Below are positions 1-64,000 of a stretch of 64,000 nucleotides of DNA, piece by piece; within the stretch, counting starts at the first letter, position 1; each line of letters begins with the position of its first letter. The DNA lies in IMG/VR virus record IMGVR_UViG_3300045800_000023, positions 1,839 through 65,838 of that record, one strand, 5' to 3'. The notes under the pieces are model-generated. The model was not told where the DNA came from. It saw only the letters and a program-made list of their open reading frames with translations, and did not search any database. The position numbers were made by a program, and so were the translations under genes. The DNA is from a virus.

Positions 1-1
1 G

Positions 2-2461
2 ATGTCGGTGGCAATACTAGATGGTGCCACCGTTACTGAATACGGTGGTCCTGACGGTGGTCCTGTTGGTGGGTTTTTCCAGAGCAACTTTTTTCAGCCC
101 AGCTTTTTTCAAGTATTTTCCGGAAGTGGAACAACTTACACGGAAGGTCTTGCTGATTCCGTTACAGTATCAGATAGCGAAGTCACTGGGGTTGTAGCTT
201 CGGTTCCATTAGCCGATACCATAACGGTACTAGAATCGCTATCGGCTGGGTCAGGCGTCATATTCAACTCGGCTTTGGGAGAGACCGTTGGGGTTGCCGA
301 ATCAGGTACTGTCGGCGAAATCGCAAATATATCTAAAATCGAAACTGTTTCGATAGTTGAAAGTCTCGGGATTATAGCGCGCAATGCCGTTGGCATTAAC
401 GAATCGGTATCCCTATCAGACTCTGTAACGGGAACCATCCCTGGAACAACGGTAGCCCCTTCACTGGGGATGAACTCCTTTGCCATGAAGAGCGGGACGG
501 CAACCACAACGTTGTCAGCTCCAGCAATTACAACACAAGTATCAGGTGGCACTATGCTCGTTGCCGTTACGCGGGGGCAATGGAGCATGGCTCAAGCCCC
601 GACTGACAATAAAGGCAACGCCTACACAATTATCCAACCCCTCCAGACCTATCCAGACTACGTTGAATCTGGAGCAATTGTCTACGGCTGCATAAACGCT
701 ACTGGTGGAACTAACCACATTGTAACGGCGGGCAATGTTGGGGGTGATGAGTGCACAATGTTCGTCATTGCGGTGAACAATGCGAACGTAATCAACAATC
801 ACCAAGTTTTCGTAACCTCTAACACAACGCTCACGACCTTAAATTCTCCAAACGTCTCAACAACTGGGGCAGGAACAATCGCTGTTTTTTGTTTCCCTGG
901 AGGGGGAAACGGTCCTTCAACCTATTCCGCCAATAATGGATTTGCCGTGTTGGACCAGGCGGTCCCCGCTCCTTCCGGGTGGGTCCAAGGGGCCAGTGCG
1001 GCGCGGGACGTAGCTACGGCGGGTACGTACACCACTGCAATATCCTACGACGTAGCGCAAGATGGATTCATAATTGCCGTAGCTGTACAAAGCAGCCTTT
1101 CAAGCTATTCCGCGCCTTTGGCGGATTCGTTAACGTTGACTGACGCATGTAGCCTTTTGGTCAATTTCGCTCCAGGGGTAGCGGAACTTGTTTCTCTAAG
1201 CGAAAACACCAGTGGGGCAGCTACGTTTCTTCAAGGAACCCCCGAGACCTTAAACCTGTCAGAGTCTTCTTTTGTGTCCATGATGGTCCCGACTTCAATT
1301 TCAGACGCAATTACCTCGAATGAAGCGTCTGGGGTTTTGGCCAATTTCATCCAAGGTCCTGGGGAGGTAGTTAGCCTAACAGACCTTTTGTCGCCATACA
1401 GCATAATTCCTATCGGCATTTCTGATTCAGAATCGGAAGTGGAGTCGTTAGGGGTGGTCAGCGCCGCCTCGGTTCCTTTGAATGAGTCGGTCTCTGAAAT
1501 TGAATCCGTTAGCGTGTACTCTCAGATCTCCCAAGCTCTTGTCGATTCTGTAGCTGCTATCGAGGTAGTAGTAGCCGGGCTGTCTTACTCGGTACCTTTA
1601 ACCGACCTGGAAACATTTTCTGAATCAATATCCCCCAAACTCAACTTCATCTTAGGGGTAGCTGACAGTCTTGCCAATAGTGAGTCATTAGGCACCTCGA
1701 CCGTTTCCCCGATAACACTGCAAGAATCTATTGCTTCACTAGAGTCAATTCAGGCTGTTATTGTTGGGACGCTACTACTTGCTGCCTTAAGCGAGACCGT
1801 AAATACCAGTGAATCTGTAAGCAATGCCTTTGTAGGTCAGGCCGTATTGAACGAAACCCTGGCCCTTGTTGACTCACTGTCCTCGATCGCTTCTTTTATT
1901 GTTGGGGTGTCAGAGCCGGTGGCTTTAGCTGAGGCCTTGTTGGCTGGGCTTTCGTTTGGGGTTCCTGTAGCTGAAGGGGTAGCTGTTAGCGAAGCTGTAG
2001 GTGACCGAGGGATATTTGCTCCTTCCATTACTGACGCTATGCTTCTTAACGAAGGGGTTGTATCTGGGGTTCAGTTTGTAGTAAACGAGACCGATAGCGT
2101 CAACAGCTCAGAAAGTCTGTTAGCGTCAAGCATTATAACAATAGCTTTGTCTGAAGGCGAAACTTTTGCCGAAGCACTAGGCCTAATCTCCTCGATGCGG
2201 GTTCAATTGGCCGAGACCATTACTCCCGTAGAACAAGTCCAGATTGTTGCCAGGACCATTACAGCCGTAGCAGAAGCTTTAGACATTACAGAACGAGTCG
2301 CGGCCACCATAGTCGGGGCCGGTGGTTTTGGCGGACGTATTCTTGTCAATGGCGCCTGGAGAATTGTGGTCAGTGCTTCTATTCTTGTCAATGGCTCCTG
2401 GCGGCAAATATCATCTGGATATGTACAAAAGAGCGGGGCCTGGCGCTCGATTACAAGCTAG
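2..2461 (+). CDS. Repeat-rich virion/tail-associated protein (may extend upstream of the window)
   Basis: Many ~22-aa S/E/V/A-rich repeats (L-x-E-x-(V/L)-x-x-x-E-S); C-terminal triple (V/K)-(N/S)-G-x-W-R motif typical of phage fibre/decoration protein ends. Confidence 0.55.
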   Translation: MSVAILDGATVTEYGGPDGGPVGGFFQSNFFQPSFFQVFSGSGTTYTEGLADSVTVSDSEVTGVVASVPLADTITVLESLSAGSGVIFNSALGETVGVAESGTVGEIANISKIETVSIVESLGIIARNAVGINESVSLSDSVTGTIPGTTVAPSLGMNSFAMKSGTATTTLSAPAITTQVSGGTMLVAVTRGQWSMAQAPTDNKGNAYTIIQPLQTYPDYVESGAIVYGCINATGGTNHIVTAGNVGGDECTMFVIAVNNANVINNHQVFVTSNTTLTTLNSPNVSTTGAGTIAVFCFPGGGNGPSTYSANNGFAVLDQAVPAPSGWVQGASAARDVATAGTYTTAISYDVAQDGFIIAVAVQSSLSSYSAPLADSLTLTDACSLLVNFAPGVAELVSLSENTSGAATFLQGTPETLNLSESSFVSMMVPTSISDAITSNEASGVLANFIQGPGEVVSLTDLLSPYSIIPIGISDSESEVESLGVVSAASVPLNESVSEIESVSVYSQISQALVDSVAAIEVVVAGLSYSVPLTDLETFSESISPKLNFILGVADSLANSESLGTSTVSPITLQESIASLESIQAVIVGTLLLAALSETVNTSESVSNAFVGQAVLNETLALVDSLSSIASFIVGVSEPVALAEALLAGLSFGVPVAEGVAVSEAVGDRGIFAPSITDAMLLNEGVVSGVQFVVNETDSVNSSESLLASSIITIALSEGETFAEALGLISSMRVQLAETITPVEQVQIVARTITAVAEALDITERVAATIVGAGGFGGRILVNGAWRIVVSASILVNGSWRQISSGYVQKSGAWRSITS

Positions 2462-2957
2462 GTCTTTCGTCTAGGCACCCAAACCCTCCCATAGAGTAGT
2501 AAACGGGCTTAGAATCGCTCCTGGGGGCCAATAGAGCCATCACAGCAGCCAGGTGGACTTTCTTCTGGTTTGATTCACTTTCGTGGACTTCAAAATAGAA
2601 AATCACGGGGGTCTCAAACCTCTTTAACGTTTTGAGCCAATGGGAAGGCTGGGCTGGTTCGATAGTCAGCTCAGGGTGTCGTTCCATACGCCTCCTGGAT
2701 TTGTACGTAAGCTTAGGGGCGTAGTTTGGGTCTAGCCTAGCAGCAATCTCCTTGCGGAAGCTTTCGAGGCTTAAATCGCGTTTAGATTGGTTGCAATCGT
2801 AACACGCCGGGTTGAGGTTCTTGATTCCCCACGTACCACCCTTGGCTTCTGGGTTGATATGGTCTAACGTAAAAATGGCAGATGGCTCACCGCAGTAAGA
2901 ACATCTGCCATTGTATTTGTCGTATATTTTTTGTCGTTTGGTTGGGCCGGGTCTCAT
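2451..2957 (-). CDS. Free-standing HNH endonuclease
   Basis: CSYCG...TLDHINPEAKGG...NLNPACYDCNQSK, HNH/McrA-type signature. Confidence 0.85.
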   Translation of the reverse strand: MRPGPTKRQKIYDKYNGRCSYCGEPSAIFTLDHINPEAKGGTWGIKNLNPACYDCNQSKRDLSLESFRKEIAARLDPNYAPKLTYKSRRRMERHPELTIEPAQPSHWLKTLKRFETPVIFYFEVHESESNQKKVHLAAVMALLAPRSDSKPVYYSMGGFGCLDERPSL

Positions 2958-2964
2958 TCCCTTT

Positions 2965-2992
2965 AAGGTAACATATCTACACCCTCTGTCAA
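2965..2992 (-). promoter_or_regulatory. sigma70-like early promoter for the HNH gene
   Basis: TTGACA-16 nt-TACCTT with extended -10 TGn. Confidence 0.55.
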
Positions 2993-2994
2993 CA

Positions 2995-4044
2995 CTATTC
3001 TACCTTGCGACGGAACTTCTTGAACTTGGCACAGTGGGCGCCAACGAAGGGCCGATATCCTAGCTGCATTTGTTTAGTTGGACTATACAATTGGCCGATA
3101 GGACCGTAAACAGGCTCTTCCCCGTTAAAGCTGATAACCATTTCGTCAGTATCCGCAATATCTTCCAATTCTTTAAGGAACCGGTACTTCGTCTCAGGGG
3201 TCTTTTCGAGCTTAATTACCTCAAGTTCGTCTGCCCAGAACCAGCCCTGGACATACTTTTCTTTATCTTGCGGTGTGTCGTATTTGATAAGATAGGCCTT
3301 CTTGCCATTGATCCTCTTGAAGTTGTTGGCAAATCCAATAACCCCATAAAATCTAGAAGACTTATCTGACACGATAACTCTTAGGTAAGAGTAACGATGC
3401 TCCTTGACCTCAGGCTGTTCATACTTGTAATCGGCTGGGACCTTGCGGCGGAAAGAGAACTTTGACGATTCAAACATATAATCGTTCACAGCTTTACCAA
3501 GGAAACCGTTATGGCTTTGTAGCGGTACCCACCCCCTCTGCTTCTCAAAAAACCAGAAAAATTCATCCCCTTCTTTAAACTTTTCCCCGGCCTTAAGGGG
3601 CCGATACTTTTGGACCACTGGGGCCGGTGGGATTGCAACCGGTTGAATCAAGCGCTTGGCTTCAAGTGTCTTAATGCGTCGACGCTCGCATTTACCTGCC
3701 TCGTCGGCACGGTTTGCCTTGTTTCCAAGACAGTGTACAGGCATCAGCTCCCATTTGCCACGATAGAACCACTCGTCCCCTGATTCAAAGACCTCCCCCT
3801 CCTTGAGATAACGGTATTGGGGCTGTTCGACCTTGAGGGGGCGGCGGAAGGTTAGCTTGGCCGTATGTCGTTCAATACCCACCTTTTTTCCGACGGTGGT
3901 TAAACATGTGGACCACCATGGGCAGGCCACGAGGGTTCCCAACTCGTCAGTAAAAACAAAACTATCCCCCTTCTTGACAATTTCTCCTTTGCTGAGGTAA
4001 CGGTAGCCTGGGTCACACTTTGGTCGGTCGATCTTTTTGCTCAT
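2995..4044 (-). CDS. Early protein with four YRxLxxGE..GDE..RR modules and one SH3/KOW-like domain
   Basis: ORF track; start moved to ATG 4044 (AAGGAG RBS); the module recurs in four other genes. Confidence 0.75.
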   Translation of the reverse strand: MSKKIDRPKCDPGYRYLSKGEIVKKGDSFVFTDELGTLVACPWWSTCLTTVGKKVGIERHTAKLTFRRPLKVEQPQYRYLKEGEVFESGDEWFYRGKWELMPVHCLGNKANRADEAGKCERRRIKTLEAKRLIQPVAIPPAPVVQKYRPLKAGEKFKEGDEFFWFFEKQRGWVPLQSHNGFLGKAVNDYMFESSKFSFRRKVPADYKYEQPEVKEHRYSYLRVIVSDKSSRFYGVIGFANNFKRINGKKAYLIKYDTPQDKEKYVQGWFWADELEVIKLEKTPETKYRFLKELEDIADTDEMVISFNGEEPVYGPIGQLYSPTKQMQLGYRPFVGAHCAKFKKFRRKVE

Positions 4045-4070
4045 GGTGTCTCCTTTGTGAAGTTTCAAGA

Positions 4071-4140
4071 ATGGTACTACTTTTCAAAAGTTTGTCAATT
4101 GTTATTTTTATGTTGACTTTTTAACACAACGATATATAAT
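4071..4140. promoter_or_regulatory. Divergent sigma70-like promoter pair
   Basis: + strand TTGACT(4113)-16-TATAAT(4135); - strand TTGACA(4098)-16-TACCAT(4076). Confidence 0.7.
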
Positions 4141-4148
4141 GATAGGTT

Positions 4149-4364
4149 ATGAAGATTGTTAAAGTTGGCCCATATGTGTCAAAAGGGGTTTTGGAGTGGT
4201 GGGAAAAGCCTTTGTATTCTTGGCCTATTGTGTCAATTACCCGTTGGTGGAACTATAGACGCCTTGGTCACAATCTTGAAAAAGCATTTCAAAAAAGCGT
4301 AGCAGAAGTTACACGAACAGGCAAGAACATTGAACAACTGAATGAGGAAAGAAATGAAAACTAA
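4149..4364 (+). CDS. Hypothetical protein
   Basis: ORF directly after the promoter; overlaps the next gene. Confidence 0.6.
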   Translation: MKIVKVGPYVSKGVLEWWEKPLYSWPIVSITRWWNYRRLGHNLEKAFQKSVAEVTRTGKNIEQLNEERNEN

Positions 4365-4746
4365 ACAAATTCCATATGTCTGCCCAGTGTGTCATGGAAG
4401 CGGGAACGGTCCCCTGACTGACGGAACCTCAACCCTACCACCAAAATGCAAGGCCTGCGGTGGAGCTTGCGTTTTATGGGGCACCGAAACAGACGACACT
4501 ATCGACCTTAGCAAGACATTTCCTCAGCCCACCCTAGCGCCTGTAGAGAATCCTTGGACAATAAACCCATATGAGCCCTATGTGCCACTTTCCCCTTATT
4601 GGTGGCAAGGACTTTACTATGGAGATCCTGTTTGGAAGCCTAGTGTTACTTGGTGCGCTACGAACACCCCAGTTTTGAAAAATCGCTCCAAGGTAATCAA
4701 ACAAGAAGACTACCCCCAGTACGATTTGAGCAACTTCGGATATTAA
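4354..4746 (+). CDS. Hypothetical protein with DnaJ-like Zn finger
   Basis: CPVCHGSG...CKACGG; ATG 4354 after GAGGA. Confidence 0.6.
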   Translation: MKTKQIPYVCPVCHGSGNGPLTDGTSTLPPKCKACGGACVLWGTETDDTIDLSKTFPQPTLAPVENPWTINPYEPYVPLSPYWWQGLYYGDPVWKPSVTWCATNTPVLKNRSKVIKQEDYPQYDLSNFGY

Positions 4747-5037
4747 ATGGCCGAAAAGATTGTCCAAATAATGCCCTGCCAGCCAGAGGTAAGGATAGCT
4801 ATGTATGATTCTGGAAACGTTTCATTACATAAGCCTACATGTCTGGCTTTAGTCGAACGTGGCGCCATCCAAGAGGTCGTCTACCTAGAAATGGTTGACA
4901 ATACAATCGAACAGGTAGATACTGCTAGTAAATTGTTTTTGGGCTTTGTAGAGGAAGAGGATTTTGCCTCGATAAGCGCCCTAGAACAAGTTGCCCAAAC
5001 CAGATATCAAAAGGAACAGAGTGTCAAACCAAAGTAA
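4747..5037 (+). CDS. Hypothetical protein
   Basis: ORF abutting both neighbours. Confidence 0.6.
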   Translation: MAEKIVQIMPCQPEVRIAMYDSGNVSLHKPTCLALVERGAIQEVVYLEMVDNTIEQVDTASKLFLGFVEEEDFASISALEQVAQTRYQKEQSVKPK

Positions 5038-5362
5038 TAATTTTTGCACCCCACCAGAGTTAATCCAACCAATCAAGGAATTCTGGGGAGGAAAGATAGA
5101 CTTAGACCCATGTAGCAACAGAAACAGTTTAGTTAAGGCTGAGACTGAGACTGAGACTGAGTGGGCACTACCTACTGACAGCTTAAGGCAACCTTGGGCC
5201 ATTAAACAACCCGTAACTACCGTTTTCGTCAATCCTCCTTATGGGCCTTATTGGTTGTCAAGCGATGGCAGGACTTGTCTGTCACCTAAGGAGTACGGGG
5301 CACACTTTGAAAGCCCAGCTCCTCTAGGCAATGGGAATGTGTCGAGTGTGGGATGCTTGTAA
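5021..5362 (+). pseudogene. Phage Dam-like N6-adenine DNA methyltransferase, truncated after the catalytic motif
   Basis: TPPEL...IDLDPCSN...DSLRQPW...FVNPPYG; stop soon after NPPY; GTG 5021 with AAGGA RBS. Confidence 0.6.
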
Positions 5363-5483
5363 TCGGGTTTGGCTTAGAACCACCAGACGGATGCGCCAAT
5401 TGTAATAGTCAACCTCGTCTAATGGAAGTGGTTAAAATTTCGCAGGCATCTGGTCTCAGAACCATTACCGCCAGGTGGAAACT

Positions 5484-5771
5484 ATGAAATATTATCACAT
5501 TGCGTTCAACACACCGTTGGGGCCTGGTACCTACTTCTACCGGGGCGAGAGTCATCCGTTCATGCCAAAAGAGTACGATGAAAGAACGTCGAAGTTAGCT
5601 AATAGTTTGAGTATCCAATATGCTAAACAAATCAGCCCTACTTCAATTATTTATATGTCTGTTATTGAGCTGCCCATTGACGTAGCTAGGGCCAGGTGGC
5701 CAGAGGATTTTAAAAGGCCAGAACCCCTATATAACAATATTCTTCCTCCGATTCATTCTGCGGTGGGATAA
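5484..5771 (+). CDS. Hypothetical protein
   Basis: ORF; ATG 5484 overlaps an upstream TGA (ATGA). Confidence 0.6.
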   Translation: MKYYHIAFNTPLGPGTYFYRGESHPFMPKEYDERTSKLANSLSIQYAKQISPTSIIYMSVIELPIDVARARWPEDFKRPEPLYNNILPPIHSAVG

Positions 5772-5987
5772 TGAAAATACTATCCAAAGGTCTACCCTTG
5801 TAGAGAGTGCGGCCTGTTGCGGTCTCTCCCAAGTATTGCAGCCAATTGTAAACATGAAGTCTGGTCTAAGAAATTTAATTCGCCGCCGCGTGGATTTCCT
5901 CCCAAGATGCCTAAAATCGTTTCTGGTAAGTATTATCTGTCTCCGGTAAAGCTTTAGTATCTGTCGGGTACCAATCTTCCCAGTACG

Positions 5988-6551
5988 ATGACCGGTGAAG
6001 TACAGGACGAATTTGATCAAAGCGTAACGAAACCTCTTCCTAGGAAGGTGGTTGGCAGCGCATTAGGGCGGTTCTGGCCTGATATGCTTTTGCCGCTCCG
6101 CGTCTTGTATTCGCCACTTCTAAGGCTTCGGTTCCGCTCTACGTTTGCTTGTTGTGCCCATCAGGTCAACTTGGCTTGCGGTAGGATGATTCTAAGTGAC
6201 CCTGAAGAGGCCCAGAATCGTTTTGCGGTGGAAGTGGAACAGTTCAATCTTGTTCCACCTTTAGGAATCGTCTACGTTCAAGACTCCCAATGGCGTAAGG
6301 CTACGGTCGGCGCTGTGCAGTTGTTTGAGGACGAACAGGGCGTCTTAGCTTCTGCTATTGTTAGACTTCCTGAGTCAGAAACGACGCCTCACCTAACGCT
6401 CGGAGTTACGATTCATGAAATCTGCCATCTCCTTGGGCTTACCCATAATGACGATCCTGGTTCGGTGATGTACTCTACCCCAAGCGTCAGACCTCAGATA
6501 CTTTCCGATTATGACGCAGGAGTTCTAAAGAGGATCTACGGCAAGCATTAA
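5988..6551 (+). CDS. Metzincin (matrixin-like) zinc metalloprotease
   Basis: HEICHLLGLTH plus Met-turn SVMYS; preceded by late motif CAATCTT at 5972. Confidence 0.75.
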   Translation: MTGEVQDEFDQSVTKPLPRKVVGSALGRFWPDMLLPLRVLYSPLLRLRFRSTFACCAHQVNLACGRMILSDPEEAQNRFAVEVEQFNLVPPLGIVYVQDSQWRKATVGAVQLFEDEQGVLASAIVRLPESETTPHLTLGVTIHEICHLLGLTHNDDPGSVMYSTPSVRPQILSDYDAGVLKRIYGKH

Positions 6552-6573
6552 TCTTTAGGCAGTAGGACTTGAC

Positions 6574-7065
6574 ATGACGCCGCCACGTACAGCTATTCCT
6601 CTTGGGCCAATTGATGATGAAGAGTCCGGGGCAATACTTGTAACCGATACGATAAGGAGGCTAGGTAGATTGGAAGACCAAAATAGCCAAATCCTACCCG
6701 TGTTGAGCAACGTGGCTGAAGCTGTTAAAAATCTAACAGAGACGGTACAGGACATTAAGGTTAGCGTCAAAGACATAGGTTGCGATTTTAACGCATTTAG
6801 ACTTGAAACGTCACCCTACAGTGGCAGATTGTTGTCTTTGGAGAATTTCCAGAACCGCCACGACACAAAGAACCTGGACGATATTGAAAAGGCCCGGCTA
6901 AAAGCCGAAGCCATCCTCGAAAAGGACCGCATTGAAGCCGTTGCTGTCCTGGAGACTAAGCGCAGGGAACGGGTTGAAAAACGCAACCGAATCCTCACTT
7001 TAGTCGGAACTGTCTTTGCGGGTGTTATTACGGCCTACGTTCTGGGACTATTAGGCTTGAAGTAG
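6574..7065 (+). CDS. Coiled-coil protein with C-terminal TM anchor (holin-associated/XhlA-like)
   Basis: Coiled coil then ILTLVGTVFAGVITAYVLGLLG. Confidence 0.5.
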   Translation: MTPPRTAIPLGPIDDEESGAILVTDTIRRLGRLEDQNSQILPVLSNVAEAVKNLTETVQDIKVSVKDIGCDFNAFRLETSPYSGRLLSLENFQNRHDTKNLDDIEKARLKAEAILEKDRIEAVAVLETKRRERVEKRNRILTLVGTVFAGVITAYVLGLLGLK

Positions 7066-7078
7066 CAATCTTCCTTGT

Positions 7079-7402
7079 ATGGATAAACATTCGATTGCGG
7101 TTGATGGCGGTTTTCTTAGCCGTAAACTAGTTTTTGCTGTATTTATTGCAATTCTTATCCTTGTAGCTTCCAAATTGTGTCCTGGAGCTGGGCTTGGAGA
7201 GGTCGTAACAGGCCTGGTTGCTGTTTGTGGTCTTTACTTAACTGGCAATACGGTTGTTAAATGGCGTGCTGGCAATATCGAACAAGCCAAAACAGGTCTT
7301 CCCGGAGCCCTTGGTAAGGCAGTAGACAAGGCAGTAGAGATTGCCGAAAAGAAATCAGAAGAAGCTCCAGAAGTCAAGCCCGAAGACGACGAAAGAGGTT
7401 AA
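7079..7402 (+). CDS. Holin-like two-TM protein
   Basis: Two hydrophobic segments, charged C-terminus, SRK motif before TM1; CAATCTT-N6-ATG. Confidence 0.5.
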   Translation: MDKHSIAVDGGFLSRKLVFAVFIAILILVASKLCPGAGLGEVVTGLVAVCGLYLTGNTVVKWRAGNIEQAKTGLPGALGKAVDKAVEIAEKKSEEAPEVKPEDDERG

Positions 7403-7403
7403 A

Positions 7404-8096
7404 ATGACCGATCAAGACAAATTCGACAAGTCTGTGGCTTTAGTCAAGAAATTCTCGCCTGATTTCAATGTCAAGTACAAAACGGGGTCAAAACTGCACC
7501 AAGCAATCGGTTGGATTCTAGGCAAGCTGGGGAATCCTTTGTACAACACGTCATACGTTACCACACTGGGTCAAACAACCTATCTCCCAAGCTCCTGCGA
7601 TCAAGGCGTTACCCCTAATCTATGGCAAGTAATTTTACACGAGGGCATGCACGCAAAAGACGCCAAAGCCATCGGGATTATTCCATTTAGCGCAGCTTAC
7701 CTTATGCCCCAGTTCCTAGGTATCCTCGGTGTCTTCTATACCCTCGTGGTTGGGCTTGGCTGCTTGTTTGGCTGGCCCTTGGCTCTTCTTTGGGGCTGTA
7801 CCTCTCTTGTGTTTCTAGCGCCTCTCCCAGCGTTTGGCAGGGCCTATGCTGAGATCCGTGGGTACACCGTGTCAATTGCTGTTTCTTATTGGGCCGGTAC
7901 CCTTGGGGACGAACAATCCTATTTGGATTGGCTTGTAGATGTTTTTAGTGGTGGTGCTTACTATTTTATGTGGCCAGCAAAAAAATGGGTAAGGTCATAC
8001 TTCGAACAAAAGCTCCAGGAGCTAAAGACCGGCCAGTTCCAGCTGGACGCTTACCTGGCCGCTTGCAAGGTGTTAGCTAAGGAACTGTCGGCTTAG
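7404..8096 (+). CDS. Membrane protein with HExxH putative zinc-peptidase motif
   Basis: VILHEGMH...AEIRGY, internal TM hairpin; ATG 7404 after GAGG. Confidence 0.55.
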   Translation: MTDQDKFDKSVALVKKFSPDFNVKYKTGSKLHQAIGWILGKLGNPLYNTSYVTTLGQTTYLPSSCDQGVTPNLWQVILHEGMHAKDAKAIGIIPFSAAYLMPQFLGILGVFYTLVVGLGCLFGWPLALLWGCTSLVFLAPLPAFGRAYAEIRGYTVSIAVSYWAGTLGDEQSYLDWLVDVFSGGAYYFMWPAKKWVRSYFEQKLQELKTGQFQLDAYLAACKVLAKELSA

Positions 8097-8868
8097 GCAA
8101 GGTAACGTCCACTGGTCTCGCCACTGGTCTCGCCACTGGTCTCGCCACTGGTCTCGCCACTGGTCTCGCCACTGGTCTCGCCACTGGTCGGTTGTACTGG
8201 TTCAGCCAGTTGATGTAATCCGGGTCTTGCTCAGTAGCTTTTTCGAGTCCCCCAGCCAACAGGTCAGCAACAATCTGGTTTCCCAGGTTCTTGCTTTCCC
8301 ATGAATTCAAGTCCAGCTTCTTACACACCTTCCCTAGGCGTGCCAGGGAATGTAGCGGCCAGCGATGTCCAGGGGAATAAAAGGTGTTCTGTACTGCCAT
8401 GGCGGCGATGAAGTCAGGGTGTACAAAAGCAACAGCTCTTGCTTTACCGAATGAGTCAATCGAAATAGACGCTGCCACCTTGCAATGCGCAAAATCAAAT
8501 CCACTTGTCAGCTCCTCGATGTTGCAAACGGGAGATTGACACAGCTGTACTTTGATGCCGTTGACCAGTTCTTCACAGTAGTTCTTGCCCTTCAGCTTGC
8601 CCCTGATGTATGTATAATACGGCTCAACGTCCCAGGGGCTGGGCCAGATATCGATATCATTAAGCGGGCCTCTAATTAGAGCCCCTCCAGCTACAGTGAA
8701 CCTTACAACGCCAACTGTCTTTCTCATGAACTGGATAATCGGCTCTGTAACCTCCAGAGCCCTCTTTACAATTTGCCCCTCCACGTAAGGCTTGACCCAG
8801 TCCATCCCAGACCGGTCAGGCGTTTCTTTGCATGGGGAGGAATTGATGTAGTCGCCTTCTCGGTACAT
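8077..8868 (-). CDS. Pol-beta-superfamily nucleotidyltransferase (CCA/poly(A)-polymerase head-like)
   Basis: AGGALIR...NDIDIW and FDFAHCKVA motifs. Confidence 0.6.
   Translation of the reverse strand: MYREGDYINSSPCKETPDRSGMDWVKPYVEGQIVKRALEVTEPIIQFMRKTVGVVRFTVAGGALIRGPLNDIDIWPSPWDVEPYYTYIRGKLKGKNYCEELVNGIKVQLCQSPVCNIEELTSGFDFAHCKVAASISIDSFGKARAVAFVHPDFIAAMAVQNTFYSPGHRWPLHSLARLGKVCKKLDLNSWESKNLGNQIVADLLAGGLEKATEQDPDYINWLNQYNRPVARPVARPVARPVARPVARPVARPVDVTLPKPTVP
8109..8189. repeat. 12-bp tandem repeat (CCACTGGTCTCG) x6 plus a partial unit, encoding (RPVA)n
   Basis: Read directly; perfect units with no spacers. Confidence 0.95.
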
Positions 8869-8957
8869 TAGTTCAGCACCGTGTAGATGACCCAGGGAGC
8901 GATTGCCCAGGCTAGAGGGGCCAGGGCGAGGGCCAAGAGAATGGTAATTATTGACAT
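8868..8957 (-). CDS. 29-aa hydrophobic membrane peptide (not in ORF track)
   Basis: MSIITILLALALAPLAWAIAPWVIYTVLN; AAGGAGG RBS; TAATG coupling to the next gene. Confidence 0.65.
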   Translation of the reverse strand: MSIITILLALALAPLAWAIAPWVIYTVLN

Positions 8958-9361
8958 ACTGCCTCCTTAACGATTTGTTGTACGGTTTCTTCGATTAATC
9001 TCAGGTCAGGGCTAGAAGGCAGTTTTGTCTTCTTGAGGGCAACCTGGATTAGGCTTTCTGCATCAGAAGCCCAGGCCTCAATCTTTTCGAATGGCCAACT
9101 ACCTTGGCGGACTTCGATTGCCGTCGTCACCTCGGGCGGGGAGGCTTCGGAAACCCTACCGTGACGAGCGAGTATTCGACGTACATATTCATCTATATCG
9201 CCCTGGCTTGGAGTCTCAAGCTGTTTGGCTTCGGGTAACTGAAACGTGTTACATGTGCAGGCATAAGTCCCAGTGTTAGAGCAGCACGTCGCCTCACCCG
9301 CTTTCGGTGGTCCGTCTGGCCCAGAACCTCGTAGGGGCTGGTCTGTTTGATTAGTGGACAT
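8948..9361 (-). CDS. Hypothetical protein whose C-terminus resembles the helical tail of RlaP/Nuc-transf-type nucleotidyltransferases
   Basis: EVRQGSWPFEKIEAW...LPSSPDLRLIEE; start moved to ATG 9361. Confidence 0.45.
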   Translation of the reverse strand: MSTNQTDQPLRGSGPDGPPKAGEATCCSNTGTYACTCNTFQLPEAKQLETPSQGDIDEYVRRILARHGRVSEASPPEVTTAIEVRQGSWPFEKIEAWASDAESLIQVALKKTKLPSSPDLRLIEETVQQIVKEAVCQ

Positions 9362-9365
9362 TTGG

Positions 9366-9539
9366 TTACCGGCACACGCAATTGGAACTGTAGCCAGACG
9401 AGATGTAGGTGTTGCCATCACCGAGACTAGAATGCGTTCTGTGCGTAATCATAGGGATTGCAACAGCCGCAAGAATACCTAAGATAGCGATAATAATCAT
9501 CAGTTCGACGATAGTAAAGCCGTTTTTCTTGTTCTTCAT
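9366..9539 (-). CDS. 57-aa type IV prepilin-like mini-pilin (not in ORF track)
   Basis: MKNKKNG|FTIVELMIIIAILGILAAVAIP: basic leader, G|F cleavage site, E+5, hydrophobic helix, P+22. Confidence 0.85.
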   Translation of the reverse strand: MKNKKNGFTIVELMIIIAILGILAAVAIPMITHRTHSSLGDGNTYISSGYSSNCVCR

Positions 9540-9541
9540 TG

Positions 9542-10066
9542 TTAGTCCAATTGGAAGGGGGAAACGATAATTCTAGGTTCAACGTAAATTGGGGCAACCT
9601 TGTCACTATGGGGGTCCTTGCACATAACCCAGGTTCCCTCTGCTGCGGCTGGAGAGAATAGGCCATTAGGGTCAGCTTGAGGTACGGTAACCGTCGTGAT
9701 GCCCGCACCGGCATAAGTTACAGTGTGGGCCTTTTGTGGGTTGGTGAACTGGGTAGCGTAAGGGATACCATAACCCACCGAGTTACAAAAGAAGACCTTC
9801 TTGCCCTGCATCTCATTCCAGAGGTAGGTATATGTAACCAAACCGTTTTGGTCACGAAGCTCTAGGATGTCCTTCAAAAGCTTGCGCTCCCTGAAGTTCT
9901 TGATAGCTGGCATTCCTGTCTGAGCTGTTCCTTCCTGGAGAAGCTTTTCCTGTTGGGCTCTTTGAATTTGGTCGCTGTCTGGCTTGCGTTCCTCGTCGCA
10001 CCCCTGTTGAGCCATACACAGAGGCAGCAAGCACAAAAGCGGGATAATAGCAAATAGTTTCTTCAT
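9542..10066 (-). CDS. Secreted protein or lipoprotein of a conserved phage family
   Basis: Signal peptide with GC; GIPYATQFTNP and QADPNGLFSP motifs. Confidence 0.7.
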   Translation of the reverse strand: MKKLFAIIPLLCLLPLCMAQQGCDEERKPDSDQIQRAQQEKLLQEGTAQTGMPAIKNFRERKLLKDILELRDQNGLVTYTYLWNEMQGKKVFFCNSVGYGIPYATQFTNPQKAHTVTYAGAGITTVTVPQADPNGLFSPAAAEGTWVMCKDPHSDKVAPIYVEPRIIVSPFQLD

Positions 10067-10080
10067 TTTACGGTCCTTTC

Positions 10081-10425
10081 TTAATGGTTGTTCTTTAGGG
10101 TTTCGACAAAGTTGCGCAAACTGTCTGGTACGCCAGCGTCTTCCATATTGTATCCTGATGCGCGACGCAAGATAATACTTCCTAGAGCAGCCTTGGCATT
10201 GGGGTCCTTCTCCTTAGTGTAGTCGAATTGCATATTTTCCAATTCTTGTACCATACCCTGGTTAAAAGAGCGGGTCTTTTCAAAAACTTCTCGACGCACC
10301 GCTTCTTGCTTGGGGGCGAAGAACTTATAAGTCAACAAATTCCCTCCCTCCACAAGAAACCCAATGCCGAAGAATAGTACAATAATTCCAACAATGCAAG
10401 CGATAACCTTTAGCGCAATCTTCAT
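10081..10425 (-). CDS. N-terminally anchored membrane protein
   Basis: TM then FFAPKQEAVRREVFE; AAGGAG RBS. Confidence 0.7.
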   Translation of the reverse strand: MKIALKVIACIVGIIVLFFGIGFLVEGGNLLTYKFFAPKQEAVRREVFEKTRSFNQGMVQELENMQFDYTKEKDPNAKAALGSIILRRASGYNMEDAGVPDSLRNFVETLKNNH

Positions 10426-10461
10426 TTGTGTCTCCTTTGGTTTGTTCTGTGAAGTGAAGCA

Positions 10462-10500
10462 ATCTTACCACAATCGTCTGGGGAGTCAAGCAACAATCTT
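10462..10500. promoter_or_regulatory. Back-to-back early (-) and late (+) promoter cassette
   Basis: - strand TTGACT-16-TAAGAT with extended TGn; + strand CAATCTT 6 nt before ATG 10507. Confidence 0.65.
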
Positions 10501-10506
10501 TATAGT

Positions 10507-10812
10507 ATGATCATTCCGAGTGATGAAATTTGCTACAAAGAAATTTGTGGTAAGTTAGGTAATAAAACTTTATACAAGGTGGGGGTGATCGGCGGATTGC
10601 ATCTCGTAGAACTTCGGTCACCTGACGGTTCTAAACAGGTGATTGGCGCAGGAAGTCACCCAGGGGTCGCCAGAATGACAGCCAAGAGGCTGCACCCCGA
10701 TATAGAGTGGACGGAGCTTGCCAAGTCCCAGGAGATTGACGAGAGGGATGTTTCCGACATTCTGCCTTTCTGGCTTGAAGTAGTAGCAAGCGCCCAAAAG
10801 AAACTGGGGTAA
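10507..10812 (+). CDS. Late hypothetical (probable virion) protein
   Basis: ORF with the late motif. Confidence 0.6.
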   Translation: MIIPSDEICYKEICGKLGNKTLYKVGVIGGLHLVELRSPDGSKQVIGAGSHPGVARMTAKRLHPDIEWTELAKSQEIDERDVSDILPFWLEVVASAQKKLG

Positions 10813-10813
10813 C

Positions 10814-11641
10814 ATGGCCACTCCTGGGCTAGCTCCAAGAATCAACCCTATCACCTTTCCTACCGCTAACAGCGTCGCTTTCGACCTAGACGCTTTCAAT
10901 GACGGGATTAGGGCGCATGGGCTAAGGTTCGTCCACCTAAGGGCCCTTAGAGATCCAGTAGGATTAATAGATCGTCATGACGCACGTAGACCTAATCCTG
11001 GCAGCAAGGAAGCCTTGAACGGTTGTATCCACACTAGGGCCGGTATTGTAAGAGCGTTGTGTTTAAGCAACACCAAAGAGGTCAAGGCTTCTGATGCCGG
11101 TCTTGTTGACAGCTCCCAAGCACAGTTTACCCCTCTTAGTCAATATGAAGACACGGGCAAAAGGGTCTTCCTAGCCCCGTATGACCGACTATTGTTAGAG
11201 GAAGAATCTGTATTGGTAACAAGGCATGAGTTGGTAGAGGCATCTCCTACTGGGGTTGATAGGCCTAAGTTCCCAGCTGTAGAAATATTGGATTGTGTTG
11301 ACGCGCGAGGCCTTAGATATTACCAAGGTGACGATTTTGACATTACTCCAGACGGCCTAATTGTTTGGAAAAGTCGTCGGCCTGGACAAGAGATTGATAC
11401 GGGTAAAGGTGTTGTTTTTGGCATTAGGTATGTGTATAGGCCGTTTTGGATTGTGGCCAGAATGATTCATGAAATCCGCATGGTACAAACCGAAGTGTTT
11501 TTGACCGGTGAACGTAAGATGGTCCAGGCTCCTCAGTCAGCTCTAATCTATCGTGAGTTCTATTTTGAGTCGGAAGCGGCAGATTCAGGTACCAGGGCGG
11601 CTGAAGAGGGCCCCTCGGATGGTCAAATTACTTCCCGATAG
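10814..11641 (+). CDS. Probable neck/head-tail or baseplate-associated virion protein
   Basis: Beta-rich, late operon position; family not identified. Confidence 0.45.
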   Translation: MATPGLAPRINPITFPTANSVAFDLDAFNDGIRAHGLRFVHLRALRDPVGLIDRHDARRPNPGSKEALNGCIHTRAGIVRALCLSNTKEVKASDAGLVDSSQAQFTPLSQYEDTGKRVFLAPYDRLLLEEESVLVTRHELVEASPTGVDRPKFPAVEILDCVDARGLRYYQGDDFDITPDGLIVWKSRRPGQEIDTGKGVVFGIRYVYRPFWIVARMIHEIRMVQTEVFLTGERKMVQAPQSALIYREFYFESEAADSGTRAAEEGPSDGQITSR

Positions 11642-11668
11642 CAATCTTGAGGTTAGGAGAAACACAAA

Positions 11669-12100
11669 ATGTCTGACATCGTAGCCACCGTTGAAAATGC
11701 CGTTAAAACCGTTGAACCTGTAGTTGAACAGGCAGTCGCCCCTGTAGCCGCTGTAGTTGAGACAAAGGTCCAGGTTGTCGAGAAGACCTTGTCGGACCTA
11801 GCAGTGGAGGCCGTTCATGCCGCTGAAAAAGAACTTGAAGCAGCTAAAGCGAAGGCTGTGGAAATAAAGACTAGTCTAGAAGCAGAGCTTGACAAAGAAG
11901 TTGAACGCATCAAGTCAGAACTTACTAAGGTCCAGGCTATTTCGGAAGTCAAGAAAATTGAACAGGCCGTTACCTCTGTGGCAAAAGAAGTAGTTGCCGA
12001 AGAAGTAACAGCCGTCAAGAGTCATCCCGTATTGTTCAACGTTGCTCTTGCTGTTATTGTTGCCGTTGTCAGCGTTGTAGCTACCTTGTTATTTAAGTAA
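11669..12100 (+). CDS. Coiled-coil protein with C-terminal TM anchor
   Basis: A/V/E/K-rich helix then LFNVALAVIVAVVSVVATLLF; AGGAG RBS; late motif at 11642. Confidence 0.65.
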   Translation: MSDIVATVENAVKTVEPVVEQAVAPVAAVVETKVQVVEKTLSDLAVEAVHAAEKELEAAKAKAVEIKTSLEAELDKEVERIKSELTKVQAISEVKKIEQAVTSVAKEVVAEEVTAVKSHPVLFNVALAVIVAVVSVVATLLFK

Positions 12101-13048
12101 CCTTGCGACGGAAACGCTTGCATGGCGCTGGATGGGAACAGTTCTTAGGCCAATCCTTGACACTCCAAGCCACAGCAGACTTAACGTTGATCCAAGCACG
12201 AGTGGAGGTGCGTAACCCTGGTCTCCCTTTTGAATAATTTCATCTGGGCCCAACTCACGCCACTTCGCTTTGGTTGAAGGCTTAACCGGCTCGGTAACCT
12301 TTTCCTCTACTAGCTCCAGCTCGTGATCTCCGTAATGCGTGGGCAGACCATCGATATTAACAGCATTGTTGCACTCGTGGGGGTACATCTGAGGAACAGA
12401 TGAGGCAATTGTTACGACTAAATCTTTTCTTCCACCGAGGAGAATCTTGACGGTTTGCCCCACCTTGAACTTGGGCTCGGCGGTATTTTCCTCTACCAGC
12501 TCTAGCTCTGAATCGGCATATGGCGGCCGGTCTCCGTTCTCCAATTTAACTTCATTGCGCCACGCAGTTTCGCTGTAGTTTTCTCGAATCTTCGTAATAA
12601 CGCCTCTTTGTCCTTGTCGAGCCTTATGAAGAATCTTTACCTTATCCCCAACCTTGAACTTGGTAGCGGGCTTGGGTTCTTCCTTCTTTTTTACAATCTT
12701 GCGGCGACAGCTTCCAACGTGCCAGGAGTACAGAACCGGATGCATGTCAGCAAATTCGGGTTGCTTAATAGGTCCCCATCCGTTATAATACTGCCATTCG
12801 TCGCCCTCTTTGAGAGTCTCTCCTTCCTTAAGGTAATAATACTGGATTGGACGGTAGTAGTTCTTGCCACCTCCCACACAAGCTGTTCTTCCTGGGCAGA
12901 TAGTTGGTCGCGACTTCTCGCAAGCGTTTAAGGCAAGATCTCCTTCTTGAAGGATTTCATCTTTGTCTAGAAATTTACCTTCTGGTAGATTTTCAACAAC
13001 GATCCTTGTAGTTGCTGGTACGTGTTCGGTATAAGTGTGTTGGTTCAT
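12089..13048 (-). CDS. Early module protein (3 modules plus 2 KFKVGxxV SH3/KOW-like repeats); last module frameshifted
   Basis: Start moved to ATG 13048 (AAGGA RBS); the alternative frame gives RTSTRAW...KRFRRKVT. Confidence 0.7.
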   Translation of the reverse strand: MNQHTYTEHVPATTRIVVENLPEGKFLDKDEILQEGDLALNACEKSRPTICPGRTACVGGGKNYYRPIQYYYLKEGETLKEGDEWQYYNGWGPIKQPEFADMHPVLYSWHVGSCRRKIVKKKEEPKPATKFKVGDKVKILHKARQGQRGVITKIRENYSETAWRNEVKLENGDRPPYADSELELVEENTAEPKFKVGQTVKILLGGRKDLVVTIASSVPQMYPHECNNAVNIDGLPTHYGDHELELVEEKVTEPVKPSTKAKWRELGPDEIIQKGDQGYAPPLVLGSTLSLLWLGVSRIGLRTVPIQRHASVSVARLLK

Positions 13049-13073
13049 GTAGGTCCTTTCGGTTGTTGAATGG

Positions 13074-13112
13074 ATAGTATCAAAGGTTCTGGTAGCAGTC
13101 AACAACAATCTT
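13074..13112. promoter_or_regulatory. Back-to-back early (-) and late (+) promoter cassette
   Basis: - strand TTGACT-17-TACTAT with extended TGn; + strand CAATCTT at 13106. Confidence 0.7.
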
Positions 13113-13123
13113 TCAATAAAGAA

Positions 13124-13882
13124 ATGCTACCGTTTTTCAAGGAAATACTAGGGAATCAAGGGGCCGAAGTTATAGCTAGGCTAGCCAAGGCTTCTAAGGA
13201 TTTGGGGTACTACATGACCCCACGCATTATAGTTAGCTGGTTGCGACAATCGCCTTATGGGGAAGTCGTTGTCCCTGCTGGGTGTCCTTTGAAGAGTTTG
13301 GTAAAAAGTGGCTATGGGTATTCTGGCACAGCTGAGGTGCAGGGTCTAGATTATTCTTTCAAATATTCACAAGAAGAACACGTTGCGGCAATTATTGCCG
13401 TTGCGTCAAACCAAAAAGTAAAACCAGTTGAAATAAAGGATGTTGACTTAGCTCGATTAGCTAAGACGATTGATCTACTTGTCAAGTCAGCCCCTAAAGC
13501 TCCCGCTAACCAATACGAGCATACCGTAGTTGCTAGCAATTTGCAACCAGAAGAACCGGTCCAGCCTACTTTAGTTCAGCCCGCTCAGAACCAGACAAAG
13601 AATCCTGTCAAGAGCAAGATCCCGAAGTTAAAAAAGAAGCCGTTGCTTAATGCGGCAATTAAGCCTTTGAAGGTCACGAAGAGCGAAGCTGAAAACAGTT
13701 GTGTTATATGCGGTCAAAAGATGTTTAGTCAAGGTAAATTCGTTGGGTGCGTTTGTTTTGCACCTATGGCAAAAAGCGTCAAGACAATTGTAAGTGCTGG
13801 TGAGTATTTGCTTACATTTGACGACGACTGGGACGAGGACGCTTACCTGGCATTGATTGGAAATATCAAAAATGGAAACTAA
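13124..13882 (+). CDS. Late hypothetical protein with C-terminal CxxC..CxC
   Basis: Start moved to ATG 13124, downstream of the late motif. Confidence 0.6.
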   Translation: MLPFFKEILGNQGAEVIARLAKASKDLGYYMTPRIIVSWLRQSPYGEVVVPAGCPLKSLVKSGYGYSGTAEVQGLDYSFKYSQEEHVAAIIAVASNQKVKPVEIKDVDLARLAKTIDLLVKSAPKAPANQYEHTVVASNLQPEEPVQPTLVQPAQNQTKNPVKSKIPKLKKKPLLNAAIKPLKVTKSEAENSCVICGQKMFSQGKFVGCVCFAPMAKSVKTIVSAGEYLLTFDDDWDEDAYLALIGNIKNGN

Positions 13883-13979
13883 GATTTGCCGTAAGTGTAA
13901 AAAAGATCTCCCCGTATCTTCATTTGGAAAATCGACCGACCAAAACGACGGGCTAAAAAGAGAATGCTGTGGAAAATAA
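13872..13979 (+). pseudogene. 35-aa remnant of the Zn-finger N-terminus of an HNH homing endonuclease
   Basis: METKICRKCKKDLPVSSF...DGLKRECCGK matches the N-termini of the 40700 and 57334 HNH proteins. Confidence 0.6.
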
Positions 13980-14451
13980 AGAGCCAATAAAGTGGTTGGG
14001 TAGGCACATTGTCCAAGACCCAACGGACATCGATAGGTTGGATGCGGCCAGCAGCGTTCACGAATTCCGTGGGGGCCTTCCTAAGGAAGAGGCTGAGGAT
14101 CGGGCTTATGGCGATTATCTAAACGACAAGGCCATGGATTCTTGCGCCTTCCACTACTTAGGTATGAGGGCCGCAGTGGCAGCCCAGCACGAACCAGCCG
14201 CCAAAAAACATGGGGGGGCCTACTCTTTGGCAATGAAGCATCTCGGTTTAAACCCGCTAGATGCTCCCCCCAAAGAAATACTCGATAGAGTCAAGGATGC
14301 CGACAAGGGACCGTATTCGTTCAAGGCGCACGCTGCGGACTCGTTCTTCCAGCCCAAGGTAGAAATCCCTGGGGTAAAAGAAGAGCCCGCAAATCGCACG
14401 CTAGAGCTTTTAGAGCGCCTTAAGGCCTTGAAGGTTAAGCCACAGGAGTAG
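13969..14451 (+). CDS. Late hypothetical protein
   Basis: ORF track. Confidence 0.6.
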   Translation: MENKEPIKWLGRHIVQDPTDIDRLDAASSVHEFRGGLPKEEAEDRAYGDYLNDKAMDSCAFHYLGMRAAVAAQHEPAAKKHGGAYSLAMKHLGLNPLDAPPKEILDRVKDADKGPYSFKAHAADSFFQPKVEIPGVKEEPANRTLELLERLKALKVKPQE

Positions 14452-14479
14452 GTGGCACTTCGTGAGTTGCGTACCAATC

Positions 14480-14585
14480 GTCTCGTGCGTTGGTAGCACC
14501 GTCGAAAGCCTTTAGGCAGTTAACCAGGTACTGTCTCGTGCGGTGGTAGCGCCATCAAAAGCCTTTAGACATTTGACCAGGTACT
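14480..14585. repeat. Imperfect 53-bp tandem duplication (46/53 identical)
   Basis: Direct comparison of 14480-14532 with 14533-14585. Confidence 0.9.
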
Positions 14586-15318
14586 TGGCCAAGATGTAGT
14601 CTGGTGTGTCGCTACCGGTCTTAAGCTTGTACTTGGCCACCAACAACTTTAGCTCGTGGGTAAATGTAATGGTCTTTGCTGGTCCAAATTGGACAGGATC
14701 GACAGCTGCATCGGCCTTTACATCCGGGATTACTAGAGGCTTGGTCTGAATAGTTTCCTCACTCTTTGCTTCAGGTGTCAGTAGTCGTCGATAAATCAAA
14801 GGTTCCTTCCCATTGTTCAAGGTAGCCCTGTCACCAACGATAACTCCCTTACACAAGGACTTAATCCACCAGGTGTCATTCTGCTGATAAGCCCACTCGT
14901 CACCATTGGCAATCTTTTCTCCAAGATCTAGGAAACGATGCGTTGCGTCTTGGAGACGAACTGGGCGACGATAAACGTCCTCCTCATAGGAGGTAACAAC
15001 ATGGCCGTCCAGTCCGTATACCTTATCCCACTTTCCGCAATTAACTTCGTCAGTCTTCGCACTGGCGACTTCACCCACTTGAAGGAAGCGGTATTGAACC
15101 GGTGGAGTAGCAACTTCCTCAGGCCTGACAACCTCAGCGATCTGGGTAGGGGTCTTAGCGTGAAGGCGACGCCCATAGCTCTTGTATTGTTCGTCCTGCT
15201 GATTTACGACGGTTCCAGTCCTAAACGCTTCCTTTGGAGGGTTGGTTCCTAGCGCCCCAAAATACTTGTCACCCTTCTTAATAACTTCTCCCTCTTTCAA
15301 AAATCGGTACTGTGTCAT
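14512..15318 (-). CDS. Early module protein (3 modules plus C-terminal TPDYILAKYL domain)
   Basis: Start ATG 15318 in ATGA overlap with the upstream gene. Confidence 0.7.
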   Translation of the reverse strand: MTQYRFLKEGEVIKKGDKYFGALGTNPPKEAFRTGTVVNQQDEQYKSYGRRLHAKTPTQIAEVVRPEEVATPPVQYRFLQVGEVASAKTDEVNCGKWDKVYGLDGHVVTSYEEDVYRRPVRLQDATHRFLDLGEKIANGDEWAYQQNDTWWIKSLCKGVIVGDRATLNNGKEPLIYRRLLTPEAKSEETIQTKPLVIPDVKADAAVDPVQFGPAKTITFTHELKLLVAKYKLKTGSDTPDYILAKYLVKCLKAFDGATTARDSTWLTA

Positions 15319-15728
15319 TGTACTTTGTCTCCGTTTCTGTCTGATGCTTTTTTGTATTGTTCTGCGATTGATTGGGTGCAAATCTCAACTAGGTCCTTGA
15401 TGCAGCTAGCCGCACAGTTCCTAAATTCTGGATACCGAATGGCTTTCATCGACCCCATAATGGCTTGCGTCAACTCTGTAATTTTGTCTGTCTCTTCCGA
15501 AATTACACTTAAAATCCCCGAAGGCCTCGACTGGTAGGCTTCCCTCAAAATAGGGATGGCCTGGCTTCTAAACGTCTCTAGACGGTCTTCAATGGCTTCG
15601 TTCAACTTTACCGTAGATTCAATGAAGTCCTTTTGATATTCAGCTTGTTGAGCCGCTGTTGGTTCATTTTGGGACTTAGCTATAGCCGCATTTTTAATGT
15701 TTTGAAGCTTCTTTTTTGGTAGTGCCAT
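15315..15728 (-). CDS. Hypothetical protein, probably leaderless early transcript
   Basis: TTGACT-16-TACAAT ends 6 nt before the ATG. Confidence 0.6.
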   Translation of the reverse strand: MALPKKKLQNIKNAAIAKSQNEPTAAQQAEYQKDFIESTVKLNEAIEDRLETFRSQAIPILREAYQSRPSGILSVISEETDKITELTQAIMGSMKAIRYPEFRNCAASCIKDLVEICTQSIAEQYKKASDRNGDKVQ

Positions 15729-15766
15729 GTACTTATTGTACCTTAAGTTGAAGAATAGTCAAGTGA

Positions 15767-16897
15767 TTACTCATAGTCACGTACACATTTGGCTACCCCG
15801 AACCTCGGCACCCCATATGCCGACAAATTTTGATACTGAATGGTAGCATACTTCCCAATGACGTTCTTAGAGTCTTGTAGAAGCCTAACCCTAAAAGCAT
15901 CATTCCCCTTAGGACTGGCTCGAAACTCTTGCTTGTCAGTTGTCTGACACACTAAGACAGCCTGGCCCTCCCTTTTACCACGCCCAGACTCAACACCGGT
16001 AATCAGGAATTCGGCGTCCTGCATCTCTTTGACCTTCTGTAGGTTGTAAGATCTCTTGTTTTCATACCCGCCAGAAGCATTACGGGCCATAAGTCCCTCG
16101 TATCCATCCTCAAGGGCAGTAGCGAATTTTTCTTCCAGCTCTTCCTGGGAGCTTAGCTCGTATGTTTGAACAGTGACAATACACTGAGGATCAAGTTGCT
16201 TTAGGAGGTTCGACAGGCAGATAGTACGATTGACAAAACCGACAGTAGAAACCAAATCGTAGATCCAATACTGTATAACTTCGTGTCCTGGGGCTGGTTC
16301 TGCTTGTCGCGCCAGAGAGATAATCTTTTCAAAATCGTTCTTGTATTTGTGGACGTACAGTTCCCCATCAAGAACGATAGGGGTATTTCCCTCACAGAAG
16401 CGGGCGAATTTCTCAAGCTCCTTGACGATGTGCGGTACAGAAGTTATTGGCTTCCTGGTACGACTCCACAAGGTAACCCTTCCGTTTGGCTCGACAATTG
16501 CAATACAACGCATGCCATCAAGCTTGGGTTGTCCGTAGCAAGGAAACTTGATTTTAGCTGAATGGTCCCGGTACTTGTGAGCCAACATGGGATTGATACC
16601 GCCTAAGATAACGGTCTCGTCCACGGCTCCTTGTTCCGCTAACGCCAAATCGTGGACGTACCCCTTCTTTTTCTGCTTGGTCCACTTGGCCTCAGCCTCA
16701 GCTTCGGCTTGCTCCTCGATAGTGGTAGCGTTAACTCTACCTTCATTTTTACCAGATTTGATTGTCTCAGTGGCAATTTGAATGGCTCCACCGACTTGGC
16801 CGTGAGACACTTTGATTTCCGCTCCATGGGTAGATATGGCCCACTGCTGGATTTTGCCCGTGCTTGCTTTTTTATACAGATATGGAAAAACTTTCAT
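15767..16897 (-). CDS. ATP-dependent DNA ligase with N-terminal WGR-like domain
   Basis: QPKLDGMRC (motif I), LDGELY, YEGLMAR, LQKVK, RFGVAKCVRD. Confidence 0.92.
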   Translation of the reverse strand: MKVFPYLYKKASTGKIQQWAISTHGAEIKVSHGQVGGAIQIATETIKSGKNEGRVNATTIEEQAEAEAEAKWTKQKKKGYVHDLALAEQGAVDETVILGGINPMLAHKYRDHSAKIKFPCYGQPKLDGMRCIAIVEPNGRVTLWSRTRKPITSVPHIVKELEKFARFCEGNTPIVLDGELYVHKYKNDFEKIISLARQAEPAPGHEVIQYWIYDLVSTVGFVNRTICLSNLLKQLDPQCIVTVQTYELSSQEELEEKFATALEDGYEGLMARNASGGYENKRSYNLQKVKEMQDAEFLITGVESGRGKREGQAVLVCQTTDKQEFRASPKGNDAFRVRLLQDSKNVIGKYATIQYQNLSAYGVPRFGVAKCVRDYE

Positions 16898-16912
16898 AGA
16901 TTCCTTCTACCT

Positions 16913-17389
16913 TTACTTGGCCTTCTTGGCAAGGGATTTCTTGGTGCGCTTGGCGATTTCTCGGTCTACGAACAGGCGGGCCATCCGAAGACTTGTGACA
17001 GAACCGTAAGAGGAATACCATACGTATAGCAAGGCTTTTTCGATATTCCCTGGCTTGTTACCTACGATTTTTTGCATCTGCTGCTGGCGCTCTTCAGTCT
17101 TCAGCTCCTTGAAGGTTTTCTTCCAGGCCGAGGGAGTGTCTTTCTTGCGTAGCTTCAGGAGCTTCCCCGTTTCTTGAAAGTACTCTCGGTTGATGTACCA
17201 GCGGGCCTTCTTCAAATCCTCCAGGGGACTCCATTTGTTTTCATACCGAAACAGGTACTTGAAAGCGTTGCCAGTGTTGAACCCTATCTTGCCGCACATT
17301 TCAATGGCTTCAATGCCCGAGGGATGGCTGGTGTAGTGGGAGGGGTGGTTGACAGGGTTGTTAGTGAGCTTAGACTTTTTTTTTGACAT
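16913..17389 (-). CDS. DUF3310 (SaV-like) protein
   Basis: VNHPSHY...IEAIE...FNTGNAFKYLFR...EDLKKARWYI. Confidence 0.85.
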   Translation of the reverse strand: MSKKKSKLTNNPVNHPSHYTSHPSGIEAIEMCGKIGFNTGNAFKYLFRYENKWSPLEDLKKARWYINREYFQETGKLLKLRKKDTPSAWKKTFKELKTEERQQQMQKIVGNKPGNIEKALLYVWYSSYGSVTSLRMARLFVDREIAKRTKKSLAKKAK

Positions 17390-17430
17390 CCTTTATTGTA
17401 CCTCTTCCTTTTGGGGTTGTAAAGCAAAAA

Positions 17431-17580
17431 TGTTGGAGGTAGGGATTGCACCTACACCATTGCTTTTTCTGGGTCAGTTTCAGATTACATTCTTGCAGCC
17501 GAAGCTGGGCGGTTGTCTTTACCTCTGACACTACTAGAGCAAGAGTAGCCCTTAAGCCGCTAGCAGCACTTCGGGTCTCC
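17431..17580 (-). ncRNA. ~150-nt tRNA-like RNA with partial acceptor stem and large insertion
   Basis: 5' GGAG pairs with 3' CTCC; CCG/CGG D-like stem; CTACT/AGTAG stem; T-arm GTAGG-TGCAATC-CCTAC. Confidence 0.4.
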
Positions 17581-17585
17581 GTTCG

Positions 17586-17666
17586 TTGGGAAGGTAGGAT
17601 TCGAACCTACGAAGCCGAAGCAACAGATTTACAGTCTGCCCCAGTTGTCCACTTTGGTACTTCCCA
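17586..17666 (-). tRNA. trnY: tRNA-Tyr(GUA)
   Basis: Cloverleaf, GCAGA-CTGTAAA-TCTGT, class II variable arm, TTCGAAT T-loop. Confidence 0.92.
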
Positions 17667-17674
17667 GTGACTTG

Positions 17675-17756
17675 CTCTGAGAGTAGGACTCGAACCTACA
17701 ATGTCTTTCGACGCACGGTTAACAGCCGTGTGGGTTGCCATTCCCCTCATCTCAGA
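17675..17756 (-). tRNA. trnN: tRNA-Asn(GUU) with an extended variable arm
   Basis: CACGG-CTGTTAA-CCGTG, G73, TTCGAGT T-loop, 14-nt variable arm. Confidence 0.88.
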
Positions 17757-17765
17757 ATATAGTTG

Positions 17766-17864
17766 GGCGCTAGGTAGGACTTGAACCTACAACGGTCGTA
17801 TTCGGACGAATTTTGACCATCCAGATTTTTCACTCTGGAGTGTTTACCCTTTCACCACTAGCGT
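17766..17864 (-). tRNA. Atypical tRNA-like gene, 8-nt anticodon loop GUGAAAAA (Phe-like), ~30-nt variable arm
   Basis: Acceptor, D and T arms present; CCAGA/TCTGG stem. Confidence 0.6.
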
Positions 17865-17874
17865 CATAATTTAG

Positions 17875-17976
17875 TGTTGGAAGAAGGATTCAAACCTTCA
17901 AGTCCGACCTTTTTAGGGGCTCTTTTCTGGACTCGGGGCTAAATGCCCCTAGCGTTTATCGTTTCGCCATTCCAAC
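17875..17976 (-). tRNA. Atypical tRNA-like gene (nominal UUU, A at position 33), 34-nt variable arm
   Basis: GTTGGAA/TTCCAAC acceptor, GCG/CGC D-stem, T-loop TTTGAAT. Confidence 0.55.
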
Positions 17977-17982
17977 ATGTTG

Positions 17983-18083
17983 TCCAAGGGGCAAGATTTA
18001 CACTTGCAAATTGTGGGCTATTGGTCCGGACCTATTCACCCACTCCGGTATCCCCGGCGCGTCTATAATTCCGCCACCCTCGG
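17983..18083 (-). tRNA. Atypical tRNA-like gene with shortened anticodon arm (CCGG-GGATA-CCGG), ~37-nt variable arm
   Basis: CCGAGGG/CCCTTGG acceptor, Leu-type D-arm, T-loop TGTAAAT. Confidence 0.5.
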
Positions 18084-18084
18084 T

Positions 18085-18157
18085 TGGTGCCGGGACCAGG
18101 ATTCGATACCTGGAACCACCTCATTTCATAGAGGCTGCTGACTTCGCATATCCCGGC
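18085..18157 (-). tRNA. Atypical tRNA-like gene with 8-nt anticodon loop (UAUGAAAU), 8-nt T-loop and encoded CCA
   Basis: GCCGGGA/TCCCGGC-A-CCA; GCCTC/GAGGT; CCAGG/CCTGG. Confidence 0.55.
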
Positions 18158-18166
18158 TATTTAGTT

Positions 18167-18376
18167 TTATTCAGTAACTTCTGGCGGAACAACTACTGTG
18201 ACCGGTGCCACCACGAATGCCGCCTTCTTTAGCTCTCCAAGGCGCTTCAGTGACATTCGCATACGATACTTTGAGAACAAAGCCTCGTTTACATCCTTTG
18301 CCGTTGCCCCTGTCTTAAAGGCAGCTGTTGCTTCTGCTTCTCGTTCTACTACAAGGGTCTTCTTAAGTCTTGCCAT
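18167..18376 (-). CDS. Small early hypothetical protein
   Basis: AAAGGA RBS; TTGACA-16-TATAAT promoter at 18425-18398. Confidence 0.7.
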   Translation of the reverse strand: MARLKKTLVVEREAEATAAFKTGATAKDVNEALFSKYRMRMSLKRLGELKKAAFVVAPVTVVVPPEVTE

Positions 18377-18397
18377 CTGTTTCCTTTCGATTTTGTA

Positions 18398-18425
18398 ATT
18401 ATACTATAGTTCTTCTAATTGTCAA
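18398..18425 (-). promoter_or_regulatory. Consensus sigma70-like promoter driving the small gene and tRNA array
   Basis: TTGACA-16-TATAAT. Confidence 0.75.
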
Positions 18426-18620
18426 AGGTTAATTTGAGCTGAGTGGTGAGATTCCTTTTCATCGACTAACACGTTGCTTCCAAGCATAGCGTCAAGTCGG
18501 GCCTTCTGTAGGTCACTTAGGGCTCGTTAAGCTTTGGAAACTGCCGCAGCTTGTCATTCTTCTTCAGGCCGGTGTTTACGCTCGTTTTTCCCATCAATGT
18601 TTGTTCCTTTCGATTTTGTA

Positions 18621-18658
18621 ATTGTATCAGGTTTCTAAAAGCAGTCAACAACAATCTT
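18621..18658. promoter_or_regulatory. Back-to-back early (-) and late (+) promoter cassette
   Basis: - strand TTGACT-16-TACAAT with extended TGn; + strand CAATCTT 7 nt before ATG 18666. Confidence 0.7.
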
Positions 18659-18665
18659 CAAGGGG

Positions 18666-21600
18666 ATGGCAATACCAGTCCCCAGTTCATACCAACAAAT
18701 TCTTGGCTCCCAACTAGGGGTTGTGAGGGCCAGGTTAGGCCTGCGCAAATTTAAGCCCGGTGGCCAGCTGCTGACTATTTTCGAAGCCGCTGCCCAAAGT
18801 GACGCCAGGATTTCTGCTGATATTTTCAAGACTTTGCTGTCTCAGGACCTAGATAGCTCTGAGGGTTTGGCGCTGGATAGGATTGGTAATGATGAAAAGG
18901 TACCCCGACGCAGCAAGAAATCGGCCAGGGGCGAGGTAACGATTTCTGACACTGCGTTTCTTAAAATTGCATCTACTGTTTATCATGGCAAGGCTGCTCC
19001 TATCGTGGGGTCGGTGTCGGTATATGTAAGTAAAGGTAGTTCGTTCGATTTGGCTCCTTCCACAGGTCAAGTTTACCTGGGCCGAGGAACCCCAAACTAC
19101 GAAGGACCTCTTACCTATTCTTCTAAAACAGATCTTGGATCTTACTGGGGTTTAGCTACCCAGTCAACTACTAAATTTCATAATCAAGGCGAGTCGGTAA
19201 TCTTAGCTCAAGGTGGCAATCGGCCTATTCAAGTAGGACAAATTGTGTCAACTGCCCAAGGGGCTGCCACCGCACCCGTCACCTTTTCTGTAACTGAAGC
19301 TTCCGCAATTCCAGATGGTGAAACAGAAGTCACCCTAGTCCAAATTGTCTGTTCTGTAGACGGAATCGCGGGAAATCTTCCTCCCAATAGTATCGTCTCT
19401 TTTGGAAACGCCAACCCCTTCGATACGGCTCAAATAACCAACCCCACAAAAATCAGTTTTGGTAGAGACGTAGAGCAAGACAACGATTACCGAGACCGTA
19501 TTCGTCAAGCTAGGGCTAACAAACAAAGAGGAATAGCCTCAGCTATCAAGAATTCCGTTATTGACGTTACAGCTTCGGACGAAGCATCTTCAATTCTCTC
19601 GGCCAATGTCGTCTCCCGCAAGGGAAAACCAACCGTCCTGTATATTGATGATGGTAATGGGTATGAAGAAAAGTCTGACGGTGTAGGATATGAGCCTATC
19701 GTAGACGTCGCAACTGGTGGCGAAACCGATTTCCTGACCATCTCGTCACCTATCTCACAGGCCTTTGTCGAAGCCTCTAATCAAGCGCCTTGGGCAATGC
19801 CAGACGGGACAAGGCTTACCATAAAAGTTGGTGGAGTAGCCTCCACACATTATTTCGATAGTTCTTCTTTTACTTCGCCTTTGTCGGCTTCTTCATTTGA
19901 CGTTGTTTCGTCTATCAATTCCAACAACAATCTGTTGTTTCAGGCCAGACTATCCCAAAACACAGGCTCAGTAGCTTTCTATTCAAAATCAGAAAACAAC
20001 GATGACCTAGAGGTTGTCTTTGGGACAAATGCTGAATCTGATGCTGCTATTATCTTGGGGCTAAGTAACACACCTACATATACCACATCTCTCTACAAGA
20101 ACGACGTGTTGCTGTCTAAAGACGGCGAGTTGGCCCAGGTTGCCTCAAACTCTTTTTCAACCTGGAATTCTTTGGCTGTTTCTGAGACTCTGGAAATCAA
20201 CACGGACTTTACCGGATCGATTGTCGTAACGATTACTGACACAGATTTTCAGGCCCTGGGATTTCCCCTTCTAGGCAACGCAACTCCTCAGGTCTGGGCC
20301 CAGGCGCTATCTCTTAAAGTCCCCGGCATCACAGCAACTGGGGTAAACGACAAAGTCGTCCTCACTTCAAACAAGGGCAAATCTTCTTTGGCCTCGGTTG
20401 CTATCACCGGAGGTTCTTTGGTTTCAAAAGGAGTCTTTCTCGTTTCTAGTAGCCAAGGAGTCAACAATGATTATTCCCTAGATCGTTCTGTAGGGGCCAT
20501 TGCTATCAATACTCCTTTAGTGGAAAAGGATCGCCTAACATTGGGTACTCAGTGGGCAGAAGCCTTCATTGAGACTGATTTTGGAAGTTCTACGTCTTAT
20601 CTATCTACTGATGCTGCATATTATTTAACAGTCGACGATCCTGATTCGGTTGTTATCCCAACCAGCAGATTCCTTAACGGCTCCTACACAGCCCAACTCA
20701 AAAAGTGTTCCCCACTGTTTAACTCTTTCGATATTTGTGATGGAACGGCCCCTGGGCCAATACTACCTGTAATTCCTGTAACGGGCCTCAAAGAAGGCGA
20801 CTGGGTTATGTTCAACGACCCGGCTTTTAACTCTGTTCCTTCGTGGAAAGGGACATATAGAAACACTGGAGACGGATCTGTCAGGGTTATTAAAGATGCC
20901 GACACAGCAACTCGTATTGGCCACACTTCTACAGCTTTGAGTGGAGTGGCAGACTTGTTTGTTTTGGTTTGTGGGGGTTTGACTTCTATCCAAAACGGTA
21001 TTGGTCTTCCCGGCGCCATCAAGGGTCGTGGGGTAACAGGTAATAGCTGCCTTTATGACGCCGGTACTGGAAACTGGATCCAGCTACCTAACTTAATTAC
21101 CCCAAGAGCTTACCACACGGCTACTTTGCTGGCAAGCGGGCAAGTTTTCATTACTGGTGGATTTGACGCATCCGGCAATCCGCTGGCATCTACCGAAATT
21201 TTCGACCCCACCACCAGAACCTTTACTGCCGGACTACACTTACCGACAAGCGAAAGCGACTCCACCCCTCTCCCTAGAGCCCACCACACAGCGACTCTAA
21301 TGACCAATAATATGGTTTTGATCGCTGGGGGCTGCTCTGTCACTACCATGGGGGCAGCGGCTTTAAACAGCACCATTCGCTACGAACCAGTCGCCAATGT
21401 TTACAGCCATTCAGACACCATGACCGTGGCCCGATATGGTCATCAAGCTGTAGTAGACCTTACGACAGGTTTTGTTATTGCTATCGGTGGCATTTCTACC
21501 ATTGCATCTCCAGCAACCCCAATAACCAGCGTAGAAAGCTACAATGACTCTGCCCATAATTGGACAGTAAGAACAAGTATGGGAGTAGGTAGGGCCTTCT

Positions 21601-24600
21601 TTGGTGCAGCTAGCGTAACCACCAGCGGAAATAGTAAAATTGTTGTCGCTGGCAATACCGTTCATCCATATTTAACTAACGAAACTTTGCCATTTGGAAT
21701 TTCAAGTAACACGTTCCAAAGCTACACTCAAGCTACGGCCACTTGGGGCACTGTAAAAAACATCAATGCCAACTTTTCGACAATTCCAGTACAAATTGCA
21801 CAAACAGACCTGGTGAAAAACGGCCATTCCGGCACCGTGTTCCTCGGCGGAATTATGCAAACATTGGCAACCTATAATGTCACAACTGACGCCTGGGACT
21901 CCTACAGCGCCGACCCTGGAATTAGCGAATACATTGCTAGCAGAGAAGGGCTAACAGGAGCAGCCCCTATTAGTGGAGGTCCTAAGGGAAATAACTGTCT
22001 TTGGTTTGGTGGAGCTATCCCCAACGGAATCAGTACTCGAAGCTTTCAGGGTATCGCCAATGTCGACTTCCTTGATACTGTATCTAATCTAAGGAACAGA
22101 CTTCAATTTGGATTTTCAGCCTTGTCTTTGACGGAAGGTAGGGTTATCGCCACAAGGAGTAAGACCCCTCCCGAAACAATTGTAGTCCCTGCCAATGGTG
22201 GAACAAATTACACAGCCCAGTCGTTTGCTCCAGCCCTTAACCTAGTGGCAAGTGATGAAGTGGCCAAGGTTCTTCAAACTACAAAAGTCCGTCTTTCGAC
22301 TCTTACGTCTCCTGACGGGTCAATTTCTATAATTGACAAAGACCACTCGTTACCGATCTTCTCCCCACAAAGAACCGTGGTTAGTCAAAGGTCTCAGTTT
22401 GCTACAGCTGTATCAAACAGCGAAATCGATGTTCCGTCTGGTTTTCAACTCCGCACAGTGTCATCGAAGCAAACCAACTTAACGGGATTGCCTCAGTCTA
22501 TCATTCTACCAGACTACAGCGAATTTTTAGGGACACAACACGCCCCAGAATCCTTAACCCCTAATGGCCACGTTGTTGGTCTAAAAAATATTCCCTATGG
22601 AGGGGCCCCTGCCGACTCGGAGACTCAGGGAACGGGCTTTGGTGACGCAAAGGGGATAAAAGCTGCCATAGGTACTTTTAGTAGCCCTGGAATTATAACT
22701 GAAGCCAGTACTTCTACTCGGGCCTCTCTTGGATCTTACATTGGGCTGAGGACTTCTATTCCTGTTACTGTCGGGAATCCTGTATATGTAGCGGAGCCTT
22801 TCAAATTTACTTCCGCTGACTCTATCAACATTACAATTGACGGAGATGTCTCTACCAAGAGATTTACGATCCCTATGTCCCGAAAGATGGCTACCAACGG
22901 AAGCTATCAGTCCCCCTTGTCATTAAAGGACGCCGACAACTCAAACCACACAATTTCTACGGCATTCGGGATAGGGTATTCGTTTGATGACTTTGCTATT
23001 TTATCTAAAGCGAGGGTTATATCTAACTCTTCTGACGTTAGCAAACGGGCCATTTGGAGGTACTACCGCTACGGTGAAGAAGGAAATAACGCTACCGTAA
23101 GGTATGTTTACCCTACTGGCCCTAGCCAACCTGTATCGGTAATTTGTAGTGCTGTTCAAAATCTATCAGACTCGTCTTACTACAAAGGTATCCAAAAACT
23201 TGGAATTGATATCAATGTCGGTAGCGGTGTCTTGAGAAAGAACAGGCACCTCTCTCTAGATACCAGGCTTGGGATAGCTAAGGTTAGCTCAGGGTCTTCT
23301 CCAAATTTGTGGTCCGTGTACCTGATTGCCGGGTATACCGTTACTTCTGGTGTTAGGGGGACATTGAACGGAGACACCACCTTAACCATATCGGGGCCCC
23401 CTGTCGGAATAGGTATAACCAGCGGAGCTGTGTTGTGGTACGAAGGAACGTCTCCCACTTCGTCTACTTTGCAAAGTGGGCAATTTACAATCAAGACCAT
23501 TTCTCCTGGGGCTCCTGGGGTGTGGACAATTACCATTGATTCATTGTCTCTAAACGACGGGACAGTTTGGGCAGCAGCGACCAACCCAGGAACAATTAGC
23601 GTTGATCCAAATCAAAGAGCAAGATTCGACGATGAGGTTGTTGTTGGCGATTTTGTGTCATTGATAGACCCCACAGGGACATTAACCTCCGACACCGCAA
23701 AAATTTCTTCTATTGAAACGAACCGCCAGTGGGTATTGTGCGCTGCAACAAACTTCAATCCAACTGCGGTTAGCACAGTCTTATACAAAAATCTAGTGAA
23801 GATAACCGATCTCCAGATCTTTGCCCCATCCACAAACACTGTAGCCGCAATTGTCGCTGCTGTAAACGCAAATCCAAATAGCCCAATTCAAGGAACCGTA
23901 ACCGGCACAGGAGCAGGGGTAATCGCCGATGCTGACTGGTATACCTACACCCAAGCGGACTTTAGATATGAATTGACAGACGGCGTCAACTTTGTAAGTA
24001 ATACCAACAAGCCAGCAAACACCGGTCTCCAAACAACATTCGACCTGAAACTACCCGTAAACAGCGCGTTAGCCGCCAACAACGACTTCACTAATGAGAC
24101 ATTTTACATTGTTCCACAGCTGGCGAAATCCGTAGTTCAGTGGTTTAATACCCCAGCCATAACCGGTCTCTGGTCGGTTGCTACGGTTACCACTTGCTCG
24201 GCTGGTAACAAGGTCCAAATTAAATCAAATACTCCTGGAATCTCTGGTTCGGTTCTCGTAGAGGGTGGTACCGCCAATCTAGCAACCGCCGCTGTAGTAG
24301 GTACAGCTAAATCCAGCTTTTTTAACTCTGCTCTTATTAAAGGGATGGTTGTTACTACTACCAAGGCAGAGGCCGATGGCTTCTGTGGAAACTCTTGGGT
24401 GGAACTTGACAACGTAGAGCCAATGACCAAACTAAGCGACACCTCCTTTAACTGGAGCGGAAACTCCATTGCTTACATTGCCCCCAATGGAGCTGTAACG
24501 TTTTCATCATCTCCCTATCTCTTTTCTGATTTAGGAAGCGGATCTCGGGTGTTCTTCACTGTTGAAAAGGTGGGGGAATACACCACGATAAACTTTACTA

Positions 24601-25604
24601 AGACCCTTGGGGCCACCTTCCCCATTGTTACGAATTCTGGAGACTGGATACAAATTACCGACGCTGGAAATGTCAGCCCAACTAATCAAGGGATTTTCAG
24701 GATCTTAAGGTTCTCTCAAACGGAATCGGCTTACTCCTATTGGATTGATAACCCCAACGCAATAGAAGAGCTGGGGTCTCAAAGCAACGTTTATATAATC
24801 TCAAGCAATAGCCCAATCCCCGGAGACATCCTGTCTATCAACAGCGATGCCTTCGGAGAGGCTAACCGGGGGGCGTGGCCGATTCTGTCGATTGACATGA
24901 CCGGCAATACAATTACTCTGGCTATCACCTCCAGATCACCAAACCTTTTCGTTGGCTCTATCCCTACCTTGGTCAAAGACGTTTCTGTTATCGACAAGGA
25001 GCCAAAAAAAGCTATCAAAAAGGTTCTGTGCGTGGCTCCAAATCAATCCAATCCTGGGTACGCAGATATTTTGTTGGACGATTCTTCCTTGCTTGAGAAC
25101 TGGAGTCAAGACGCCGGAACAGTTATTTCTTCCTTGAGCAAACTAGGATTCCCCAACACAATCCAAACGGGAACTGACGCATATAGATACAACACCGGAC
25201 TAATTGCCGAGGCAAAAAGGGTCATCTACGGTGATAGTGCTGACGTCGACAACTATCCTGGATATGTTGCTAATGGGGCCCAGGTGTTAATCCAAGGCCC
25301 AACAATCAAGCAAATCAAAGTAACCCTACAGGTCCGCCTCCAAAGCAATGACCTAAATTCTGCTGATACTGTAGGGGCTATCAAGTCAGCTGTAGGAGGG
25401 GTAATCAACGGCTCTGCTGTAGGTGTTCCTATTGCTATTTCGGACATTATAACAGCCGCTCAAGGCATTAGCGGAGTCATGGCGGTTAGCGTTATTTCCC
25501 CAGCTTACGACTCTGTGCGTGATCAGATCCCAGTAAGGGGACAAGAGAAAGCCATGGTGGTTAATTTCGATACAGACATTCAGGTCCTTGTGGCAGGCAT
25601 CTAA
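18666..25604 (+). CDS. Giant baseplate wedge protein (baseplate J/gp6-like termini) with a Kelch-repeat insert
   Basis: N-terminal GxxLDxxG...ARGEVTI...E.DxxYRxRI and C-terminal ISDII...GVMAV motifs; Kelch PRAYHTATLLASGQVFITGG. Confidence 0.75.
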   Translation: MAIPVPSSYQQILGSQLGVVRARLGLRKFKPGGQLLTIFEAAAQSDARISADIFKTLLSQDLDSSEGLALDRIGNDEKVPRRSKKSARGEVTISDTAFLKIASTVYHGKAAPIVGSVSVYVSKGSSFDLAPSTGQVYLGRGTPNYEGPLTYSSKTDLGSYWGLATQSTTKFHNQGESVILAQGGNRPIQVGQIVSTAQGAATAPVTFSVTEASAIPDGETEVTLVQIVCSVDGIAGNLPPNSIVSFGNANPFDTAQITNPTKISFGRDVEQDNDYRDRIRQARANKQRGIASAIKNSVIDVTASDEASSILSANVVSRKGKPTVLYIDDGNGYEEKSDGVGYEPIVDVATGGETDFLTISSPISQAFVEASNQAPWAMPDGTRLTIKVGGVASTHYFDSSSFTSPLSASSFDVVSSINSNNNLLFQARLSQNTGSVAFYSKSENNDDLEVVFGTNAESDAAIILGLSNTPTYTTSLYKNDVLLSKDGELAQVASNSFSTWNSLAVSETLEINTDFTGSIVVTITDTDFQALGFPLLGNATPQVWAQALSLKVPGITATGVNDKVVLTSNKGKSSLASVAITGGSLVSKGVFLVSSSQGVNNDYSLDRSVGAIAINTPLVEKDRLTLGTQWAEAFIETDFGSSTSYLSTDAAYYLTVDDPDSVVIPTSRFLNGSYTAQLKKCSPLFNSFDICDGTAPGPILPVIPVTGLKEGDWVMFNDPAFNSVPSWKGTYRNTGDGSVRVIKDADTATRIGHTSTALSGVADLFVLVCGGLTSIQNGIGLPGAIKGRGVTGNSCLYDAGTGNWIQLPNLITPRAYHTATLLASGQVFITGGFDASGNPLASTEIFDPTTRTFTAGLHLPTSESDSTPLPRAHHTATLMTNNMVLIAGGCSVTTMGAAALNSTIRYEPVANVYSHSDTMTVARYGHQAVVDLTTGFVIAIGGISTIASPATPITSVESYNDSAHNWTVRTSMGVGRAFFGAASVTTSGNSKIVVAGNTVHPYLTNETLPFGISSNTFQSYTQATATWGTVKNINANFSTIPVQIAQTDLVKNGHSGTVFLGGIMQTLATYNVTTDAWDSYSADPGISEYIASREGLTGAAPISGGPKGNNCLWFGGAIPNGISTRSFQGIANVDFLDTVSNLRNRLQFGFSALSLTEGRVIATRSKTPPETIVVPANGGTNYTAQSFAPALNLVASDEVAKVLQTTKVRLSTLTSPDGSISIIDKDHSLPIFSPQRTVVSQRSQFATAVSNSEIDVPSGFQLRTVSSKQTNLTGLPQSIILPDYSEFLGTQHAPESLTPNGHVVGLKNIPYGGAPADSETQGTGFGDAKGIKAAIGTFSSPGIITEASTSTRASLGSYIGLRTSIPVTVGNPVYVAEPFKFTSADSINITIDGDVSTKRFTIPMSRKMATNGSYQSPLSLKDADNSNHTISTAFGIGYSFDDFAILSKARVISNSSDVSKRAIWRYYRYGEEGNNATVRYVYPTGPSQPVSVICSAVQNLSDSSYYKGIQKLGIDINVGSGVLRKNRHLSLDTRLGIAKVSSGSSPNLWSVYLIAGYTVTSGVRGTLNGDTTLTISGPPVGIGITSGAVLWYEGTSPTSSTLQSGQFTIKTISPGAPGVWTITIDSLSLNDGTVWAAATNPGTISVDPNQRARFDDEVVVGDFVSLIDPTGTLTSDTAKISSIETNRQWVLCAATNFNPTAVSTVLYKNLVKITDLQIFAPSTNTVAAIVAAVNANPNSPIQGTVTGTGAGVIADADWYTYTQADFRYELTDGVNFVSNTNKPANTGLQTTFDLKLPVNSALAANNDFTNETFYIVPQLAKSVVQWFNTPAITGLWSVATVTTCSAGNKVQIKSNTPGISGSVLVEGGTANLATAAVVGTAKSSFFNSALIKGMVVTTTKAEADGFCGNSWVELDNVEPMTKLSDTSFNWSGNSIAYIAPNGAVTFSSSPYLFSDLGSGSRVFFTVEKVGEYTTINFTKTLGATFPIVTNSGDWIQITDAGNVSPTNQGIFRILRFSQTESAYSYWIDNPNAIEELGSQSNVYIISSNSPIPGDILSINSDAFGEANRGAWPILSIDMTGNTITLAITSRSPNLFVGSIPTLVKDVSVIDKEPKKAIKKVLCVAPNQSNPGYADILLDDSSLLENWSQDAGTVISSLSKLGFPNTIQTGTDAYRYNTGLIAEAKRVIYGDSADVDNYPGYVANGAQVLIQGPTIKQIKVTLQVRLQSNDLNSADTVGAIKSAVGGVINGSAVGVPIAISDIITAAQGISGVMAVSVISPAYDSVRDQIPVRGQEKAMVVNFDTDIQVLVAGI

Positions 25605-26917
25605 TGTTGTCCATATTGGATGTAGCAAGCAACAACTTAACAGTTACGATTGGAAACCCTTTCGTTGTTGCTTCTCTAGAAATCTTAACTGACCAGAACC
25701 TGCTTGTTTGGTTCACTAGAAATCCCACTAACGCAACCAACATAGCTAACTACACATTGAATGGCCCCAATGCCAGGACAATTGTTCTTGCTCAGCTACA
25801 AACAGAGACTAATGGCATCGGTTCTTTATACAACACTGCGTCACGTGGAGTTAGGCTGTATACAGACCTACCCTTAACGGTCGGGCAGTGGACACTTTCT
25901 ATCAGCGGCCTTGTCTCTCAAGATGCCGATTCCTTGCCTATACCTACAGGGACCAAGCTAGTATTCGATTTGGTGGATAAGTCTAGTCAAGGAGATATTG
26001 GATCTGGTCTGGTGGAGTCACCTGTATCGAAATTTATTCCAAAAATCTTCAGGGAGAAGACGGCCTACAAAGCTATCATTGCCGGAATTGAGGCAGGTGA
26101 TGAAATTGTTCGGGACCAAGCCAGAACATCTTTTGACCAGGGGTTTATCTGCACCTCTAGTGGGAAATACCTGAACACAAAAGCTGGAGATAGAGGAGTC
26201 CCCAAGCCAACTAAATTGGGGATTTCGGACGTTGCGTTCAGAAAGCTGGCGATTGACGTAAGTAACAGTAAGTTGACTAACGATGCCATAATGTCTGTTC
26301 TTGAAGTTATGTATGGAACAGAATCAGTCAGGGCTTTCGTTGAAACGACTCTTGGCGGGTTTTTTGAAGTGTTCGACAAGGGGGATTTGGACATCCTTAT
26401 TGATGGCAAGACCCCCCTAAAATGGACGTGTAACCTTTTTGACTACAAGAACCCACTACACGTAACCCCCATTGAACTTGTTAACTCGCTAAATCAATTC
26501 TTTGACAAGTCCGGTGATGTGGCATTTGCTGAAGTTACCTCCGACAATAAGGTCAGGATCTACAGTAACACCAAGGGGGCCCGATCCACAATCTCCATCC
26601 AAGGAGGAACCCTCCAACCATATTTGCAATTTACAGATCCCGTAGAGTCTGGAATCGTCTTTGAAGGGCTTGGAGCATACACCTGGGATATCACCAATTC
26701 TAGTCCAGGTATCGTTAGGTTAGGGCTTGCCTCAGGGACTTTCCCCTTTCAGTTTAGCAAAATACACATAGGCGATTATATAACTATCATAGGAGAAAAC
26801 TTCCCCGTGGAACTAAGGGGTAGTTGGCCTATTGTTGGGACGAACTTTACCCCCATTCCGTCTGCCCCATATTTCTTGCAATGGATGGAGATTGAATCTT
26901 CATACGTAGTCCCCTAA
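25604..26917 (+). CDS. Baseplate/tail protein (Ig-like N-terminus, baseplate-I-like middle)
   Basis: TSSGKYLNTKAGDRGV...FRKLAI; TAATG coupling. Confidence 0.55.
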   Translation: MLSILDVASNNLTVTIGNPFVVASLEILTDQNLLVWFTRNPTNATNIANYTLNGPNARTIVLAQLQTETNGIGSLYNTASRGVRLYTDLPLTVGQWTLSISGLVSQDADSLPIPTGTKLVFDLVDKSSQGDIGSGLVESPVSKFIPKIFREKTAYKAIIAGIEAGDEIVRDQARTSFDQGFICTSSGKYLNTKAGDRGVPKPTKLGISDVAFRKLAIDVSNSKLTNDAIMSVLEVMYGTESVRAFVETTLGGFFEVFDKGDLDILIDGKTPLKWTCNLFDYKNPLHVTPIELVNSLNQFFDKSGDVAFAEVTSDNKVRIYSNTKGARSTISIQGGTLQPYLQFTDPVESGIVFEGLGAYTWDITNSSPGIVRLGLASGTFPFQFSKIHIGDYITIIGENFPVELRGSWPIVGTNFTPIPSAPYFLQWMEIESSYVVP

Positions 26918-26923
26918 GGAAAC

Positions 26924-29365
26924 ATGAACGTAACCCAGACATACCAAAAGGACTTGTGGCTTTGGAGGCCTAAGACCAAAAGAATCTTTGACAATGATCT
27001 TTGGGCTTCCTCTACCCAGATAGATGGCAAAGCCAAGGTTTCCATCCCGGCTACGTCCAAAGCCGTTAACAGGACCAATGGGTATGCTGCCTATTTAAGG
27101 GCCCCTTTTTATCTCTCTCCCACCAAAGCTATTATCCCAGCTTTGTCTCAAGCGACTAGAGCCAGCCAGCCATATCCTGACGCGGACGGTAACGTTACCA
27201 AAAGAGTTGCGGCCATCTATTCGGCCTCTCAACAAGTCATAACCTCTGATGGCAATCCTTCTCCCCCTCCTCTTTTTCCTCTGGACGTTAACAGCATTTT
27301 GTTGGTTGAAGGATCTATAAACAACGGTGGGGTGCCTTCTACACCAGCTATCGTATCTCCGCTAGCAACCCTAGCAGTAAAACCCATCGTGGGAGCGTTA
27401 GGCAAGGCAGTTGTAGGACGAGCCACCAATTCAAATGTTCAAAACCTGTGGTTTGTTGGCGGCAATTCAAGTTTTGGGTCTACTGCTATCTATACTCCTA
27501 AGACAGGGATGGACTTTGTTCAAGTAACCCAAAACGTTGACAACACCTTAACCGTTAGTTCTACCCTTATCGGAACCGCCAACCGTCTCTTTCCAACATG
27601 CTGCGTTATCGAAGGAGAGAGATACCTAGACCAGTTATTTTACACTGGGGGCATGACCTCTTGGACTGCCTTAAGCACAGGGACAATTATTTGTAAGCCC
27701 AACGGTACAGTAACGACTGCTACTGCGTGCCCCGAATCAATGACTCAGGCCTCGGCTATCAGTCTCCCTTACCCAAACAGCCTATCCGGTGCGGTAACGT
27801 CAGACTACGTTTTAGTTACGGGTGGATTGAACAGTGGACTTAACTCTTCTAAGACCTCGGTCTTCTTGTTTGACCCATATTTAGGAACTTGGAATACCTC
27901 TTCCTCTCCTCTTATAACAGCCAGGAGAGATCACAAGTCAATCCGTATTGATATTCAAAAGACTCTTACTAGGTCCGTTTTGATCGTAGGTGGAAAGACC
28001 GGGGTTTTCTCTAATGTTGGTCAAATTGCTCCTGGCCCAGGACCTATTGGAATTCCTCTTAATCAATGCGAAATAATTGACGCACCAAGCTCTGCTCCCA
28101 GTGGAGGGGCCGTTACCCTTACTCCCCGTAAGACTGGAAGCATGGCTGATGCTCGATATGCCTTTGGTATGACAAAATTGGGAGATGGCAGAATCCTTGT
28201 CTGCGGTGGTATTGGCTACAACCCAACTTACCCAATTGCAAGCAATACCGTAAATGAATACACCTATGAGCTTAACCGGTGCGAAATTTACGACCCCGAA
28301 ACAGAGATTTGGTCTCCAATTCAGAGCATGTTGGAGCCTCACAGTTATTGTACTTGCCATTATGTGCCACAAGCGAACAAGGTCTACGTCTATGGAGGCT
28401 ACACTTCTAAGCTAATCGAATACTTGGATCTTGACACTATGGTTTGGCATAATTCTTGTCACACAATGTCAACCCCTGTCGTGGCCGGGTCTGCTTTTGG
28501 AACTGCCTCTGGATTTATGGGCCTAATAGGTGGCGGGCACTACGACACGGCCTTAGGCACCTACACCCCTAATGGTAGCCCTGGATATTCCTGGAATGCC
28601 GTAAGTCCTAACGTGCCAGAATATGCAAGGTACGACGGACTGAATGCTGAGTGGAGGGTAGATAGCTATGACTCCAACACTGACACACTGTACCTTACAT
28701 CTAACGCAATCGGTAACTATACCAACACCAACGTTAGATGGTCTGACGCGGCTAGTGATTCTCAAGGGGCTTCGTTCGTTCTGGCAAAAGCTGTGCCAAG
28801 TTCAGACATTGATATCATTGGGCCTTATATTTTTGATTTGACGCAACCTTTTGCGATCTCTGGAACTGTGTTGATCTTGAACCAAGAAGTGTACAAAGGT
28901 CTTTCGTACAATGCCCTTACGGTGACCGCAGGAGCGACTTCAGTAGGGTCCGGGTGGATAGTACTCAACTACGGGTATGCGAGCCAGGAGGGCCCTATTA
29001 GGTGCCTTGGGGCGAATGATGACCTTACACTTGAAATTGATGCCGGGTACAAGTTCAAGAACAACCTTGGGTATGGCAGTGTAATTAACGTATTGTTCCA
29101 AAGGGCTGCGTTTGAGCCAGAATCACCTGTTGGGTCATTTTGGGTAACTGCGTCAAACGCGGGTAGAGCCGCTGCAATTGACTTTTTGGGTCAAATCTCA
29201 GCGGCTGGTATTGAATTAGACATTACGACTCGTTACCCAGGAGATCGGGGACTCGGGGCTGAAGGTCTCCCCACCAAAGACAACTACAAATTATCCGACT
29301 TAGTAGAAATCTTTGGTAGGGACGACGTAGACCAAGAACTAGAAGAGGCCCGAGGGTTAGATTAG
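26924..29365 (+). CDS. Kelch-repeat baseplate/tail protein
   Basis: ARRDH...LIVGG, ARYAF...ILVCGG, YVYGG repeats. Confidence 0.65.
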   Translation: MNVTQTYQKDLWLWRPKTKRIFDNDLWASSTQIDGKAKVSIPATSKAVNRTNGYAAYLRAPFYLSPTKAIIPALSQATRASQPYPDADGNVTKRVAAIYSASQQVITSDGNPSPPPLFPLDVNSILLVEGSINNGGVPSTPAIVSPLATLAVKPIVGALGKAVVGRATNSNVQNLWFVGGNSSFGSTAIYTPKTGMDFVQVTQNVDNTLTVSSTLIGTANRLFPTCCVIEGERYLDQLFYTGGMTSWTALSTGTIICKPNGTVTTATACPESMTQASAISLPYPNSLSGAVTSDYVLVTGGLNSGLNSSKTSVFLFDPYLGTWNTSSSPLITARRDHKSIRIDIQKTLTRSVLIVGGKTGVFSNVGQIAPGPGPIGIPLNQCEIIDAPSSAPSGGAVTLTPRKTGSMADARYAFGMTKLGDGRILVCGGIGYNPTYPIASNTVNEYTYELNRCEIYDPETEIWSPIQSMLEPHSYCTCHYVPQANKVYVYGGYTSKLIEYLDLDTMVWHNSCHTMSTPVVAGSAFGTASGFMGLIGGGHYDTALGTYTPNGSPGYSWNAVSPNVPEYARYDGLNAEWRVDSYDSNTDTLYLTSNAIGNYTNTNVRWSDAASDSQGASFVLAKAVPSSDIDIIGPYIFDLTQPFAISGTVLILNQEVYKGLSYNALTVTAGATSVGSGWIVLNYGYASQEGPIRCLGANDDLTLEIDAGYKFKNNLGYGSVINVLFQRAAFEPESPVGSFWVTASNAGRAAAIDFLGQISAAGIELDITTRYPGDRGLGAEGLPTKDNYKLSDLVEIFGRDDVDQELEEARGLD

Positions 29366-29739
29366 ACCGGTCGGCGAACGCGGATAACGCCGCCCCCGAT
29401 AGAATCAGTGTAGGCAAACCATTTTTCTACCGTATACCCGATAGAGATGTCGGCCTTACCCCAACCACGGGTTTGTTGACGATAAATCTGGTCACCCTTA
29501 CGGATAATGTCCTTGGGGCCAAGCATCCGATACTTTGTGGCCTTAGGAGCGGGCTTGTTAGGGCGGAAGTACAAATCTTCGTGACTTGAGTCAATGTCTC
29601 GGCCAGCGTCGCCAGTCTTAAAAGCGACGCCGTCGGTCGCACATACGTCTCCTTCTCGGATAACTGTTCCATCGCCCAGGAACTTACCCAGTTTAAAAAG
29701 TTGACTAAACACTTCGATGGCTTGAGCTGTTTTGTTCAT
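29362..29739 (-). CDS. Small early module protein (2 modules)
   Basis: YRMLGPKDIIRKGDQIY...RVRRPV; TTGACA-16-TAAAAT promoter; start ATG 29739. Confidence 0.65.
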   Translation of the reverse strand: MNKTAQAIEVFSQLFKLGKFLGDGTVIREGDVCATDGVAFKTGDAGRDIDSSHEDLYFRPNKPAPKATKYRMLGPKDIIRKGDQIYRQQTRGWGKADISIGYTVEKWFAYTDSIGGGVIRVRRPV

Positions 29740-29783
29740 GTTTTGCATTTTACTACTTTCTAAATGGATGTCAACAACAACAA

Positions 29784-30020
29784 TTATGCCTTATCGATGT
29801 CGGCAGCAACCTTGGCAAGACCTTCGATATGAGAGTAAAGGGCCTCCAGCTGCTTTTCGGATACAATATCTCCGCAGTCTCCGTATTCAAAAACCGCTCC
29901 GTGACACAAAGCATTGTTGAAACCGCTTACGAAGGCTCTGAGTCCTCCTTGGATAATCATAGCTCGGATAAGACGCTCGTTCATTTCTACTTGGTTGGAC
30001 AGCACAGGGTTTCTTAGCAT
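29784..30020 (-). CDS. Early hypothetical protein
   Basis: AAGGAG RBS, ATG 30020. Confidence 0.6.
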   Translation of the reverse strand: MLRNPVLSNQVEMNERLIRAMIIQGGLRAFVSGFNNALCHGAVFEYGDCGDIVSEKQLEALYSHIEGLAKVAADIDKA

Positions 30021-30052
30021 TGGCGGCTCCTTTGTTGGGGTTTGATGGGAGA

Positions 30053-30090
30053 ATCGTATCACGTTTTACCTACCTGTCAATAACAATCTT
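30053..30090. promoter_or_regulatory. Back-to-back early (-) and late (+) promoter cassette
   Basis: - strand TTGACA-16-TACGAT with extended TGn; + strand CAATCTT 6 nt before GTG 30097. Confidence 0.7.
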
Positions 30091-30096
30091 TGGGGG

Positions 30097-30516
30097 GTGG
30101 GCGTATCTAATCTAGTAACATCACCGCATTGTGTTGTATACGTAAACAGTGTCCCGTTTGCGCGCTGTTGTGGTCTTACGTATGATGTTATGAGTCCTAG
30201 AAAAGAGCTTCGAGGCATAGACGTATTGGAACCTGTGGAGCTGGTCCCGACTTCTCTGTCGATTAATGGGACGTTGCAGGCTTATAGGCTTCATCAAGAT
30301 GGCGGCGCAGAATCGGCGGGGTTGATTGCTACTTGGCAAAAAATGACCAAGGAGAAATACGCTGCGTTAATGGTTTTGGACCGGTCAACTGACACGGTTT
30401 TGGTGCAGGTAGACAAGTTTTGCGTCAATAATCAATCATGGCGCGTAGTTCCAAAATCATTCGTCCTGGGAACAATTACCTGGAGCGGGTTCGGTTATAG
30501 CAATGATTCAGAATAG
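30097..30516 (+). CDS. Tail-tube-like protein
   Basis: Beta-rich 139 aa; RGIDVLEPVELVP...GTL pattern. Confidence 0.55.
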   Translation: MGVSNLVTSPHCVVYVNSVPFARCCGLTYDVMSPRKELRGIDVLEPVELVPTSLSINGTLQAYRLHQDGGAESAGLIATWQKMTKEKYAALMVLDRSTDTVLVQVDKFCVNNQSWRVVPKSFVLGTITWSGFGYSNDSE

Positions 30517-30555
30517 TAATCTTGAAAGGCATGAAATGTCTAAGGATAACGCATA

Positions 30556-32697
30556 ATGGCTAGTCTCGGAGAATTCAACTGGCAGGGCCAACAACGGGCT
30601 GACGCACCCCATCTAAAAATGTTAGAGAGCGGTGTCCGTGGCGATCTTGACGCATTGGCCTACACGCTGGTGGGGGAACAGCCGATGGTCGTCAAAGGCT
30701 TTGAGCTGCTGTCCAACCCAGTAGGCCTAGAAGCATCTCTAATCGCTTTCAAGGTGGCGTCAAGCAGAATTCTACATCCTCTCGCTTCTGAATCTGGGTC
30801 AATCTTCGCAGTCCCTAGCAATCGACCAAACGAAGTAATTGATCCAAACAGCAACCCAAGGGTACAGGGGTCGATTCAGCCAGGAACGACTACTTACATT
30901 GGCATTGACCTTAAGCGTAGTGCCGATGCTTCAACCGCAGACGTTGTTGCTTTCCTCGACCCTTCCCAGAATCAAGAATATTCCCAAAAAATTCCTCTAA
31001 GGCGAACACTTGATTATGTCTGGATTGTATCTCAGTCAGATTTTACCTTCAACCGTTCCGTTTGTCCAGTAGCGATTGTTACCACCAATAGCTTAAACGT
31101 AATCACGTCGTTTCAAGACGCTAGACCTCTACTAGGACGCCTTACCCCTGGGGGCTCGGTTCCTTCAGCGGTTTCAATGTATGGTTGGCCAGGTGGGCGT
31201 ACTGAATCTATCACCAATCCAATCGCTGGCGACAAGGCCCTCAGAAGTTTCAAGGACGTGATAAACGCGGTCGAGACGAGGTTGTGGGAGCTAGGCGGCG
31301 GCGATTTCTGGTACTCTCCCACAGCCGACAGAAACGTTCATCTTCATACAGGTGCGGCTACATTTAGTTCCAGTGGTGAAAGCTTTGAGGTTGTTTTAGG
31401 AACGCCAAACCATTTACACTGGAAGGGGCTGAGTTTTTCATACGACAACTCCCCACAGTTCACTACAGCTATTGAAGATCAAATAGTTTCCTTTGCCGGT
31501 CTGACAGACCTAGCTTCCGGCGACTGTATATATATTGATCTAGACAGAACCTCAGGAACTCCCGCCGCTGTTCAAAAAGGGCAACTGTCAACCTTAGGAA
31601 TTGGCTCGAAGCCTGGTTCAAGATGGGTAATTGCTTCTCGTATTGGAGACAATTTCTATGTTTCGGGCCAACCCTGGCCTATTGGTAGTTCTTTCGCCTT
31701 AGCCACAACTTCCCATGCGGGGATGATGAAGACCAATCTAGACATGGCTTCACCTAACCCGATTGCGGCCACTATTGTTCCCCCTGGGGGTCCGGCTTCT
31801 GGCACAGTTACAGGAAGAGGCCTGTCGAACAATATAGATCAAGGGACAGCGAGATCTCCTGGATTTGATACCAATTCTGATATTCAAATTGGTCGAGGGA
31901 CCGCCTCTGGAGACAATAACATAGTCGTATATACTGACAGCGCAACTACCGGTACTTCCATAAAGGGAAGTGGAGATGTGGGGCATCCATTGCTGTCGGT
32001 ATCTCACAACAGCATGACGGCTCTTAGTGAGATTAACAGCACTCCACTGTTCCTAAATACTTCCAGATTTGAAGGAACCAGATCTTGGGCTATTAGAGCG
32101 ATTGATACGTTGCCTGCAAGTCCTTCGGGAGGATCGGGCCTTGTAACACAAGAAATAAAATACTTCTACAAACGAAGAAAAACCTTTAAAAGTAACTGTA
32201 GATTGCTGCAAACAGCTAGTGGTGCATTTTCCTATAACGACACCTCTAAAACTTTGACCAGAACAGGGATTGGTGTATTCCAAATTGACTCAGTTACACC
32301 AGCAATTAACGACAGGGTCTTAGTTAACGTTTCTGGAGCATTGTACAATGGTATTTATAAGGTAACCACATTAGGAACGAATAATCCTGGAGGCGTTCCT
32401 CTCGTTCTAACAAGAGATTATGACTGTGGAGGGCTTCTTAGTGCTACCGTCACAGGACTGGGATACGATGTTTTTGATGGTACATCTGTTAAGGTAACCG
32501 AAGGTACGGTTTACGCTAACACTTCTTGGATTGTCAATGCAACTCATGTGGGGGGTAGCGTGCTGCTGGATGGCACAATGGCTTTCTCGTGGGATCCAAT
32601 TCCGTCAACTGAAAAAAATTCAGACCAATTATGCGTTATGTGGTTTGACGGTTCGTATACGATCATTACTACCGGGCCAGAATATCCATTAGTCTAA
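30556..32697 (+). CDS. Tail fibre/baseplate-attached virion protein
   Basis: NDRVLVN...YNGIYKV...LTRDYD...VKVTEGTVYANTSW domain common in phage fibres. Confidence 0.65.
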   Translation: MASLGEFNWQGQQRADAPHLKMLESGVRGDLDALAYTLVGEQPMVVKGFELLSNPVGLEASLIAFKVASSRILHPLASESGSIFAVPSNRPNEVIDPNSNPRVQGSIQPGTTTYIGIDLKRSADASTADVVAFLDPSQNQEYSQKIPLRRTLDYVWIVSQSDFTFNRSVCPVAIVTTNSLNVITSFQDARPLLGRLTPGGSVPSAVSMYGWPGGRTESITNPIAGDKALRSFKDVINAVETRLWELGGGDFWYSPTADRNVHLHTGAATFSSSGESFEVVLGTPNHLHWKGLSFSYDNSPQFTTAIEDQIVSFAGLTDLASGDCIYIDLDRTSGTPAAVQKGQLSTLGIGSKPGSRWVIASRIGDNFYVSGQPWPIGSSFALATTSHAGMMKTNLDMASPNPIAATIVPPGGPASGTVTGRGLSNNIDQGTARSPGFDTNSDIQIGRGTASGDNNIVVYTDSATTGTSIKGSGDVGHPLLSVSHNSMTALSEINSTPLFLNTSRFEGTRSWAIRAIDTLPASPSGGSGLVTQEIKYFYKRRKTFKSNCRLLQTASGAFSYNDTSKTLTRTGIGVFQIDSVTPAINDRVLVNVSGALYNGIYKVTTLGTNNPGGVPLVLTRDYDCGGLLSATVTGLGYDVFDGTSVKVTEGTVYANTSWIVNATHVGGSVLLDGTMAFSWDPIPSTEKNSDQLCVMWFDGSYTIITTGPEYPLV

Positions 32698-32704
32698 GGA
32701 AAAC

Positions 32705-33730
32705 ATGCCAACACCAGGTTTTATAGGAAACGGGTTTTACACATCTAAATTGTTCTTTGGCGGGGTTACTGATTCGGTAGCCTCTCCTTCGGTTATCTTG
32801 AACGATCCGATCAATCTTTCTGTAAATTATCGAGTTCGTGATCTTACCGTCAATTCGCTTTTTAATGTATACCAAATAACCTCGGACTTTTCTTGCCACA
32901 AGATTTTTTGTAGCGGAACCCTGACCTTGAATGCTGGAGGTTGGATCTCGGCTGATGCAGATTTACTTCATGGAGGTCCCAATCCGACTCAAGATGGATC
33001 TTATGGGTTCGGTATGGCTGGTGGGGTTGGGGGAAGCGGAGCAGGCGGCTCTGGACAGCTTTTAACTGGGTCAGCAGGGGCTCCAGATACGACCATTTCC
33101 CCCTTTCAACCTGTATTTTTAGGTGGTCCTGGTGGTAACGGGGGCACCCATGGTTCCCATCCTGGTGGGGTTGGAGGAAGCACGAGAGGTCTAGATACCA
33201 TCAACGATAATTTTGAGGCGTCTATCTACGAACACGCTTGCCTATGGATTAATCCTGCCATTTATAGTGCAAATCCAACAACATTTACAAATTGGGCTGG
33301 CCACTACGCTCCAGGATACGCCATGGCCCCTATATGTGGCGGTGGCGGTGGTGGGGGCTGTGCTGATGTAGGAAGCTCTAATACGGGTGGAGGTGGTGCC
33401 GGTGGAGGGGTAGTATATGTGGCTGCTAACAGAATTGTCCTGAATGGCGGCGGCATTACTGCGAACGGTCAAAGAGCCGCTGCCGGGAATGGCGGCGGGG
33501 GCGGGGGCGGGGGTGTAATAGTCCTAGTAACAAACGAGCTGATGTTTGTCCCAGGGGCCGGAAGTATCATAAAAGTCGATGGGGGAGACGGTGGTGGGTT
33601 AGGGGCCTCTGATGGTGGGAAAGGAACTATTTTGGTGTTTAGCGATCAGTTAGTGGGACAATTCTCAACCACACAATTGACCGAATCGGTATACAAACAA
33701 GCTCTTGTTAATTTTCACAAGCAAGGCTAA
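32705..33730 (+). CDS. Glycine-rich virion protein
   Basis: GGGGGG/GAGGG repeats, GGAGGGVV motif. Confidence 0.65.
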   Translation: MPTPGFIGNGFYTSKLFFGGVTDSVASPSVILNDPINLSVNYRVRDLTVNSLFNVYQITSDFSCHKIFCSGTLTLNAGGWISADADLLHGGPNPTQDGSYGFGMAGGVGGSGAGGSGQLLTGSAGAPDTTISPFQPVFLGGPGGNGGTHGSHPGGVGGSTRGLDTINDNFEASIYEHACLWINPAIYSANPTTFTNWAGHYAPGYAMAPICGGGGGGGCADVGSSNTGGGGAGGGVVYVAANRIVLNGGGITANGQRAAAGNGGGGGGGGVIVLVTNELMFVPGAGSIIKVDGGDGGGLGASDGGKGTILVFSDQLVGQFSTTQLTESVYKQALVNFHKQG

Positions 33731-34587
33731 TTGCACGTCGGGCCCTTAGACAGAATGTACGACGGGGAGTTTTTGCAGCTGTGTGCGCAGAATCCACATG
33801 TTGCAAAATAGGTGTAGTCGCAAGCTCCGAATTCCGCAAAAAGTTGGCAATCAGTTAGTGTTCTCACTACCTTTTGCCCCGATATAGTAGTACCGTCGAA
33901 AAACATTCCTAGTGGTGGCAAAACGTCTTGGCAGGCTTCTGGTGCCGTTATCCCAATGAATATACCACTACTATAGATAAACGGATGGGGCACGGTGCAA
34001 TTGTTAATTGTATCGTTAACCGTAGTTGACGTATTTGTAACGGTTATTGTCTTTGTTTGATCTGATGCAGAAATAAAGGTGTAGACAATAGTTTTTGTCC
34101 CCGTTGAAGTAACCGTCTCTGTTTGAGTTCCTGCTCTAAATGTCTGTGTGGCGGTGCTGCTTGAAGCAAGCGTCTTTGTTTGACTGGCTGTCTGGGTCTG
34201 GGTTGAGGTGTCCGTCTGTGTATTCGTTGCGCTTTGAGTCACCGTCTGTGTCTGGGTATCGCTTTGCGTTACAGTTTGACTCACCGTTTCAGTAACGCTT
34301 TGTGTCTTCGTTTGGGTGTCTGACACCGTGGCGGTCACCGTCCCTGTAGAGGTCTGGGTTTGCGTCACAGTGTCAGTATCGGTCTTAGCCGCAGTTCTTG
34401 TGTTGGTAGAGGTTTCTGATACAGTATAAGTGCCAGAACCTGTCCCATACCCCAGCTTTGGAACACTATGGGTAACGGTCTGTGTTAGGCTGTCCGTGTT
34501 GGTGTCAGTATCGGTAGGGAAGTTGGTTCCTTCTCCGCTTACTGCGCAACCTGTCAAAAGCAAAAATACTAGAATGATTGTTTTCAT
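33727..34587 (-). CDS. Early Thr-rich lipoprotein with Cys-rich C-terminal domain
   Basis: MKTIILVFLLLTG|C lipobox; ~150 aa of T-x repeats; AAGGAG RBS. Confidence 0.7.
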   Translation of the reverse strand: MKTIILVFLLLTGCAVSGEGTNFPTDTDTNTDSLTQTVTHSVPKLGYGTGSGTYTVSETSTNTRTAAKTDTDTVTQTQTSTGTVTATVSDTQTKTQSVTETVSQTVTQSDTQTQTVTQSATNTQTDTSTQTQTASQTKTLASSSTATQTFRAGTQTETVTSTGTKTIVYTFISASDQTKTITVTNTSTTVNDTINNCTVPHPFIYSSGIFIGITAPEACQDVLPPLGMFFDGTTISGQKVVRTLTDCQLFAEFGACDYTYFATCGFCAHSCKNSPSYILSKGPTCN

Positions 34588-34611
34588 GTTTGAGGTCTCC
34601 TTAGTGGCATT

Positions 34612-34650
34612 ACAATACCTCAAAGATTGTAGCAAGTCAACAACAATCTT
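34612..34650. promoter_or_regulatory. Back-to-back early (-) and late (+) promoter cassette
   Basis: - strand TTGACT-17-TATTGT; + strand CAATCTT 6 nt before ATG 34657. Confidence 0.7.
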
Positions 34651-34656
34651 TTGAAC

Positions 34657-35094
34657 ATGCCGCACATTCAGCTTGCCGACCAGGCCTATGCCGTTACCGG
34701 GGCCACTTACGGTACTTTGACGCTTACTGCCAATACAGGCTCCAGTCTGTCTACCCTCTACGTAGGGATGATTGGAACTATCCTAGGCCCTGCTGGTAGT
34801 CCGACCCACAAAAGGGTCGAAATCGTCTCTGTAGGTGCCCCCGGAACCATTACAGTTGCCTCTATGCCGTTTCAGTTTGAGGGTGGTGTACCGGTGCAGC
34901 TAGACCTCTCAGCTTACAACAACGGCTCCTTGACTTTCGAAGCTCAATTAGCAGACGTCCCTTCTCTGTACGCAACTTCAAATGGCAGCGCCTTTACTAA
35001 CGTTGCGGCGGTTTTGATGGCTACAGGAACCGGCAAGACCGTAGACAACGTAATCACGGCTTTACAGACCCTAGGCCTATTCAAGCAATCCTAG
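34657..35094 (+). CDS. Late virion/fibre-associated protein
   Basis: Late motif; C-terminal VDNVITALQTLGL motif seen in phage head fibres. Confidence 0.55.
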   Translation: MPHIQLADQAYAVTGATYGTLTLTANTGSSLSTLYVGMIGTILGPAGSPTHKRVEIVSVGAPGTITVASMPFQFEGGVPVQLDLSAYNNGSLTFEAQLADVPSLYATSNGSAFTNVAAVLMATGTGKTVDNVITALQTLGLFKQS

Positions 35095-35471
35095 CAAGTG
35101 AATGGCCTCAACAAGGCACAATCGTTTGCCGACAATTGGTTTTTTTCGTTAGCCAGGATTGCGTCCTTGGGGATTTTATCTCCCGGAAGCTCAATCTCTG
35201 TGGCCAAAAGCTCGTCATTGTCTTTAGCGAAGGTCTCTCTGTTTTCTGGACCGACAGTAAGGTTACCTTCAAGCGTTGGAGTGCCGTACTTAACGAATAG
35301 TTTTTGCCTTGCTTCGTAGTATTGCTTATTCTTGATGATTGCCTCCAAGAGAGTGTCCCCAAATGGCCAGGAGTATTTGACGGGCAGATCTAGGGCTGTC
35401 AATTTGCGTAGGGGCGCTCGGTCTTCTCCTGCCATGGCTTCTACTAGTTGGATTAGGGTAACTTTGATCAT
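35091..35471 (-). CDS. Conserved phage hypothetical protein
   Basis: YEARQKLFVKYG...ELLATEIEL. Confidence 0.6.
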   Translation of the reverse strand: MIKVTLIQLVEAMAGEDRAPLRKLTALDLPVKYSWPFGDTLLEAIIKNKQYYEARQKLFVKYGTPTLEGNLTVGPENRETFAKDNDELLATEIELPGDKIPKDAILANEKNQLSANDCALLRPFTC

Positions 35472-36349
35472 TGTTCTCCTGTTAACGAATCAATTTGTGG
35501 TAGCAGACTAAAACACTCGTACGCTTTCAAGCGCATCTTCAAAGATTCAAACCCGCCCGTGACTTTGGTGACGGACTCTGGCCGAAAGTCCAGCTGGGGC
35601 AGAACAACTTCGTAGTTCTTTTGGACCCTGGCTTTATCGGCCTGTAGTTTATCCCAGTTCTTAACGCTAACGCACTGAGGCTTAATTGCCCCCATAACCC
35701 TGTAGAAATCGTCAGGGGTGGTTACGTCCAGGGCGTTCAAAAACGGCTCGACTTGCTTCTTGGTTAGCCGCTCAACCCCTTTTATATTATCAGACGAATC
35801 TCCAAACAACGCCTTAGCCAGATAGATACGTCCTGGGTTGTCTATTAGGTGATAGTGCTCATAAATGTCAGAAGGTTCGACAAATCGCTTCAGGTTGGGG
35901 CTAAACACTTTTACGTTGGGAAATTGCAGGAGGCCTTGGAGGTCTTTGTCGCCCGATAAAATAACACAGTCCTGCCCTTTTATCATTTTCACAGCATAGG
36001 CGATGCCGTCATCTCCCTCTTTTGAGGGCTCTTCAACGTGTAGCCCCGGCCACGTTTTAAGGACAGCGTATGCTTCAGGGAGTGGGTTAAAATCTCTCTG
36101 TTCTCTGTTCGCTTTGTAGGTTGGAAGTATGATCTTCCTGGAATCCCTACTATTGGCTCCATCGTAGCAAAACACCATTCTTACATTCTTGCCAGACAAC
36201 TCATTACGAAGGAAGGCCAGTAAGCTTGCGACACTTCCAAAGATATGTCCACTATTTTTGCCAGAAGACGTCAACAGTGTCGAATTAGCATACGCGGCCC
36301 GATAAATTAAGTTGCTGGTATCAATAATTAGGAAGGTCTTTTCTCTCAT
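35468..36349 (-). CDS. 5'-3' exonuclease/flap endonuclease (PolA-N/T4 RNase H-like)
   Basis: IIDTSNLIYRA, YKANR, EGDDGIA, SGDKDLQ, GDSSDNIKGV. Confidence 0.9.
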   Translation of the reverse strand: MREKTFLIIDTSNLIYRAAYANSTLLTSSGKNSGHIFGSVASLLAFLRNELSGKNVRMVFCYDGANSRDSRKIILPTYKANREQRDFNPLPEAYAVLKTWPGLHVEEPSKEGDDGIAYAVKMIKGQDCVILSGDKDLQGLLQFPNVKVFSPNLKRFVEPSDIYEHYHLIDNPGRIYLAKALFGDSSDNIKGVERLTKKQVEPFLNALDVTTPDDFYRVMGAIKPQCVSVKNWDKLQADKARVQKNYEVVLPQLDFRPESVTKVTGGFESLKMRLKAYECFSLLPQIDSLTGEQ

Positions 36350-36397
36350 TGCAACTCCATACAACTGGATTGGAAAAAAGTTTTGAGAAAAATTCCA

Positions 36398-36799
36398 TCA
36401 TAGGTAAATTCCAGGCCTGAACCCTGCCACTACTGGGACTAAACTTTCCCTTGAGGTGAAGAACCCCTCCACCAGGAAGAAGAATTGGACAAAGGTCATG
36501 TCAAGGCCATAGGAGCTGTGCATTGATGCCCAGCTTATGGCGACACTTTCGTTCAATGTTGCGAACGAAGCTCCCTCTAACAACCGGTACAAGACAACAG
36601 ACAAATCCGACGCGGGATGATCCAAAACGTATTCTGCGTTTGATCGAAAGAAGCTTTGCAGGTAACCCAGGTGTGAACAGGGACCGTCAGCTAACATCAT
36701 TCTGAACATTAGCCGAAGTTCTTCCATCTTCTCAGAATCCAGATCTTCTAGGCCCGTAAGATCTTCCCAAGTATAGGGAATCGTTTTAGGGGGTTTCAT
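36398..36799 (-). CDS. Hypothetical protein
   Basis: ORF track; coupled to its neighbour. Confidence 0.55.
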   Translation of the reverse strand: MKPPKTIPYTWEDLTGLEDLDSEKMEELRLMFRMMLADGPCSHLGYLQSFFRSNAEYVLDHPASDLSVVLYRLLEGASFATLNESVAISWASMHSSYGLDMTFVQFFFLVEGFFTSRESLVPVVAGFRPGIYL

Positions 36800-37008
36800 G
36801 GCTCATCCTTAGGGAAGGCAGCAATTACAAGTTTGACTATCCCTGAACAGATACAGTATACCATCATTAGAGGCCAAATGGGTGTCGCCAGGACTAGCTC
36901 TGCTGCTCGTTTTACATCATAAGAATTATAAGACATTCCCCACCGTATCAGAGCTATCCATAAGTAGATAACCCCAAACACAATATATGCAGGAATTAAA
37001 TTGTTCAT
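36796..37008 (-). CDS. Small two-TM membrane protein
   Basis: Hydrophobic segments. Confidence 0.55.
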   Translation of the reverse strand: MNNLIPAYIVFGVIYLWIALIRWGMSYNSYDVKRAAELVLATPIWPLMMVYCICSGIVKLVIAAFPKDEP

Positions 37009-37189
37009 GTCTTCTTCTTTCGTGGCTTCTTAGGAATTCTAGGTAAGGCCACATCATCACATGGGTTTAGAAAATCATCGATTAGTTCACTTAGCAGCAT
37101 AGGCTGCGGTTCAGTCATTGATTTTAGCCTGTCTTGTTCGTCTGGGGTCAGTCCATCTACGGTCATTTGGTACTCCTTAATCTCTGGCT

Positions 37190-37227
37190 AGTTTACCATA
37201 CTTGATACAAAAATCAACAACAATCTT
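37190..37227. promoter_or_regulatory. Back-to-back early (-) and late (+) promoter cassette
   Basis: - strand TTGATT-16-TAAACT with extended TGn; + strand CAATCTT 6 nt before ATG 37234. Confidence 0.65.
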
Positions 37228-37233
37228 GATGGT

Positions 37234-38034
37234 ATGGGAACATTAGTTGTTGGTGGCAAAGAACTACAGACACCTTTCGATACGGTAACCTTTCTTGACA
37301 ATCCGCAGTGTAAACTAGGGCCTAGGAGCGTTCGGAAGCGGGGTTCAGACGAACAAAAAGGGTTGTGTGGAATTATCGTACATACAACTGGAGGGATTCC
37401 TGGTGGCAAAGATTTGAGGCCTCAGGTGTTGAAGTCTGGAGCTGGGCCAAGTACGAACGCTGGTCCTAAATATGCTTCAATGTGGCAGACTGATTTATCA
37501 AAATTTGGTGGAGCGCACTGCCTGGTTGATTTCGACGGCAAGGTGTATCAATGCTGCGATTTGTTACTTGACGCAGCTTATCATGCTGAATTGGCCAACG
37601 GCAGGACAATTGGTATCGAGGTGTGTCAAGATCGAAGTGATGCCGGTCTATACGAAATTCAAGTTAAGTCAAATGTAAAATTGGTAAGCTGGCTTACAGC
37701 TCAATTCGGTATCCAAAGGCAGATTTGCAAGCTGCCATATGAAGGTAAGCCAGTCGATTGCCTGGCAGGTAAATTAACGCGATATGGTGTATTTGGCCAC
37801 CGCAACCTTACCTCCAAACGAGGTTCTGGAGACCCTGGCGATTACCTCCTACAAGCCCTCTCCAATGCGAATTACGAGGAGTTTGACTTCGACACTGGGG
37901 AAGACCTCGAAATCTGGAAGAACCGCCAAGGCTCGCTTGGTCTTAAGCCAGATGGCGTTCCAGGTCCCGCTACAGTAGCCGCTCTTAAAGAAGCTGGCTA
38001 TCATAACGGTCTTTGGGTTCCCGACGCTACTTAG
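37234..38034 (+). CDS. Endolysin: N-acetylmuramoyl-L-alanine amidase with C-terminal PG-binding domain
   Basis: IIVHTT, AHCLVD, AYHA...TIGIE, GHRN...DPG; LKPDGVPGPATVAAL. Confidence 0.88.
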   Translation: MGTLVVGGKELQTPFDTVTFLDNPQCKLGPRSVRKRGSDEQKGLCGIIVHTTGGIPGGKDLRPQVLKSGAGPSTNAGPKYASMWQTDLSKFGGAHCLVDFDGKVYQCCDLLLDAAYHAELANGRTIGIEVCQDRSDAGLYEIQVKSNVKLVSWLTAQFGIQRQICKLPYEGKPVDCLAGKLTRYGVFGHRNLTSKRGSGDPGDYLLQALSNANYEEFDFDTGEDLEIWKNRQGSLGLKPDGVPGPATVAALKEAGYHNGLWVPDAT

Positions 38035-39489
38035 TTAAAGGTCCCCCAGTGCTCGGGCTCGGATAACATCGAACCCCTCTTCGAATTCAAACTTGCCATC
38101 AATCCAAACCAGCTTAAGTTCGCTTTGTGTTTCTTGCTCTGGTGTAGCTTGGCTGATTAGCTCAAGCTTTCCTTTTGCATTCTTAAGGACGGCCAGTCGC
38201 CCCTTAGCAGAATTCTTCATACCATTGTCAGTTACGGGCTTCTTGAAGATATCGTAGCCCTTACCGTCAATTTGGACCCACGTAGCCTTCATGGCAAAAC
38301 CAAAGGTATCCCGCGTTACGTATTGATAACAGTATGACCCAATCCCTAAAACCATATTCCCTGAAGCAAACCCCTTCTTGGCCAAACCTGCACAAATTGC
38401 CTCAGCCCGCTCAAACGTAATAGAATCACCATAGATACAGCCAATGTGGCTGTCCAGTAGTCTGTGCCCAGTAGCCGTTTCCGTGCCACCAAAGACGTCC
38501 CAGAGGCATTCCACGACACCTTTGTAAGCAGGACTGTTTACGGCAGCTTCAGGGTCACCGCAAATGATCTTAACGGGGTCTCCACTGTCAGGACGAATGA
38601 CAACCTTACCATCACGCGCCACGATTCTTGTCTTGAGGGCTGGCAAAATCTTGGTCAATACCGCCCAAAGGTCCCAGGTGTCAGAAACGATACTAACAAT
38701 ACCTGAGGGATAAAGGTCTAGCAAGCGTTCGAAGGTTTGCTGTTCCGACATTTCGCCACCAGCGCACATGACGCTGTGCTCAGTTGCCGCAACGCTTCCT
38801 CCGATAAAGTAATCTGAAGGTGGGGCGTAATAATCCTCAATCAGATCGAGGGCAGGTACTGTATCTGTCCCAGTAAAGTACAACAAGTGCCCGGCCCCAG
38901 ACAAAGCAGCCGCTTCAGGGCTGGCCATACCACGAAAGCTAAAGTCGTGCCCCTGCCAACCCACAAATCCGTTTGGGCTACCAGTAAGCTTAGCCTTCTC
39001 GTTCAACAGCTTGCGCATCTTTGATGCCGTAGTTGCGGAAGTACAAGGCATCCAAAGAACACAAGACATAATCGTCTCAAAGTAGTTGACCAACCAGGCA
39101 AAATCCTTGTGGGTGTTTTCAACTGTCAGCATTGGACAACGAAGAGGAACCTTGGAGCCTTCCTTAACCGCACTGAACTTAAGCGGTAGATACCCTAGGT
39201 TGTGAAGGGCTCGAATGTGGTCTGAGCCAATTTGATTGGGGCCCAGGTACCCATTAACCCGCTTGGTATACCGGTCGCATACTTCATCCACATTAGAAGC
39301 AAAGAACTTGTCCCATTCAGCCATCATATACTTCTTGAGGAAAAACTGAAGACCAAAGAACACTACTTCGTTCTGGCCCTCAATCCTTGACATTCGTGGT
39401 GTCCAGTTGCTGTATACAAATTCCGTACATGTAGGGTATTGGCGCCTATGGTCAAATTTGTATCCGTCAATTGCTGTTTCTGCCTTCAT
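38035..39489 (-). CDS. nadV: Nicotinamide phosphoribosyltransferase family protein (Nampt/Namat)
   Basis: DGYKFDHRRQYP, HDFSFRG, ATEHSVMC, VSDTWD, IRPDSGDP, YGDSIT, KNSAKG. Confidence 0.92.
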   Translation of the reverse strand: MKAETAIDGYKFDHRRQYPTCTEFVYSNWTPRMSRIEGQNEVVFFGLQFFLKKYMMAEWDKFFASNVDEVCDRYTKRVNGYLGPNQIGSDHIRALHNLGYLPLKFSAVKEGSKVPLRCPMLTVENTHKDFAWLVNYFETIMSCVLWMPCTSATTASKMRKLLNEKAKLTGSPNGFVGWQGHDFSFRGMASPEAAALSGAGHLLYFTGTDTVPALDLIEDYYAPPSDYFIGGSVAATEHSVMCAGGEMSEQQTFERLLDLYPSGIVSIVSDTWDLWAVLTKILPALKTRIVARDGKVVIRPDSGDPVKIICGDPEAAVNSPAYKGVVECLWDVFGGTETATGHRLLDSHIGCIYGDSITFERAEAICAGLAKKGFASGNMVLGIGSYCYQYVTRDTFGFAMKATWVQIDGKGYDIFKKPVTDNGMKNSAKGRLAVLKNAKGKLELISQATPEQETQSELKLVWIDGKFEFEEGFDVIRARALGDL

Positions 39490-40352
39490 TAGTAATTTCC
39501 TCCCATAAGTCGTTCACAAATTTCAATAACTTTTACCCCTGGGATTGTCTCGGGGCTGTTTACAATCGAATCGGTAGTGTACACGTTTTCGAACACCTTT
39601 AGCAAGGACTTTGTTCCTTTACTGAAGATGCCGTGAGTTACAAAAAGGTCGGCCTTGATTTCTAGCTGAAGGAGTTTTTCTCCCAGCCCCAAGAATGTTC
39701 CGCCGCCATCACAAATGTCATCAACCACAAGGACCTTCTTACCAGCCTCACAGGCAAATGGCTCAACCCCAAAGCCAGAGATAGAACCGTCTATAACGCT
39801 ACGTGTCTTCCAAGCATGAACCAGGGGAACCTTCCAAGCTTTAGCGAATCTGCTAGCTCGCTTTTCAGCTCCTGCATCTGGGCTGACTACCGCACAGTAT
39901 AGATTATTACAATCCCAGAATGGAGAATAAGCCTGGCAAACAATGTCACTGTGAACAACCTTGCAATTATTGATAAGCCCGGAAATTACCTCAGAATGTG
40001 GATCCAGGATTGTCACTTGAGAAAATCGCCGCTCATTAATCATATTGGCGATTGACTTGGCCGTAAAAAGAAAGTCCCCGGTATCGTTCAGCCGGTCTTG
40101 CCTGGCTCCAGGGACACAGGGAAGAATAAGGTCTAGAAAATTGCCTCCACGCCACTTCCAGGCATCAATGAAGAACATTGCGGACATAAAATCCGTCATA
40201 TGGAACGGCCTGACTACAATAGCCTCTAGGAAGGTCTTCTTGGGGTCTAGGTTTGTCTTTAGGATTGGAACATTGTCGGGATAAACACTACAATCCAGAT
40301 GGTGGACCCCGCCTTGGTTATCTACTGCATATACATGTGAAAAGTTGGTCAT
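39489..40352 (-). CDS. prs: Ribose-phosphate pyrophosphokinase family protein (Prs/Adps-like)
   Basis: PGARQDR, LDPHS, VSPDAGAEKRA, LVVDDICDGGGTF, VTHGIFSKG. Confidence 0.88.
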   Translation of the reverse strand: MTNFSHVYAVDNQGGVHHLDCSVYPDNVPILKTNLDPKKTFLEAIVVRPFHMTDFMSAMFFIDAWKWRGGNFLDLILPCVPGARQDRLNDTGDFLFTAKSIANMINERRFSQVTILDPHSEVISGLINNCKVVHSDIVCQAYSPFWDCNNLYCAVVSPDAGAEKRASRFAKAWKVPLVHAWKTRSVIDGSISGFGVEPFACEAGKKVLVVDDICDGGGTFLGLGEKLLQLEIKADLFVTHGIFSKGTKSLLKVFENVYTTDSIVNSPETIPGVKVIEICERLMGGNY

Positions 40353-40367
40353 GTCGGGTATCCTAAT

Positions 40368-40658
40368 CTACTTGACGATTTTGGTCAAGTCTTTTTTGAA
40401 CAAACCAGCCACGGGGCTATAGATCCTAACCAACAAAGGTGTGTCTGGGCGGTCTCGTTTGTCGTGGCTATCACAAATCTTGTTCCAAAGTACAACTGCG
40501 TCAAAAAGCGTTTTCTTCTCAGCGACCCAAGCAAAACTACACCTTGCGTTAGAACAAAAAATCGCTTTGATATCCTTAGGCTTAAACGAAAGCCCCCAAC
40601 TTGAACCACACTTTGGACAGTTCTGAGGCTCTTCCCAGTTGATTAGATTAGGAGACAT
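40368..40658 (-). CDS. Lar-like Zn-ribbon protein
   Basis: CPKCG...FCSNARC...AVVLWNK. Confidence 0.5.
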   Translation of the reverse strand: MSPNLINWEEPQNCPKCGSSWGLSFKPKDIKAIFCSNARCSFAWVAEKKTLFDAVVLWNKICDSHDKRDRPDTPLLVRIYSPVAGLFKKDLTKIVK

Positions 40659-40699
40659 AGTGGCAATACTCGAAGAGTTCAAGTAACAATCTTATAACC

Positions 40700-41317
40700 A
40701 TGACAACTCCTGACAATACTAAACAGTGCTCTAAATGTAAACGAGAAAAACCTGTGTCCGAATTTCACAACACAAAAAGATCCAAGGACGGCAAGGCCTC
40801 CTGGTGTAAGGTGTGTATGGCTATTCGGTATCTGGAAAACAAGGATAAGGTCGCTCAAAAAAACAAGGAAAATTCAACCTCGATTTCTGTTAGAATGAAA
40901 GCTTGGAGGGCGGCCAATCGGTTAAAGATAAAAGAAAACAAGAAAAGATGGGACCAAGAAAACAAGAATTGGATAAACACTCAACAGAGAGAGCGCAGAG
41001 CCACGGACATAAACTTCAGGATAGCCGAATCATTACGCAAAAGAGTGTGGAAATCGGTAAGGAAAGGGAAAAGGGCTGGCTCTGCGATTAGAGACTGCGG
41101 GTGTTCTGTAGGGTTTCTGCGAAGTTATTTAGAATCTAAGTTCCTCCCTGGGATGACCTGGGACAATTGGGGGCCGAAAGGTTGGCACATTGACCATATC
41201 ACGCCACTGGTCGCCTTTGACTTGACAGAAAAAGACCAGTTTCTTGCAGCCTGCCATTACACTAATTTACAGCCTCTATGGTGGAAAGACAACCTTAGCA
41301 AGTCAGCAAAATTCTAG
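40700..41317 (+). mobile_element. Free-standing HNH homing endonuclease with N-terminal Zn finger, antisense to its operon
   Basis: CSKCK...CKVC; GCS...GMTWDNWG..GWHIDHI...HYTNLQPLW..DNLSK; late motif. Confidence 0.85.
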
Positions 41318-42402
41318 ACACAGCCCACAATCCGCATGTAAGAGTCTGTTGTTATTTTAGCGGAGGACAAAGCTTGAGTTACCGATGCCCCCGTTTTCCG
41401 CATCTGGAACAGAATCGACGAATAAGGATACGCGGTCGCGACTGAGGCAAATTCTTTTTGGGATATTCTATCCTTTATACTGTTGTAGGTCTTACCGATG
41501 GTCTCTACGGTATCCACATGTTTTTGTTGAATTTCTTCAAAAATATCCAGAAGAGTTGGGAACGACGATATGGCTATTTTTAGTTCACTATACTCGCCCT
41601 TGCGGATTACCTCGCACATGCGCTTCTTGGACAACGAGTCCTTGGCATGATGCAGCATAACGTAGGCCGGTGACTTGATTTTGACCCGGTTAAAGTGGCT
41701 GTCCACTACAACGAACCCCTCGTGCTCCAAAGGGTTGAGCCCCTCAGCCGCCTTGATGCAATCTTCAATAGAATTGAGGGGGTAGACCTTGACAGAATTG
41801 AAGGCTTCCGGTTGTAAGGATACAGAAACCTCCTTAAGGGTATTCTTGTTTCGTCCACCGATAAGGTGTAGGGACGCTTCTTTGTGGTCTACCACGACTC
41901 GGTTGAGAGGCCCGGTAAGCTCAAAGGCGTAAGAAAAATCTGTCCCCAGCCATTCTGTCTTGCACCCCTGCTTCTCCCAGGTTTTCCAAAACAATTCTTC
42001 AAAGGTCTTGCCGTAATCACCTACCTGGCCGCTTGCGTCTGGAGTGCCAGAGGTTGCGACGTGCCAATCGTCGTCATAGTAATACAGTTGACACAACGAT
42101 CCATCTTCTTTAGCCTGTACCTCAGCCGTAGACCAATCGATTTTGGCAGCGAGGGGCTCCCCATAGTTGAAGAACTTCCTGAAGGTATAGCAGATTACCT
42201 TCCAGTTGTCTTTTTCGTCCAGGATGATGCCTCGGGCCTCCTGGACAATTGGCTCCTTGAAGTCAGACTCGATTTGGCTATACTTGAACAAACAGAGCTG
42301 GTTATATCCAGAATGCCGCTTGCAGTCAATCGAATACAGCTCCTTGAGCTTTTCAATGCCGTTAGGCGTATTGCGCAAGAATTTTTGGATTTCGAGTTCC
42401 AT
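41314..42402 (-). CDS. rnl1: RNA ligase 1 (T4 Rnl1-like)
   Basis: EARGIIL, KFFNYGE, KEDGS, FELTGPLNRVVV, EGFVV, RVKIKSPAY. Confidence 0.9.
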   Translation of the reverse strand: MELEIQKFLRNTPNGIEKLKELYSIDCKRHSGYNQLCLFKYSQIESDFKEPIVQEARGIILDEKDNWKVICYTFRKFFNYGEPLAAKIDWSTAEVQAKEDGSLCQLYYYDDDWHVATSGTPDASGQVGDYGKTFEELFWKTWEKQGCKTEWLGTDFSYAFELTGPLNRVVVDHKEASLHLIGGRNKNTLKEVSVSLQPEAFNSVKVYPLNSIEDCIKAAEGLNPLEHEGFVVVDSHFNRVKIKSPAYVMLHHAKDSLSKKRMCEVIRKGEYSELKIAISSFPTLLDIFEEIQQKHVDTVETIGKTYNSIKDRISQKEFASVATAYPYSSILFQMRKTGASVTQALSSAKITTDSYMRIVGCV

Positions 42403-42425
42403 GTAGGTATCTTACTCTCATCTGG

Positions 42426-43175
42426 CTAGATGTCAATAATTTTCGGCTCCCAAAAAGCAGGTAGCTCGTGGATGTACCCAGCTGGATTAGAAACAATCCG
42501 GGTATTTCCAATCTTGTAGTCCACCGGTTCATGGCTGTGGCCGTGTACGAAGGCTAAAATATGACTGTCGGCAATCAGTTCATCATTGTCGAACCCAACG
42601 AAGAACCGGTTGATAGAGCTTCGGCGGTATTTTGGATGGACAGAGCTGGAGCTAGGCAAATGATGCGACACGACGATACAAGGTTCGTCTTTGATACCGT
42701 GCAACAAAATGTCGAATCTTTCGTTCCTGCGGTAAATCTCTGGCTCCAGGCCTTGGATATACCCAAAATCGTTCATCAAGTCTTTGTAGTACCTATGGTC
42801 TGGTGCATCTGGGAACCACAGGGTCCCTGCCAACATAGAAAGGTTTCCTAATGCTGGAATATCTTGGCTAGTCAGGATTTTGGCCCTGGAAGCAACTGTT
42901 AGGTTGGGTATTTTGTCAGGAAGTTTGTGAGCTTTGATGTCAACTTCAGTAATTGATGCACTGTAGCATTCGTGGTTACCCAGTACATAGAGAACATGCC
43001 TCGATTTGGCACAGATTTCTCTAAGATTTAGCTTCCACCTCCAATGGTCAGCTTGGGACAAATCCCCAGCAATGACGGTAAGGTCGCAATCGGGTACAAC
43101 CAACTGCGACACAAACTCTTCCCCACCGTCTCGGTGCATGTCCAGGTGGAGGTCGGAAAGTAGACAAATTTTCAT
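42426..43175 (-). CDS. Calcineurin-like metallophosphoesterase
   Basis: SDLH, AGD, GNHE, SHH, HGHSH. Confidence 0.9.
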   Translation of the reverse strand: MKICLLSDLHLDMHRDGGEEFVSQLVVPDCDLTVIAGDLSQADHWRWKLNLREICAKSRHVLYVLGNHECYSASITEVDIKAHKLPDKIPNLTVASRAKILTSQDIPALGNLSMLAGTLWFPDAPDHRYYKDLMNDFGYIQGLEPEIYRRNERFDILLHGIKDEPCIVVSHHLPSSSSVHPKYRRSSINRFFVGFDNDELIADSHILAFVHGHSHEPVDYKIGNTRIVSNPAGYIHELPAFWEPKIIDI

Positions 43176-43205
43176 GGGCCTACACTACCAGGATCTAAAG
43201 AATTG

Positions 43206-44090
43206 TCAATCCTTGATAATGCTCAAATGCTGCTTAAACAGCTTGGCCGTCCTGTTACCAATTTCCTTGCGTAGGGGCATGGTATCAACAACTTCGCCGT
43301 CAGATTCTCTTAAGACATCTTCTGTCATTCGAGCAATTACGTCCTTGGTCCTTTCGATGCTGATACTCTCGGTCTCTCCCATCTTGTCGAGTATGTGCTC
43401 AAGGCGCATCGGGGTAACCCATTCATCAATGATTAGAGCTACGCCTTCAAGAACCCGTCGTTTTTCCTCAGATTCAACGGTCCTTACAGACTTGGTCTCA
43501 CGAAATTCTTCCCGCTTGTGCTTACAAATGATGCGGGAATTTTCATCCGTACCATAGGAGAATTCCATCAAGGGCCTGGCGACGATACCTTCACGCAGCT
43601 TGTCATTGCCGCAGCCGTTCCTGATGGCCTGCACTGAAAAAGCATCGCGTTCTGCGTCAAGAGCTTCGACCGTGGCCGGTACCCTCTTGTAATGAACAAA
43701 CTCCAGGCCCAGGTTGTTGGCGTACTGTTCAGCTCTCGGGACCTCAAGCCACCTTTCGGCAACCCAGGCATCAAAAGCGATGAACTTTAGAGAAGGCCCA
43801 TAGGTAGCAGACATTCTCTGCATCTTGCCGCCATATGCTTCACCATACAAAGTGAACTTTGTGTAGCCGATGCTCTTGATTTTTTCAAGGAGTTCTTCCT
43901 GGTTGAACAGCTTCACGAATTCCTCGTACTTGGCCCCTCCAGAGAAGAAACGAAGCTGGCTTCCTTCGGGCTTTTCGACGTCATAAGAGACATGAGCGGA
44001 GGTTCCATGAATTTTTTCAAGAGCGTAGCATTCCTTGAACAGGAGGATGTTTTTTGACGCATAGAGATTTTTAATGTGTAAGTAACCCAT
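43206..44090 (-). CDS. rnl2: RNA ligase, Rnl2 family
   Basis: EKIHGTS, LYGEAYG, FIAFD, REGIVARP, ICKHK; start moved to ATG 44090 (AAGGAG RBS). Confidence 0.85.
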   Translation of the reverse strand: MGYLHIKNLYASKNILLFKECYALEKIHGTSAHVSYDVEKPEGSQLRFFSGGAKYEEFVKLFNQEELLEKIKSIGYTKFTLYGEAYGGKMQRMSATYGPSLKFIAFDAWVAERWLEVPRAEQYANNLGLEFVHYKRVPATVEALDAERDAFSVQAIRNGCGNDKLREGIVARPLMEFSYGTDENSRIICKHKREEFRETKSVRTVESEEKRRVLEGVALIIDEWVTPMRLEHILDKMGETESISIERTKDVIARMTEDVLRESDGEVVDTMPLRKEIGNRTAKLFKQHLSIIKD

Positions 44091-44116
44091 TGTGTCATAC
44101 TCCTTGATGCGGTGTG

Positions 44117-44191
44117 TAGAGGTGGTGAGAATTGCACTCACGAATTTCCCGATTATAGATCGGGAGCCTTCGACTACTTGGCCACACCTCA
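44117..44191 (-). tRNA. trnI: tRNA-Ile(UAU) with C33
   Basis: CCCGA-TCTATAA-TCGGG; A73; T-loop TGCAATT. Confidence 0.7.
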
Positions 44192-44192
44192 G

Positions 44193-44266
44193 TAACCCCG
44201 GCCAGAATTGCACTGGCAACCCCAAATTTAGGAAATTTGTACTCTATCTAATTGAGCTACGGAGTT
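44193..44266 (-). tRNA. trnR: tRNA-Arg(CCU)
   Basis: CAAAT-TTCCTAA-ATTTG; AACTCCG/CGGGGTT acceptor. Confidence 0.85.
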
Positions 44267-44274
44267 GAATCTAG

Positions 44275-44348
44275 AGGCCCTGGTTGGATTCGAACCAAAG
44301 TGACGGGTTTTGCAGACCCGCGCCTAAACCAGGCTCGACCACAGGACC
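44275..44348 (-). tRNA. trnC: tRNA-Cys(GCA)
   Basis: CGGGT-CTGCAAA-ACCCG, U73. Confidence 0.92.
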
Positions 44349-44353
44349 AAAAA

Positions 44354-44446
44354 TAAGAGCAGGCGATTAACCACTATCTTACAGCCTTCCGTATACGAGC
44401 GTATCTTGGTTGGCCGTCAGGAATTGAACACTGAGTTCCCGCTTTG
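44354..44446 (-). ncRNA. Circularly permuted tRNA-like element (3' half precedes 5' half; joined loop CUUA|CAA = Val UAC)
   Basis: 3' half CAA-AGCGG-GAAC-TCAG(T)G-TTCAATT-CCTGA-CGGCCA-A-CCA; 5' half GGCTG-TA-AGAT-AGTGGTTA-ATCG-C-CTGCT-CT-TA. Confidence 0.65.
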
Positions 44447-44586
44447 TGATATGAATGGGAGTCGAACCCAGCCGGAAATATCTTACTCTTAAAGCTACAT
44501 CTCCCCGGTTTTGATGACCTGAATCTAGCGGCGTTCCTTCCGCGTCGTCATTCAGAACAAAGCAGACCTCTCTGCCAGTTCATATC
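44447..44586 (-). ncRNA. 140-nt tRNA-like RNA with two long arms in place of the anticodon and variable arms
   Basis: GATATGAA/TTCATATC acceptor plus A; GCAGA/TCTGC hairpin; T-arm TGGG-TTCGACT-CCCA. Confidence 0.6.
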
Positions 44587-44609
44587 GTTATTTTGTTTTC
44601 AATTCGTGT

Positions 44610-44638
44610 ATACTACCTCAGGACCTGTTTCTTGTCAA
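44610..44638 (-). promoter_or_regulatory. sigma70-like promoter for the tRNA cluster and RNA ligase genes
   Basis: TTGACA-17-TAGTAT. Confidence 0.75.
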
Positions 44639-44641
44639 CTT

Positions 44642-44821
44642 TTATTTTCCCCAAACTTTGTCAAGCTCTTCTTCGGTCAAATCGACCATTTTTCCATCGA
44701 CTACTTTAACATAGTGGCCACAGCCCTGCCGAAGCTTTCCTGGAACCGCGTCATAATCGCCAGACTCCAGGCCCCTAATCAAGGCCTCTACCATATCTAT
44801 ATAAGCGGCCTTGCCGGTCAT
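44642..44821 (-). CDS. 59-aa hypothetical protein (not in ORF track)
   Basis: MTGKAAYIDMVEALIRG...; TAATG coupling to the HAD gene. Confidence 0.55.
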   Translation of the reverse strand: MTGKAAYIDMVEALIRGLESGDYDAVPGKLRQGCGHYVKVVDGKMVDLTEEELDKVWGK

Positions 44822-45273
44822 TAAGAGTGTTGTTGTCGAATGATCGAGTTTAGGTGGAACTTAACGCTACGCAAAATATCTCCTTCTGTGTACTTTGGAT
44901 TTTGCTCCAATTCATCTATCATCTTAGCCAGCCGTTCTTCTCGGGTTAGCCCAGTGTTGATATCGATGTGTTCTGCTCGGTCGTCATAGAGTACATCGAA
45001 CATTGTCTTTTGGCAAGTAACTTCTAACTCCTGCCCCAAATGCTTAACGCACCAATCCTTAACGGCCCTGGTCGAGGCCTCTACGTCGGCAAGCTTGGTG
45101 TACCTGGAATCAGGGCTAATGCGGGCCGTAAAAATAGTTACCTTGTCACCGTTAGCCAGCCAGCCTTTGACCTTTTCTAGCATTGCCGGGATAGGATCTC
45201 CAATATGAGTTGCGCCCCTCCATTCATCAAAATGAGCTAATGTTCTGTCTAGATCTACAAATCGTTCTCTCAT
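44821..45273 (-). CDS. HAD-family phosphatase
   Basis: FVDLDRTLA, IFTAR, LYDDRA; start moved to ATG 45273. Confidence 0.8.
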   Translation of the reverse strand: MRERFVDLDRTLAHFDEWRGATHIGDPIPAMLEKVKGWLANGDKVTIFTARISPDSRYTKLADVEASTRAVKDWCVKHLGQELEVTCQKTMFDVLYDDRAEHIDINTGLTREERLAKMIDELEQNPKYTEGDILRSVKFHLNSIIRQQHS

Positions 45274-45280
45274 GAGTCTC

Positions 45281-45889
45281 CTAGAATGAAAGAGATAGCT
45301 GCAAACCGGCCCCAGGTTGCGTATTGGCCCAGATACCAGCATTCAGGGGGCCAAGTACCTTGCGCTCGACAAAGCCGCCTAAGACGAGCCCTGGGACGCC
45401 TGTAATGATACCTGTAGAGTTGTGACCGTAACCTCCCAAGATACCGACATGCCAATTTTTAGTGTTGTCAATGATTGTTGTCTTAGAATGTTCCTCTGCG
45501 CGGTAGTCGTCCAAGAGCTTCTTAAAATCTGTAATTTGGCTTACCTTTGTTTCGTTGGTGGTATCTGTGTGTTGCTGTGAGTCAACGTGGGACTTGTCGG
45601 TCTCTGTCTCTGTCCTGGTACCGTCTGGCTTAATTGTAACTACCCTTACAACATCCCGGTCAACAAACTTTGTCTTGTCTTGGACCTGCTTCAAAAGCTT
45701 GTCTAGATCGATTTGCTGAACAACCTGGGTGTTCTCATGGCGTGTCTCAACCACCTTGTCAACAGTCACAATTTTAGTATGCTCCGGGGCCGTATACTTA
45801 CCTCCTAGAAAAGCTCCAATAGCTACTAGAACAATAAAGAATGGCCCCTTAACAAACGCCTTCCAGTCTACATTCTTGAGGAAGTTCAT
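45281..45889 (-). CDS. Membrane-anchored protein with C-terminal beta-rich segment
   Basis: N-terminal TM, coiled region, alternating beta pattern at the end. Confidence 0.55.
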   Translation of the reverse strand: MNFLKNVDWKAFVKGPFFIVLVAIGAFLGGKYTAPEHTKIVTVDKVVETRHENTQVVQQIDLDKLLKQVQDKTKFVDRDVVRVVTIKPDGTRTETETDKSHVDSQQHTDTTNETKVSQITDFKKLLDDYRAEEHSKTTIIDNTKNWHVGILGGYGHNSTGIITGVPGLVLGGFVERKVLGPLNAGIWANTQPGAGLQLSLSF

Positions 45890-46972
45890 TTAGCCAATCT
45901 TTCGACGGTATTGAAAAGGAGTTTCCCCATTAAGCTGTACTGTGTAACGGTGACCAATGGTCTTGCCTGCATTACAAGTTTTGTTCCACTTCTTTGTGTC
46001 TGGGTCATAGCACTCGTCCCCCAACAGAAGAGTCTCTCCTACCTCTAAATTTCTGTACCGGGGCTCTTCAGGCGACTTAGCCTTCAGCTCATTAATCTCG
46101 GCCATTGCGTTGGCTAGCTGGTCCTTGAGGGTTTTTATCTCTGCCTCATAAGTATTTACAGACACGTTATGTATGTCGCAAACATGTTTAAGAATCCCGG
46201 AAAAATAAGCAAAACGATTGTTGTCGATAGGCATACCCGTCAAATCACCATGGTGACAATTACTTTGGATAACAACGTCCTTCTTCCTGCGGTAGCACTT
46301 GAGATTGGCTTGAAATTTTGATACAATGGCCCCAATGTTACCATTCTTGACGGTCTCCCAGTATGGCTTCTCATAAGTGGAAAGCAGTACCTCGTCTCCC
46401 GCCTTGGTGAATTCGCCCGCCTTGAGGTAGAAATAGTTTGGGTCGTCAGGAAGCTTGTCTAATTCTGGCTTGGCTGGTGATAAAAACTGTCGACGAAATT
46501 GTTCGGGACAGTTGTTCCCGAGATTGCAAAACCCAACGTCTCCAACCTTAGCCTTCCATTGAGGAAGGTGCCCTTCAGATAGATCCCAACCAAAACGAAA
46601 GAGCCTTTCGTCCCCTTCAACAATCTTCTCCCCGACATCCAAGTAACGGTGCGTGTTATCTTGCATACGGATGGGGCGGCGGTACACATACGTGTTTCCA
46701 CAAAAAAGATTTGTGGGTTCGGCCTTACGTCCAGCATAGCCGTGACCAATTGGCGACCAATCAAAAACTCTACCAGCGCTATTGGTACACTGCACCTCAT
46801 CACCTTTACAGACAATTTCTTCTTCCTCAAGAAAGCGATACACGGGCTTGGGCTTTGGCGGGTCTACATCCCAGCTATTGAACCACATATACTTAGGGGG
46901 TTCCGGAATCCTGATTTTATAGTTTCCGTAGACAAAAACGGGATTTATGAGGTCATAGGGGCTATTTGCCAT
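45890..46972 (-). CDS. Early module protein (4 modules plus coiled coil)
   Basis: YRFLEEEEIVCKGDE, HRYLDVGE..GDE, YFYLKAGE..GDE, YRNLEVGE..GDE. Confidence 0.75.
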   Translation of the reverse strand: MANSPYDLINPVFVYGNYKIRIPEPPKYMWFNSWDVDPPKPKPVYRFLEEEEIVCKGDEVQCTNSAGRVFDWSPIGHGYAGRKAEPTNLFCGNTYVYRRPIRMQDNTHRYLDVGEKIVEGDERLFRFGWDLSEGHLPQWKAKVGDVGFCNLGNNCPEQFRRQFLSPAKPELDKLPDDPNYFYLKAGEFTKAGDEVLLSTYEKPYWETVKNGNIGAIVSKFQANLKCYRRKKDVVIQSNCHHGDLTGMPIDNNRFAYFSGILKHVCDIHNVSVNTYEAEIKTLKDQLANAMAEINELKAKSPEEPRYRNLEVGETLLLGDECYDPDTKKWNKTCNAGKTIGHRYTVQLNGETPFQYRRKIG

Positions 46973-46974
46973 GG

Positions 46975-47544
46975 TTATTTCTTTCCTTTTCGTCTTTTTG
47001 TTTGTCCTAAGATGCCGTCAGCGAACCCGTTTTTACAGGTGTCTTCGGCGGTTAAGTAGGTATCATTGTCACACAGGTCTTTGACTTCGTCAATGGTTAA
47101 TTCAGATCTTTCAGCTAATTTTTCGTAGTACTTAAGCGTCAAGAAGTTTTCTTCCTGCAACGCTCCACGTACCTTTTCCAGGGGTCCGTTAAAGGCACAT
47201 GTGCCGTTGTGCACCATAAAACGGCAATTGGGTGAAAGCAAGCGGGTATCACAGGCCTGCAAAATCAATGATGCAATAGACATACACTCGCCATAACATT
47301 GTGCAATAACTTTAGATCTCGTGAGGCACAAAGCATCGTAGATAGTCCACCCGGCCCCTTCCTCGCCCCCACCACTGCTAATAATCAACGTAATGTTCCC
47401 CCTCCCAACTCTGTCCAGCTGCCTCAAGGCGACAACTACCTGGGAGGCCACCTCTATATCAACGGCCCCAAACAAGTAAATCTCTCGGGCATCTTCATCC
47501 ATCGTTACGGTAACAGTGTTCATATCTACCTCACATAATGCCAT
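46975..47544 (-). CDS. clpP: ClpP-like serine protease
   Basis: ISSGGG, CMSIASLIL (Ser), RFMVHN (His), DTYLTAE..NGFADGI. Confidence 0.85.
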   Translation of the reverse strand: MALCEVDMNTVTVTMDEDAREIYLFGAVDIEVASQVVVALRQLDRVGRGNITLIISSGGGEEGAGWTIYDALCLTRSKVIAQCYGECMSIASLILQACDTRLLSPNCRFMVHNGTCAFNGPLEKVRGALQEENFLTLKYYEKLAERSELTIDEVKDLCDNDTYLTAEDTCKNGFADGILGQTKRRKGKK

Positions 47545-47552
47545 GATACTCC

Positions 47553-49025
47553 TTATTCAATGTTGGAAATGTCTGTGATATTTCTGTCGGGGTTTACCCA
47601 GTAAGGCAATTCACCTTTCAAAGACTCCCACTTTTGACCATTCTTGCTTAGGTGACCAACAGAATAGTAAGGCGAATACGTGTTGGTGTAGGTGTTAAAG
47701 AAGGTCATCCCCGTGTAGTACAATAGGCCTCCATCCAATCGTGACTTAACGGCTTTAATCAAAGTAGGAGACCCAATGGCCCTAGAGTCAGCTGAGGTGA
47801 TACCTTCGCACTTAGACATCATGATGCCAGTGGTGGCAGTTTTGAACAAATTGGAAGCGCCGTGGAAGTCTTCCATCTCGGGAACAAGCCCCTGACTTCT
47901 ACCAGATTTTTTCAAGTGGGCGACACAAATTACTGGAATCTTCAAGACCTGGGCGGTTTGCCGGACCCTCTTAATCAAAGCTGATAATTCAGCGACTTCA
48001 TTCCTGGCATCCAGGTCGACGAAGTGAATATGGTCAAGAACAATAAGCCTGGACTGCCCCTTCAGACGATAGACGGCCCTATCAAAATCTTCCATGTCAA
48101 AATCAGTCTTTGACCGGTAGTAGGCATGTAGGGTCGAGTATTGGTCTGTAAATAGCTTGTCCGCTTTGTCTCGGTACTGGTCTAGCTCTGCCTTCAGTAG
48201 ATTTTGCCTCCACCGTTTGTAGCTAACCATTCCCCTAGGGGCGCCTGGGTTCTCTTCTTTGTACCACAGGGCCATGTACCCATACTTAATACGTCGTTCA
48301 ATTTCGTAAGGTTCGGCCTCTAGAGCAAAATAATGTACAGGGAATTTCTTTTCCCTGGCAACTTCACTGGCGATTAGCTTCGCCATTTCTGTCTTCCCAG
48401 CCCCAGAAGTAGCACCCAATAGGATGACATCTGTCGGGAGGATCATTCCTAAGGCATCTTGGAGAAAGGTACAGCCAGCATAAGGAACCGCCATCTTTGC
48501 GTCCTCGTCCCTATCGGCTTCTTCTTCCTTTACCCGGTCAGCGACTGACATAAACGTATCCGCCTTCATTCCGCATATTGAGTCTATCCTTTGTAAGGCC
48601 ACAGCGTTGCTTTGCCATAGCTCGAATGATTTTTGATAACTGTTTGAGTTGAAATTCTCCTGTAGATCTTTGATTGAAACGAAGATAATTCTGGCTTTAG
48701 CCCAGTCAGATAGTTTACTTTCTAGGACATCCCAAGGGTGGTGTTTCTTTGACTCGACGCATTTAGCTAAAGATCTCTTTGTCGCCTCTTTGATTAAATC
48801 GTCTTTGATTGTATCCAATAGCTCTTCCATGGAGTACGGGGCTCGCTTGTATGTCTTGCGGAACTCAAGGATTTTCTTGAAGGCTTCCCCAATTGGTGGC
48901 GAATTTATCCAGGCTGGGGTCAAGCCGAAGTCGTCTAGCTGGTCCCAAATTTTGGGTTGCATCAGCGCGTGACCAATTACGGCCTGCTGCTGCGGTTCAG
49001 AGAGGTGGATAGGTATGTCAGACAC
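47553..49025 (-). CDS. dnaB: Replicative DNA helicase (DnaB-like)
   Basis: Walker A GATSGAGKT, FALE, IVLDHIH, VAHL. Confidence 0.85.
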   Translation of the reverse strand: MSDIPIHLSEPQQQAVIGHALMQPKIWDQLDDFGLTPAWINSPPIGEAFKKILEFRKTYKRAPYSMEELLDTIKDDLIKEATKRSLAKCVESKKHHPWDVLESKLSDWAKARIIFVSIKDLQENFNSNSYQKSFELWQSNAVALQRIDSICGMKADTFMSVADRVKEEEADRDEDAKMAVPYAGCTFLQDALGMILPTDVILLGATSGAGKTEMAKLIASEVAREKKFPVHYFALEAEPYEIERRIKYGYMALWYKEENPGAPRGMVSYKRWRQNLLKAELDQYRDKADKLFTDQYSTLHAYYRSKTDFDMEDFDRAVYRLKGQSRLIVLDHIHFVDLDARNEVAELSALIKRVRQTAQVLKIPVICVAHLKKSGRSQGLVPEMEDFHGASNLFKTATTGIMMSKCEGITSADSRAIGSPTLIKAVKSRLDGGLLYYTGMTFFNTYTNTYSPYYSVGHLSKNGQKWESLKGELPYWVNPDRNITDISNIE

Positions 49026-49050
49026 GAAAATCCATTCTACGCCTTAGGCG

Positions 49051-50061
49051 CTAAAAAGTCAACGGCTTCAGCCAAATATAAAGCTTCCCCTTCACCATAG
49101 GTTCAGCTGCTAAGATTGCCTTAAAGGCATCTTCCATGGACAAAGACCCAAGATCGACCTTGCCCTTTATTCTTTCGGGGAGTCGAATTAGACGAATGTC
49201 TACGCCATTTCCTAGCTTATCAAGTAGCGGGTCAAGTTCGGAAAATGCGTCGGGGTCTAGGCCCACATAGACGGTTTTGACGCCAGACCTAAGAAGAATC
49301 GCAACGTGGGCCGACGAGATAGCCTTCCCCATTGACGCAACGTTACCTTGATTAAAAAGGTGGCATTTTATACAGTCAATTGGCCCCTCACACAACACCG
49401 CCGCATCGGCCCCCTTCAGCCGGTTGGAAAACATAAACGCCTTGTCCCTAGGCAAATCAGGAGACGACCACGTTTTAGGCCTTTCTTTGATTACATCGTC
49501 AACTAGAACCCGGTTAGGATCTATTGTCCTGTACTGCCAACCCAGGAGGTCTGTCCCAACCTGCACTGGGAAGACCACAGCTCGATTCTGGGGTGAATAT
49601 CTGATTCCGTAGAGGGTTGCTATCTCTAGGGGTATCCCACGGCCCTGTAGGTAGTCCTGGCCGCTTTTGGCGCCTGGTTCAACAATAGGTATACAATGGT
49701 AGGGCCATGTAAGTACAGGTAGTTTTTCCTCCTTAATCTCTTCATCTTCTTCCTGGTCAAGGAAATCTTTCATCTTTAGCTCAAGATACCCAGACCGTAC
49801 TTGAGCCGACCCATACAAACTTTCCTTGACCTGTTCTAGCGGAAGGTCTGTCAGTTCAATTATGGCATATTCAACATTGCCACCAAACCCCTTGTCAGTA
49901 ACGCACCTAAAACACCTGAACCTACCATCACTTTTCCTAATGTATAATTTGTCCTTACCCCCGCACAAAGGACAATTGAACAAAAAGGACTTGGAGTTCT
50001 CATGAAAGGACAACCCCAAGTCCCTTATGTACTGTGCCAATTTGTTTGGCGACAGTTTCAT
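49051..50061 (-). CDS. dnaG: DNA primase (Zn finger plus TOPRIM)
   Basis: CPLC...CFRC; YLQGRGI; LCEGPID; GLDPDA. Confidence 0.88.
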   Translation of the reverse strand: MKLSPNKLAQYIRDLGLSFHENSKSFLFNCPLCGGKDKLYIRKSDGRFRCFRCVTDKGFGGNVEYAIIELTDLPLEQVKESLYGSAQVRSGYLELKMKDFLDQEEDEEIKEEKLPVLTWPYHCIPIVEPGAKSGQDYLQGRGIPLEIATLYGIRYSPQNRAVVFPVQVGTDLLGWQYRTIDPNRVLVDDVIKERPKTWSSPDLPRDKAFMFSNRLKGADAAVLCEGPIDCIKCHLFNQGNVASMGKAISSAHVAILLRSGVKTVYVGLDPDAFSELDPLLDKLGNGVDIRLIRLPERIKGKVDLGSLSMEDAFKAILAAEPMVKGKLYIWLKPLTF

Positions 50062-51197
50062 TATTCGTCGTCTTCAGGGGCTTCGAATTGCTGCTCGGCT
50101 ACATGCTCTGGGATAACAATAGAACCAGTGGTCTTTTCTCGTTCCAACAACCCCGCCAGGATAATCTTTTGTAAGTCTGGGCGTGTAGCTAAGGCATTTA
50201 AGACGGCAGGCTTGCCATTAAACTGTTCTGACCCGATTACATAAACCAGTTTATTGGGCCTACCAATTACCCCCCAGTTCTTTCCTAGACGGAAGATTTC
50301 TTCATGTTGATTGACAAACCCTTTCGTATAGTCGAAGGTGGCCTCGGCTTGACGGTTAGCGGGACCAAGCGTATTCCCTGACATAAAGAATCGAATCTTG
50401 TGACCAGTACGTTCAGCACTGTCCTTGCCTTCTGACATGTCCAGCTTGGTTTCGTCAACTAACTTGTTGTCCAGTTCATCAACATTACCGGTCTTGGTAA
50501 CGTTGCGTTCCACGTTCAGGATGAATTCGCAGAGGTGCTTAACCGCCATGGCGGCTGCGGGCTTCTTCTTGTTGCCACGCATAATTTCGGCCTGGTCCAT
50601 CTCGTCCCTGGCGTGGGCCGTAAGGTACAGGTGGATGCGGTTTTTAAACAACATCTCCCTCATTGACTGGAGACCGATTTGGAGGGTCATTGCGTGGTCT
50701 CCAATTTGGAAATTGGAAACCGACTTCTGAACAGCTGTTCTACGCCCCATTAGCATCGAAATCGAATCGATGCCCATAAGCTTGACGTTCCCTCCCTGTT
50801 GAATAATGTCCAGGACCTCACTGTTGATAAGGTCGAATACCTTTTCTGGCTTGTTTGTTTGAAACACGATATAGCGGTCAAGGTCGATTCCATAGGCGGC
50901 TGCATGTGCATCGTCCAGCTGACCATCATCTCGGAATTCGGTATCAAACTTGATGGCGATGGAGTCTTTCCACTTTTGGTGCATCTGACCAACCATGTCA
51001 TAGAACAATACCGACTTACCTGCCTTTTGTTCTCCCCAAGCTAGCGTAGTATAGCCAAGAGGAATACCGTGATTTTTGCCCCATAGCCAATTAACCCCTG
51101 GGCTGGATGACCTCAATAGGTTGTCGGGGGCCCACACATCAAAGCGTTCAGTGACAGCGTTCTCTAGATTCCTTAACTTCATCGCGAATTTATTCAA
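50061..51197 (-). CDS. recA: RecA/UvsX-like recombinase
   Basis: GIPLGY...WGEQKAGKS, FDTE, IDSI; TTG start at 51197 with AGGAG RBS. Confidence 0.82.
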   Translation of the reverse strand: MNKFAMKLRNLENAVTERFDVWAPDNLLRSSSPGVNWLWGKNHGIPLGYTTLAWGEQKAGKSVLFYDMVGQMHQKWKDSIAIKFDTEFRDDGQLDDAHAAAYGIDLDRYIVFQTNKPEKVFDLINSEVLDIIQQGGNVKLMGIDSISMLMGRRTAVQKSVSNFQIGDHAMTLQIGLQSMREMLFKNRIHLYLTAHARDEMDQAEIMRGNKKKPAAAMAVKHLCEFILNVERNVTKTGNVDELDNKLVDETKLDMSEGKDSAERTGHKIRFFMSGNTLGPANRQAEATFDYTKGFVNQHEEIFRLGKNWGVIGRPNKLVYVIGSEQFNGKPAVLNALATRPDLQKIILAGLLEREKTTGSIVIPEHVAEQQFEAPEDDE

Positions 51198-51278
51198 CTT
51201 CGTTCTCCTATCGTAATAGACAAAGGGCCAGAAAAATTGCCGCCAAGATGACAGCTCCACAAACTTCCGCGTATTTTC

Positions 51279-51650
51279 TCATGCCAACTTACCGTGCATG
51301 TGCGGACGGGTTTTGTTGTATTCGTTTTTGAGGTGAATAGCCCGACCAATATCGATACCTAAAGCGTAAGCAGTGTCGAGCGCCCTAATCACAATGTCAG
51401 CCAGCTCCTCTTCCGCACAGGTAAGATTGCAGGCTTTGTCACATTGTTTGCCCAAGCTTCCCTTACGTGCAGCTTCCCACAATTCAGACACTTCACCATG
51501 TAGATTGGCACAAAACACGGCCATACGATCTAAGGTCACCGATTCGCCGTTCAACCTTGCAGAATATTCTGGGTGAAACCCTTTCTCCCAAGCTAATGTG
51601 TAAACTTCTCTGGCCACATCTGAAAATATCTGTTGTTCTGTGCTGTTCAT
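51279..51650 (-). CDS. mazG: MazG-like nucleotide pyrophosphohydrolase
   Basis: HGEVSELWEA...EEELADIVIR..D...KNEYNKTRP. Confidence 0.85.
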   Translation of the reverse strand: MNSTEQQIFSDVAREVYTLAWEKGFHPEYSARLNGESVTLDRMAVFCANLHGEVSELWEAARKGSLGKQCDKACNLTCAEEELADIVIRALDTAYALGIDIGRAIHLKNEYNKTRPHMHGKLA

Positions 51651-52216
51651 AGTGCTCTGAATCCCGGTGGTAGGTCGTCATCCGACGATTTGACGATGGT
51701 TTTAGGAGCCGCGTATGGGTCTGGCCGATTAGCATCCCCATATTTCTGGCCAGGCAGGTTTCTGTCGCTTACCAATTTCTTGACGCTGTTGTAGGCGTTA
51801 TAGAAGGCCTCCATTTTACCACGCAACGTGTCTAAAATAAAGGAAATTTCGTCCAATATGTCTTTTGTTGCTTGTACTTGAGGGTCTTTTTGAACAAAAG
51901 CAGCCCTTAGGTCGGCACTGGCTTTAGTATGTCCAAGTTTTTGTAAGGCCTCCTCAGTGCAGGCGAGTTTGGCGTCAGCAATTGCGTTTTTGTGATGGTT
52001 GTCGGCAATGTTCTTTTGGTAGGTCAATTGAGTAACAGACCTATTGAGCTTAAGCCACGTTGCGTTAAATGTAGACAACATCTCAGGAGCCGTAAATTGA
52101 TTAACAATTGCGACGTCCTGAAGCCTCAGTTCAGCCTGTACAATTTCCTCAATGTTGATAGCAATCTTGGCCTTGCCATCCCCAGTAGGAACCATATAGT
52201 TCGTTTCTTCGTTCAT
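51647..52216 (-). CDS. UvsY-like recombination mediator (helical)
   Basis: Helical pattern and position between SSB and RecA. Confidence 0.45.
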   Translation of the reverse strand: MNEETNYMVPTGDGKAKIAINIEEIVQAELRLQDVAIVNQFTAPEMLSTFNATWLKLNRSVTQLTYQKNIADNHHKNAIADAKLACTEEALQKLGHTKASADLRAAFVQKDPQVQATKDILDEISFILDTLRGKMEAFYNAYNSVKKLVSDRNLPGQKYGDANRPDPYAAPKTIVKSSDDDLPPGFRAL

Positions 52217-52458
52217 ATATAGTGCTTTCTGTCGTCAACGATACCGTCTATGTAGGGCCCAGAAGGCCAATTTAGCTGGTAGCGGGTGATACATGTGCTA
52301 TCCATTTCGTAAGATGGCCAGTGAACAGACACGGCGGATACAATATCTCCTGTTTTTTGATTTGCCCATTGATGTGGTGTTCCGAGATACTTCCAGTTGC
52401 CATCTGGAAATATTTGACGCAATTGATCAATAATTCTAATACGTTTTAGCATAATCAA
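52213..52458 (-). CDS. Hypothetical protein
   Basis: ORF coupled to the next gene. Confidence 0.5.
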   Translation of the reverse strand: MIMLKRIRIIDQLRQIFPDGNWKYLGTPHQWANQKTGDIVSAVSVHWPSYEMDSTCITRYQLNWPSGPYIDGIVDDRKHYI

Positions 52459-52503
52459 AAGAAAGGCTAGCCAGAGACGAAAGGAGCACCGCCCCTGGCT
52501 AGC
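52457..52503 (-). terminator. Putative intrinsic terminator after ssb
   Basis: GCTAGCCAG/CTGGCTAGC inverted repeat followed by CTTTCTTTT. Confidence 0.5.
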
Positions 52504-52514
52504 TGTATTAGTTG

Positions 52515-53543
52515 TTAACCCCAGAGATCGTCGTAGTTCGCTGCTGGAGCGGCCTTAGGTGCTTCTGCGGGTGTAGGAGCCGGGGCTGGCTTAGGGGCCT
52601 CCGCTGGGGCTGCCTGGGCCGCTGGAGCGGGTGTGGGGGCTGGGGCTACAGACGCACCGCTGGGGACAGCACCAGTGTAATCGACTTCCTCGTCGACCGG
52701 TTCGTCGTTCTTCTTGCCAATCTCAAGAATCCGGTCCACTTCTACAGGGTCGGGGCTACCCTTGCCAAGCTTGTCTAGCTCTACCAAGGCTACTATCTGG
52801 TCTACCCGAATAAGGTTCTGGTTCTTTAGGGTCACCAGGTCGGGAAGACGATTGGAGGCTTCGATAAGCTGCTCATTTGAAATTCGGTAGACATCCTTGA
52901 TTTCGGAGCCGTCTTTCTGGACAATCCGGTTGACGACCGCCTTGTCAGAGGTAGGGGACGCCTTGCCGGTGCGGATAAACCGGAACCAAACTCCCTTACG
53001 GCCAGCTGGCTTAATAAGCTCGTCAGTCCCAGGGTAAGTTTGCTTGCGTAGCTCTTTCATCTCAGCCTTTAGGCTCTTGACGAAGTTGTAAGGGGCGTGG
53101 AAGATACCGAATTGCCCTTGCTTATTCATAACAGGGATGCGGAACTTGCCGTCGAGGCCGTGGGCATCCTTCCAGGCAAGGAGCTGTTTTCCTCGTTCAG
53201 AAGTGGGGTCAGCGGCCTTTAGCTTATCAATGAATGGGGTGCGGTATGTACAAACCGGACACTCAGTGCTAATAATACCGTAGTTCTTTTCCTGGATACA
53301 TAGGAACGGATGGTAAGCCTTCTTGGAGGGGTCCTTTGCGTTGACTCCATTCCAGCCATAGTGAAGTGCCCAATACAGACCGATATCATCAATCTGTAGC
53401 ATCGACTTCATTGCTGGAAGGACAAGAAGGAGGTGTTCGTCTGTCTCACCGTCCTTAATGTTCTTGAACTTCCAATTTTCGTACTTCTGGGTAGACCCGC
53501 TTGGGTCTGCAAATCCTGGGGGTAGCTCGTTGTCGTCACTCAT
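52515..53543 (-). CDS. Single-stranded DNA-binding protein (gp32-like)
   Basis: VLP...YWALHYGW...CPVC; low-complexity linker and acidic/aromatic tail DDLWG. Confidence 0.7.
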   Translation of the reverse strand: MSDDNELPPGFADPSGSTQKYENWKFKNIKDGETDEHLLLVLPAMKSMLQIDDIGLYWALHYGWNGVNAKDPSKKAYHPFLCIQEKNYGIISTECPVCTYRTPFIDKLKAADPTSERGKQLLAWKDAHGLDGKFRIPVMNKQGQFGIFHAPYNFVKSLKAEMKELRKQTYPGTDELIKPAGRKGVWFRFIRTGKASPTSDKAVVNRIVQKDGSEIKDVYRISNEQLIEASNRLPDLVTLKNQNLIRVDQIVALVELDKLGKGSPDPVEVDRILEIGKKNDEPVDEEVDYTGAVPSGASVAPAPTPAPAAQAAPAEAPKPAPAPTPAEAPKAAPAANYDDLWG

Positions 53544-53792
53544 TTACTTCTTCTCCTTTTTGGTTTTCTTCTTCGGTTTTAGGTCTTCGACCTTATTCTT
53601 TGCTTCTCGGGCCTCTTCGCCCATTTTGAATTCTGGGTATGTGGCGGCAAAATCAACAGGGGACATCCCAAGGAAGTCATAGCGAACGGAAAGAATCTCC
53701 TCCAAATACTCCTTGCGTTCTTTATCCGGCATCTTCCCCAGCTCGTAAATGAACGAGTAAATCCTGGGTTGGCTATCAGTCAGTTTGTTCAT
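53544..53792 (-). CDS. Hypothetical protein
   Basis: ORF coupled to neighbours. Confidence 0.55.
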   Translation of the reverse strand: MNKLTDSQPRIYSFIYELGKMPDKERKEYLEEILSVRYDFLGMSPVDFAATYPEFKMGEEAREAKNKVEDLKPKKKTKKEKK

Positions 53793-54516
53793 CTACCACC
53801 TTCTTTTGTTCCTTGAACAATGAAACGATTTTAGCTACCGTTGGGTCGAAATCCTTAGGAAACGTAAAGTCAATCGACTTGTTGAACAATGTTGCAATCG
53901 CGTTTCGTTCATCTACAGATCCGACACCAACAACCATAACCGGGATCTTCTGCGAGTCGATCTGTTCTCGTACTATAACATCCAAGATGCTCTTTGTCAA
54001 CAAATCAATGTTGGCTTGGTCTCCTACTCGACACTCTCTCAGGATCCTGCGAATGTGACCTAAAGTTGCAGCCGTATCAGGGCAAGTAGTTTCCCGATGT
54101 TTAGGAGCTTCGATTTCCAAATAGCCCAGGTCAATAGCAATGCTAGTGATTTTTTGGATCATTAGGTGGAACTGGGTAGAACAAAACACCCGATCCCGAG
54201 AATAAGAAGGCTCTACCAGGTCAGTGACCGACCGGTACATTTGAGCGGCGTCTAAGACAATACCTTCGTTCTTGGTCAACAACTCAGCCGTCTTATCAAT
54301 AGACGTCTTGTCACCGCTTGCGAACAGCCCTACCAGCTTGCTCGGGATAACGATAGACTTCATTTCGTCTAGAAGCTTGGGCAATCGCTCCGAGGCCTGA
54401 ATCATCGCCATCTGTACAGCGGGCCTGGCAGTGTAATGAACAGCTTCAATCTCTTGGGACACTACCCTGGTGGTCTCTTCTACGTCTTTACTAACTTCGG
54501 CCAATGTTCTACTCAT
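53776..54516 (-). CDS. Hypothetical protein
   Basis: ORF coupled to neighbours. Confidence 0.6.
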   Translation of the reverse strand: MSRTLAEVSKDVEETTRVVSQEIEAVHYTARPAVQMAMIQASERLPKLLDEMKSIVIPSKLVGLFASGDKTSIDKTAELLTKNEGIVLDAAQMYRSVTDLVEPSYSRDRVFCSTQFHLMIQKITSIAIDLGYLEIEAPKHRETTCPDTAATLGHIRRILRECRVGDQANIDLLTKSILDVIVREQIDSQKIPVMVVGVGSVDERNAIATLFNKSIDFTFPKDFDPTVAKIVSLFKEQKKVVDEQTD

Positions 54517-54724
54517 GGATCTCCTTTAACAGTTGTAATACATATTCTTGCAATTCGGTGTTATCGGGTGGTGTTGCTTCTTGCTGACACGACTTACCAA
54601 TAAGGCCTTCTAGAAAGACCAGGTGCTTGTCCTGGTGCGCTAGTAATTGTAGGCTGGCTTCAAGCTGCTTCGACAATAGCCTGACCTGCTTCTCCAGGCG
54701 CTGTTCTTTACTTAGAGTCTTCAT
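54509..54724 (-). CDS. Small coiled-coil protein
   Basis: ORF track. Confidence 0.5.
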   Translation of the reverse strand: MKTLSKEQRLEKQVRLLSKQLEASLQLLAHQDKHLVFLEGLIGKSCQQEATPPDNTELQEYVLQLLKEIHE

Positions 54725-55022
54725 CGGGCCTCGAATGGTTCTTTAGGTCGTCTAGGGTAAACTCATTGTCGGCCCAGAGAACTCCCTGGATAAAGCCCAG
54801 CCACCTCATAGCCTTCTCGATTCTTCCTTCGTCTACAAACTTCTGTGCTTCTTGACACATGAAGAGAAAGTGAGAAACCTGAGCGTCAGTATTGATAAAA
54901 GCGACAAAAGAGCTTGATTCGCCTAGATTCATTTGTTTAGGCTTTACACCACTGGCAGCCCACCTTTCTTCAATGTGCTTGAAATAGTATTCAAATACCG
55001 ACTTAAGCTTTTCCTTCGTCAT
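54708..55022 (-). CDS. Conserved phage hypothetical protein
   Basis: EKAMRWLGFIQGVLW motif. Confidence 0.65.
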   Translation of the reverse strand: MTKEKLKSVFEYYFKHIEERWAASGVKPKQMNLGESSSFVAFINTDAQVSHFLFMCQEAQKFVDEGRIEKAMRWLGFIQGVLWADNEFTLDDLKNHSRPDEDSK

Positions 55023-57279
55023 CTTTCACCTTTTCTACGGGTCCTCGAATCAATTGCAACTTCCTGAAGCTCCAGCCCTTGTTCAAATCTGTCTTGGTAA
55101 TTACACCAACAATGACCGACCCTTCCTGTAAGTTTTTCACTTCTGCCGGGAATCCCCCATCTTGATTCGGCCAGTATACCACCTCAGACTTGAATCCGCA
55201 AGCGTCAATGAAGATCTTTTTGGCGGTCTTGGACTTGTTTTGGTAGGAGAACGACTCGATACTATCCACATGTGCTACAATGGCGCACTTGAACCCACCT
55301 TGTGGCAATTCCACAGCTGTGTTCATGTCGATAAGATCACCCAGACCGACCAGCCTATCACAACAAGGAACCTCTTCTCTCGCCTCTCGGCTCCAAGCTG
55401 TGTAAGTATAATACAAGCCCCCATTTGTGTCTTCGATGAAGGCATTTGTCTCCATCATATCACGGATATCCTCCGAATACGCAGGTAAAACAGACTTCTT
55501 GACCTGGAACCTCCCCAATGCGTCTAACGTTGGGTATTGGGCTTTGGACTTATTGTACTTTTTTCCAGCTTCCAGCGTATACTTCTTGAGGAGCTCTTGA
55601 TATTCGTCCAGGCGTTCATTGACAGTTGTATTGGGGTCGAACAAGGTGTCTAAAATTCCTGAGACAAACAAGGTATGCATGGTTCCAATGGTAATTGCAC
55701 TTCGTCGCCATTTTCCATCTGCTTCCCCAGCTTTACGATACTCCACAATTTTCTTGCAGAAATCGTCAGCTGATTCGTACGGGGCCCCTTCATTCAATTG
55801 TGCCTGGGCGGTCTCCCCAATCCCGTAGCAAATATCAATAGGGGCCCTGATACGGTCTCCTACAATGGCCCAATTTTCCTTAGACAGCTTGATGTCTGGC
55901 AAGTCTACGATACTTTCGACATATGGCCAGAATTTTGAATAGATTTCGTCTTTCTTAGCGTTCTGAAGGACGCTGCACCACCATTCAAGAGGGTAATAGT
56001 GCTTGAGCCAGGCGCAGGCGTAGGAAATAACAACGTACCCAACCGCGTGAGCTTGACAAAATGAGTACGCGGAAAATTCTAGTAAGCCAGCCCACACTTC
56101 TTTTGCCTTGTCTAACCCAATTTTAGACGCAGCCCGTTCAATGAAAAACGTGTAAAGTTTTGCCATTTCTTCTGGCTTCTTCTTGGCTGACAGCCGACGA
56201 AAGGCCTCAGCTTCACCGCCTGTACAGCCGGTCAACCCCTGGTAGACCTTCTGTAACCCCTCCTGAAACACAATTAGACCGTAGGTTTCAGGAAGCAAAT
56301 CGTCAAATATCGGAAGGACGTCTTTGCTTCCTACCAACCCCCGAATGCGTCTTGCGTATTCTATAAGTAAATTGTGTTTTTGACTAGGGGCTTCAGGGTT
56401 GCTCACCATGAAGTTAAGTGGTCCTGGTCTATCTAGAGCCGTAAAGGCAGCCATTGCAGCAATGCTGTTAATACCAGGTGTTCCATCTGGTCGAGTATGG
56501 TTAAATTGCTTTAGCCACTGAATTGCTGATGGGGTATTGTACTGAAAAACCGTCTCAGTCTTCCCTTGGCTAATGTCCTTGTACACCTCTAGGTCGCTGG
56601 GGAGGTCCCAGATATCGACGAAGCTTTTTGACACAGGGTCCAGTACCAGTCTGTGCCTTGGCACCCTTCGACCATTGACCGTCTGTTCTTTGGGAGACAG
56701 CCCCTCTTCTTTGTCGGCAATTAGCCGCAGACACGATTGGATATCTTTGAGGCACGCCACAACAAGAAAATCAAATTTCAATGCTCCTACGTTTTCAATT
56801 TCGCTCCCTGTAAAGGCAGTCACCTTAACATTTGATATGGTAGTAATAGGGATGAAGTCACTGATTGGCTTAGGAGCGATTACAAAGGCCGAAGCGTGTC
56901 TCCCTCTTTGACGCGGCAATGCAAGAGCCGCCTTTGCTATTTCCCACTGTTCAGGGTACTTGGCTATGTAGGCTTGTAAGGCGGGGTCTCTTTCGATACT
57001 TCCTTGGTGGTTCCCTTCGTCATCAGACCACCCCATGATAAATTTGATGTCCGAAAGCCCTTGTGGAGGCATCTCGAATTTCTTAGCAAGTTCTTCAATG
57101 TCTTGAGGAACCGATCCGAAGGTAAAGCGCGCTACGTCTTTTACACTGTTCTTCAGTTTCAGTGTGGTCAAAACACTTACCTGAGCCTGACAGTCTCCAA
57201 ACCTTTCCTGGAGCCAACCTGGGAAATACGGCTTAAGGGTGCCGTCTTGGGAGCTATTTGTCATTTTCGTGAATTTCAT
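55003..57279 (-). CDS. dnaE: DNA polymerase III alpha-like, C-terminal part (DnaE-C)
   Basis: RQRGRHASAFVI, KFDFLVV, FQY, RPGP, TYGLIVFQE, YSFCQAHA, OB fold. Confidence 0.9.
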   Translation of the reverse strand: MKFTKMTNSSQDGTLKPYFPGWLQERFGDCQAQVSVLTTLKLKNSVKDVARFTFGSVPQDIEELAKKFEMPPQGLSDIKFIMGWSDDEGNHQGSIERDPALQAYIAKYPEQWEIAKAALALPRQRGRHASAFVIAPKPISDFIPITTISNVKVTAFTGSEIENVGALKFDFLVVACLKDIQSCLRLIADKEEGLSPKEQTVNGRRVPRHRLVLDPVSKSFVDIWDLPSDLEVYKDISQGKTETVFQYNTPSAIQWLKQFNHTRPDGTPGINSIAAMAAFTALDRPGPLNFMVSNPEAPSQKHNLLIEYARRIRGLVGSKDVLPIFDDLLPETYGLIVFQEGLQKVYQGLTGCTGGEAEAFRRLSAKKKPEEMAKLYTFFIERAASKIGLDKAKEVWAGLLEFSAYSFCQAHAVGYVVISYACAWLKHYYPLEWWCSVLQNAKKDEIYSKFWPYVESIVDLPDIKLSKENWAIVGDRIRAPIDICYGIGETAQAQLNEGAPYESADDFCKKIVEYRKAGEADGKWRRSAITIGTMHTLFVSGILDTLFDPNTTVNERLDEYQELLKKYTLEAGKKYNKSKAQYPTLDALGRFQVKKSVLPAYSEDIRDMMETNAFIEDTNGGLYYTYTAWSREAREEVPCCDRLVGLGDLIDMNTAVELPQGGFKCAIVAHVDSIESFSYQNKSKTAKKIFIDACGFKSEVVYWPNQDGGFPAEVKNLQEGSVIVGVITKTDLNKGWSFRKLQLIRGPVEKVKDDEGKA

Positions 57280-57333
57280 GAAGACCTCATTATAGCATGC
57301 CGAACAACTTGGGGGAACAACAATCTATAGTGT

Positions 57334-58002
57334 ATGCAAACTTTTCCAAAAACAGAAAACAAACCCTGTACAAAATGCAATATTGAGAAACCCTTCTCTG
57401 AATTCTTCAAAGATCCTAGGGCCAAAGACGGAAGGAGGTCGGAGTGCAAAAAATGCTCACAAAAAGACTCCTTAAGATGGGGCCAGGAACACCCAGACAA
57501 GAGAGCAGAAATCTGGAAAAAGTGGAATGACAAAAACCCAGGAGGAGGCGCACTTAGAGCAAAAAGATGGAGAGAAGAGCACCCAGGAGCCAGGGCCACC
57601 TATATGAGAAACAGATACAAAACAAATCCGGTTCACAGAATAGTTACTATCATGAGATCTGCTCAAAAAAGAGCACTTAACGGTGCGTCTAGAGCGGGGA
57701 AGACTCTAGATCTCCTGGGGTGTTCAGTTGAACACGTAAAGGAGTTAACCGAGGCCTTGTGGTGGCCAGGAATGGACTGGAGCAACCAGTCTCGCCATGG
57801 GTGGCACTGGGACCACATCCTGCCCCTTGACAGCTTTGATTTATCAAACCCAGAACAGCAAAAAATTGCATTTCACCATATGAATCTGCAACCCCTGTGG
57901 GCAGACGACAACTTAAAAAAACACAGCCGACTCGATTGGACTCCAGCTGAATCTAAACACCCGCTTCCGGAACGGCTAAAGCACTTTGCCACCAAGGTGT
58001 AA
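57334..58002 (+). mobile_element. Free-standing HNH homing endonuclease between the dnaE halves, antisense
   Basis: CTKC...CKKC; LLGCS...GMDWSN...HGWHWDHI...NLQPLWADDNLKK; CAATCTA-N6-ATG. Confidence 0.88.
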
Positions 58003-59743
58003 ACTCAACCCCAGCCGACACAACCTCTTTGATTGGTAAAAGCCCTTGCTCAGTTTCCACCACAAATCCATCGGGCAGAATGTGCTTCGTTCCGTCGTCC
58101 GCTTCAACCTCAATCACCTCACACTCTTTCCCACAAAGCAAATCCCTGTTGGAAAAGTCCAGGTCCACGTCGGGCATGGTGTGAGATTTGATGCGGTCAA
58201 GAGTAAGAAACCTGTCTAGACTAAGCCCGTATTGAATAGGATCAATCGAGGTGATGCCCAATAGATAAGACAGCAAAACTCCCCCAGCTGATCCTCGTGA
58301 GCTGCCAACAAGCACCCCTTGGTTTTCATACACTCTACACTGCTCCTCACAGGTGAAGAAATAGGGCAATAGATCTACCGTTCCATTACGATGAAACAGC
58401 TGTATTTCTTGCTTGAGCCTGGCGACATACCTGGGGTCGTCCTTGGGCATTCTTCCGTGTTTGTCAATCAGCGTCTTGGTATGGGCAAGTGTATCTTGTG
58501 GATAGAATTTTGTCGGCAACTGCAACGTGCTGTCAAACTTGAAGTCCTTAAATAGGTCCCTAAAGGAATAGCTGTTGTCAACCCAAGACTCGAATTCCTT
58601 TTCAGAAACATTGTGTTTTTGTTTGAAGTGAGTAAAGGCCTCGCCACTTGACATCCTGTGGTACGAGGAAAAGAACCGCCAATCCCCCATTTGAGAGAGC
58701 TTTACGTCCTGAACAATTTTCATATCTTTTGACGCAAAGTGACAGTCGTCACTAACCAATATGGGCAACTTGTGCTTCTTGGCCATGCCCATCATAAACA
58801 CGTTCACTCCCCACTGAAGGTCACCGTCAGGAGCGGCGGGACTACACTCATTGACAATGAATCCCTCCTGTTTGCGTACACTAACAATCGGAAGAGGGAA
58901 CTCCACATCTTGCCAGGTATGAAAATTCTTAATAGCAAGAAGTGTCAACTTCTTCTTATCGTTCCATTTGTCGGCCAGCTCTTCGGCTTTAACTTCACCT
59001 TCTTCTGTCTTTAGGGTCTTCCCATAATAAAACTTCAAGGTCTTCTTGACATCACCGGCCCCCACCTCGATGAATACCCCCTTGGAGTATTCCCTGTCAC
59101 ATACGTGAGGAAAAACCTCGACAAACATCCTGTCTCCAAATAGATGGTGAAGCCTTTTAAAATAGGCCTTGGCTGCGCCTACCTTCACTTCTGGAGAGCT
59201 TTCGGTGTTGATTAGGTGTCTGGCTATCATTCCGACGAGGCAGCCAGCGCCTATCGTTGTTTTGGTGGCTGCCAGCTCTTCAAGGTCTGACCAGTCAAAC
59301 AAAGGCTTTCTCTCTGAACCATGGGTTTCTGCCCGGTCATCGGCCTTGGATAGAAGCTTGACCCCCTTAAGGTATGCTTCATAATTCTGAAAACCTAACG
59401 TGATATGGTAATATTTGTTGTACGAATAGAAACTACCGGTTGGATGTTCCAGTTTCCACTTTTCTTTGTCCATCCCCCTAGGCACAACGTCGGTCTTAGG
59501 CACTCCAAGCTTTGTCAAAATTGGACAGTCATCCGACCTAAAATAAGCCTCAATCCCTGAAATGGCGATTAGTCCATTCTTTTTTGCTAAAGACGAAATC
59601 CTGTAGATAGCAGAAAGGCTACCGTGATCCGTGGCGGTTATTGCCCCCGTTTCCAGTTCCAGTTCTTTAATACAGAAAGCCTCAGGAGTTGAAGCGGAGT
59701 CCAATGACATTACGTGGCAATGTGGCGTCACAAAATTACGCAT
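57953..59743 (-). CDS. dnaE: DNA polymerase III alpha-like, N-terminal part (PHP plus palm start; DnaE-N)
   Basis: PHCH, TDHG, GIEAY, SDDCHF, RGSAGG..LSYLLGIT.IDP, MPDVDLDF; start ATG 59743 (AGGA RBS). Confidence 0.92.
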   Translation of the reverse strand: MRNFVTPHCHVMSLDSASTPEAFCIKELELETGAITATDHGSLSAIYRISSLAKKNGLIAISGIEAYFRSDDCPILTKLGVPKTDVVPRGMDKEKWKLEHPTGSFYSYNKYYHITLGFQNYEAYLKGVKLLSKADDRAETHGSERKPLFDWSDLEELAATKTTIGAGCLVGMIARHLINTESSPEVKVGAAKAYFKRLHHLFGDRMFVEVFPHVCDREYSKGVFIEVGAGDVKKTLKFYYGKTLKTEEGEVKAEELADKWNDKKKLTLLAIKNFHTWQDVEFPLPIVSVRKQEGFIVNECSPAAPDGDLQWGVNVFMMGMAKKHKLPILVSDDCHFASKDMKIVQDVKLSQMGDWRFFSSYHRMSSGEAFTHFKQKHNVSEKEFESWVDNSYSFRDLFKDFKFDSTLQLPTKFYPQDTLAHTKTLIDKHGRMPKDDPRYVARLKQEIQLFHRNGTVDLLPYFFTCEEQCRVYENQGVLVGSSRGSAGGVLLSYLLGITSIDPIQYGLSLDRFLTLDRIKSHTMPDVDLDFSNRDLLCGKECEVIEVEADDGTKHILPDGFVVETEQGLLPIKEVVSAGVEFTPWWQSALAVPEAGV

Positions 59744-60004
59744 TGTTTCTTTCCTACCTTCCAAAAGTGGACAAAGCCACACATTATACCACGACCAAGG
59801 CCGGAAGTCGCCCTGGTCGCAGGTTAACTCCTCTTACAAAATATGTTCGTTAACAACCCAAGCGAAAACGGGGATCCCTAGAATGCTAATAACGCGCCAA
59901 ACACGGATATAGTGAATGGTCTTGCTAGTTTGCGTTCTCCAGGAATAGGTCCGCTCTTTGGCAAACTTCCAGATATCGACTGTAATCAACTGTAATCAAC
60001 ATTG

Positions 60005-60286
60005 CTAAAACTCCTTCGCGAGAATCTTAATTTTCTCCTCGATGTGGTCGCGAATCTTACCTAACTCACTTAGCTCGCGTTCCTTTTCTTGAAGCTGAGA
60101 CGTAAGCACGCCGATTTGTCGCTCGATATCTTTAATGGTAATATTCCTTCGGTCCCTGTCAGATGTCAACCGATGCAACTTGTCAAACTTGTTTTCTTCA
60201 CTGTCCATTACTTCATAATCCTTTCTATAGCAGATGCCAAGCAAATCCAATTTACTGCCACAAGAATTGAATAGAACAAGGACCAA
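60005..60286 (-). CDS. Small coiled-coil protein
   Basis: ORF track. Confidence 0.5.
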   Translation of the reverse strand: MVLVLFNSCGSKLDLLGICYRKDYEVMDSEENKFDKLHRLTSDRDRRNITIKDIERQIGVLTSQLQEKERELSELGKIRDHIEEKIKILAKEF

Positions 60287-60374
60287 CCATATTTGCGTTT
60301 AGAAAGACTAAGTATCGTTAAGAAGACGCACCACACCATAACCGCAATGCCAAAAATGATTCGAAAAGTCAACA

Positions 60375-60539
60375 TTACTTGCCTCCCAAAACGACAGCAA
60401 TTCCAAAAAGCAAGTTAACGATTCCGGTACAGCCCAACAAAATAGCTGGCCACAGGTTGTCTTTCTTGAGGTGGTGAACCGCCAAGCAGAGCCCGGCTGA
60501 TGCCAAAAACGAATCGATAATCAACTGAGTTACATTCAT
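60375..60539 (-). CDS. Small two-TM membrane protein
   Basis: Start moved to ATG 60539. Confidence 0.45.
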   Translation of the reverse strand: MNVTQLIIDSFLASAGLCLAVHHLKKDNLWPAILLGCTGIVNLLFGIAVVLGGK

Positions 60540-60716
60540 TAGAAAATCCTGCTTTCTTCCCAGGCATCTTCGAACTGGGAGACAAAACAGTAACACAATA
60601 GTCCGTACAAAGCAAACCCTAAAAGGTCTCCTTCGCAAAAATGACAAATTGACGCGCAGCCAAAAAAGGCTGACAAGAACCCGTTAACGCAGTTAGAAAT
60701 TGTCTTCATCCGTGTA

Positions 60717-60926
60717 CTATAGCCGAAACCCGGCTCTAAGTACAGAGATAATTTTCTGATAACGAATTTCTACTTCTTCTTCGGGGATTTCTAGGGCCCG
60801 AGCTATGACGTGTGTCGGAGCGCCCTCTGGGTAGCGCTTTTCTAACGCAGCGATACTGTTGTTATAGCGCTTAATAGCTATATAATCCGGTAAGGTAGCT
60901 AACATGTCTTGTACATCTTGTGTCAT
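60717..60926 (-). CDS. Small putative HTH protein
   Basis: THVIARALEIPEEEV. Confidence 0.45.
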   Translation of the reverse strand: MTQDVQDMLATLPDYIAIKRYNNSIAALEKRYPEGAPTHVIARALEIPEEEVEIRYQKIISVLRAGFRL

Positions 60927-61313
60927 TTAGCTGCCGGTTAGCTTCAGTATGTTGTCATCTGCCTTTGTAAATTGTGAACTGAGTTGTTCGTAAAACTTTT
61001 GCCCCCGCTCCTGCGCCAAGGACAACTTGTTGAGGTTAGCTTGCAAGACTTGCCGGTGGGTCTGGGCCTGTTCATAGAACTTTTCCAAGGTCTCAACATC
61101 CTTTCGAGCCGCAACAAACTTCGCTATTTCTACTAATCCTATCGCTTTACATCCCCTAGCCCTCTTCCTGGCTTCCTCCAGTCCTTCCCCAGTCGTTAGC
61201 TCTGTAGATAACGCTTTCCCGACTTCAAATGACATAGCCTGAATCTGTACCTCAAGCGTCTTCAACCCCTCAAACACTACCCCCATCCTGGTTTGAATTT
61301 CGAATGGAGTCAC
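60927..61313 (-). CDS. Coiled-coil hypothetical protein
   Basis: ORF coupled to neighbours. Confidence 0.55.
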   Translation of the reverse strand: MTPFEIQTRMGVVFEGLKTLEVQIQAMSFEVGKALSTELTTGEGLEEARKRARGCKAIGLVEIAKFVAARKDVETLEKFYEQAQTHRQVLQANLNKLSLAQERGQKFYEQLSSQFTKADDNILKLTGS

Positions 61314-62419
61314 AGCCCCTCAAAAGGCTTGATTATATCATTGTATCTAGGATCGGTTTCTGCTCCGTCCACAACAACAAATCTCTGATCTCCAACAGCG
61401 TGTCCTGCGACAGACTCAAACAACCATTGTCCACAGGTGTTATCAGGGTTGCCTATACTCAAACTAAAGTGGTCAACGGGGACCAAGCACCCGTTGGTTA
61501 TCATTGATACATTTCCTGGCAACATAGTTAGACTTCCTGTATGTACGTGCCCAACGGCAAAAACAGAGAACGGCCCTCCAACATTTCTAGCTGTGTTCCA
61601 CTTACTTACCTGCTGGGCCAGACTCGCTATATTGATTGAGCGCCCCGGATACCCAGGCTTGAGTACTCCGTCACCGTGTGTGGAAAACATCTTTGCGTCA
61701 AAAAGCTGTGTCACACAATATGGGGTTTTAGGTATGTTAATTTTGCAGTTTTCAATTCCGGAATTCCTAATAGCCGTCTTACAGGCAATGTAGATCATAC
61801 TCTCTATGCTGTCATATTTTTGGACAACCGCTCTTTCCGGATGTCGAGACATGTTTCTACCGTGGTTGCCAGTCTGACAATGAACTTCGACACTTGAATA
61901 ACAGCTTGACCAGTACATCAAAATTTGGTTTAAATAATGAACAGCTGCCGCAAATTGAATAGCCAACGGCTCGCCATCTCTTTGGTCGTGGAGTTGCCCT
62001 TGAATGATATCTCCAAGAAGGTAAACATTTAAACGAGTTTCTGGGCGGTACTGTGTTTTGTATTCGGCTACTTGCTGAGCAACTCGTCCTAGCCTGCGGC
62101 TTTCTTGGATCGTGTTGTACTCAAAAGGACACTCTTCTGGGGATAGGTGTGACCCAAAATGAAGGTCAGAGAGTAAAACATTAACAATCCTCTTGTGTGG
62201 ACTGTGCAGCCTCTTGCCGGTGTACTTGGCAGGCTTGCACCAACCCTTGCTGAACACTCTCTCCAAGGACTTCTGTAGTTCTTCTACAACCAGCAAGTCT
62301 CGGGCAGTTGCAACCGCCACTCTCTTGTCAATGTGGCCCTTGTTGGCTCCTCGTAAGTCACCAACCTTTTCCAGTAGGTGGTCTCGTACATGCTTCTCGG
62401 TAACTGTAGTTTTTGCCAT
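61310..62419 (-). CDS. Phage metallophosphoesterase
   Basis: LSDLHFG, LGDII, GNHGR, THGD, VGHVH. Confidence 0.85.
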   Translation of the reverse strand: MAKTTVTEKHVRDHLLEKVGDLRGANKGHIDKRVAVATARDLLVVEELQKSLERVFSKGWCKPAKYTGKRLHSPHKRIVNVLLSDLHFGSHLSPEECPFEYNTIQESRRLGRVAQQVAEYKTQYRPETRLNVYLLGDIIQGQLHDQRDGEPLAIQFAAAVHYLNQILMYWSSCYSSVEVHCQTGNHGRNMSRHPERAVVQKYDSIESMIYIACKTAIRNSGIENCKINIPKTPYCVTQLFDAKMFSTHGDGVLKPGYPGRSINIASLAQQVSKWNTARNVGGPFSVFAVGHVHTGSLTMLPGNVSMITNGCLVPVDHFSLSIGNPDNTCGQWLFESVAGHAVGDQRFVVVDGAETDPRYNDIIKPFEGL

Positions 62420-62830
62420 TGTACCTCTAGAGAAAGATTGATGACGGGGTATTACTTCTGAGAGAAAACGGACTGTGATTCTGCGTTAGGCTTTACTGAC
62501 AAAAGAAATGCTTGGTGGATGATTTCCCGAAGTGGATCTCTTCCAATCCAACAGTTCTTGTAGTAAAGCTTCGTTGCGCATACGGAGTCACAAGCGATGC
62601 TTTCCCCTCCTAAAACACGAGTCCACGCATTTCCTGGGATATTTTTATTTTACTTCCGCAACACTCACAAACGGCCTCTCGATATACCGGTTCAATCCAA
62701 CCAACTTGAATCCCCAGGATTGGTATAACCTGGGGAAAGTCGTGGGGGCTAAAACCAGGGCAGGGGTTAGTTGGTAGCTTGGCTTTCTTTTTCACTGGGG
62801 ACCTCTAAGGAAGGGCTGATGACGGACGGG

Positions 62831-63031
62831 TTAGTCTTCTTCCATAAATTTGACTTGTACCCCAGCCCCACGAGCTACAAGCTCAGCGTACTCTTCTAGC
62901 AATTCTTCTGTGCTATCGATAAGTAAGTCAACCTTGCCACCTTTCTTTTTCAGTTCGACAAGAGAGAACAGCCTTTCAATAAGAGTTTGGACTTTGATTT
63001 CTAAAACCTGGGCCTTGCGAACTTTTTTCAT
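62831..63031 (-). CDS. Hypothetical protein
   Basis: Start ATG 63031 by TAATG coupling. Confidence 0.5.
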   Translation of the reverse strand: MKKVRKAQVLEIKVQTLIERLFSLVELKKKGGKVDLLIDSTEELLEEYAELVARGAGVQVKFMEED

Positions 63032-63678
63032 TATGCAGCTCCTGTACTTTCGTTCGTTGCTGGTACCACAAATTCCGCTTCTCGGATTTGCCCTTCTAGA
63101 ACCGGATCGACTGGAGCGATATATCCAGATGTTGCAGGCACACATTCCTCATACGACTCCAGGATTTGAATTGTACCACTTTCCGTTGGGAGTTGCAAGG
63201 TTTCCCCAATCTTCTTGCCTAGTAACAACGCTTGGACCTCTGGCTTGATGGTAGCAAATGTTAGGTAGTTCTTGAAGGGGTGTGTTTGGGTGCCGTCGGG
63301 GTTGAAGATAGAGGCCACAACCAGGCACTTGTCGGTTACCTCAAAAATCTTCATAAGCTTGCCTTCACCGTAGGCCTTTTCTACGTTCTTGCCCATTTCG
63401 GCAGATTCATCCTCAAGAAGCTGGATGCGGATTTTCTTGGACTCTTCCCTTACTTTGTCCATCCCAACGACATTAGCGATGGCCTGAAGGGTAACTGTCA
63501 TATCGTCCAGACGCTTACCAATACCGTCCAGCTCCTTTTGGCTAACAGTGGCCAAGTTATTGTGGGCTTCTACAAGCTTCTGTAGGTCTTCAGTAATTAG
63601 TCCACGCTTCTTGTTGTTGCCCAATCCGTCCTGCCCTTTGCTCAATTGCTTCGATAGCTTCTTACTTGGTCGTGTCAT
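63031..63678 (-). CDS. Coiled coil plus FKBP/GreA-C-like beta domain protein
   Basis: ALLLGKKIGETL motif. Confidence 0.5.
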   Translation of the reverse strand: MTRPSKKLSKQLSKGQDGLGNNKKRGLITEDLQKLVEAHNNLATVSQKELDGIGKRLDDMTVTLQAIANVVGMDKVREESKKIRIQLLEDESAEMGKNVEKAYGEGKLMKIFEVTDKCLVVASIFNPDGTQTHPFKNYLTFATIKPEVQALLLGKKIGETLQLPTESGTIQILESYEECVPATSGYIAPVDPVLEGQIREAEFVVPATNESTGAA

Positions 63679-63889
63679 TGGTCTTTCCTTCTTTGATTCT
63701 TGAGTTAACAGTTGCTAGAAGTTCTTCTAGCTGTGTTCGTATTTCTATTAGGCCATCGGGGTCGTCAACCTTTACGTTCGAAAAATAGTTCAAGACTTGA
63801 GTAAAGGCGTCAACCAGGACCTCAGGATGGTTCTCTTGGAACTTACGTCTGGTATCCATTCTGAGATTGATACCATTTTGCTTATCCAA
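63662..63889 (-). CDS. Hypothetical protein
   Basis: ORF track. Confidence 0.5.
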   Translation of the reverse strand: MDKQNGINLRMDTRRKFQENHPEVLVDAFTQVLNYFSNVKVDDPDGLIEIRTQLEELLATVNSRIKEGKTNDTTK

Positions 63890-64000
63890 AACCTCGATGA
63901 ATTCTTCTTTTGACCTGGCCTTGTTAAGCTGTCTCTTAATTACCTTGTGAAGGCCCAGTTTGTTCTTTAGGACCTGTACCCCGTTAAACAGAGTTACGAC

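What the first reader, a model, noticed from the sequence alone, without database searches (positions are those of the whole stretch)
9366..9539. Phage-encoded type IV mini-pilin (57 aa) missed by the ORF track
Seen: MKNKKNG|FTIVELMIIIAILGILAAVAIPMITHRTHSSLGDGNTYISSGYSSNCVCR, with a complete class III signal, E+5 and P+22 but almost no globular head, and a terminal CxC. Established: the alpha1-N helix closely resembles T4aP PilA of Myxococcus, Geobacter and Pseudomonas, and pili are common phage receptors. Inference: a dominant-negative pilin mimic that is processed by host PilD and poisons or caps pilus assembly (superinfection exclusion). It could instead be a short Geobacter-like pilin that alters host pili. 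It also hints at a T4aP-bearing host, possibly Myxococcota or Desulfobacterota.
Basis: partly seen in the sequence, partly recalled or inferred. Interest (0 to 1): 0.8.

Follow-up and report, generated by a model that had tools for sequence, protein, structure and literature searches.

The report
Phage headless mini-pilin gene cassette
A large soil phage related to Myxococcus phage Mx1 carries a real, conserved 57-codon gene that encodes only the signal and membrane stalk of a bacterial pilus subunit; it arrived with two other envelope genes and probably tampers with the host's pili, an idea already in print for other phages but never tested.

Summary
The 57-aa ORF lies on the minus strand at 9366-9539 and reads exactly as quoted. 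It passes the curated prepilin models PF07963 and TIGR02532. It has G-1, F+1, E+5 and P+22, one predicted helix and an unstructured 22-aa tail.

It is a real gene, not a scrap. A second metagenomic contig carries the same three genes in the same order: membrane-anchored protein, lipoprotein, then mini-pilin. That 49-aa homologue also ends in C-x-C-R. Substitutions show purifying selection as strong as in the two neighbours.

The phage is a roughly 170-kb relative of Myxococcus phage Mx1, found in peat and permafrost. A close relative lacks the cassette, and its insertion broke a nucleotidyltransferase gene, so it is a recent three-gene acquisition.

A large family of 63-65-aa mini-pilins (at least 166 clusters) sits beside the same gene pair in freshwater cyanophage-like contigs.

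Function is inferred only. Most likely the host prepilin peptidase processes it and it disturbs type IV filament assembly or regulation, giving superinfection exclusion. Truncated phage pilins of about 60 aa were already noted in print (Cell Rep 2026) without tests. Earlier notes of this scan also describe headless phage mini-pilins on other DNA. I rate it a new variant of a known kind, of moderate interest.

The parts
9366..9539 (-). Mini-prepilin gene: 57 codons plus a TAA stop.
   Evidence: Translation. PF07963 35.6 bits. TIGR02532 23.7 bits. Homologue P0153 in L170.
9519..9539 (-). Class III leader MKNKKNG. The predicted prepilin-peptidase cut lies after Gly7.
   Evidence: Read from the sequence. 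The PF07963 match covers residues 2-28. Cleavage itself is inferred.
9435..9518 (-). Alpha1-N stalk, residues 8-35, with F+1, E+5 and P+22.
   Evidence: AlphaFold2 helix at residues 10-35. NCBIfam pilin and pseudopilin models all match only this part.
9369..9434 (-). Polar 22-aa tail ending in C-V-C-R, with no predicted structure.
   Evidence: pLDDT below 60. The C-x-C-R terminus is shared with P0153. The SLGDG/GN[ST][FY]I stretch aligns with other mini-pilins.
9542..10066 (-). 174-aa lipoprotein-like cassette gene (phrog_24725). Its TAA stop lies 2 nt before the pilin ATG.
   Evidence: phrog_24725 E 7e-36. The lipobox Cys23 is nearly invariant in alignment A3. 66% identical to the L170 copy.
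10081..10425 (-). 114-aa protein with an N-terminal membrane helix (phrog_26268), first gene of the cassette.
   Evidence: Found next to the lipoprotein gene in all 80 related viral loci. 57% identical to the L170 copy.
8948..9361 (-). 137-aa ORF that keeps only the last ~55 residues of a 343-aa nucleotidyltransferase. This is the scar of the cassette insertion.
   Evidence: phrog_388 over residues 82-135 only. Full-length genes in relatives L168 and L169.
10462..10489 (-). Sigma-70-like promoter match (TTGACT-16-TAAGAT with TG) ahead of the cassette.
   Evidence: The number of such matches in the region does not exceed the shuffles, so this is a pointer only.

Best explanation
A real gene for a 'headless' type IV prepilin. 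It consists of a 7-aa basic leader, the alpha1-N membrane stalk with F+1, E+5 and P+22, and a 22-aa unstructured periplasmic tail ending in C-x-C-R.

It is the third gene of a mobile phage cassette: membrane-anchored protein, lipoprotein, mini-pilin. A ~170-kb relative of Myxococcus phage Mx1 from peat and permafrost acquired this cassette recently.

Inferred mechanism:
- The host's own prepilin peptidase cuts and N-methylates the protein; no phage peptidase is seen.
- The mature 50-aa stalk joins the inner-membrane pilin pool.
- There it disturbs a type IV filament machine (T4aP or the T2SS pseudopilus). It could dock or incorporate as a defective subunit, or it could mimic a full pilin pool to the PilS-type sensor.
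- Surface pili fall, and pilus-dependent competitor or sibling phages can no longer adsorb. This is superinfection exclusion.

Shown: gene reality, the motif set, the headless architecture, cassette linkage, horizontal acquisition and purifying selection. Inferred: processing, the target and the phenotype.
For: - Motifs and curated HMM cut-offs are met.
- The model is a single helix plus a disordered tail.
- The independent contig L170 carries the same three genes in the same order. Its 49-aa mini-pilin is 48% identical and ends in CICR.
- Substitution pattern: pilin pN 0.28 and pS 0.83, matching the neighbours at 0.27/0.85 and 0.23/0.71.
- L168 comes from a closely related phage (flanking proteins 62-86% identical) and lacks the cassette. 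It has an intact nucleotidyltransferase where the window has a remnant.
- At least 166 clusters of 63-65-aa mini-pilins exist in cyanophage-like contigs. In 15 of 42 loci they lie within 2.5 kb of the same gene pair (most directly abutting), in two arrangements.
- G-1, F/Y+1, T+2 and E+5 are conserved in all but a few degenerate copies of that family. Conservation of E+5 is expected for docking into pilin assemblies rather than for a plain membrane anchor (established pilin biology, from my own knowledge).
- No Peptidase_A24 gene is present in the 66-kb record.
- Published precedent: prophage P-FimU replaces host FimU and blocks pilus phages (experimental). In the same paper, truncated ~60-aa PilA-like proteins of six virulent Pseudomonas phages are proposed to incorporate into pili or inhibit assembly (PMC12952977).
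- PilA in the inner membrane signals to PilS (PMC6058289).
Against: - There is no experimental or expression evidence. An RNA-library contig spans 9338-9538, but contigs cannot prove transcription.
- The host is unknown, so the presence of T4aP and PilD in it is assumed.
- The strict linkage to a membrane protein and a lipoprotein suggests the target could be something other than pili.
- In the cyanophage family the most conserved part is the C-terminal disulfide loop, not the stalk. This points to a specific periplasmic ligand.
- P0001 lacks that loop.
- No Shine-Dalgarno sequence precedes the ATG, so translation would depend on coupling to the lipoprotein gene.
Confidence: 0.45

Rival explanations
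1. The class III signal is only an export and anchoring device. The mini-pilin is a small periplasm-facing subunit that works with the neighbouring membrane protein and lipoprotein as one envelope complex. That complex might block DNA entry by incoming phages or modulate envelope or lysis physiology, and pili are not the target.
For: - The mini-pilin directly abuts the TM+lipoprotein pair in the window and in L170.
- Most of the 15 of 42 cyanophage-type loci that hold the pair within 2.5 kb show the same abutment.
- Other copies lie next to a small two-helix membrane protein and a Band_7/SPFH protein.
- The C-terminal loop is more conserved than the stalk in the cyanophage family.
- The lipoprotein family also occurs in a Clostridium phage, so the pair itself cannot depend on Gram-negative pili.
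Against: - G-1, F/Y+1 and E+5 are conserved in nearly all family members. A charged Glu inside a plain anchor would not be kept.
- Most loci with the pair have no mini-pilin (about 65 of 80). Twenty-seven of 42 mini-pilin loci lack the pair within 2.5 kb. The linkage is therefore facultative.
- I looked for the cyanophage C-terminal motif behind other anchors and found none.
Confidence: 0.25
2. It is a substrate decoy for the prepilin peptidase. Abundant mini-prepilin saturates PilD/GspO, so host pilins and pseudopilins stay unprocessed and both T4P and T2SS fail.
For: - It has a complete, canonical leader and cleavage site.
- It is small and cheap to overproduce.
- Unprocessed prepilins are known to be harmful in a cyanobacterial pilD mutant (PMC8546353 abstract).
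Against: - E+5 and P+22 are not needed for cleavage (from my own knowledge of P. aeruginosa pilin mutants), yet both are kept.
- A good substrate is turned over rather than blocking the enzyme.
- The conserved tail motifs would have no role.
Confidence: 0.1
3. It is a working pilin subunit that host machinery assembles into filaments, or into their tips, to the phage's benefit. It might change adhesion, aggregation or the receptor properties of pili, as the pilins of the archaeal provirus SNJ2 do.
For: - Virus-encoded pilins that form the host's dominant pili are documented for SNJ2 (PMC12426801).
- Full-length pilin-like genes of 131-155 aa are common in viral contigs.
Against: - There is no globular domain to form a filament surface.
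- The phage's nearest isolated relative, Mx1, is not temperate (from my own knowledge), so long-term host benefit is unlikely.
- Only three aromatic residues and no PilA-C-like partner argue against a Geobacter-type filament.
Confidence: 0.08
4. It is a decaying leftover. The ORF would be the 5' stub of a longer pilin gene truncated by the same recombination that broke the adjacent nucleotidyltransferase, and it would no longer function.
For: - It lies 4 nt upstream of a clear gene remnant at a recombination scar.
- It lacks the disulfide loop present in related mini-pilins.
- It was a singleton in the word-indexed protein search.
Against: - The L170 homologue stops at the same C-x-C-R in an unrelated downstream context.
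- pN is far below pS, as in the neighbours.
- The downstream DNA shows no trace of the loop motif in any frame.
- The same sequence is found without any difference in several peat and permafrost data sets.
Confidence: 0.07

Closest known systems
Truncated phage PilA-like proteins (P-PilA, N-terminal ~60 residues) of six virulent Pseudomonas phages, noted in 'A prophage-expressed type IV pilus component provides anti-phage defense' (Cell Rep 2026, PMC12952977).
   Same: Both are phage-encoded and consist of only the N-terminal helix of a major-pilin-like protein, about 50-60 residues. Neither is in a temperate phage. The proposed role is the same: incorporate into pili or inhibit their assembly to exclude pilus-dependent phages. 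Neither has been tested.
   Different: The phage lineage and probable host phylum differ. P0001 has a conserved C-x-C-R tail and belongs to a three-gene cassette with a membrane protein and a lipoprotein. Similarity to short PHROG pilin-like families is limited to the shared stalk. I could not retrieve the Pseudomonas phage sequences for a direct comparison.
Prophage P-FimU minor-pilin mimics of P. aeruginosa F10-like phages (same paper).
   Same: Both would be phage copies of a type IV pilus subunit that use the host's assembly pathway and protect against pilus-dependent phages.
   Different: P-FimU is a full-length, folded minor pilin that functionally replaces FimU. P0001 has no head domain and cannot replace a structural subunit.
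Cyanophage-type 63-65-aa mini-pilins (at least 166 clusters, auto-annotated only as prepilin-type N-terminal cleavage/methylation domain proteins).
   Same: They share the leader, the stalk and the GN[ST][FY]I turn. They also share the position directly beside the same TM+lipoprotein pair.
   Different: They carry an almost invariant disulfide loop, C-x2-AGGKWSEGIQYGRxTQLC-TYN, that P0001 lacks. They occur in low-GC freshwater Synechococcus-myophage-like contigs.
Bacterial type IVa major pilins such as Myxococcus xanthus PilA (NF041775), and T2SS pseudopilin GspG (TIGR01710).
   Same: The class III signal, F+1, E+5, P+22 and the GILAAVAIP stalk are the same. The Myxococcus model is the best NCBIfam match.
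   Different: Scores are far below the family cut-offs (36 against 400, and 28 against 89). There is no alpha-beta head and no D-region, and the gene is not linked to pil or gsp genes.
Geobacter sulfurreducens PilA-N short pilin (61-aa mature).
   Same: Both are very short mature pilins with a T4a-type N-terminus.
   Different: Geobacter PilA-N pairs with PilA-C, encoded next door, and is rich in spaced aromatic residues. P0001 has only F1, Y38 and Y43 and no such neighbour.
Cytoplasmic phage inhibitors of type IV pili: Aqs1 and Tip (bind PilB), PfsE (binds PilC), Zip and PlzR (bind PilZ).
   Same: The expected outcome is the same: loss of pilus function and superinfection exclusion (PMC13436744, PMC8764522, PMC11461919).
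   Different: These are unrelated small proteins that bind machine components. None mimics the pilin substrate or depends on the prepilin peptidase.

Membership tests
Type IV pilin / pseudopilin superfamily (class III signal; PF07963, TIGR02532) | HMM score above the curated cut-off. | tested here: met
   PF07963 35.6 bits against 21.2. TIGR02532 23.7 bits against 16.3.
Type IV pilin / pseudopilin superfamily (class III signal; PF07963, TIGR02532) | Short basic leader ending in Gly-1, hydrophobic +1 residue (Phe), Glu+5, and a hydrophobic helix of about 20 aa. | tested here: met
   MKNKKNG|FTIVE.... Helix at residues 10-35 in the model.
Type IV pilin / pseudopilin superfamily (class III signal; PF07963, TIGR02532) | Globular alpha-beta head domain after the stalk, usually with a C-terminal disulfide-bonded D-region. 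| tested here: not met
   Only 22 residues follow the helix and they have no predicted structure. The two Cys are separated by a single residue.
Type IV pilin / pseudopilin superfamily (class III signal; PF07963, TIGR02532) | Cleavage and N-methylation by a prepilin peptidase, and assembly into a filament. | not testable with these tools
   This needs expression in a host with and without pilD. No Peptidase_A24 gene is present in the 66-kb phage record.
Myxococcus-type major pilin PilA (NF041775) | Full-length match above the equivalog cut-off of 400 bits. | tested here: not met
   36.3 bits, with residues 4-46 matching model positions 9-52 only.
Geobacter-type short conductive pilin (PilA-N with PilA-C) | Adjacent PilA-C-like gene and a dense array of aromatic residues along the mature peptide. 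| tested here: not met
   The neighbours are a lipoprotein-like gene and a nucleotidyltransferase remnant. The mature peptide has three aromatic residues.
Flp/Tad type IVc pilins | G/xxxxEY processing motif and a Flp_Fap Pfam match. | tested here: not met
   Leu, not Tyr, follows E+5. The only Pfam hit is N_methyl.
Phage-encoded truncated (headless) pilins as noted in PMC12952977 | Encoded by a phage, consists of only the pilin N-terminal stalk (about 60 aa or fewer), and is conserved in more than one genome. | tested here: met
   The phage context comes from Mx1 synteny. The gene is 57 aa. The homologue in L170 shows purifying selection.
Phage-encoded truncated (headless) pilins as noted in PMC12952977 | Sequence kinship with the Pseudomonas phage proteins beyond the generic stalk. 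| not tested
   The paper's sequence table is not held. tblastn against 50,697 phage records gave no match, possibly because of the low-complexity filter.
TM + lipoprotein + mini-pilin phage cassette (defined here) | A mini-pilin gene directly adjacent to a phrog_26268 / phrog_24725 pair on the same strand. | tested here: met
   Window genes at 10425-10081, 10066-9542 and 9539-9366. L170 has the same order. Most of the 15 cyanophage-type loci that hold the pair nearby also show it.

The most novel reading that the evidence does not exclude
The mini-pilin is the third subunit of a mobile phage envelope module: a membrane-anchored helical protein, an inner-membrane lipoprotein and a peptide matured by the prepilin peptidase. 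Together they would form a previously undescribed superinfection-exclusion or envelope-remodelling system that co-opts the host prepilin peptidase for its own maturation. The module would be exchanged between unrelated large phages (Mx1-like soil phages and freshwater cyanomyophages) and would come in several tail 'flavours': C-x-C-R, an AGGKWSEGIQYGR disulfide loop, and a C-x-GGY hairpin.
Probability: 0.2. Interest if true: 0.7.

Novelty: new variant of a known kind. Interest (0 to 1): 0.45.

Why it matters
Type IV pili are major phage receptors and also drive motility, predation, DNA uptake and adhesion. All characterised phage inhibitors of pili bind cytoplasmic machine parts. A substrate mimic that enters the machine through the pilin pathway itself would be a different mode of attack, and its small size makes it a simple tool for switching type IV filaments off.

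This case adds three things to the brief published remark on truncated phage pilins:
- Such genes are under selection outside Pseudomonas phages.
- They travel with a defined pair of envelope genes.
- A very large, highly conserved cyanophage family exists that nobody has examined.

It also gives a testable host clue for an uncultured peat and permafrost phage related to Mx1.

Tried and rejected
- Complex prediction of the membrane protein, the lipoprotein and the mature mini-pilin gave no verdict (score 0.02, controls not run). This counts neither for nor against binding.
- The lipoprotein-like protein folded poorly (pLDDT 63). Foldseek against the PDB gave nothing below E 0.36. Atlas look-ups returned only unnamed viral clusters. 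The function of the pair stays unknown.
- tblastn of P0001 and of a cyanophage mini-pilin against 50,697 isolate phage records gave no match. The low-complexity filter may hide the stalk.
- Mx1 and S-SRM01 have no PF07963 match.
- The word-indexed protein search found only P0001 itself. The exhaustive search was needed to find P0153.
- A scan of 185,579 species genomes for the lipoprotein family hit only MAG contigs, many labelled Patescibacteria and probably mis-binned phages. No mini-pilin lay beside the pair in these loci, so no host assignment was possible.
- A frameshift fusion of the pilin with the downstream ORF was considered. I rejected it because the L170 homologue ends at the same C-x-C-R stop in a different downstream context.
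- The 'junk tail from the recombination scar' idea was rejected for the same reason and because of the substitution pattern.
- No direct repeat links the tail to the Cys-rich start of the next ORF.
- Promoter and terminator matches do not exceed the shuffles.
- An RNA-library run holds a contig over 9338-9538, but contigs cannot show transcription. No sequence variants were seen, so no population-level test was possible.
- The 673-nt gap in the split polymerase has no Rfam or Pfam match.

Full report
**Observation.** The + strand of 9366-9539 translates to nonsense. The protein has these parts:
- a 7-aa basic leader ending in Gly;
- Phe+1, Glu+5 and Pro+22;
- a hydrophobic stretch of about 24 residues;
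- a polar 22-25-aa tail ending in CVCR.

Pfam N_methyl scores 35.6 bits against a cut-off of 21.2, and TIGR02532 scores 23.7 against 16.3. All other NCBIfam pilin and pseudopilin models match only the first 30-45 residues and fall far below their cut-offs. The best of these is the Myxococcus PilA model at 36 bits against 400. AlphaFold2 gives one helix at residues 10-35 and an unstructured tail. The gene was 'missed' only because it is shorter than 60 codons; the public protein collection already holds it with the Pfam tag.

**Local anatomy.** The ORF is the third gene of a tightly packed minus-strand run:
- a 114-aa protein with an N-terminal membrane helix (10425-10081, phrog_26268);
- a 174-aa protein with a lipobox cysteine (10066-9542, phrog_24725, E 7e-36);
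- the mini-pilin, whose ATG lies 2 nt after the lipoprotein gene's stop;
- 4 nt later, a 137-aa ORF (9361-8948);
- a 263-aa gene (8868-8077).

The pilin has no Shine-Dalgarno sequence, unlike its two upstream neighbours, so translation would rely on coupling.

**The phage.**
- The window lies in a 65,981-bp viral record that CheckV rates 39% complete, which implies a genome of about 170 kb.
- Its DnaE-type polymerase is 40% identical, over 97% of its length, to that of Myxococcus phage Mx1 (169.6 kb).
- About 22 window genes have syntenic Mx1 counterparts at 27-46% identity.
- GC content is 47%, against 55.5% for Mx1.
- Identical DNA occurs in permafrost and peat metagenomes from several studies.
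- The Myxococcota host hint is therefore reasonable but unproven.
- No prepilin peptidase gene is present in the record.

**The gene sits at a recombination scar.**
- Two related viral contigs, L168 and L169, share the flanking genes. For L168 these are 62-86% identical at the protein level.
- Between those flanks they carry an HNH gene, a relative of the 263-aa gene (L168 only) and an intact 343-aa nucleotidyltransferase. They have no membrane protein, lipoprotein or pilin.
- The window's 137-aa ORF keeps only the last ~55 residues of that nucleotidyltransferase.
- The cassette was therefore inserted recently and destroyed a resident gene.

This raised the possibility that the mini-pilin is itself a truncated scrap.

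**That possibility is rejected.** An exhaustive HMMER search of 1.8 billion representatives gave 4,664 hits, nearly all through the stalk alone. One hit is a true full-length relative: P0153, 49 aa, ending in CICR. Its contig L170 carries the same three genes in the same order. The membrane protein is 57% identical, the lipoprotein 66% and the mini-pilin 48%, and the pilin ATG lies 3 nt after the lipoprotein stop. Between the two cassettes synonymous sites are saturated, while non-synonymous change is low and equal across the three genes:

| gene | pN | pS |
|---|---|---|
| mini-pilin | 0.28 | 0.83 |
| membrane protein | 0.27 | 0.85 |
| lipoprotein | 0.23 | 0.71 |

The C-x-C-R terminus is thus native and the gene is under purifying selection.

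**Wider family.**
- The membrane-protein and lipoprotein pair is present in all 80 related viral loci fetched.
- The pair also occurs in Synechococcus phage S-SRM01, the lipoprotein gene also in Vibrio phages and in Clostridium phage phi3626, and the lipoprotein gene in many MAG contigs that look like mis-binned large phages.
- In about 15 of the 80 loci a 63-65-aa mini-pilin lies directly after the lipoprotein gene or directly before the membrane-protein gene.
- This type forms at least 166 clusters. It resembles nothing in isolate phages. It comes from contigs similar to freshwater Synechococcus myophages.
- G-1, F/Y+1, T+2 and E+5 are conserved in all but a few degenerate copies, and nearly all carry the invariant C-terminal loop C-x2-AGGKWSEGIQYGRxTQLC-TYN.
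- Starting from the mini-pilin, 15 of 42 viral loci have the pair within 2.5 kb. Others have a small two-helix membrane protein and a Band_7/SPFH protein instead.
- P0001 aligns with this family through the GN[ST][FY]I turn but lacks the loop.
- A further group of about 70-aa mini-pilins has a cysteine-bracketed hairpin, and the two cysteines of P0001 align with its brackets.
- Many viral contigs also encode full-length pilin-like proteins of 131-155 aa.

**Mechanism.** Nothing here tests function. The conserved G-1, F+1 and E+5 argue that the host prepilin peptidase processes the protein and that it interacts with pilins or their machine, rather than serving as a plain anchor. With no head, it cannot build a normal filament surface. 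The best-supported reading is interference with a type IV filament, by one of three routes:
- incorporation or docking as a defective subunit;
- titration of the peptidase;
- signalling a 'full' pilin pool to a PilS-type sensor, which is known to sense inner-membrane PilA (PMC6058289).

The expected result is loss of pili and exclusion of pilus-dependent phages. This matches a published suggestion for truncated ~60-aa PilA-like proteins in six virulent Pseudomonas phages. It also matches the experimental demonstration that prophage P-FimU mimics a minor pilin to block phages (PMC12952977). Archaeal provirus SNJ2 shows that viral pilins can be assembled by host machinery (PMC12426801).

The main rival reading is that the class III signal merely delivers a small periplasmic peptide that works with the two neighbours in an envelope complex unrelated to pili. 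The facultative but recurrent linkage, and the highly conserved C-terminal loop of the cyanophage family, keep this reading alive.

**Novelty and verdict.** The idea and the class (headless phage pilins) are already in print, though untested. Earlier notes of this scan describe similar genes in other phages. What is new here:
- a distinct C-x-C-R type in an Mx1-like soil phage;
- the three-gene cassette and its recent horizontal acquisition;
- the very large cyanophage family.

I rate it a new variant of a known kind, with interest 0.45.

Noticed in passing
window 55003-59782 (minus strand): The DnaE-type polymerase is split into two ORFs, 59782-57953 and 57279-55003. They match directly adjacent coordinates of the single Mx1 gene. 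The 673-nt gap between them holds ORFs with no Pfam hit and has no Rfam match. It may be an intron or another insertion, and remains unexplained.
   Followed up: partly
window 8948-9361 (minus strand): A 137-aa ORF is the 3' remnant of a 343-aa nucleotidyltransferase (phrog_388) that is intact in related contigs L168 and L169. Its first ~75 residues are unrelated and Cys-rich.
   Followed up: yes
window 8077-8868 (minus strand): The 263-aa protein ends in seven tandem ARPV repeats. Its relative in L168 (232 aa, 29% identity) shows no such repeat.
   Followed up: no
window 9542-10425; loci L003-L082 and L174-L223: The membrane-protein and lipoprotein pair (phrog_26268 plus phrog_24725) is a very widespread phage gene pair of unknown function. 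The pair occurs in many large uncultured phages and in Synechococcus phage S-SRM01, and the lipoprotein gene also in Vibrio phages and Clostridium phage phi3626. Many 'Patescibacteria' MAG contigs that carry it look like mis-binned phage genomes.
   Followed up: partly
L009:4677-5718, L242:2910-3922, L254:2692-3690: In cyanophage-like contigs the mini-pilin is often followed by a 53-60-aa two-helix membrane protein and a 270-283-aa Band_7/SPFH protein (Pfam hit checked for L009). This echoes earlier scan notes that link phage mini-pilins with SPFH-type membrane proteins.
   Followed up: partly
proteins P0143, P0149, P0167, P0181; L090:868-1089: These form a separate group of about 70-aa mini-pilins whose tail is a cysteine-bracketed hairpin (C-x-G-G-Y ... 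G-x-G-I-x-C). At least one lies on an 82-kb viral contig. No description of them was found.
   Followed up: partly
Mx1 also has a nicotinamide phosphoribosyltransferase and an NMN adenylyltransferase.
   Followed up: no

What the first reader, a model, noticed from the sequence alone, without database searches (positions are those of the whole stretch)
17766..18157. Four consecutive tRNA-like genes with intact acceptor/T scaffolds but aberrant anticodon arms
Seen: two have 8-nt loops containing UGAAA, one has A33 with UUU, and one has a 4-bp/5-nt arm. Three carry 30-37-nt two-tier variable arms, and three lack the D-loop GG. They are co-transcribed with normal tRNA-Tyr and tRNA-Asn. Established: LeuRS and SerRS largely ignore the anticodon, 8-nt loops cause +1 frameshift suppression, and staphylococcal non-proteinogenic tRNA-Gly lose the D-loop GG. 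Inference: the repeated pattern with preserved stems argues against random decay. They may be decoys for anticodon nucleases or tRNA-sensing defences, non-ribosomal aminoacyl donors, or frameshift suppressors.
Basis: partly seen in the sequence, partly recalled or inferred. Interest (0 to 1): 0.7.

Follow-up and report, generated by a model that had tools for sequence, protein, structure and literature searches.

The report
Four mis-looped tRNA look-alikes in phage
A large peat/permafrost phage carries four real tRNA-shaped genes in a row, in one operon with two normal tRNAs; their bodies are intact but their decoding loops are the wrong size, so they probably mimic tRNAs rather than decode, and what they do is untested.

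Summary
On the minus strand, T1 (18157-18085), T2 (18083-17983), T3 (17976-17875) and T4 (17864-17766) sit 1-10 nt apart, directly upstream of tRNA-Asn and tRNA-Tyr. A perfect sigma-70 consensus promoter lies upstream and no internal promoter or terminator was found. Each folds unaided into a cloverleaf (z -2.7 to -3.7, better than the two real tRNAs).

Only the anticodon arm is aberrant:
- T1 and T4 have 8-nt loops containing UGAAA.
- T2 has a 4-bp stem with a 5-nt loop.
- T3 has CAUUUAG (A33), which can close to a 5-nt loop.

The missing D-loop GG is not a sign of decay. In 137 tRNAs of this phage group it always co-occurs with a changed T-loop, including in tRNAs with canonical anticodons.

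T2 has one homologue in a relative. Of 24 comparable pairs, 6 changed on both sides and none is broken.

Best reading (about 0.4): maintained, non-decoding tRNA mimics, probably tied to host tRNA-cutting defences, since the phage also carries RNA-repair ligases. Rivals are young pseudogenes (0.25), odd but working decoders (0.2) and frameshift suppressors (0.05).

No four-base target site and no aminoacyl-transferase gene was found. This scan has noted similar aberrant phage tRNA look-alikes on other DNA.

The parts
18398..18425 (-). Consensus sigma-70-type promoter (TTGACA-N16-TATAAT, 12 of 12) that drives the 69-aa gene and the RNA array.
18167..18376 (-). 69-aa gene of unknown function. It is the first gene of the transcription unit and ends 10 nt before T1. 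It is 54% identical to L071:1905-2117.
18085..18157 (-). T1: a class I tRNA look-alike. Acceptor GCCGGGA/UCCCGGC, A73 and an encoded CCA. The D arm has 3 bp and a 7-nt loop without GG. The anticodon loop is 8 nt (UAUGAAAU) and the T-loop is 8 nt (UAUCGAAU).
   Evidence: cloverleaf minimum-energy fold, z -3.71. In strain X4, CCA reads CCG.
17983..18083 (-). T2: a class II (Leu-like) tRNA look-alike. The anticodon arm has 4 bp and the 5-nt loop GGAUA. The variable arm is about 31 nt in three tiers. The T-loop is UGUAAAU and the discriminator is A73.
   Evidence: z -3.10. Homologue L071:2669-2760. The 5' 30 nt are 90% identical to Caulobacter phage CcrBL9 tRNA-Leu.
17875..17976 (-). T3: a class II tRNA look-alike. 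The loop is CAUUUAG (A33, UUU), or a 5-nt loop if C32-G38 pairs. The variable arm is about 34 nt. The T-loop is UUUGAAU and the discriminator is A73.
   Evidence: Rfam tRNA 39.3 bits; (z -3.66)
17766..17864 (-). T4: a class II tRNA look-alike. The anticodon loop is 8 nt (GUGAAAAA). The variable arm is two-tiered and about 27 nt. The D and T loops are canonical. A1 and C72 are mismatched, and the discriminator is C73.
   Evidence: Rfam tRNA 36.6 bits; (z -2.71). The nearest tRNA is L117 tRNA-Leu(AAG), which also sits directly before a long-armed tRNA-Asn.
17674..17756 (-). tRNA-Asn(GUU) with a canonical anticodon loop but an unusual hairpin in the variable arm.
17585..17666 (-). tRNA-Tyr(GUA), canonical, class II as in bacteria.
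17439..17545 (-). 3' end of the unit. A sequence block is shared with L071:2872-2996 and carries a hairpin of variable length. It is followed by a T-arm-like hairpin (17455-17439) whose stem covaries with the L071 copy.

Best explanation
T1-T4 are genuine tRNA-derived genes whose tRNA body is kept by selection but whose anticodon arms lie outside decoding geometry. They are transcribed from a strong early-type promoter in one precursor with tRNA-Asn and tRNA-Tyr.

Because the acceptor stem, discriminator and D/T elbow are intact, they should be cut out by RNase P and the 3' processing enzymes, and should fold into an L shape like their neighbours. This step is inferred.

T1 looks Phe-derived. 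T2-T4 use the class II (Leu-like) chassis of this phage group. With loops of 5 or 8 nt, A33, or a Watson-Crick 32-38 pair, they are unlikely to read codons normally.

The most likely role is tRNA mimicry in the conflict over host tRNAs. They present a normal tRNA body and bait-like loops (UGAAA twice, UUU once) to proteins that recognise tRNAs, above all anticodon-arm nucleases of host defence systems. They would either occupy such proteins or escape being cut. The mimic or decoy step is an inference and is not shown.
For: Structure:
- All four fold unaided into cloverleaves with better z-scores than the real Asn (-2.08) and Tyr (-1.60).
- About 80 core pairs show a single terminal mismatch.

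Genomic setting:
- Spacers are tRNA-array-like at 1-10 nt.
- There is one consensus promoter and no internal signals.

Elbow:
- The GG-less D-loops of T1-T3 come with changed T-loops. The same holds in 32 of 32 GG-less tRNAs of this group, many with canonical anticodons.

Conservation:
- T2 has a syntenic homologue in a phage whose flanking 69-aa protein is only 54% identical.
- Of 24 comparable pairs, 18 are unchanged, 6 changed on both sides and 0 are broken.
- Both copies lack GG, and both have a 5-nt loop in the minimum-energy fold.
- Strain X4 shows 4 changes in 392 nt of the array, none of which breaks a pair.

Recurrence of design:
- UGAAA sits in an 8-nt loop on two unrelated bodies (T1 and T4).
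- The loop pattern C-A-NNN-A-G occurs in both T3 and L071a.
- Further mis-looped class II look-alikes occur in distant relatives (L039:8928-9023, L052:10157-10269).

Context:
- Rnl1-type and Rnl2-type RNA ligases and a metallophosphoesterase lie beside the second tRNA cluster. This is the toolkit phages use against anticodon nucleases.
- Phage tRNAs are documented counter-measures to tRNA-cutting defences (PMC10264068, PMC11464382, PMC11555353, PMC13056530).
Against: - Only one homologue was found, and only for T2. Its variable and T arms differ so much from T2 that an internal swap between tRNA genes could mimic covariation.
- The slot is variable. Relatives with 68% identical ligase (L073, L074) have no array there.
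- No homologue of T2, T3 or T4 was found in IMG/VR. T1 was not scanned for, and CM R1 hit no copy outside the window and L071 in the 149 loci searched.
- Divergence from strain X4 is patchy, so the low change in the array is not clearly selection (P 0.096 against the milder flanks).
- No experiment shows that a phage tRNA-like RNA acts as a decoy.
- Expression and processing were not shown here.
- The four loops differ from one another, as decay would also produce.
Confidence: 0.4

Rival explanations
1. They are young pseudogenes. The slot is a high-turnover tRNA cassette site, and T1-T4 are duplicated or imported tRNA genes that lost their anticodon loops and have not yet been deleted.
For: - Each of the four anticodon arms is aberrant in a different way.
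- The slot differs among relatives. L071 has one element, while L073 and L074 have none and carry a metallophosphoesterase gene there.
- In strain X4 the tRNA-Tyr is heavily changed and 131 nt are inserted behind it, which shows cassette turnover.
- No homologues were found in IMG/VR.
- The encoded CCA of T1 is not conserved.
Against: - All helices are intact while the loops changed. Decay would also hit stems.
- Folding z-scores are better than those of the real tRNAs.
- T2 and L071a keep every pair across a divergence at which the neighbouring protein is 54% identical.
- Two unrelated bodies share UGAAA in an 8-nt loop.
- The phage keeps about 400 nt of them behind its strongest-looking promoter.
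Confidence: 0.25
2. They are working but unorthodox decoders. T1 and T4 would read Phe codons with GAA in an 8-nt loop. T3 would read Lys codons with UUU and A33. The loops would have been remodelled so that host anticodon nucleases no longer cut them.
For: - The triplets sit where an anticodon should: U-GAA-A in T1 and T4, and UUU-A37 in T3.
- L071a has a 17-nt arm of canonical size, read by ARAGORN as CUA.
- No canonical tRNA-Phe or tRNA-Lys is present in the 66-kb fragment, while Phe and Lys codons are common.
- A natural 8-nt loop that reads triplets exists in yeast mitochondrial tRNA-Thr(UAG) (PMC7609411).
- Phage tRNAs with loop mutations that evade nucleases have been described (PMC10264068).
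- tRNA-Lys(UUU) is the usual nuclease target (PMC13056530, PMC11464382).
Against: - A33 and a Watson-Crick 32-38 pair are essentially absent from working tRNAs (established knowledge).
- T2 has no possible anticodon.
- T4 combines a Leu-like body and C73 with a Phe anticodon, and T3 combines a Leu-like body with a Lys anticodon. Charging would therefore be ambiguous.
- T1 also has a truncated D arm and an 8-nt T-loop.
- Only 39% of the genome is available, so canonical Phe and Lys tRNA genes may lie elsewhere.
Confidence: 0.2
3. T1 and T4 are +1 frameshift suppressors, or four-base decoders of UUUC or UUCA, that switch on a phage gene.
For: - Both have 8-nt anticodon loops, as in classical suppressor tRNAs (sufD, SufB2; 10.1101/2020.12.31.424971).
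- Earlier notes of this scan proposed such switches in other phages. These are leads only.
Against: - No pair of ORFs in +1 relation joined at TTTC or TTCA was found in the 66 kb.
- In-frame TTT followed by C occurs 67 times (79 expected). TTC followed by A occurs 101 times (96.5 expected). An efficient four-base reader would therefore damage the phage's own proteins.
Confidence: 0.05
4. They are dedicated aminoacyl donors for a non-ribosomal reaction, such as Leu/Phe transfer, cyclodipeptide synthesis or cell-wall bridging, and are kept off the ribosome by their loops.
For: - The bodies look Phe-like (T1) and Leu-like (T2-T4).
- LeuRS ignores the anticodon (established knowledge).
- Staphylococcal cell-wall tRNA-Gly is a precedent.
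Against: - No Leu/Phe-transferase, cyclodipeptide synthase or FemAB-type gene was found in the fragment.
- The GG-less elbow is shared with ordinary tRNAs of the group, so it does not mark a special class.
Confidence: 0.03

Closest known systems
Phage tRNAs with anticodon-loop changes that escape host tRNA nucleases (mycobacteriophage C1 tRNAs, PMC10264068; T5 tRNA-Lys versus PARIS, PMC11464382; T5 tRNA-Tyr versus retron PtuAB, PMC11555353)
   Same: They are encoded in phage tRNA arrays and have a normal tRNA body. The changes are concentrated in the anticodon loop. The phage also invests in tRNA repair.
   Different: The known cases keep a 7-nt loop with U33 and still decode. T1-T4 have 5-nt or 8-nt loops or A33. 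No nuclease target is known for this phage or its host.
Phage T4 RNA C and RNA D (species 1 and 2), stable RNAs of unknown function in the T4 tRNA cluster (from my own knowledge; not checked in a paper here)
   Same: They are non-decoding RNAs co-transcribed and processed with phage tRNAs, have tRNA-like ends, and their function is unknown.
   Different: No sequence relation was tested. T1-T4 keep a complete cloverleaf, including an anticodon-arm hairpin.
Class II elongator tRNA-Leu within Rfam RF00005
   Same: - T2-T4 have a 7-bp acceptor, a 3-bp D stem, a long variable arm and a 5-bp T stem, with A73 in T2 and T3.
- The best outside hits of a model built from T2-T4 and L071a are ARAGORN-called tRNA-Leu genes.
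   Different: The anticodon loops are not 7 nt or lack U33. The variable arms are two to three times the usual length. T4 has C73.
+1 frameshift-suppressor tRNAs (sufD, SufB2) and yeast mitochondrial tRNA-Thr(UAG), all with 8-nt anticodon loops
   Same: T1 and T4 have 8-nt anticodon loops.
   Different: No matching four-base site was found. T1 and T4 carry further departures in their bodies.
YrlA-type bacterial and phage Y RNAs (Rfam RF02553)
   Same: They are non-coding RNAs that mimic the tRNA elbow and end, and they also occur in phages.
   Different: There is no Rfam hit and no Ro60/TROVE gene in the fragment. Y RNAs close with a long Ro-binding stem rather than a 7-bp acceptor with a discriminator.

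Membership tests
Canonical elongator tRNA (Rfam RF00005) | Score at or above the Rfam gathering threshold (29 bits) | tested here: inconclusive
   T3 scores 39.3 bits and T4 36.6 bits, so both pass. T1 and T2 are not reported even at E<=10.
Canonical elongator tRNA (Rfam RF00005) | 7-bp acceptor stem with discriminator, and a 5-bp T stem | tested here: met
   Acceptor 7 of 7 and T stem 5 of 5 in T1-T3. T4 has 6 of 7 (A1 and C72 mismatched) and 5 of 5.
Canonical elongator tRNA (Rfam RF00005) | 5-bp anticodon stem closing a 7-nt loop with U33 and a purine at 37 | tested here: not met
   T1 and T4 have 8-nt loops. T2 has 4 bp and a 5-nt loop. T3 has A33 and a pairable C32-G38.
Canonical elongator tRNA (Rfam RF00005) | D-loop G18G19 pairing with T-loop positions 55 and 56 | tested here: inconclusive
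   The standard form occurs only in T4. T1-T3 have the alternative GG-less D-loop with a changed T-loop. That combination is seen in 32 of 32 GG-less tRNAs of this phage group, including ones with canonical anticodons.
+1 frameshift-suppressor / four-base-decoding tRNA | 8-nt anticodon loop | tested here: met
   T1 has UAUGAAAU and T4 has GUGAAAAA.
+1 frameshift-suppressor / four-base-decoding tRNA | A gene that needs the matching four-base codon | tested here: not met
   No +1 ORF junction at TTTC or TTCA was found in the 66 kb. In-frame TTT-C is not avoided. Only 39% of the genome is held.
Non-ribosomal aminoacyl-donor tRNA (staphylococcal tRNA-Gly type) | A partner aminoacyl-tRNA-dependent transferase | tested here: not met
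   PF03588, PF16715 and PF02388 are absent from the fragment.
Non-ribosomal aminoacyl-donor tRNA (staphylococcal tRNA-Gly type) | Aminoacylation together with exclusion from EF-Tu or the ribosome | not testable with these tools
   This needs charging assays.
YrlA / Y RNA (RF02553) | Match to the Rfam model, and a Ro60 (TROVE) partner | tested here: not met
   No Rfam match at E<=10. No TROVE domain in the fragment.
Anti-defence tRNA decoy (proposed kind, no described family) | Binding to, or protection from, a tRNA-targeting nuclease | not testable with these tools
   Only context is available: RNA ligases of the Rnl1 and Rnl2 types and a metallophosphoesterase at 41314-44225.

The most novel reading that the evidence does not exclude
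This phage lineage builds purpose-made tRNA decoys. These are full tRNA bodies that carry Phe-like and Lys-like anticodon sequences in deliberately mis-sized loops. They would be made at high level early in infection and would bind and neutralise anticodon-arm nucleases of host defence systems. That would be an RNA-based anti-defence mechanism not yet described.
Probability: 0.2. Interest if true: 0.8.

Novelty: new variant of a known kind. Interest (0 to 1): 0.5.

Why it matters
Phage tRNA genes are now seen as weapons against host defences that cut tRNAs. Every proven case so far is a working tRNA that simply replaces the cut one. If T1-T4 are maintained yet cannot decode, phages also use the tRNA shape itself, as bait, inhibitor or something else.

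Standard annotation (ARAGORN, and Rfam for two of the four) misses such genes. The wider result matters for annotation too. In this phage group a missing D-loop GG goes with a changed T-loop in ordinary tRNAs, so it should not be read as a sign of a broken gene.

Tried and rejected
The contigs of the closest ligase relatives (85% and 76% identical) could therefore not be fetched directly.
- Neighbour-protein scans of IMG/VR gave only distant relatives.
- The single metagenome scan gave one relative with the slot filled (L071) and two with a different filling (L073, L074).
- blastn of the elements against all loci found nothing.
- Pattern scans of IMG/VR for T2, T3 and T4 gave 0 hits.
- Covariance model R1 run over five whole related phage genomes gave one ordinary hit.
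- blastn of T1-T4 against phage records gave only a weak tRNA-Leu match for T2. Against E. coli genomes there was none, so the Phe origin of T1 rests on my memory of E. coli tRNA-Phe.
- ARAGORN's intron readings, such as T3 as a UUA suppressor with a 17-nt intron, were rejected as forced.
- A resemblance of the 3' half of T1 to L071:2782-2824 (score 29) is not above chance.
- RNAalifold on MAFFT pairs misaligned the arms, so I compared helices by hand.
- RNA run X17 holds two 151-nt contigs over T1-T3 at depth 2-2.7. These may be DNA, and the uncovered parts show nothing.
- Searches of the fragment for a CCA-adding enzyme, TROVE, Leu/Phe-transferase, CDPS and FemAB were negative.
- Literature searches found no description of such RNAs.

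Full report
**What the window is.** The window is most of a 65,981-base IMG/VR virus record that CheckV rates 39% complete. It carries phage genes such as a baseplate J-like giant protein, an ATP-dependent DNA ligase and a DUF3310 protein. Public runs that hold this DNA come from permafrost and peat.

**The observation.** Read on the minus strand, 18157-17585 is a tight array of six tRNA-shaped units separated by 1-10 nt: T1, T2, T3, T4, tRNA-Asn(GUU) and tRNA-Tyr(GUA).
- Default ARAGORN calls only the last two.
- The Rfam tRNA model also passes T3 (39.3 bits) and T4 (36.6 bits) over its 29-bit threshold, but does not reach T1 or T2.
- Relaxed ARAGORN finds all four.
- Folded with no constraint, each of the four gives a clean cloverleaf as its minimum-energy and centroid structure. 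The z-scores are -3.71, -3.10, -3.66 and -2.71, against -2.08 and -1.60 for the real Asn and Tyr.
- A 12-of-12 consensus promoter lies at 18425-18398, ahead of a 69-aa gene that ends 10 nt before T1. No minus-strand promoter or terminator follows until the promoter of the next gene at 17423-17395. The six units therefore belong to one transcription unit.

**What the elements derive from.** I built a covariance model (R1) from T2, T3, T4 and the homologue described below.
- Outside its own members, its best hits are genes that ARAGORN calls tRNA-Leu in distant relatives (L117, L015, L039, L052, L138).
- Global alignment against 128 tRNAs of related phages puts T4 nearest to tRNA-Leu, and T2 and T3 among Leu and Ser.
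- The 5' 30 nt of T2 are 90% identical to the tRNA-Leu of Caulobacter phage CcrBL9.
- In L117, tRNA-Leu(AAG) sits directly before a long-armed tRNA-Asn, as T4 does here.
- T1 is class I. Its acceptor, A73 and UGAAA resemble E. coli tRNA-Phe as I remember it, which is an inference.

**The missing GG is not decay.** I parsed D and T loops in 137 tRNAs, comprising the relatives' tRNAs, this window's five tRNAs and T1-T4.
- 73 have GG and a UUC-type T-loop.
- 32 lack GG, and all 32 also have a changed T-loop such as UGCAAYU, UUAGAAU, UUUGAAU or AGCGUAA.
- None lacks GG while keeping UUC (Fisher p 1e-13).
- The GG-less set includes tRNAs with canonical 7-nt loops for Arg, Val, Lys, Gly, Cys, Leu, Phe and Gln. 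It also includes the window's own tRNA-Ile(UAU) and tRNA-Arg(CCU).

T1-T3 therefore carry the alternative elbow that is normal in this group. For example, the UUUGAAU of T3 is also the T-loop of tRNA-Arg(GCG) in L033 and L058. What sets T1-T4 apart is the anticodon arm, the very long variable arms, and the 8-nt T-loop of T1.

**Relatives.** I reached relatives through the neighbouring ligase.
- L071 has a ligase 77% identical and a 69-aa protein 54% identical. It keeps the same slot and holds one element, L071:2669-2760, which ARAGORN reads as a 93-nt tRNA with anticodon CUA.
- This element is the homologue of T2. The acceptor, D arm and outer anticodon stem are nearly identical.
- Helix by helix, of 24 comparable pairs 18 are unchanged, 6 changed on both sides and none is broken. 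The six are one in the acceptor, two in the T stem and three at the base of the variable arm.
- It also lacks GG. Its minimum-energy fold has a 6-bp stem with a 5-nt loop. Its loop CACUAAG has the same C-A-NNN-A-G pattern as T3.
- Caveat: its variable and T arms differ so much from those of T2 that an internal exchange between tRNA genes could produce the same picture.
- L073 and L074 (68% ligase identity) have about 200 nt of spacer and a metallophosphoesterase gene in the slot instead.
- No copy of T2, T3 or T4 was found in IMG/VR or in five whole related genomes.

**A strain variant.** Contigs of run X4 cover the whole stretch with 33 differences. Four of them fall in the 392 nt of T1-T4:
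- a change in the D-loop of T4;
- the CCA of T1 becoming CCG;
- a change in the T-loop of T1;
- U10-A22 of T1 becoming U10-G22.

None breaks a pair. The tRNA-Tyr, in contrast, has 11 changes, and 131 nt are inserted behind it. The array changes less than the rest of the stretch (P 3e-5). Against the milder flanks alone it does not (P 0.096), and divergence is patchy. I count this as consistent with constraint but not as proof. It also shows that the encoded CCA of T1 is not conserved.

**Tests of the proposed functions.**
- Four-base decoding: no pair of ORFs in +1 relation is joined at TTTC or TTCA. In 64 predicted genes, in-frame TTT followed by C occurs 67 times against 79 expected. TTC followed by A occurs 101 times against 96.5 expected. 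An efficient four-base reader would therefore hit the phage's own genes.
- Non-ribosomal donors: no Leu/Phe-transferase, cyclodipeptide synthase or FemAB gene is present in the fragment.
- Y-RNA-like: there is no Rfam match and no TROVE gene.
- Defence context: the window encodes an Rnl1-type RNA ligase, a metallophosphoesterase and a second RNA ligase next to its other tRNA cluster. Papers show that phage tRNAs counter tRNA-cutting defences, and that tRNA-Lys(UUU) is a favoured target (PMC10264068, PMC11464382, PMC11555353, PMC13056530).

**Weighing.**
- Against plain decay: every helix is intact, folding is better than in the real tRNAs, T2 and L071a keep all pairs, the designs recur (UGAAA in 8-nt loops on two unrelated bodies, and C-A-NNN-A-G twice), and the genes sit behind a consensus promoter.
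- For decay: the four loops differ from one another, the slot turns over, and homologues are nearly absent.
- For odd decoders: the triplets sit where anticodons should, and no canonical Phe or Lys tRNA is present in the fragment. However, A33, a Watson-Crick 32-38 pair, the anticodon-less arm of T2 and the mixed identity signals speak against this.

I therefore favour maintained, non-decoding tRNA mimics (0.4). A link to host tRNA nucleases is the most likely purpose, but it is untested.

**Earlier notes of this scan.** Similar aberrant tRNA look-alikes have been recorded in other phages. I used those notes as leads only.

Noticed in passing
window 17674-17756 (-); L117:7359-7445: tRNA-Asn(GUU) carries a hairpin in its variable arm (83 nt in all), although Asn tRNAs are normally class I. 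A distant relative has the same feature (87 nt), also directly after a class II tRNA.
   Followed up: partly
137 tRNAs of the ligase-related phages; window 44116-44266 (-): A GG-less D-loop always goes with a changed T-loop (UGCAAYU, UUAGAAU, UUUGAAU or AGCGUAA). This held in 32 of 32 cases (Fisher p 1e-13), including the window's tRNA-Ile(UAU) and tRNA-Arg(CCU). It points to an alternative tRNA elbow that is common in this phage group.
   Followed up: partly
window 17439-17545 (-); L071:2872-3010: A sequence block downstream of tRNA-Tyr is shared with L071. Inside it, a UUCG-capped 4-bp hairpin here corresponds to an 8-bp hairpin in L071. A T-arm-like hairpin follows (GUAGG/CCUAC here, CCAGG/CCUGG in L071). 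It may be another small RNA or the terminator of the unit.
   Followed up: partly
window 17580-17667, strain in run X4: In a strain about 3% divergent, tRNA-Tyr has 11 substitutions within 34 nt, a 7-nt deletion lies next to it, and 131 nt are inserted behind it. T1-T4 and Asn are almost unchanged.
   Followed up: no
L039:8928-9023; L052:10157-10269; L052:8177-8295; L117:5769-5843: Distant relatives hold further mis-looped tRNA look-alikes:
- an 8-nt loop AAGGACAA;
- a loop CAACUAA with A33;
- a 32-nt insert in a D-loop;
- a 'tRNA-Phe(AAA)' with C33.
ARAGORN also reports 6-nt-loop genes in L039 and L052.
   Followed up: partly
L074:753-1465; L073:690-1390: In relatives with 68% identical ligase, the array slot holds about 200 nt of non-coding sequence and a Metallophos_2 phosphoesterase gene. 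In the window, a phosphoesterase instead sits in the RNA-ligase island beside the other tRNA cluster.
   Followed up: partly
window 17864-17865 and 17766-17767 (-): T4 has an A1-C72 mismatch, while the base before it (G-1) could pair with C73. This arrangement recalls the extra G-1 of tRNA-His and is unexplained.
   Followed up: no
L070:300-800: A near-identical relative of L071 carries an extra ORF of about 170 codons (L070:292-804), absent from L071, between the DUF3310 gene and the ligase gene. I did not run it against a family library.
   Followed up: no
window 41314-44225 (-): An Rnl1-type RNA ligase (PF09511), a calcineurin-like phosphoesterase and a second RNA ligase (PF09414) lie directly downstream of the tRNA-Cys/Arg/Ile cluster. 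No polynucleotide kinase was looked for.
   Followed up: partly
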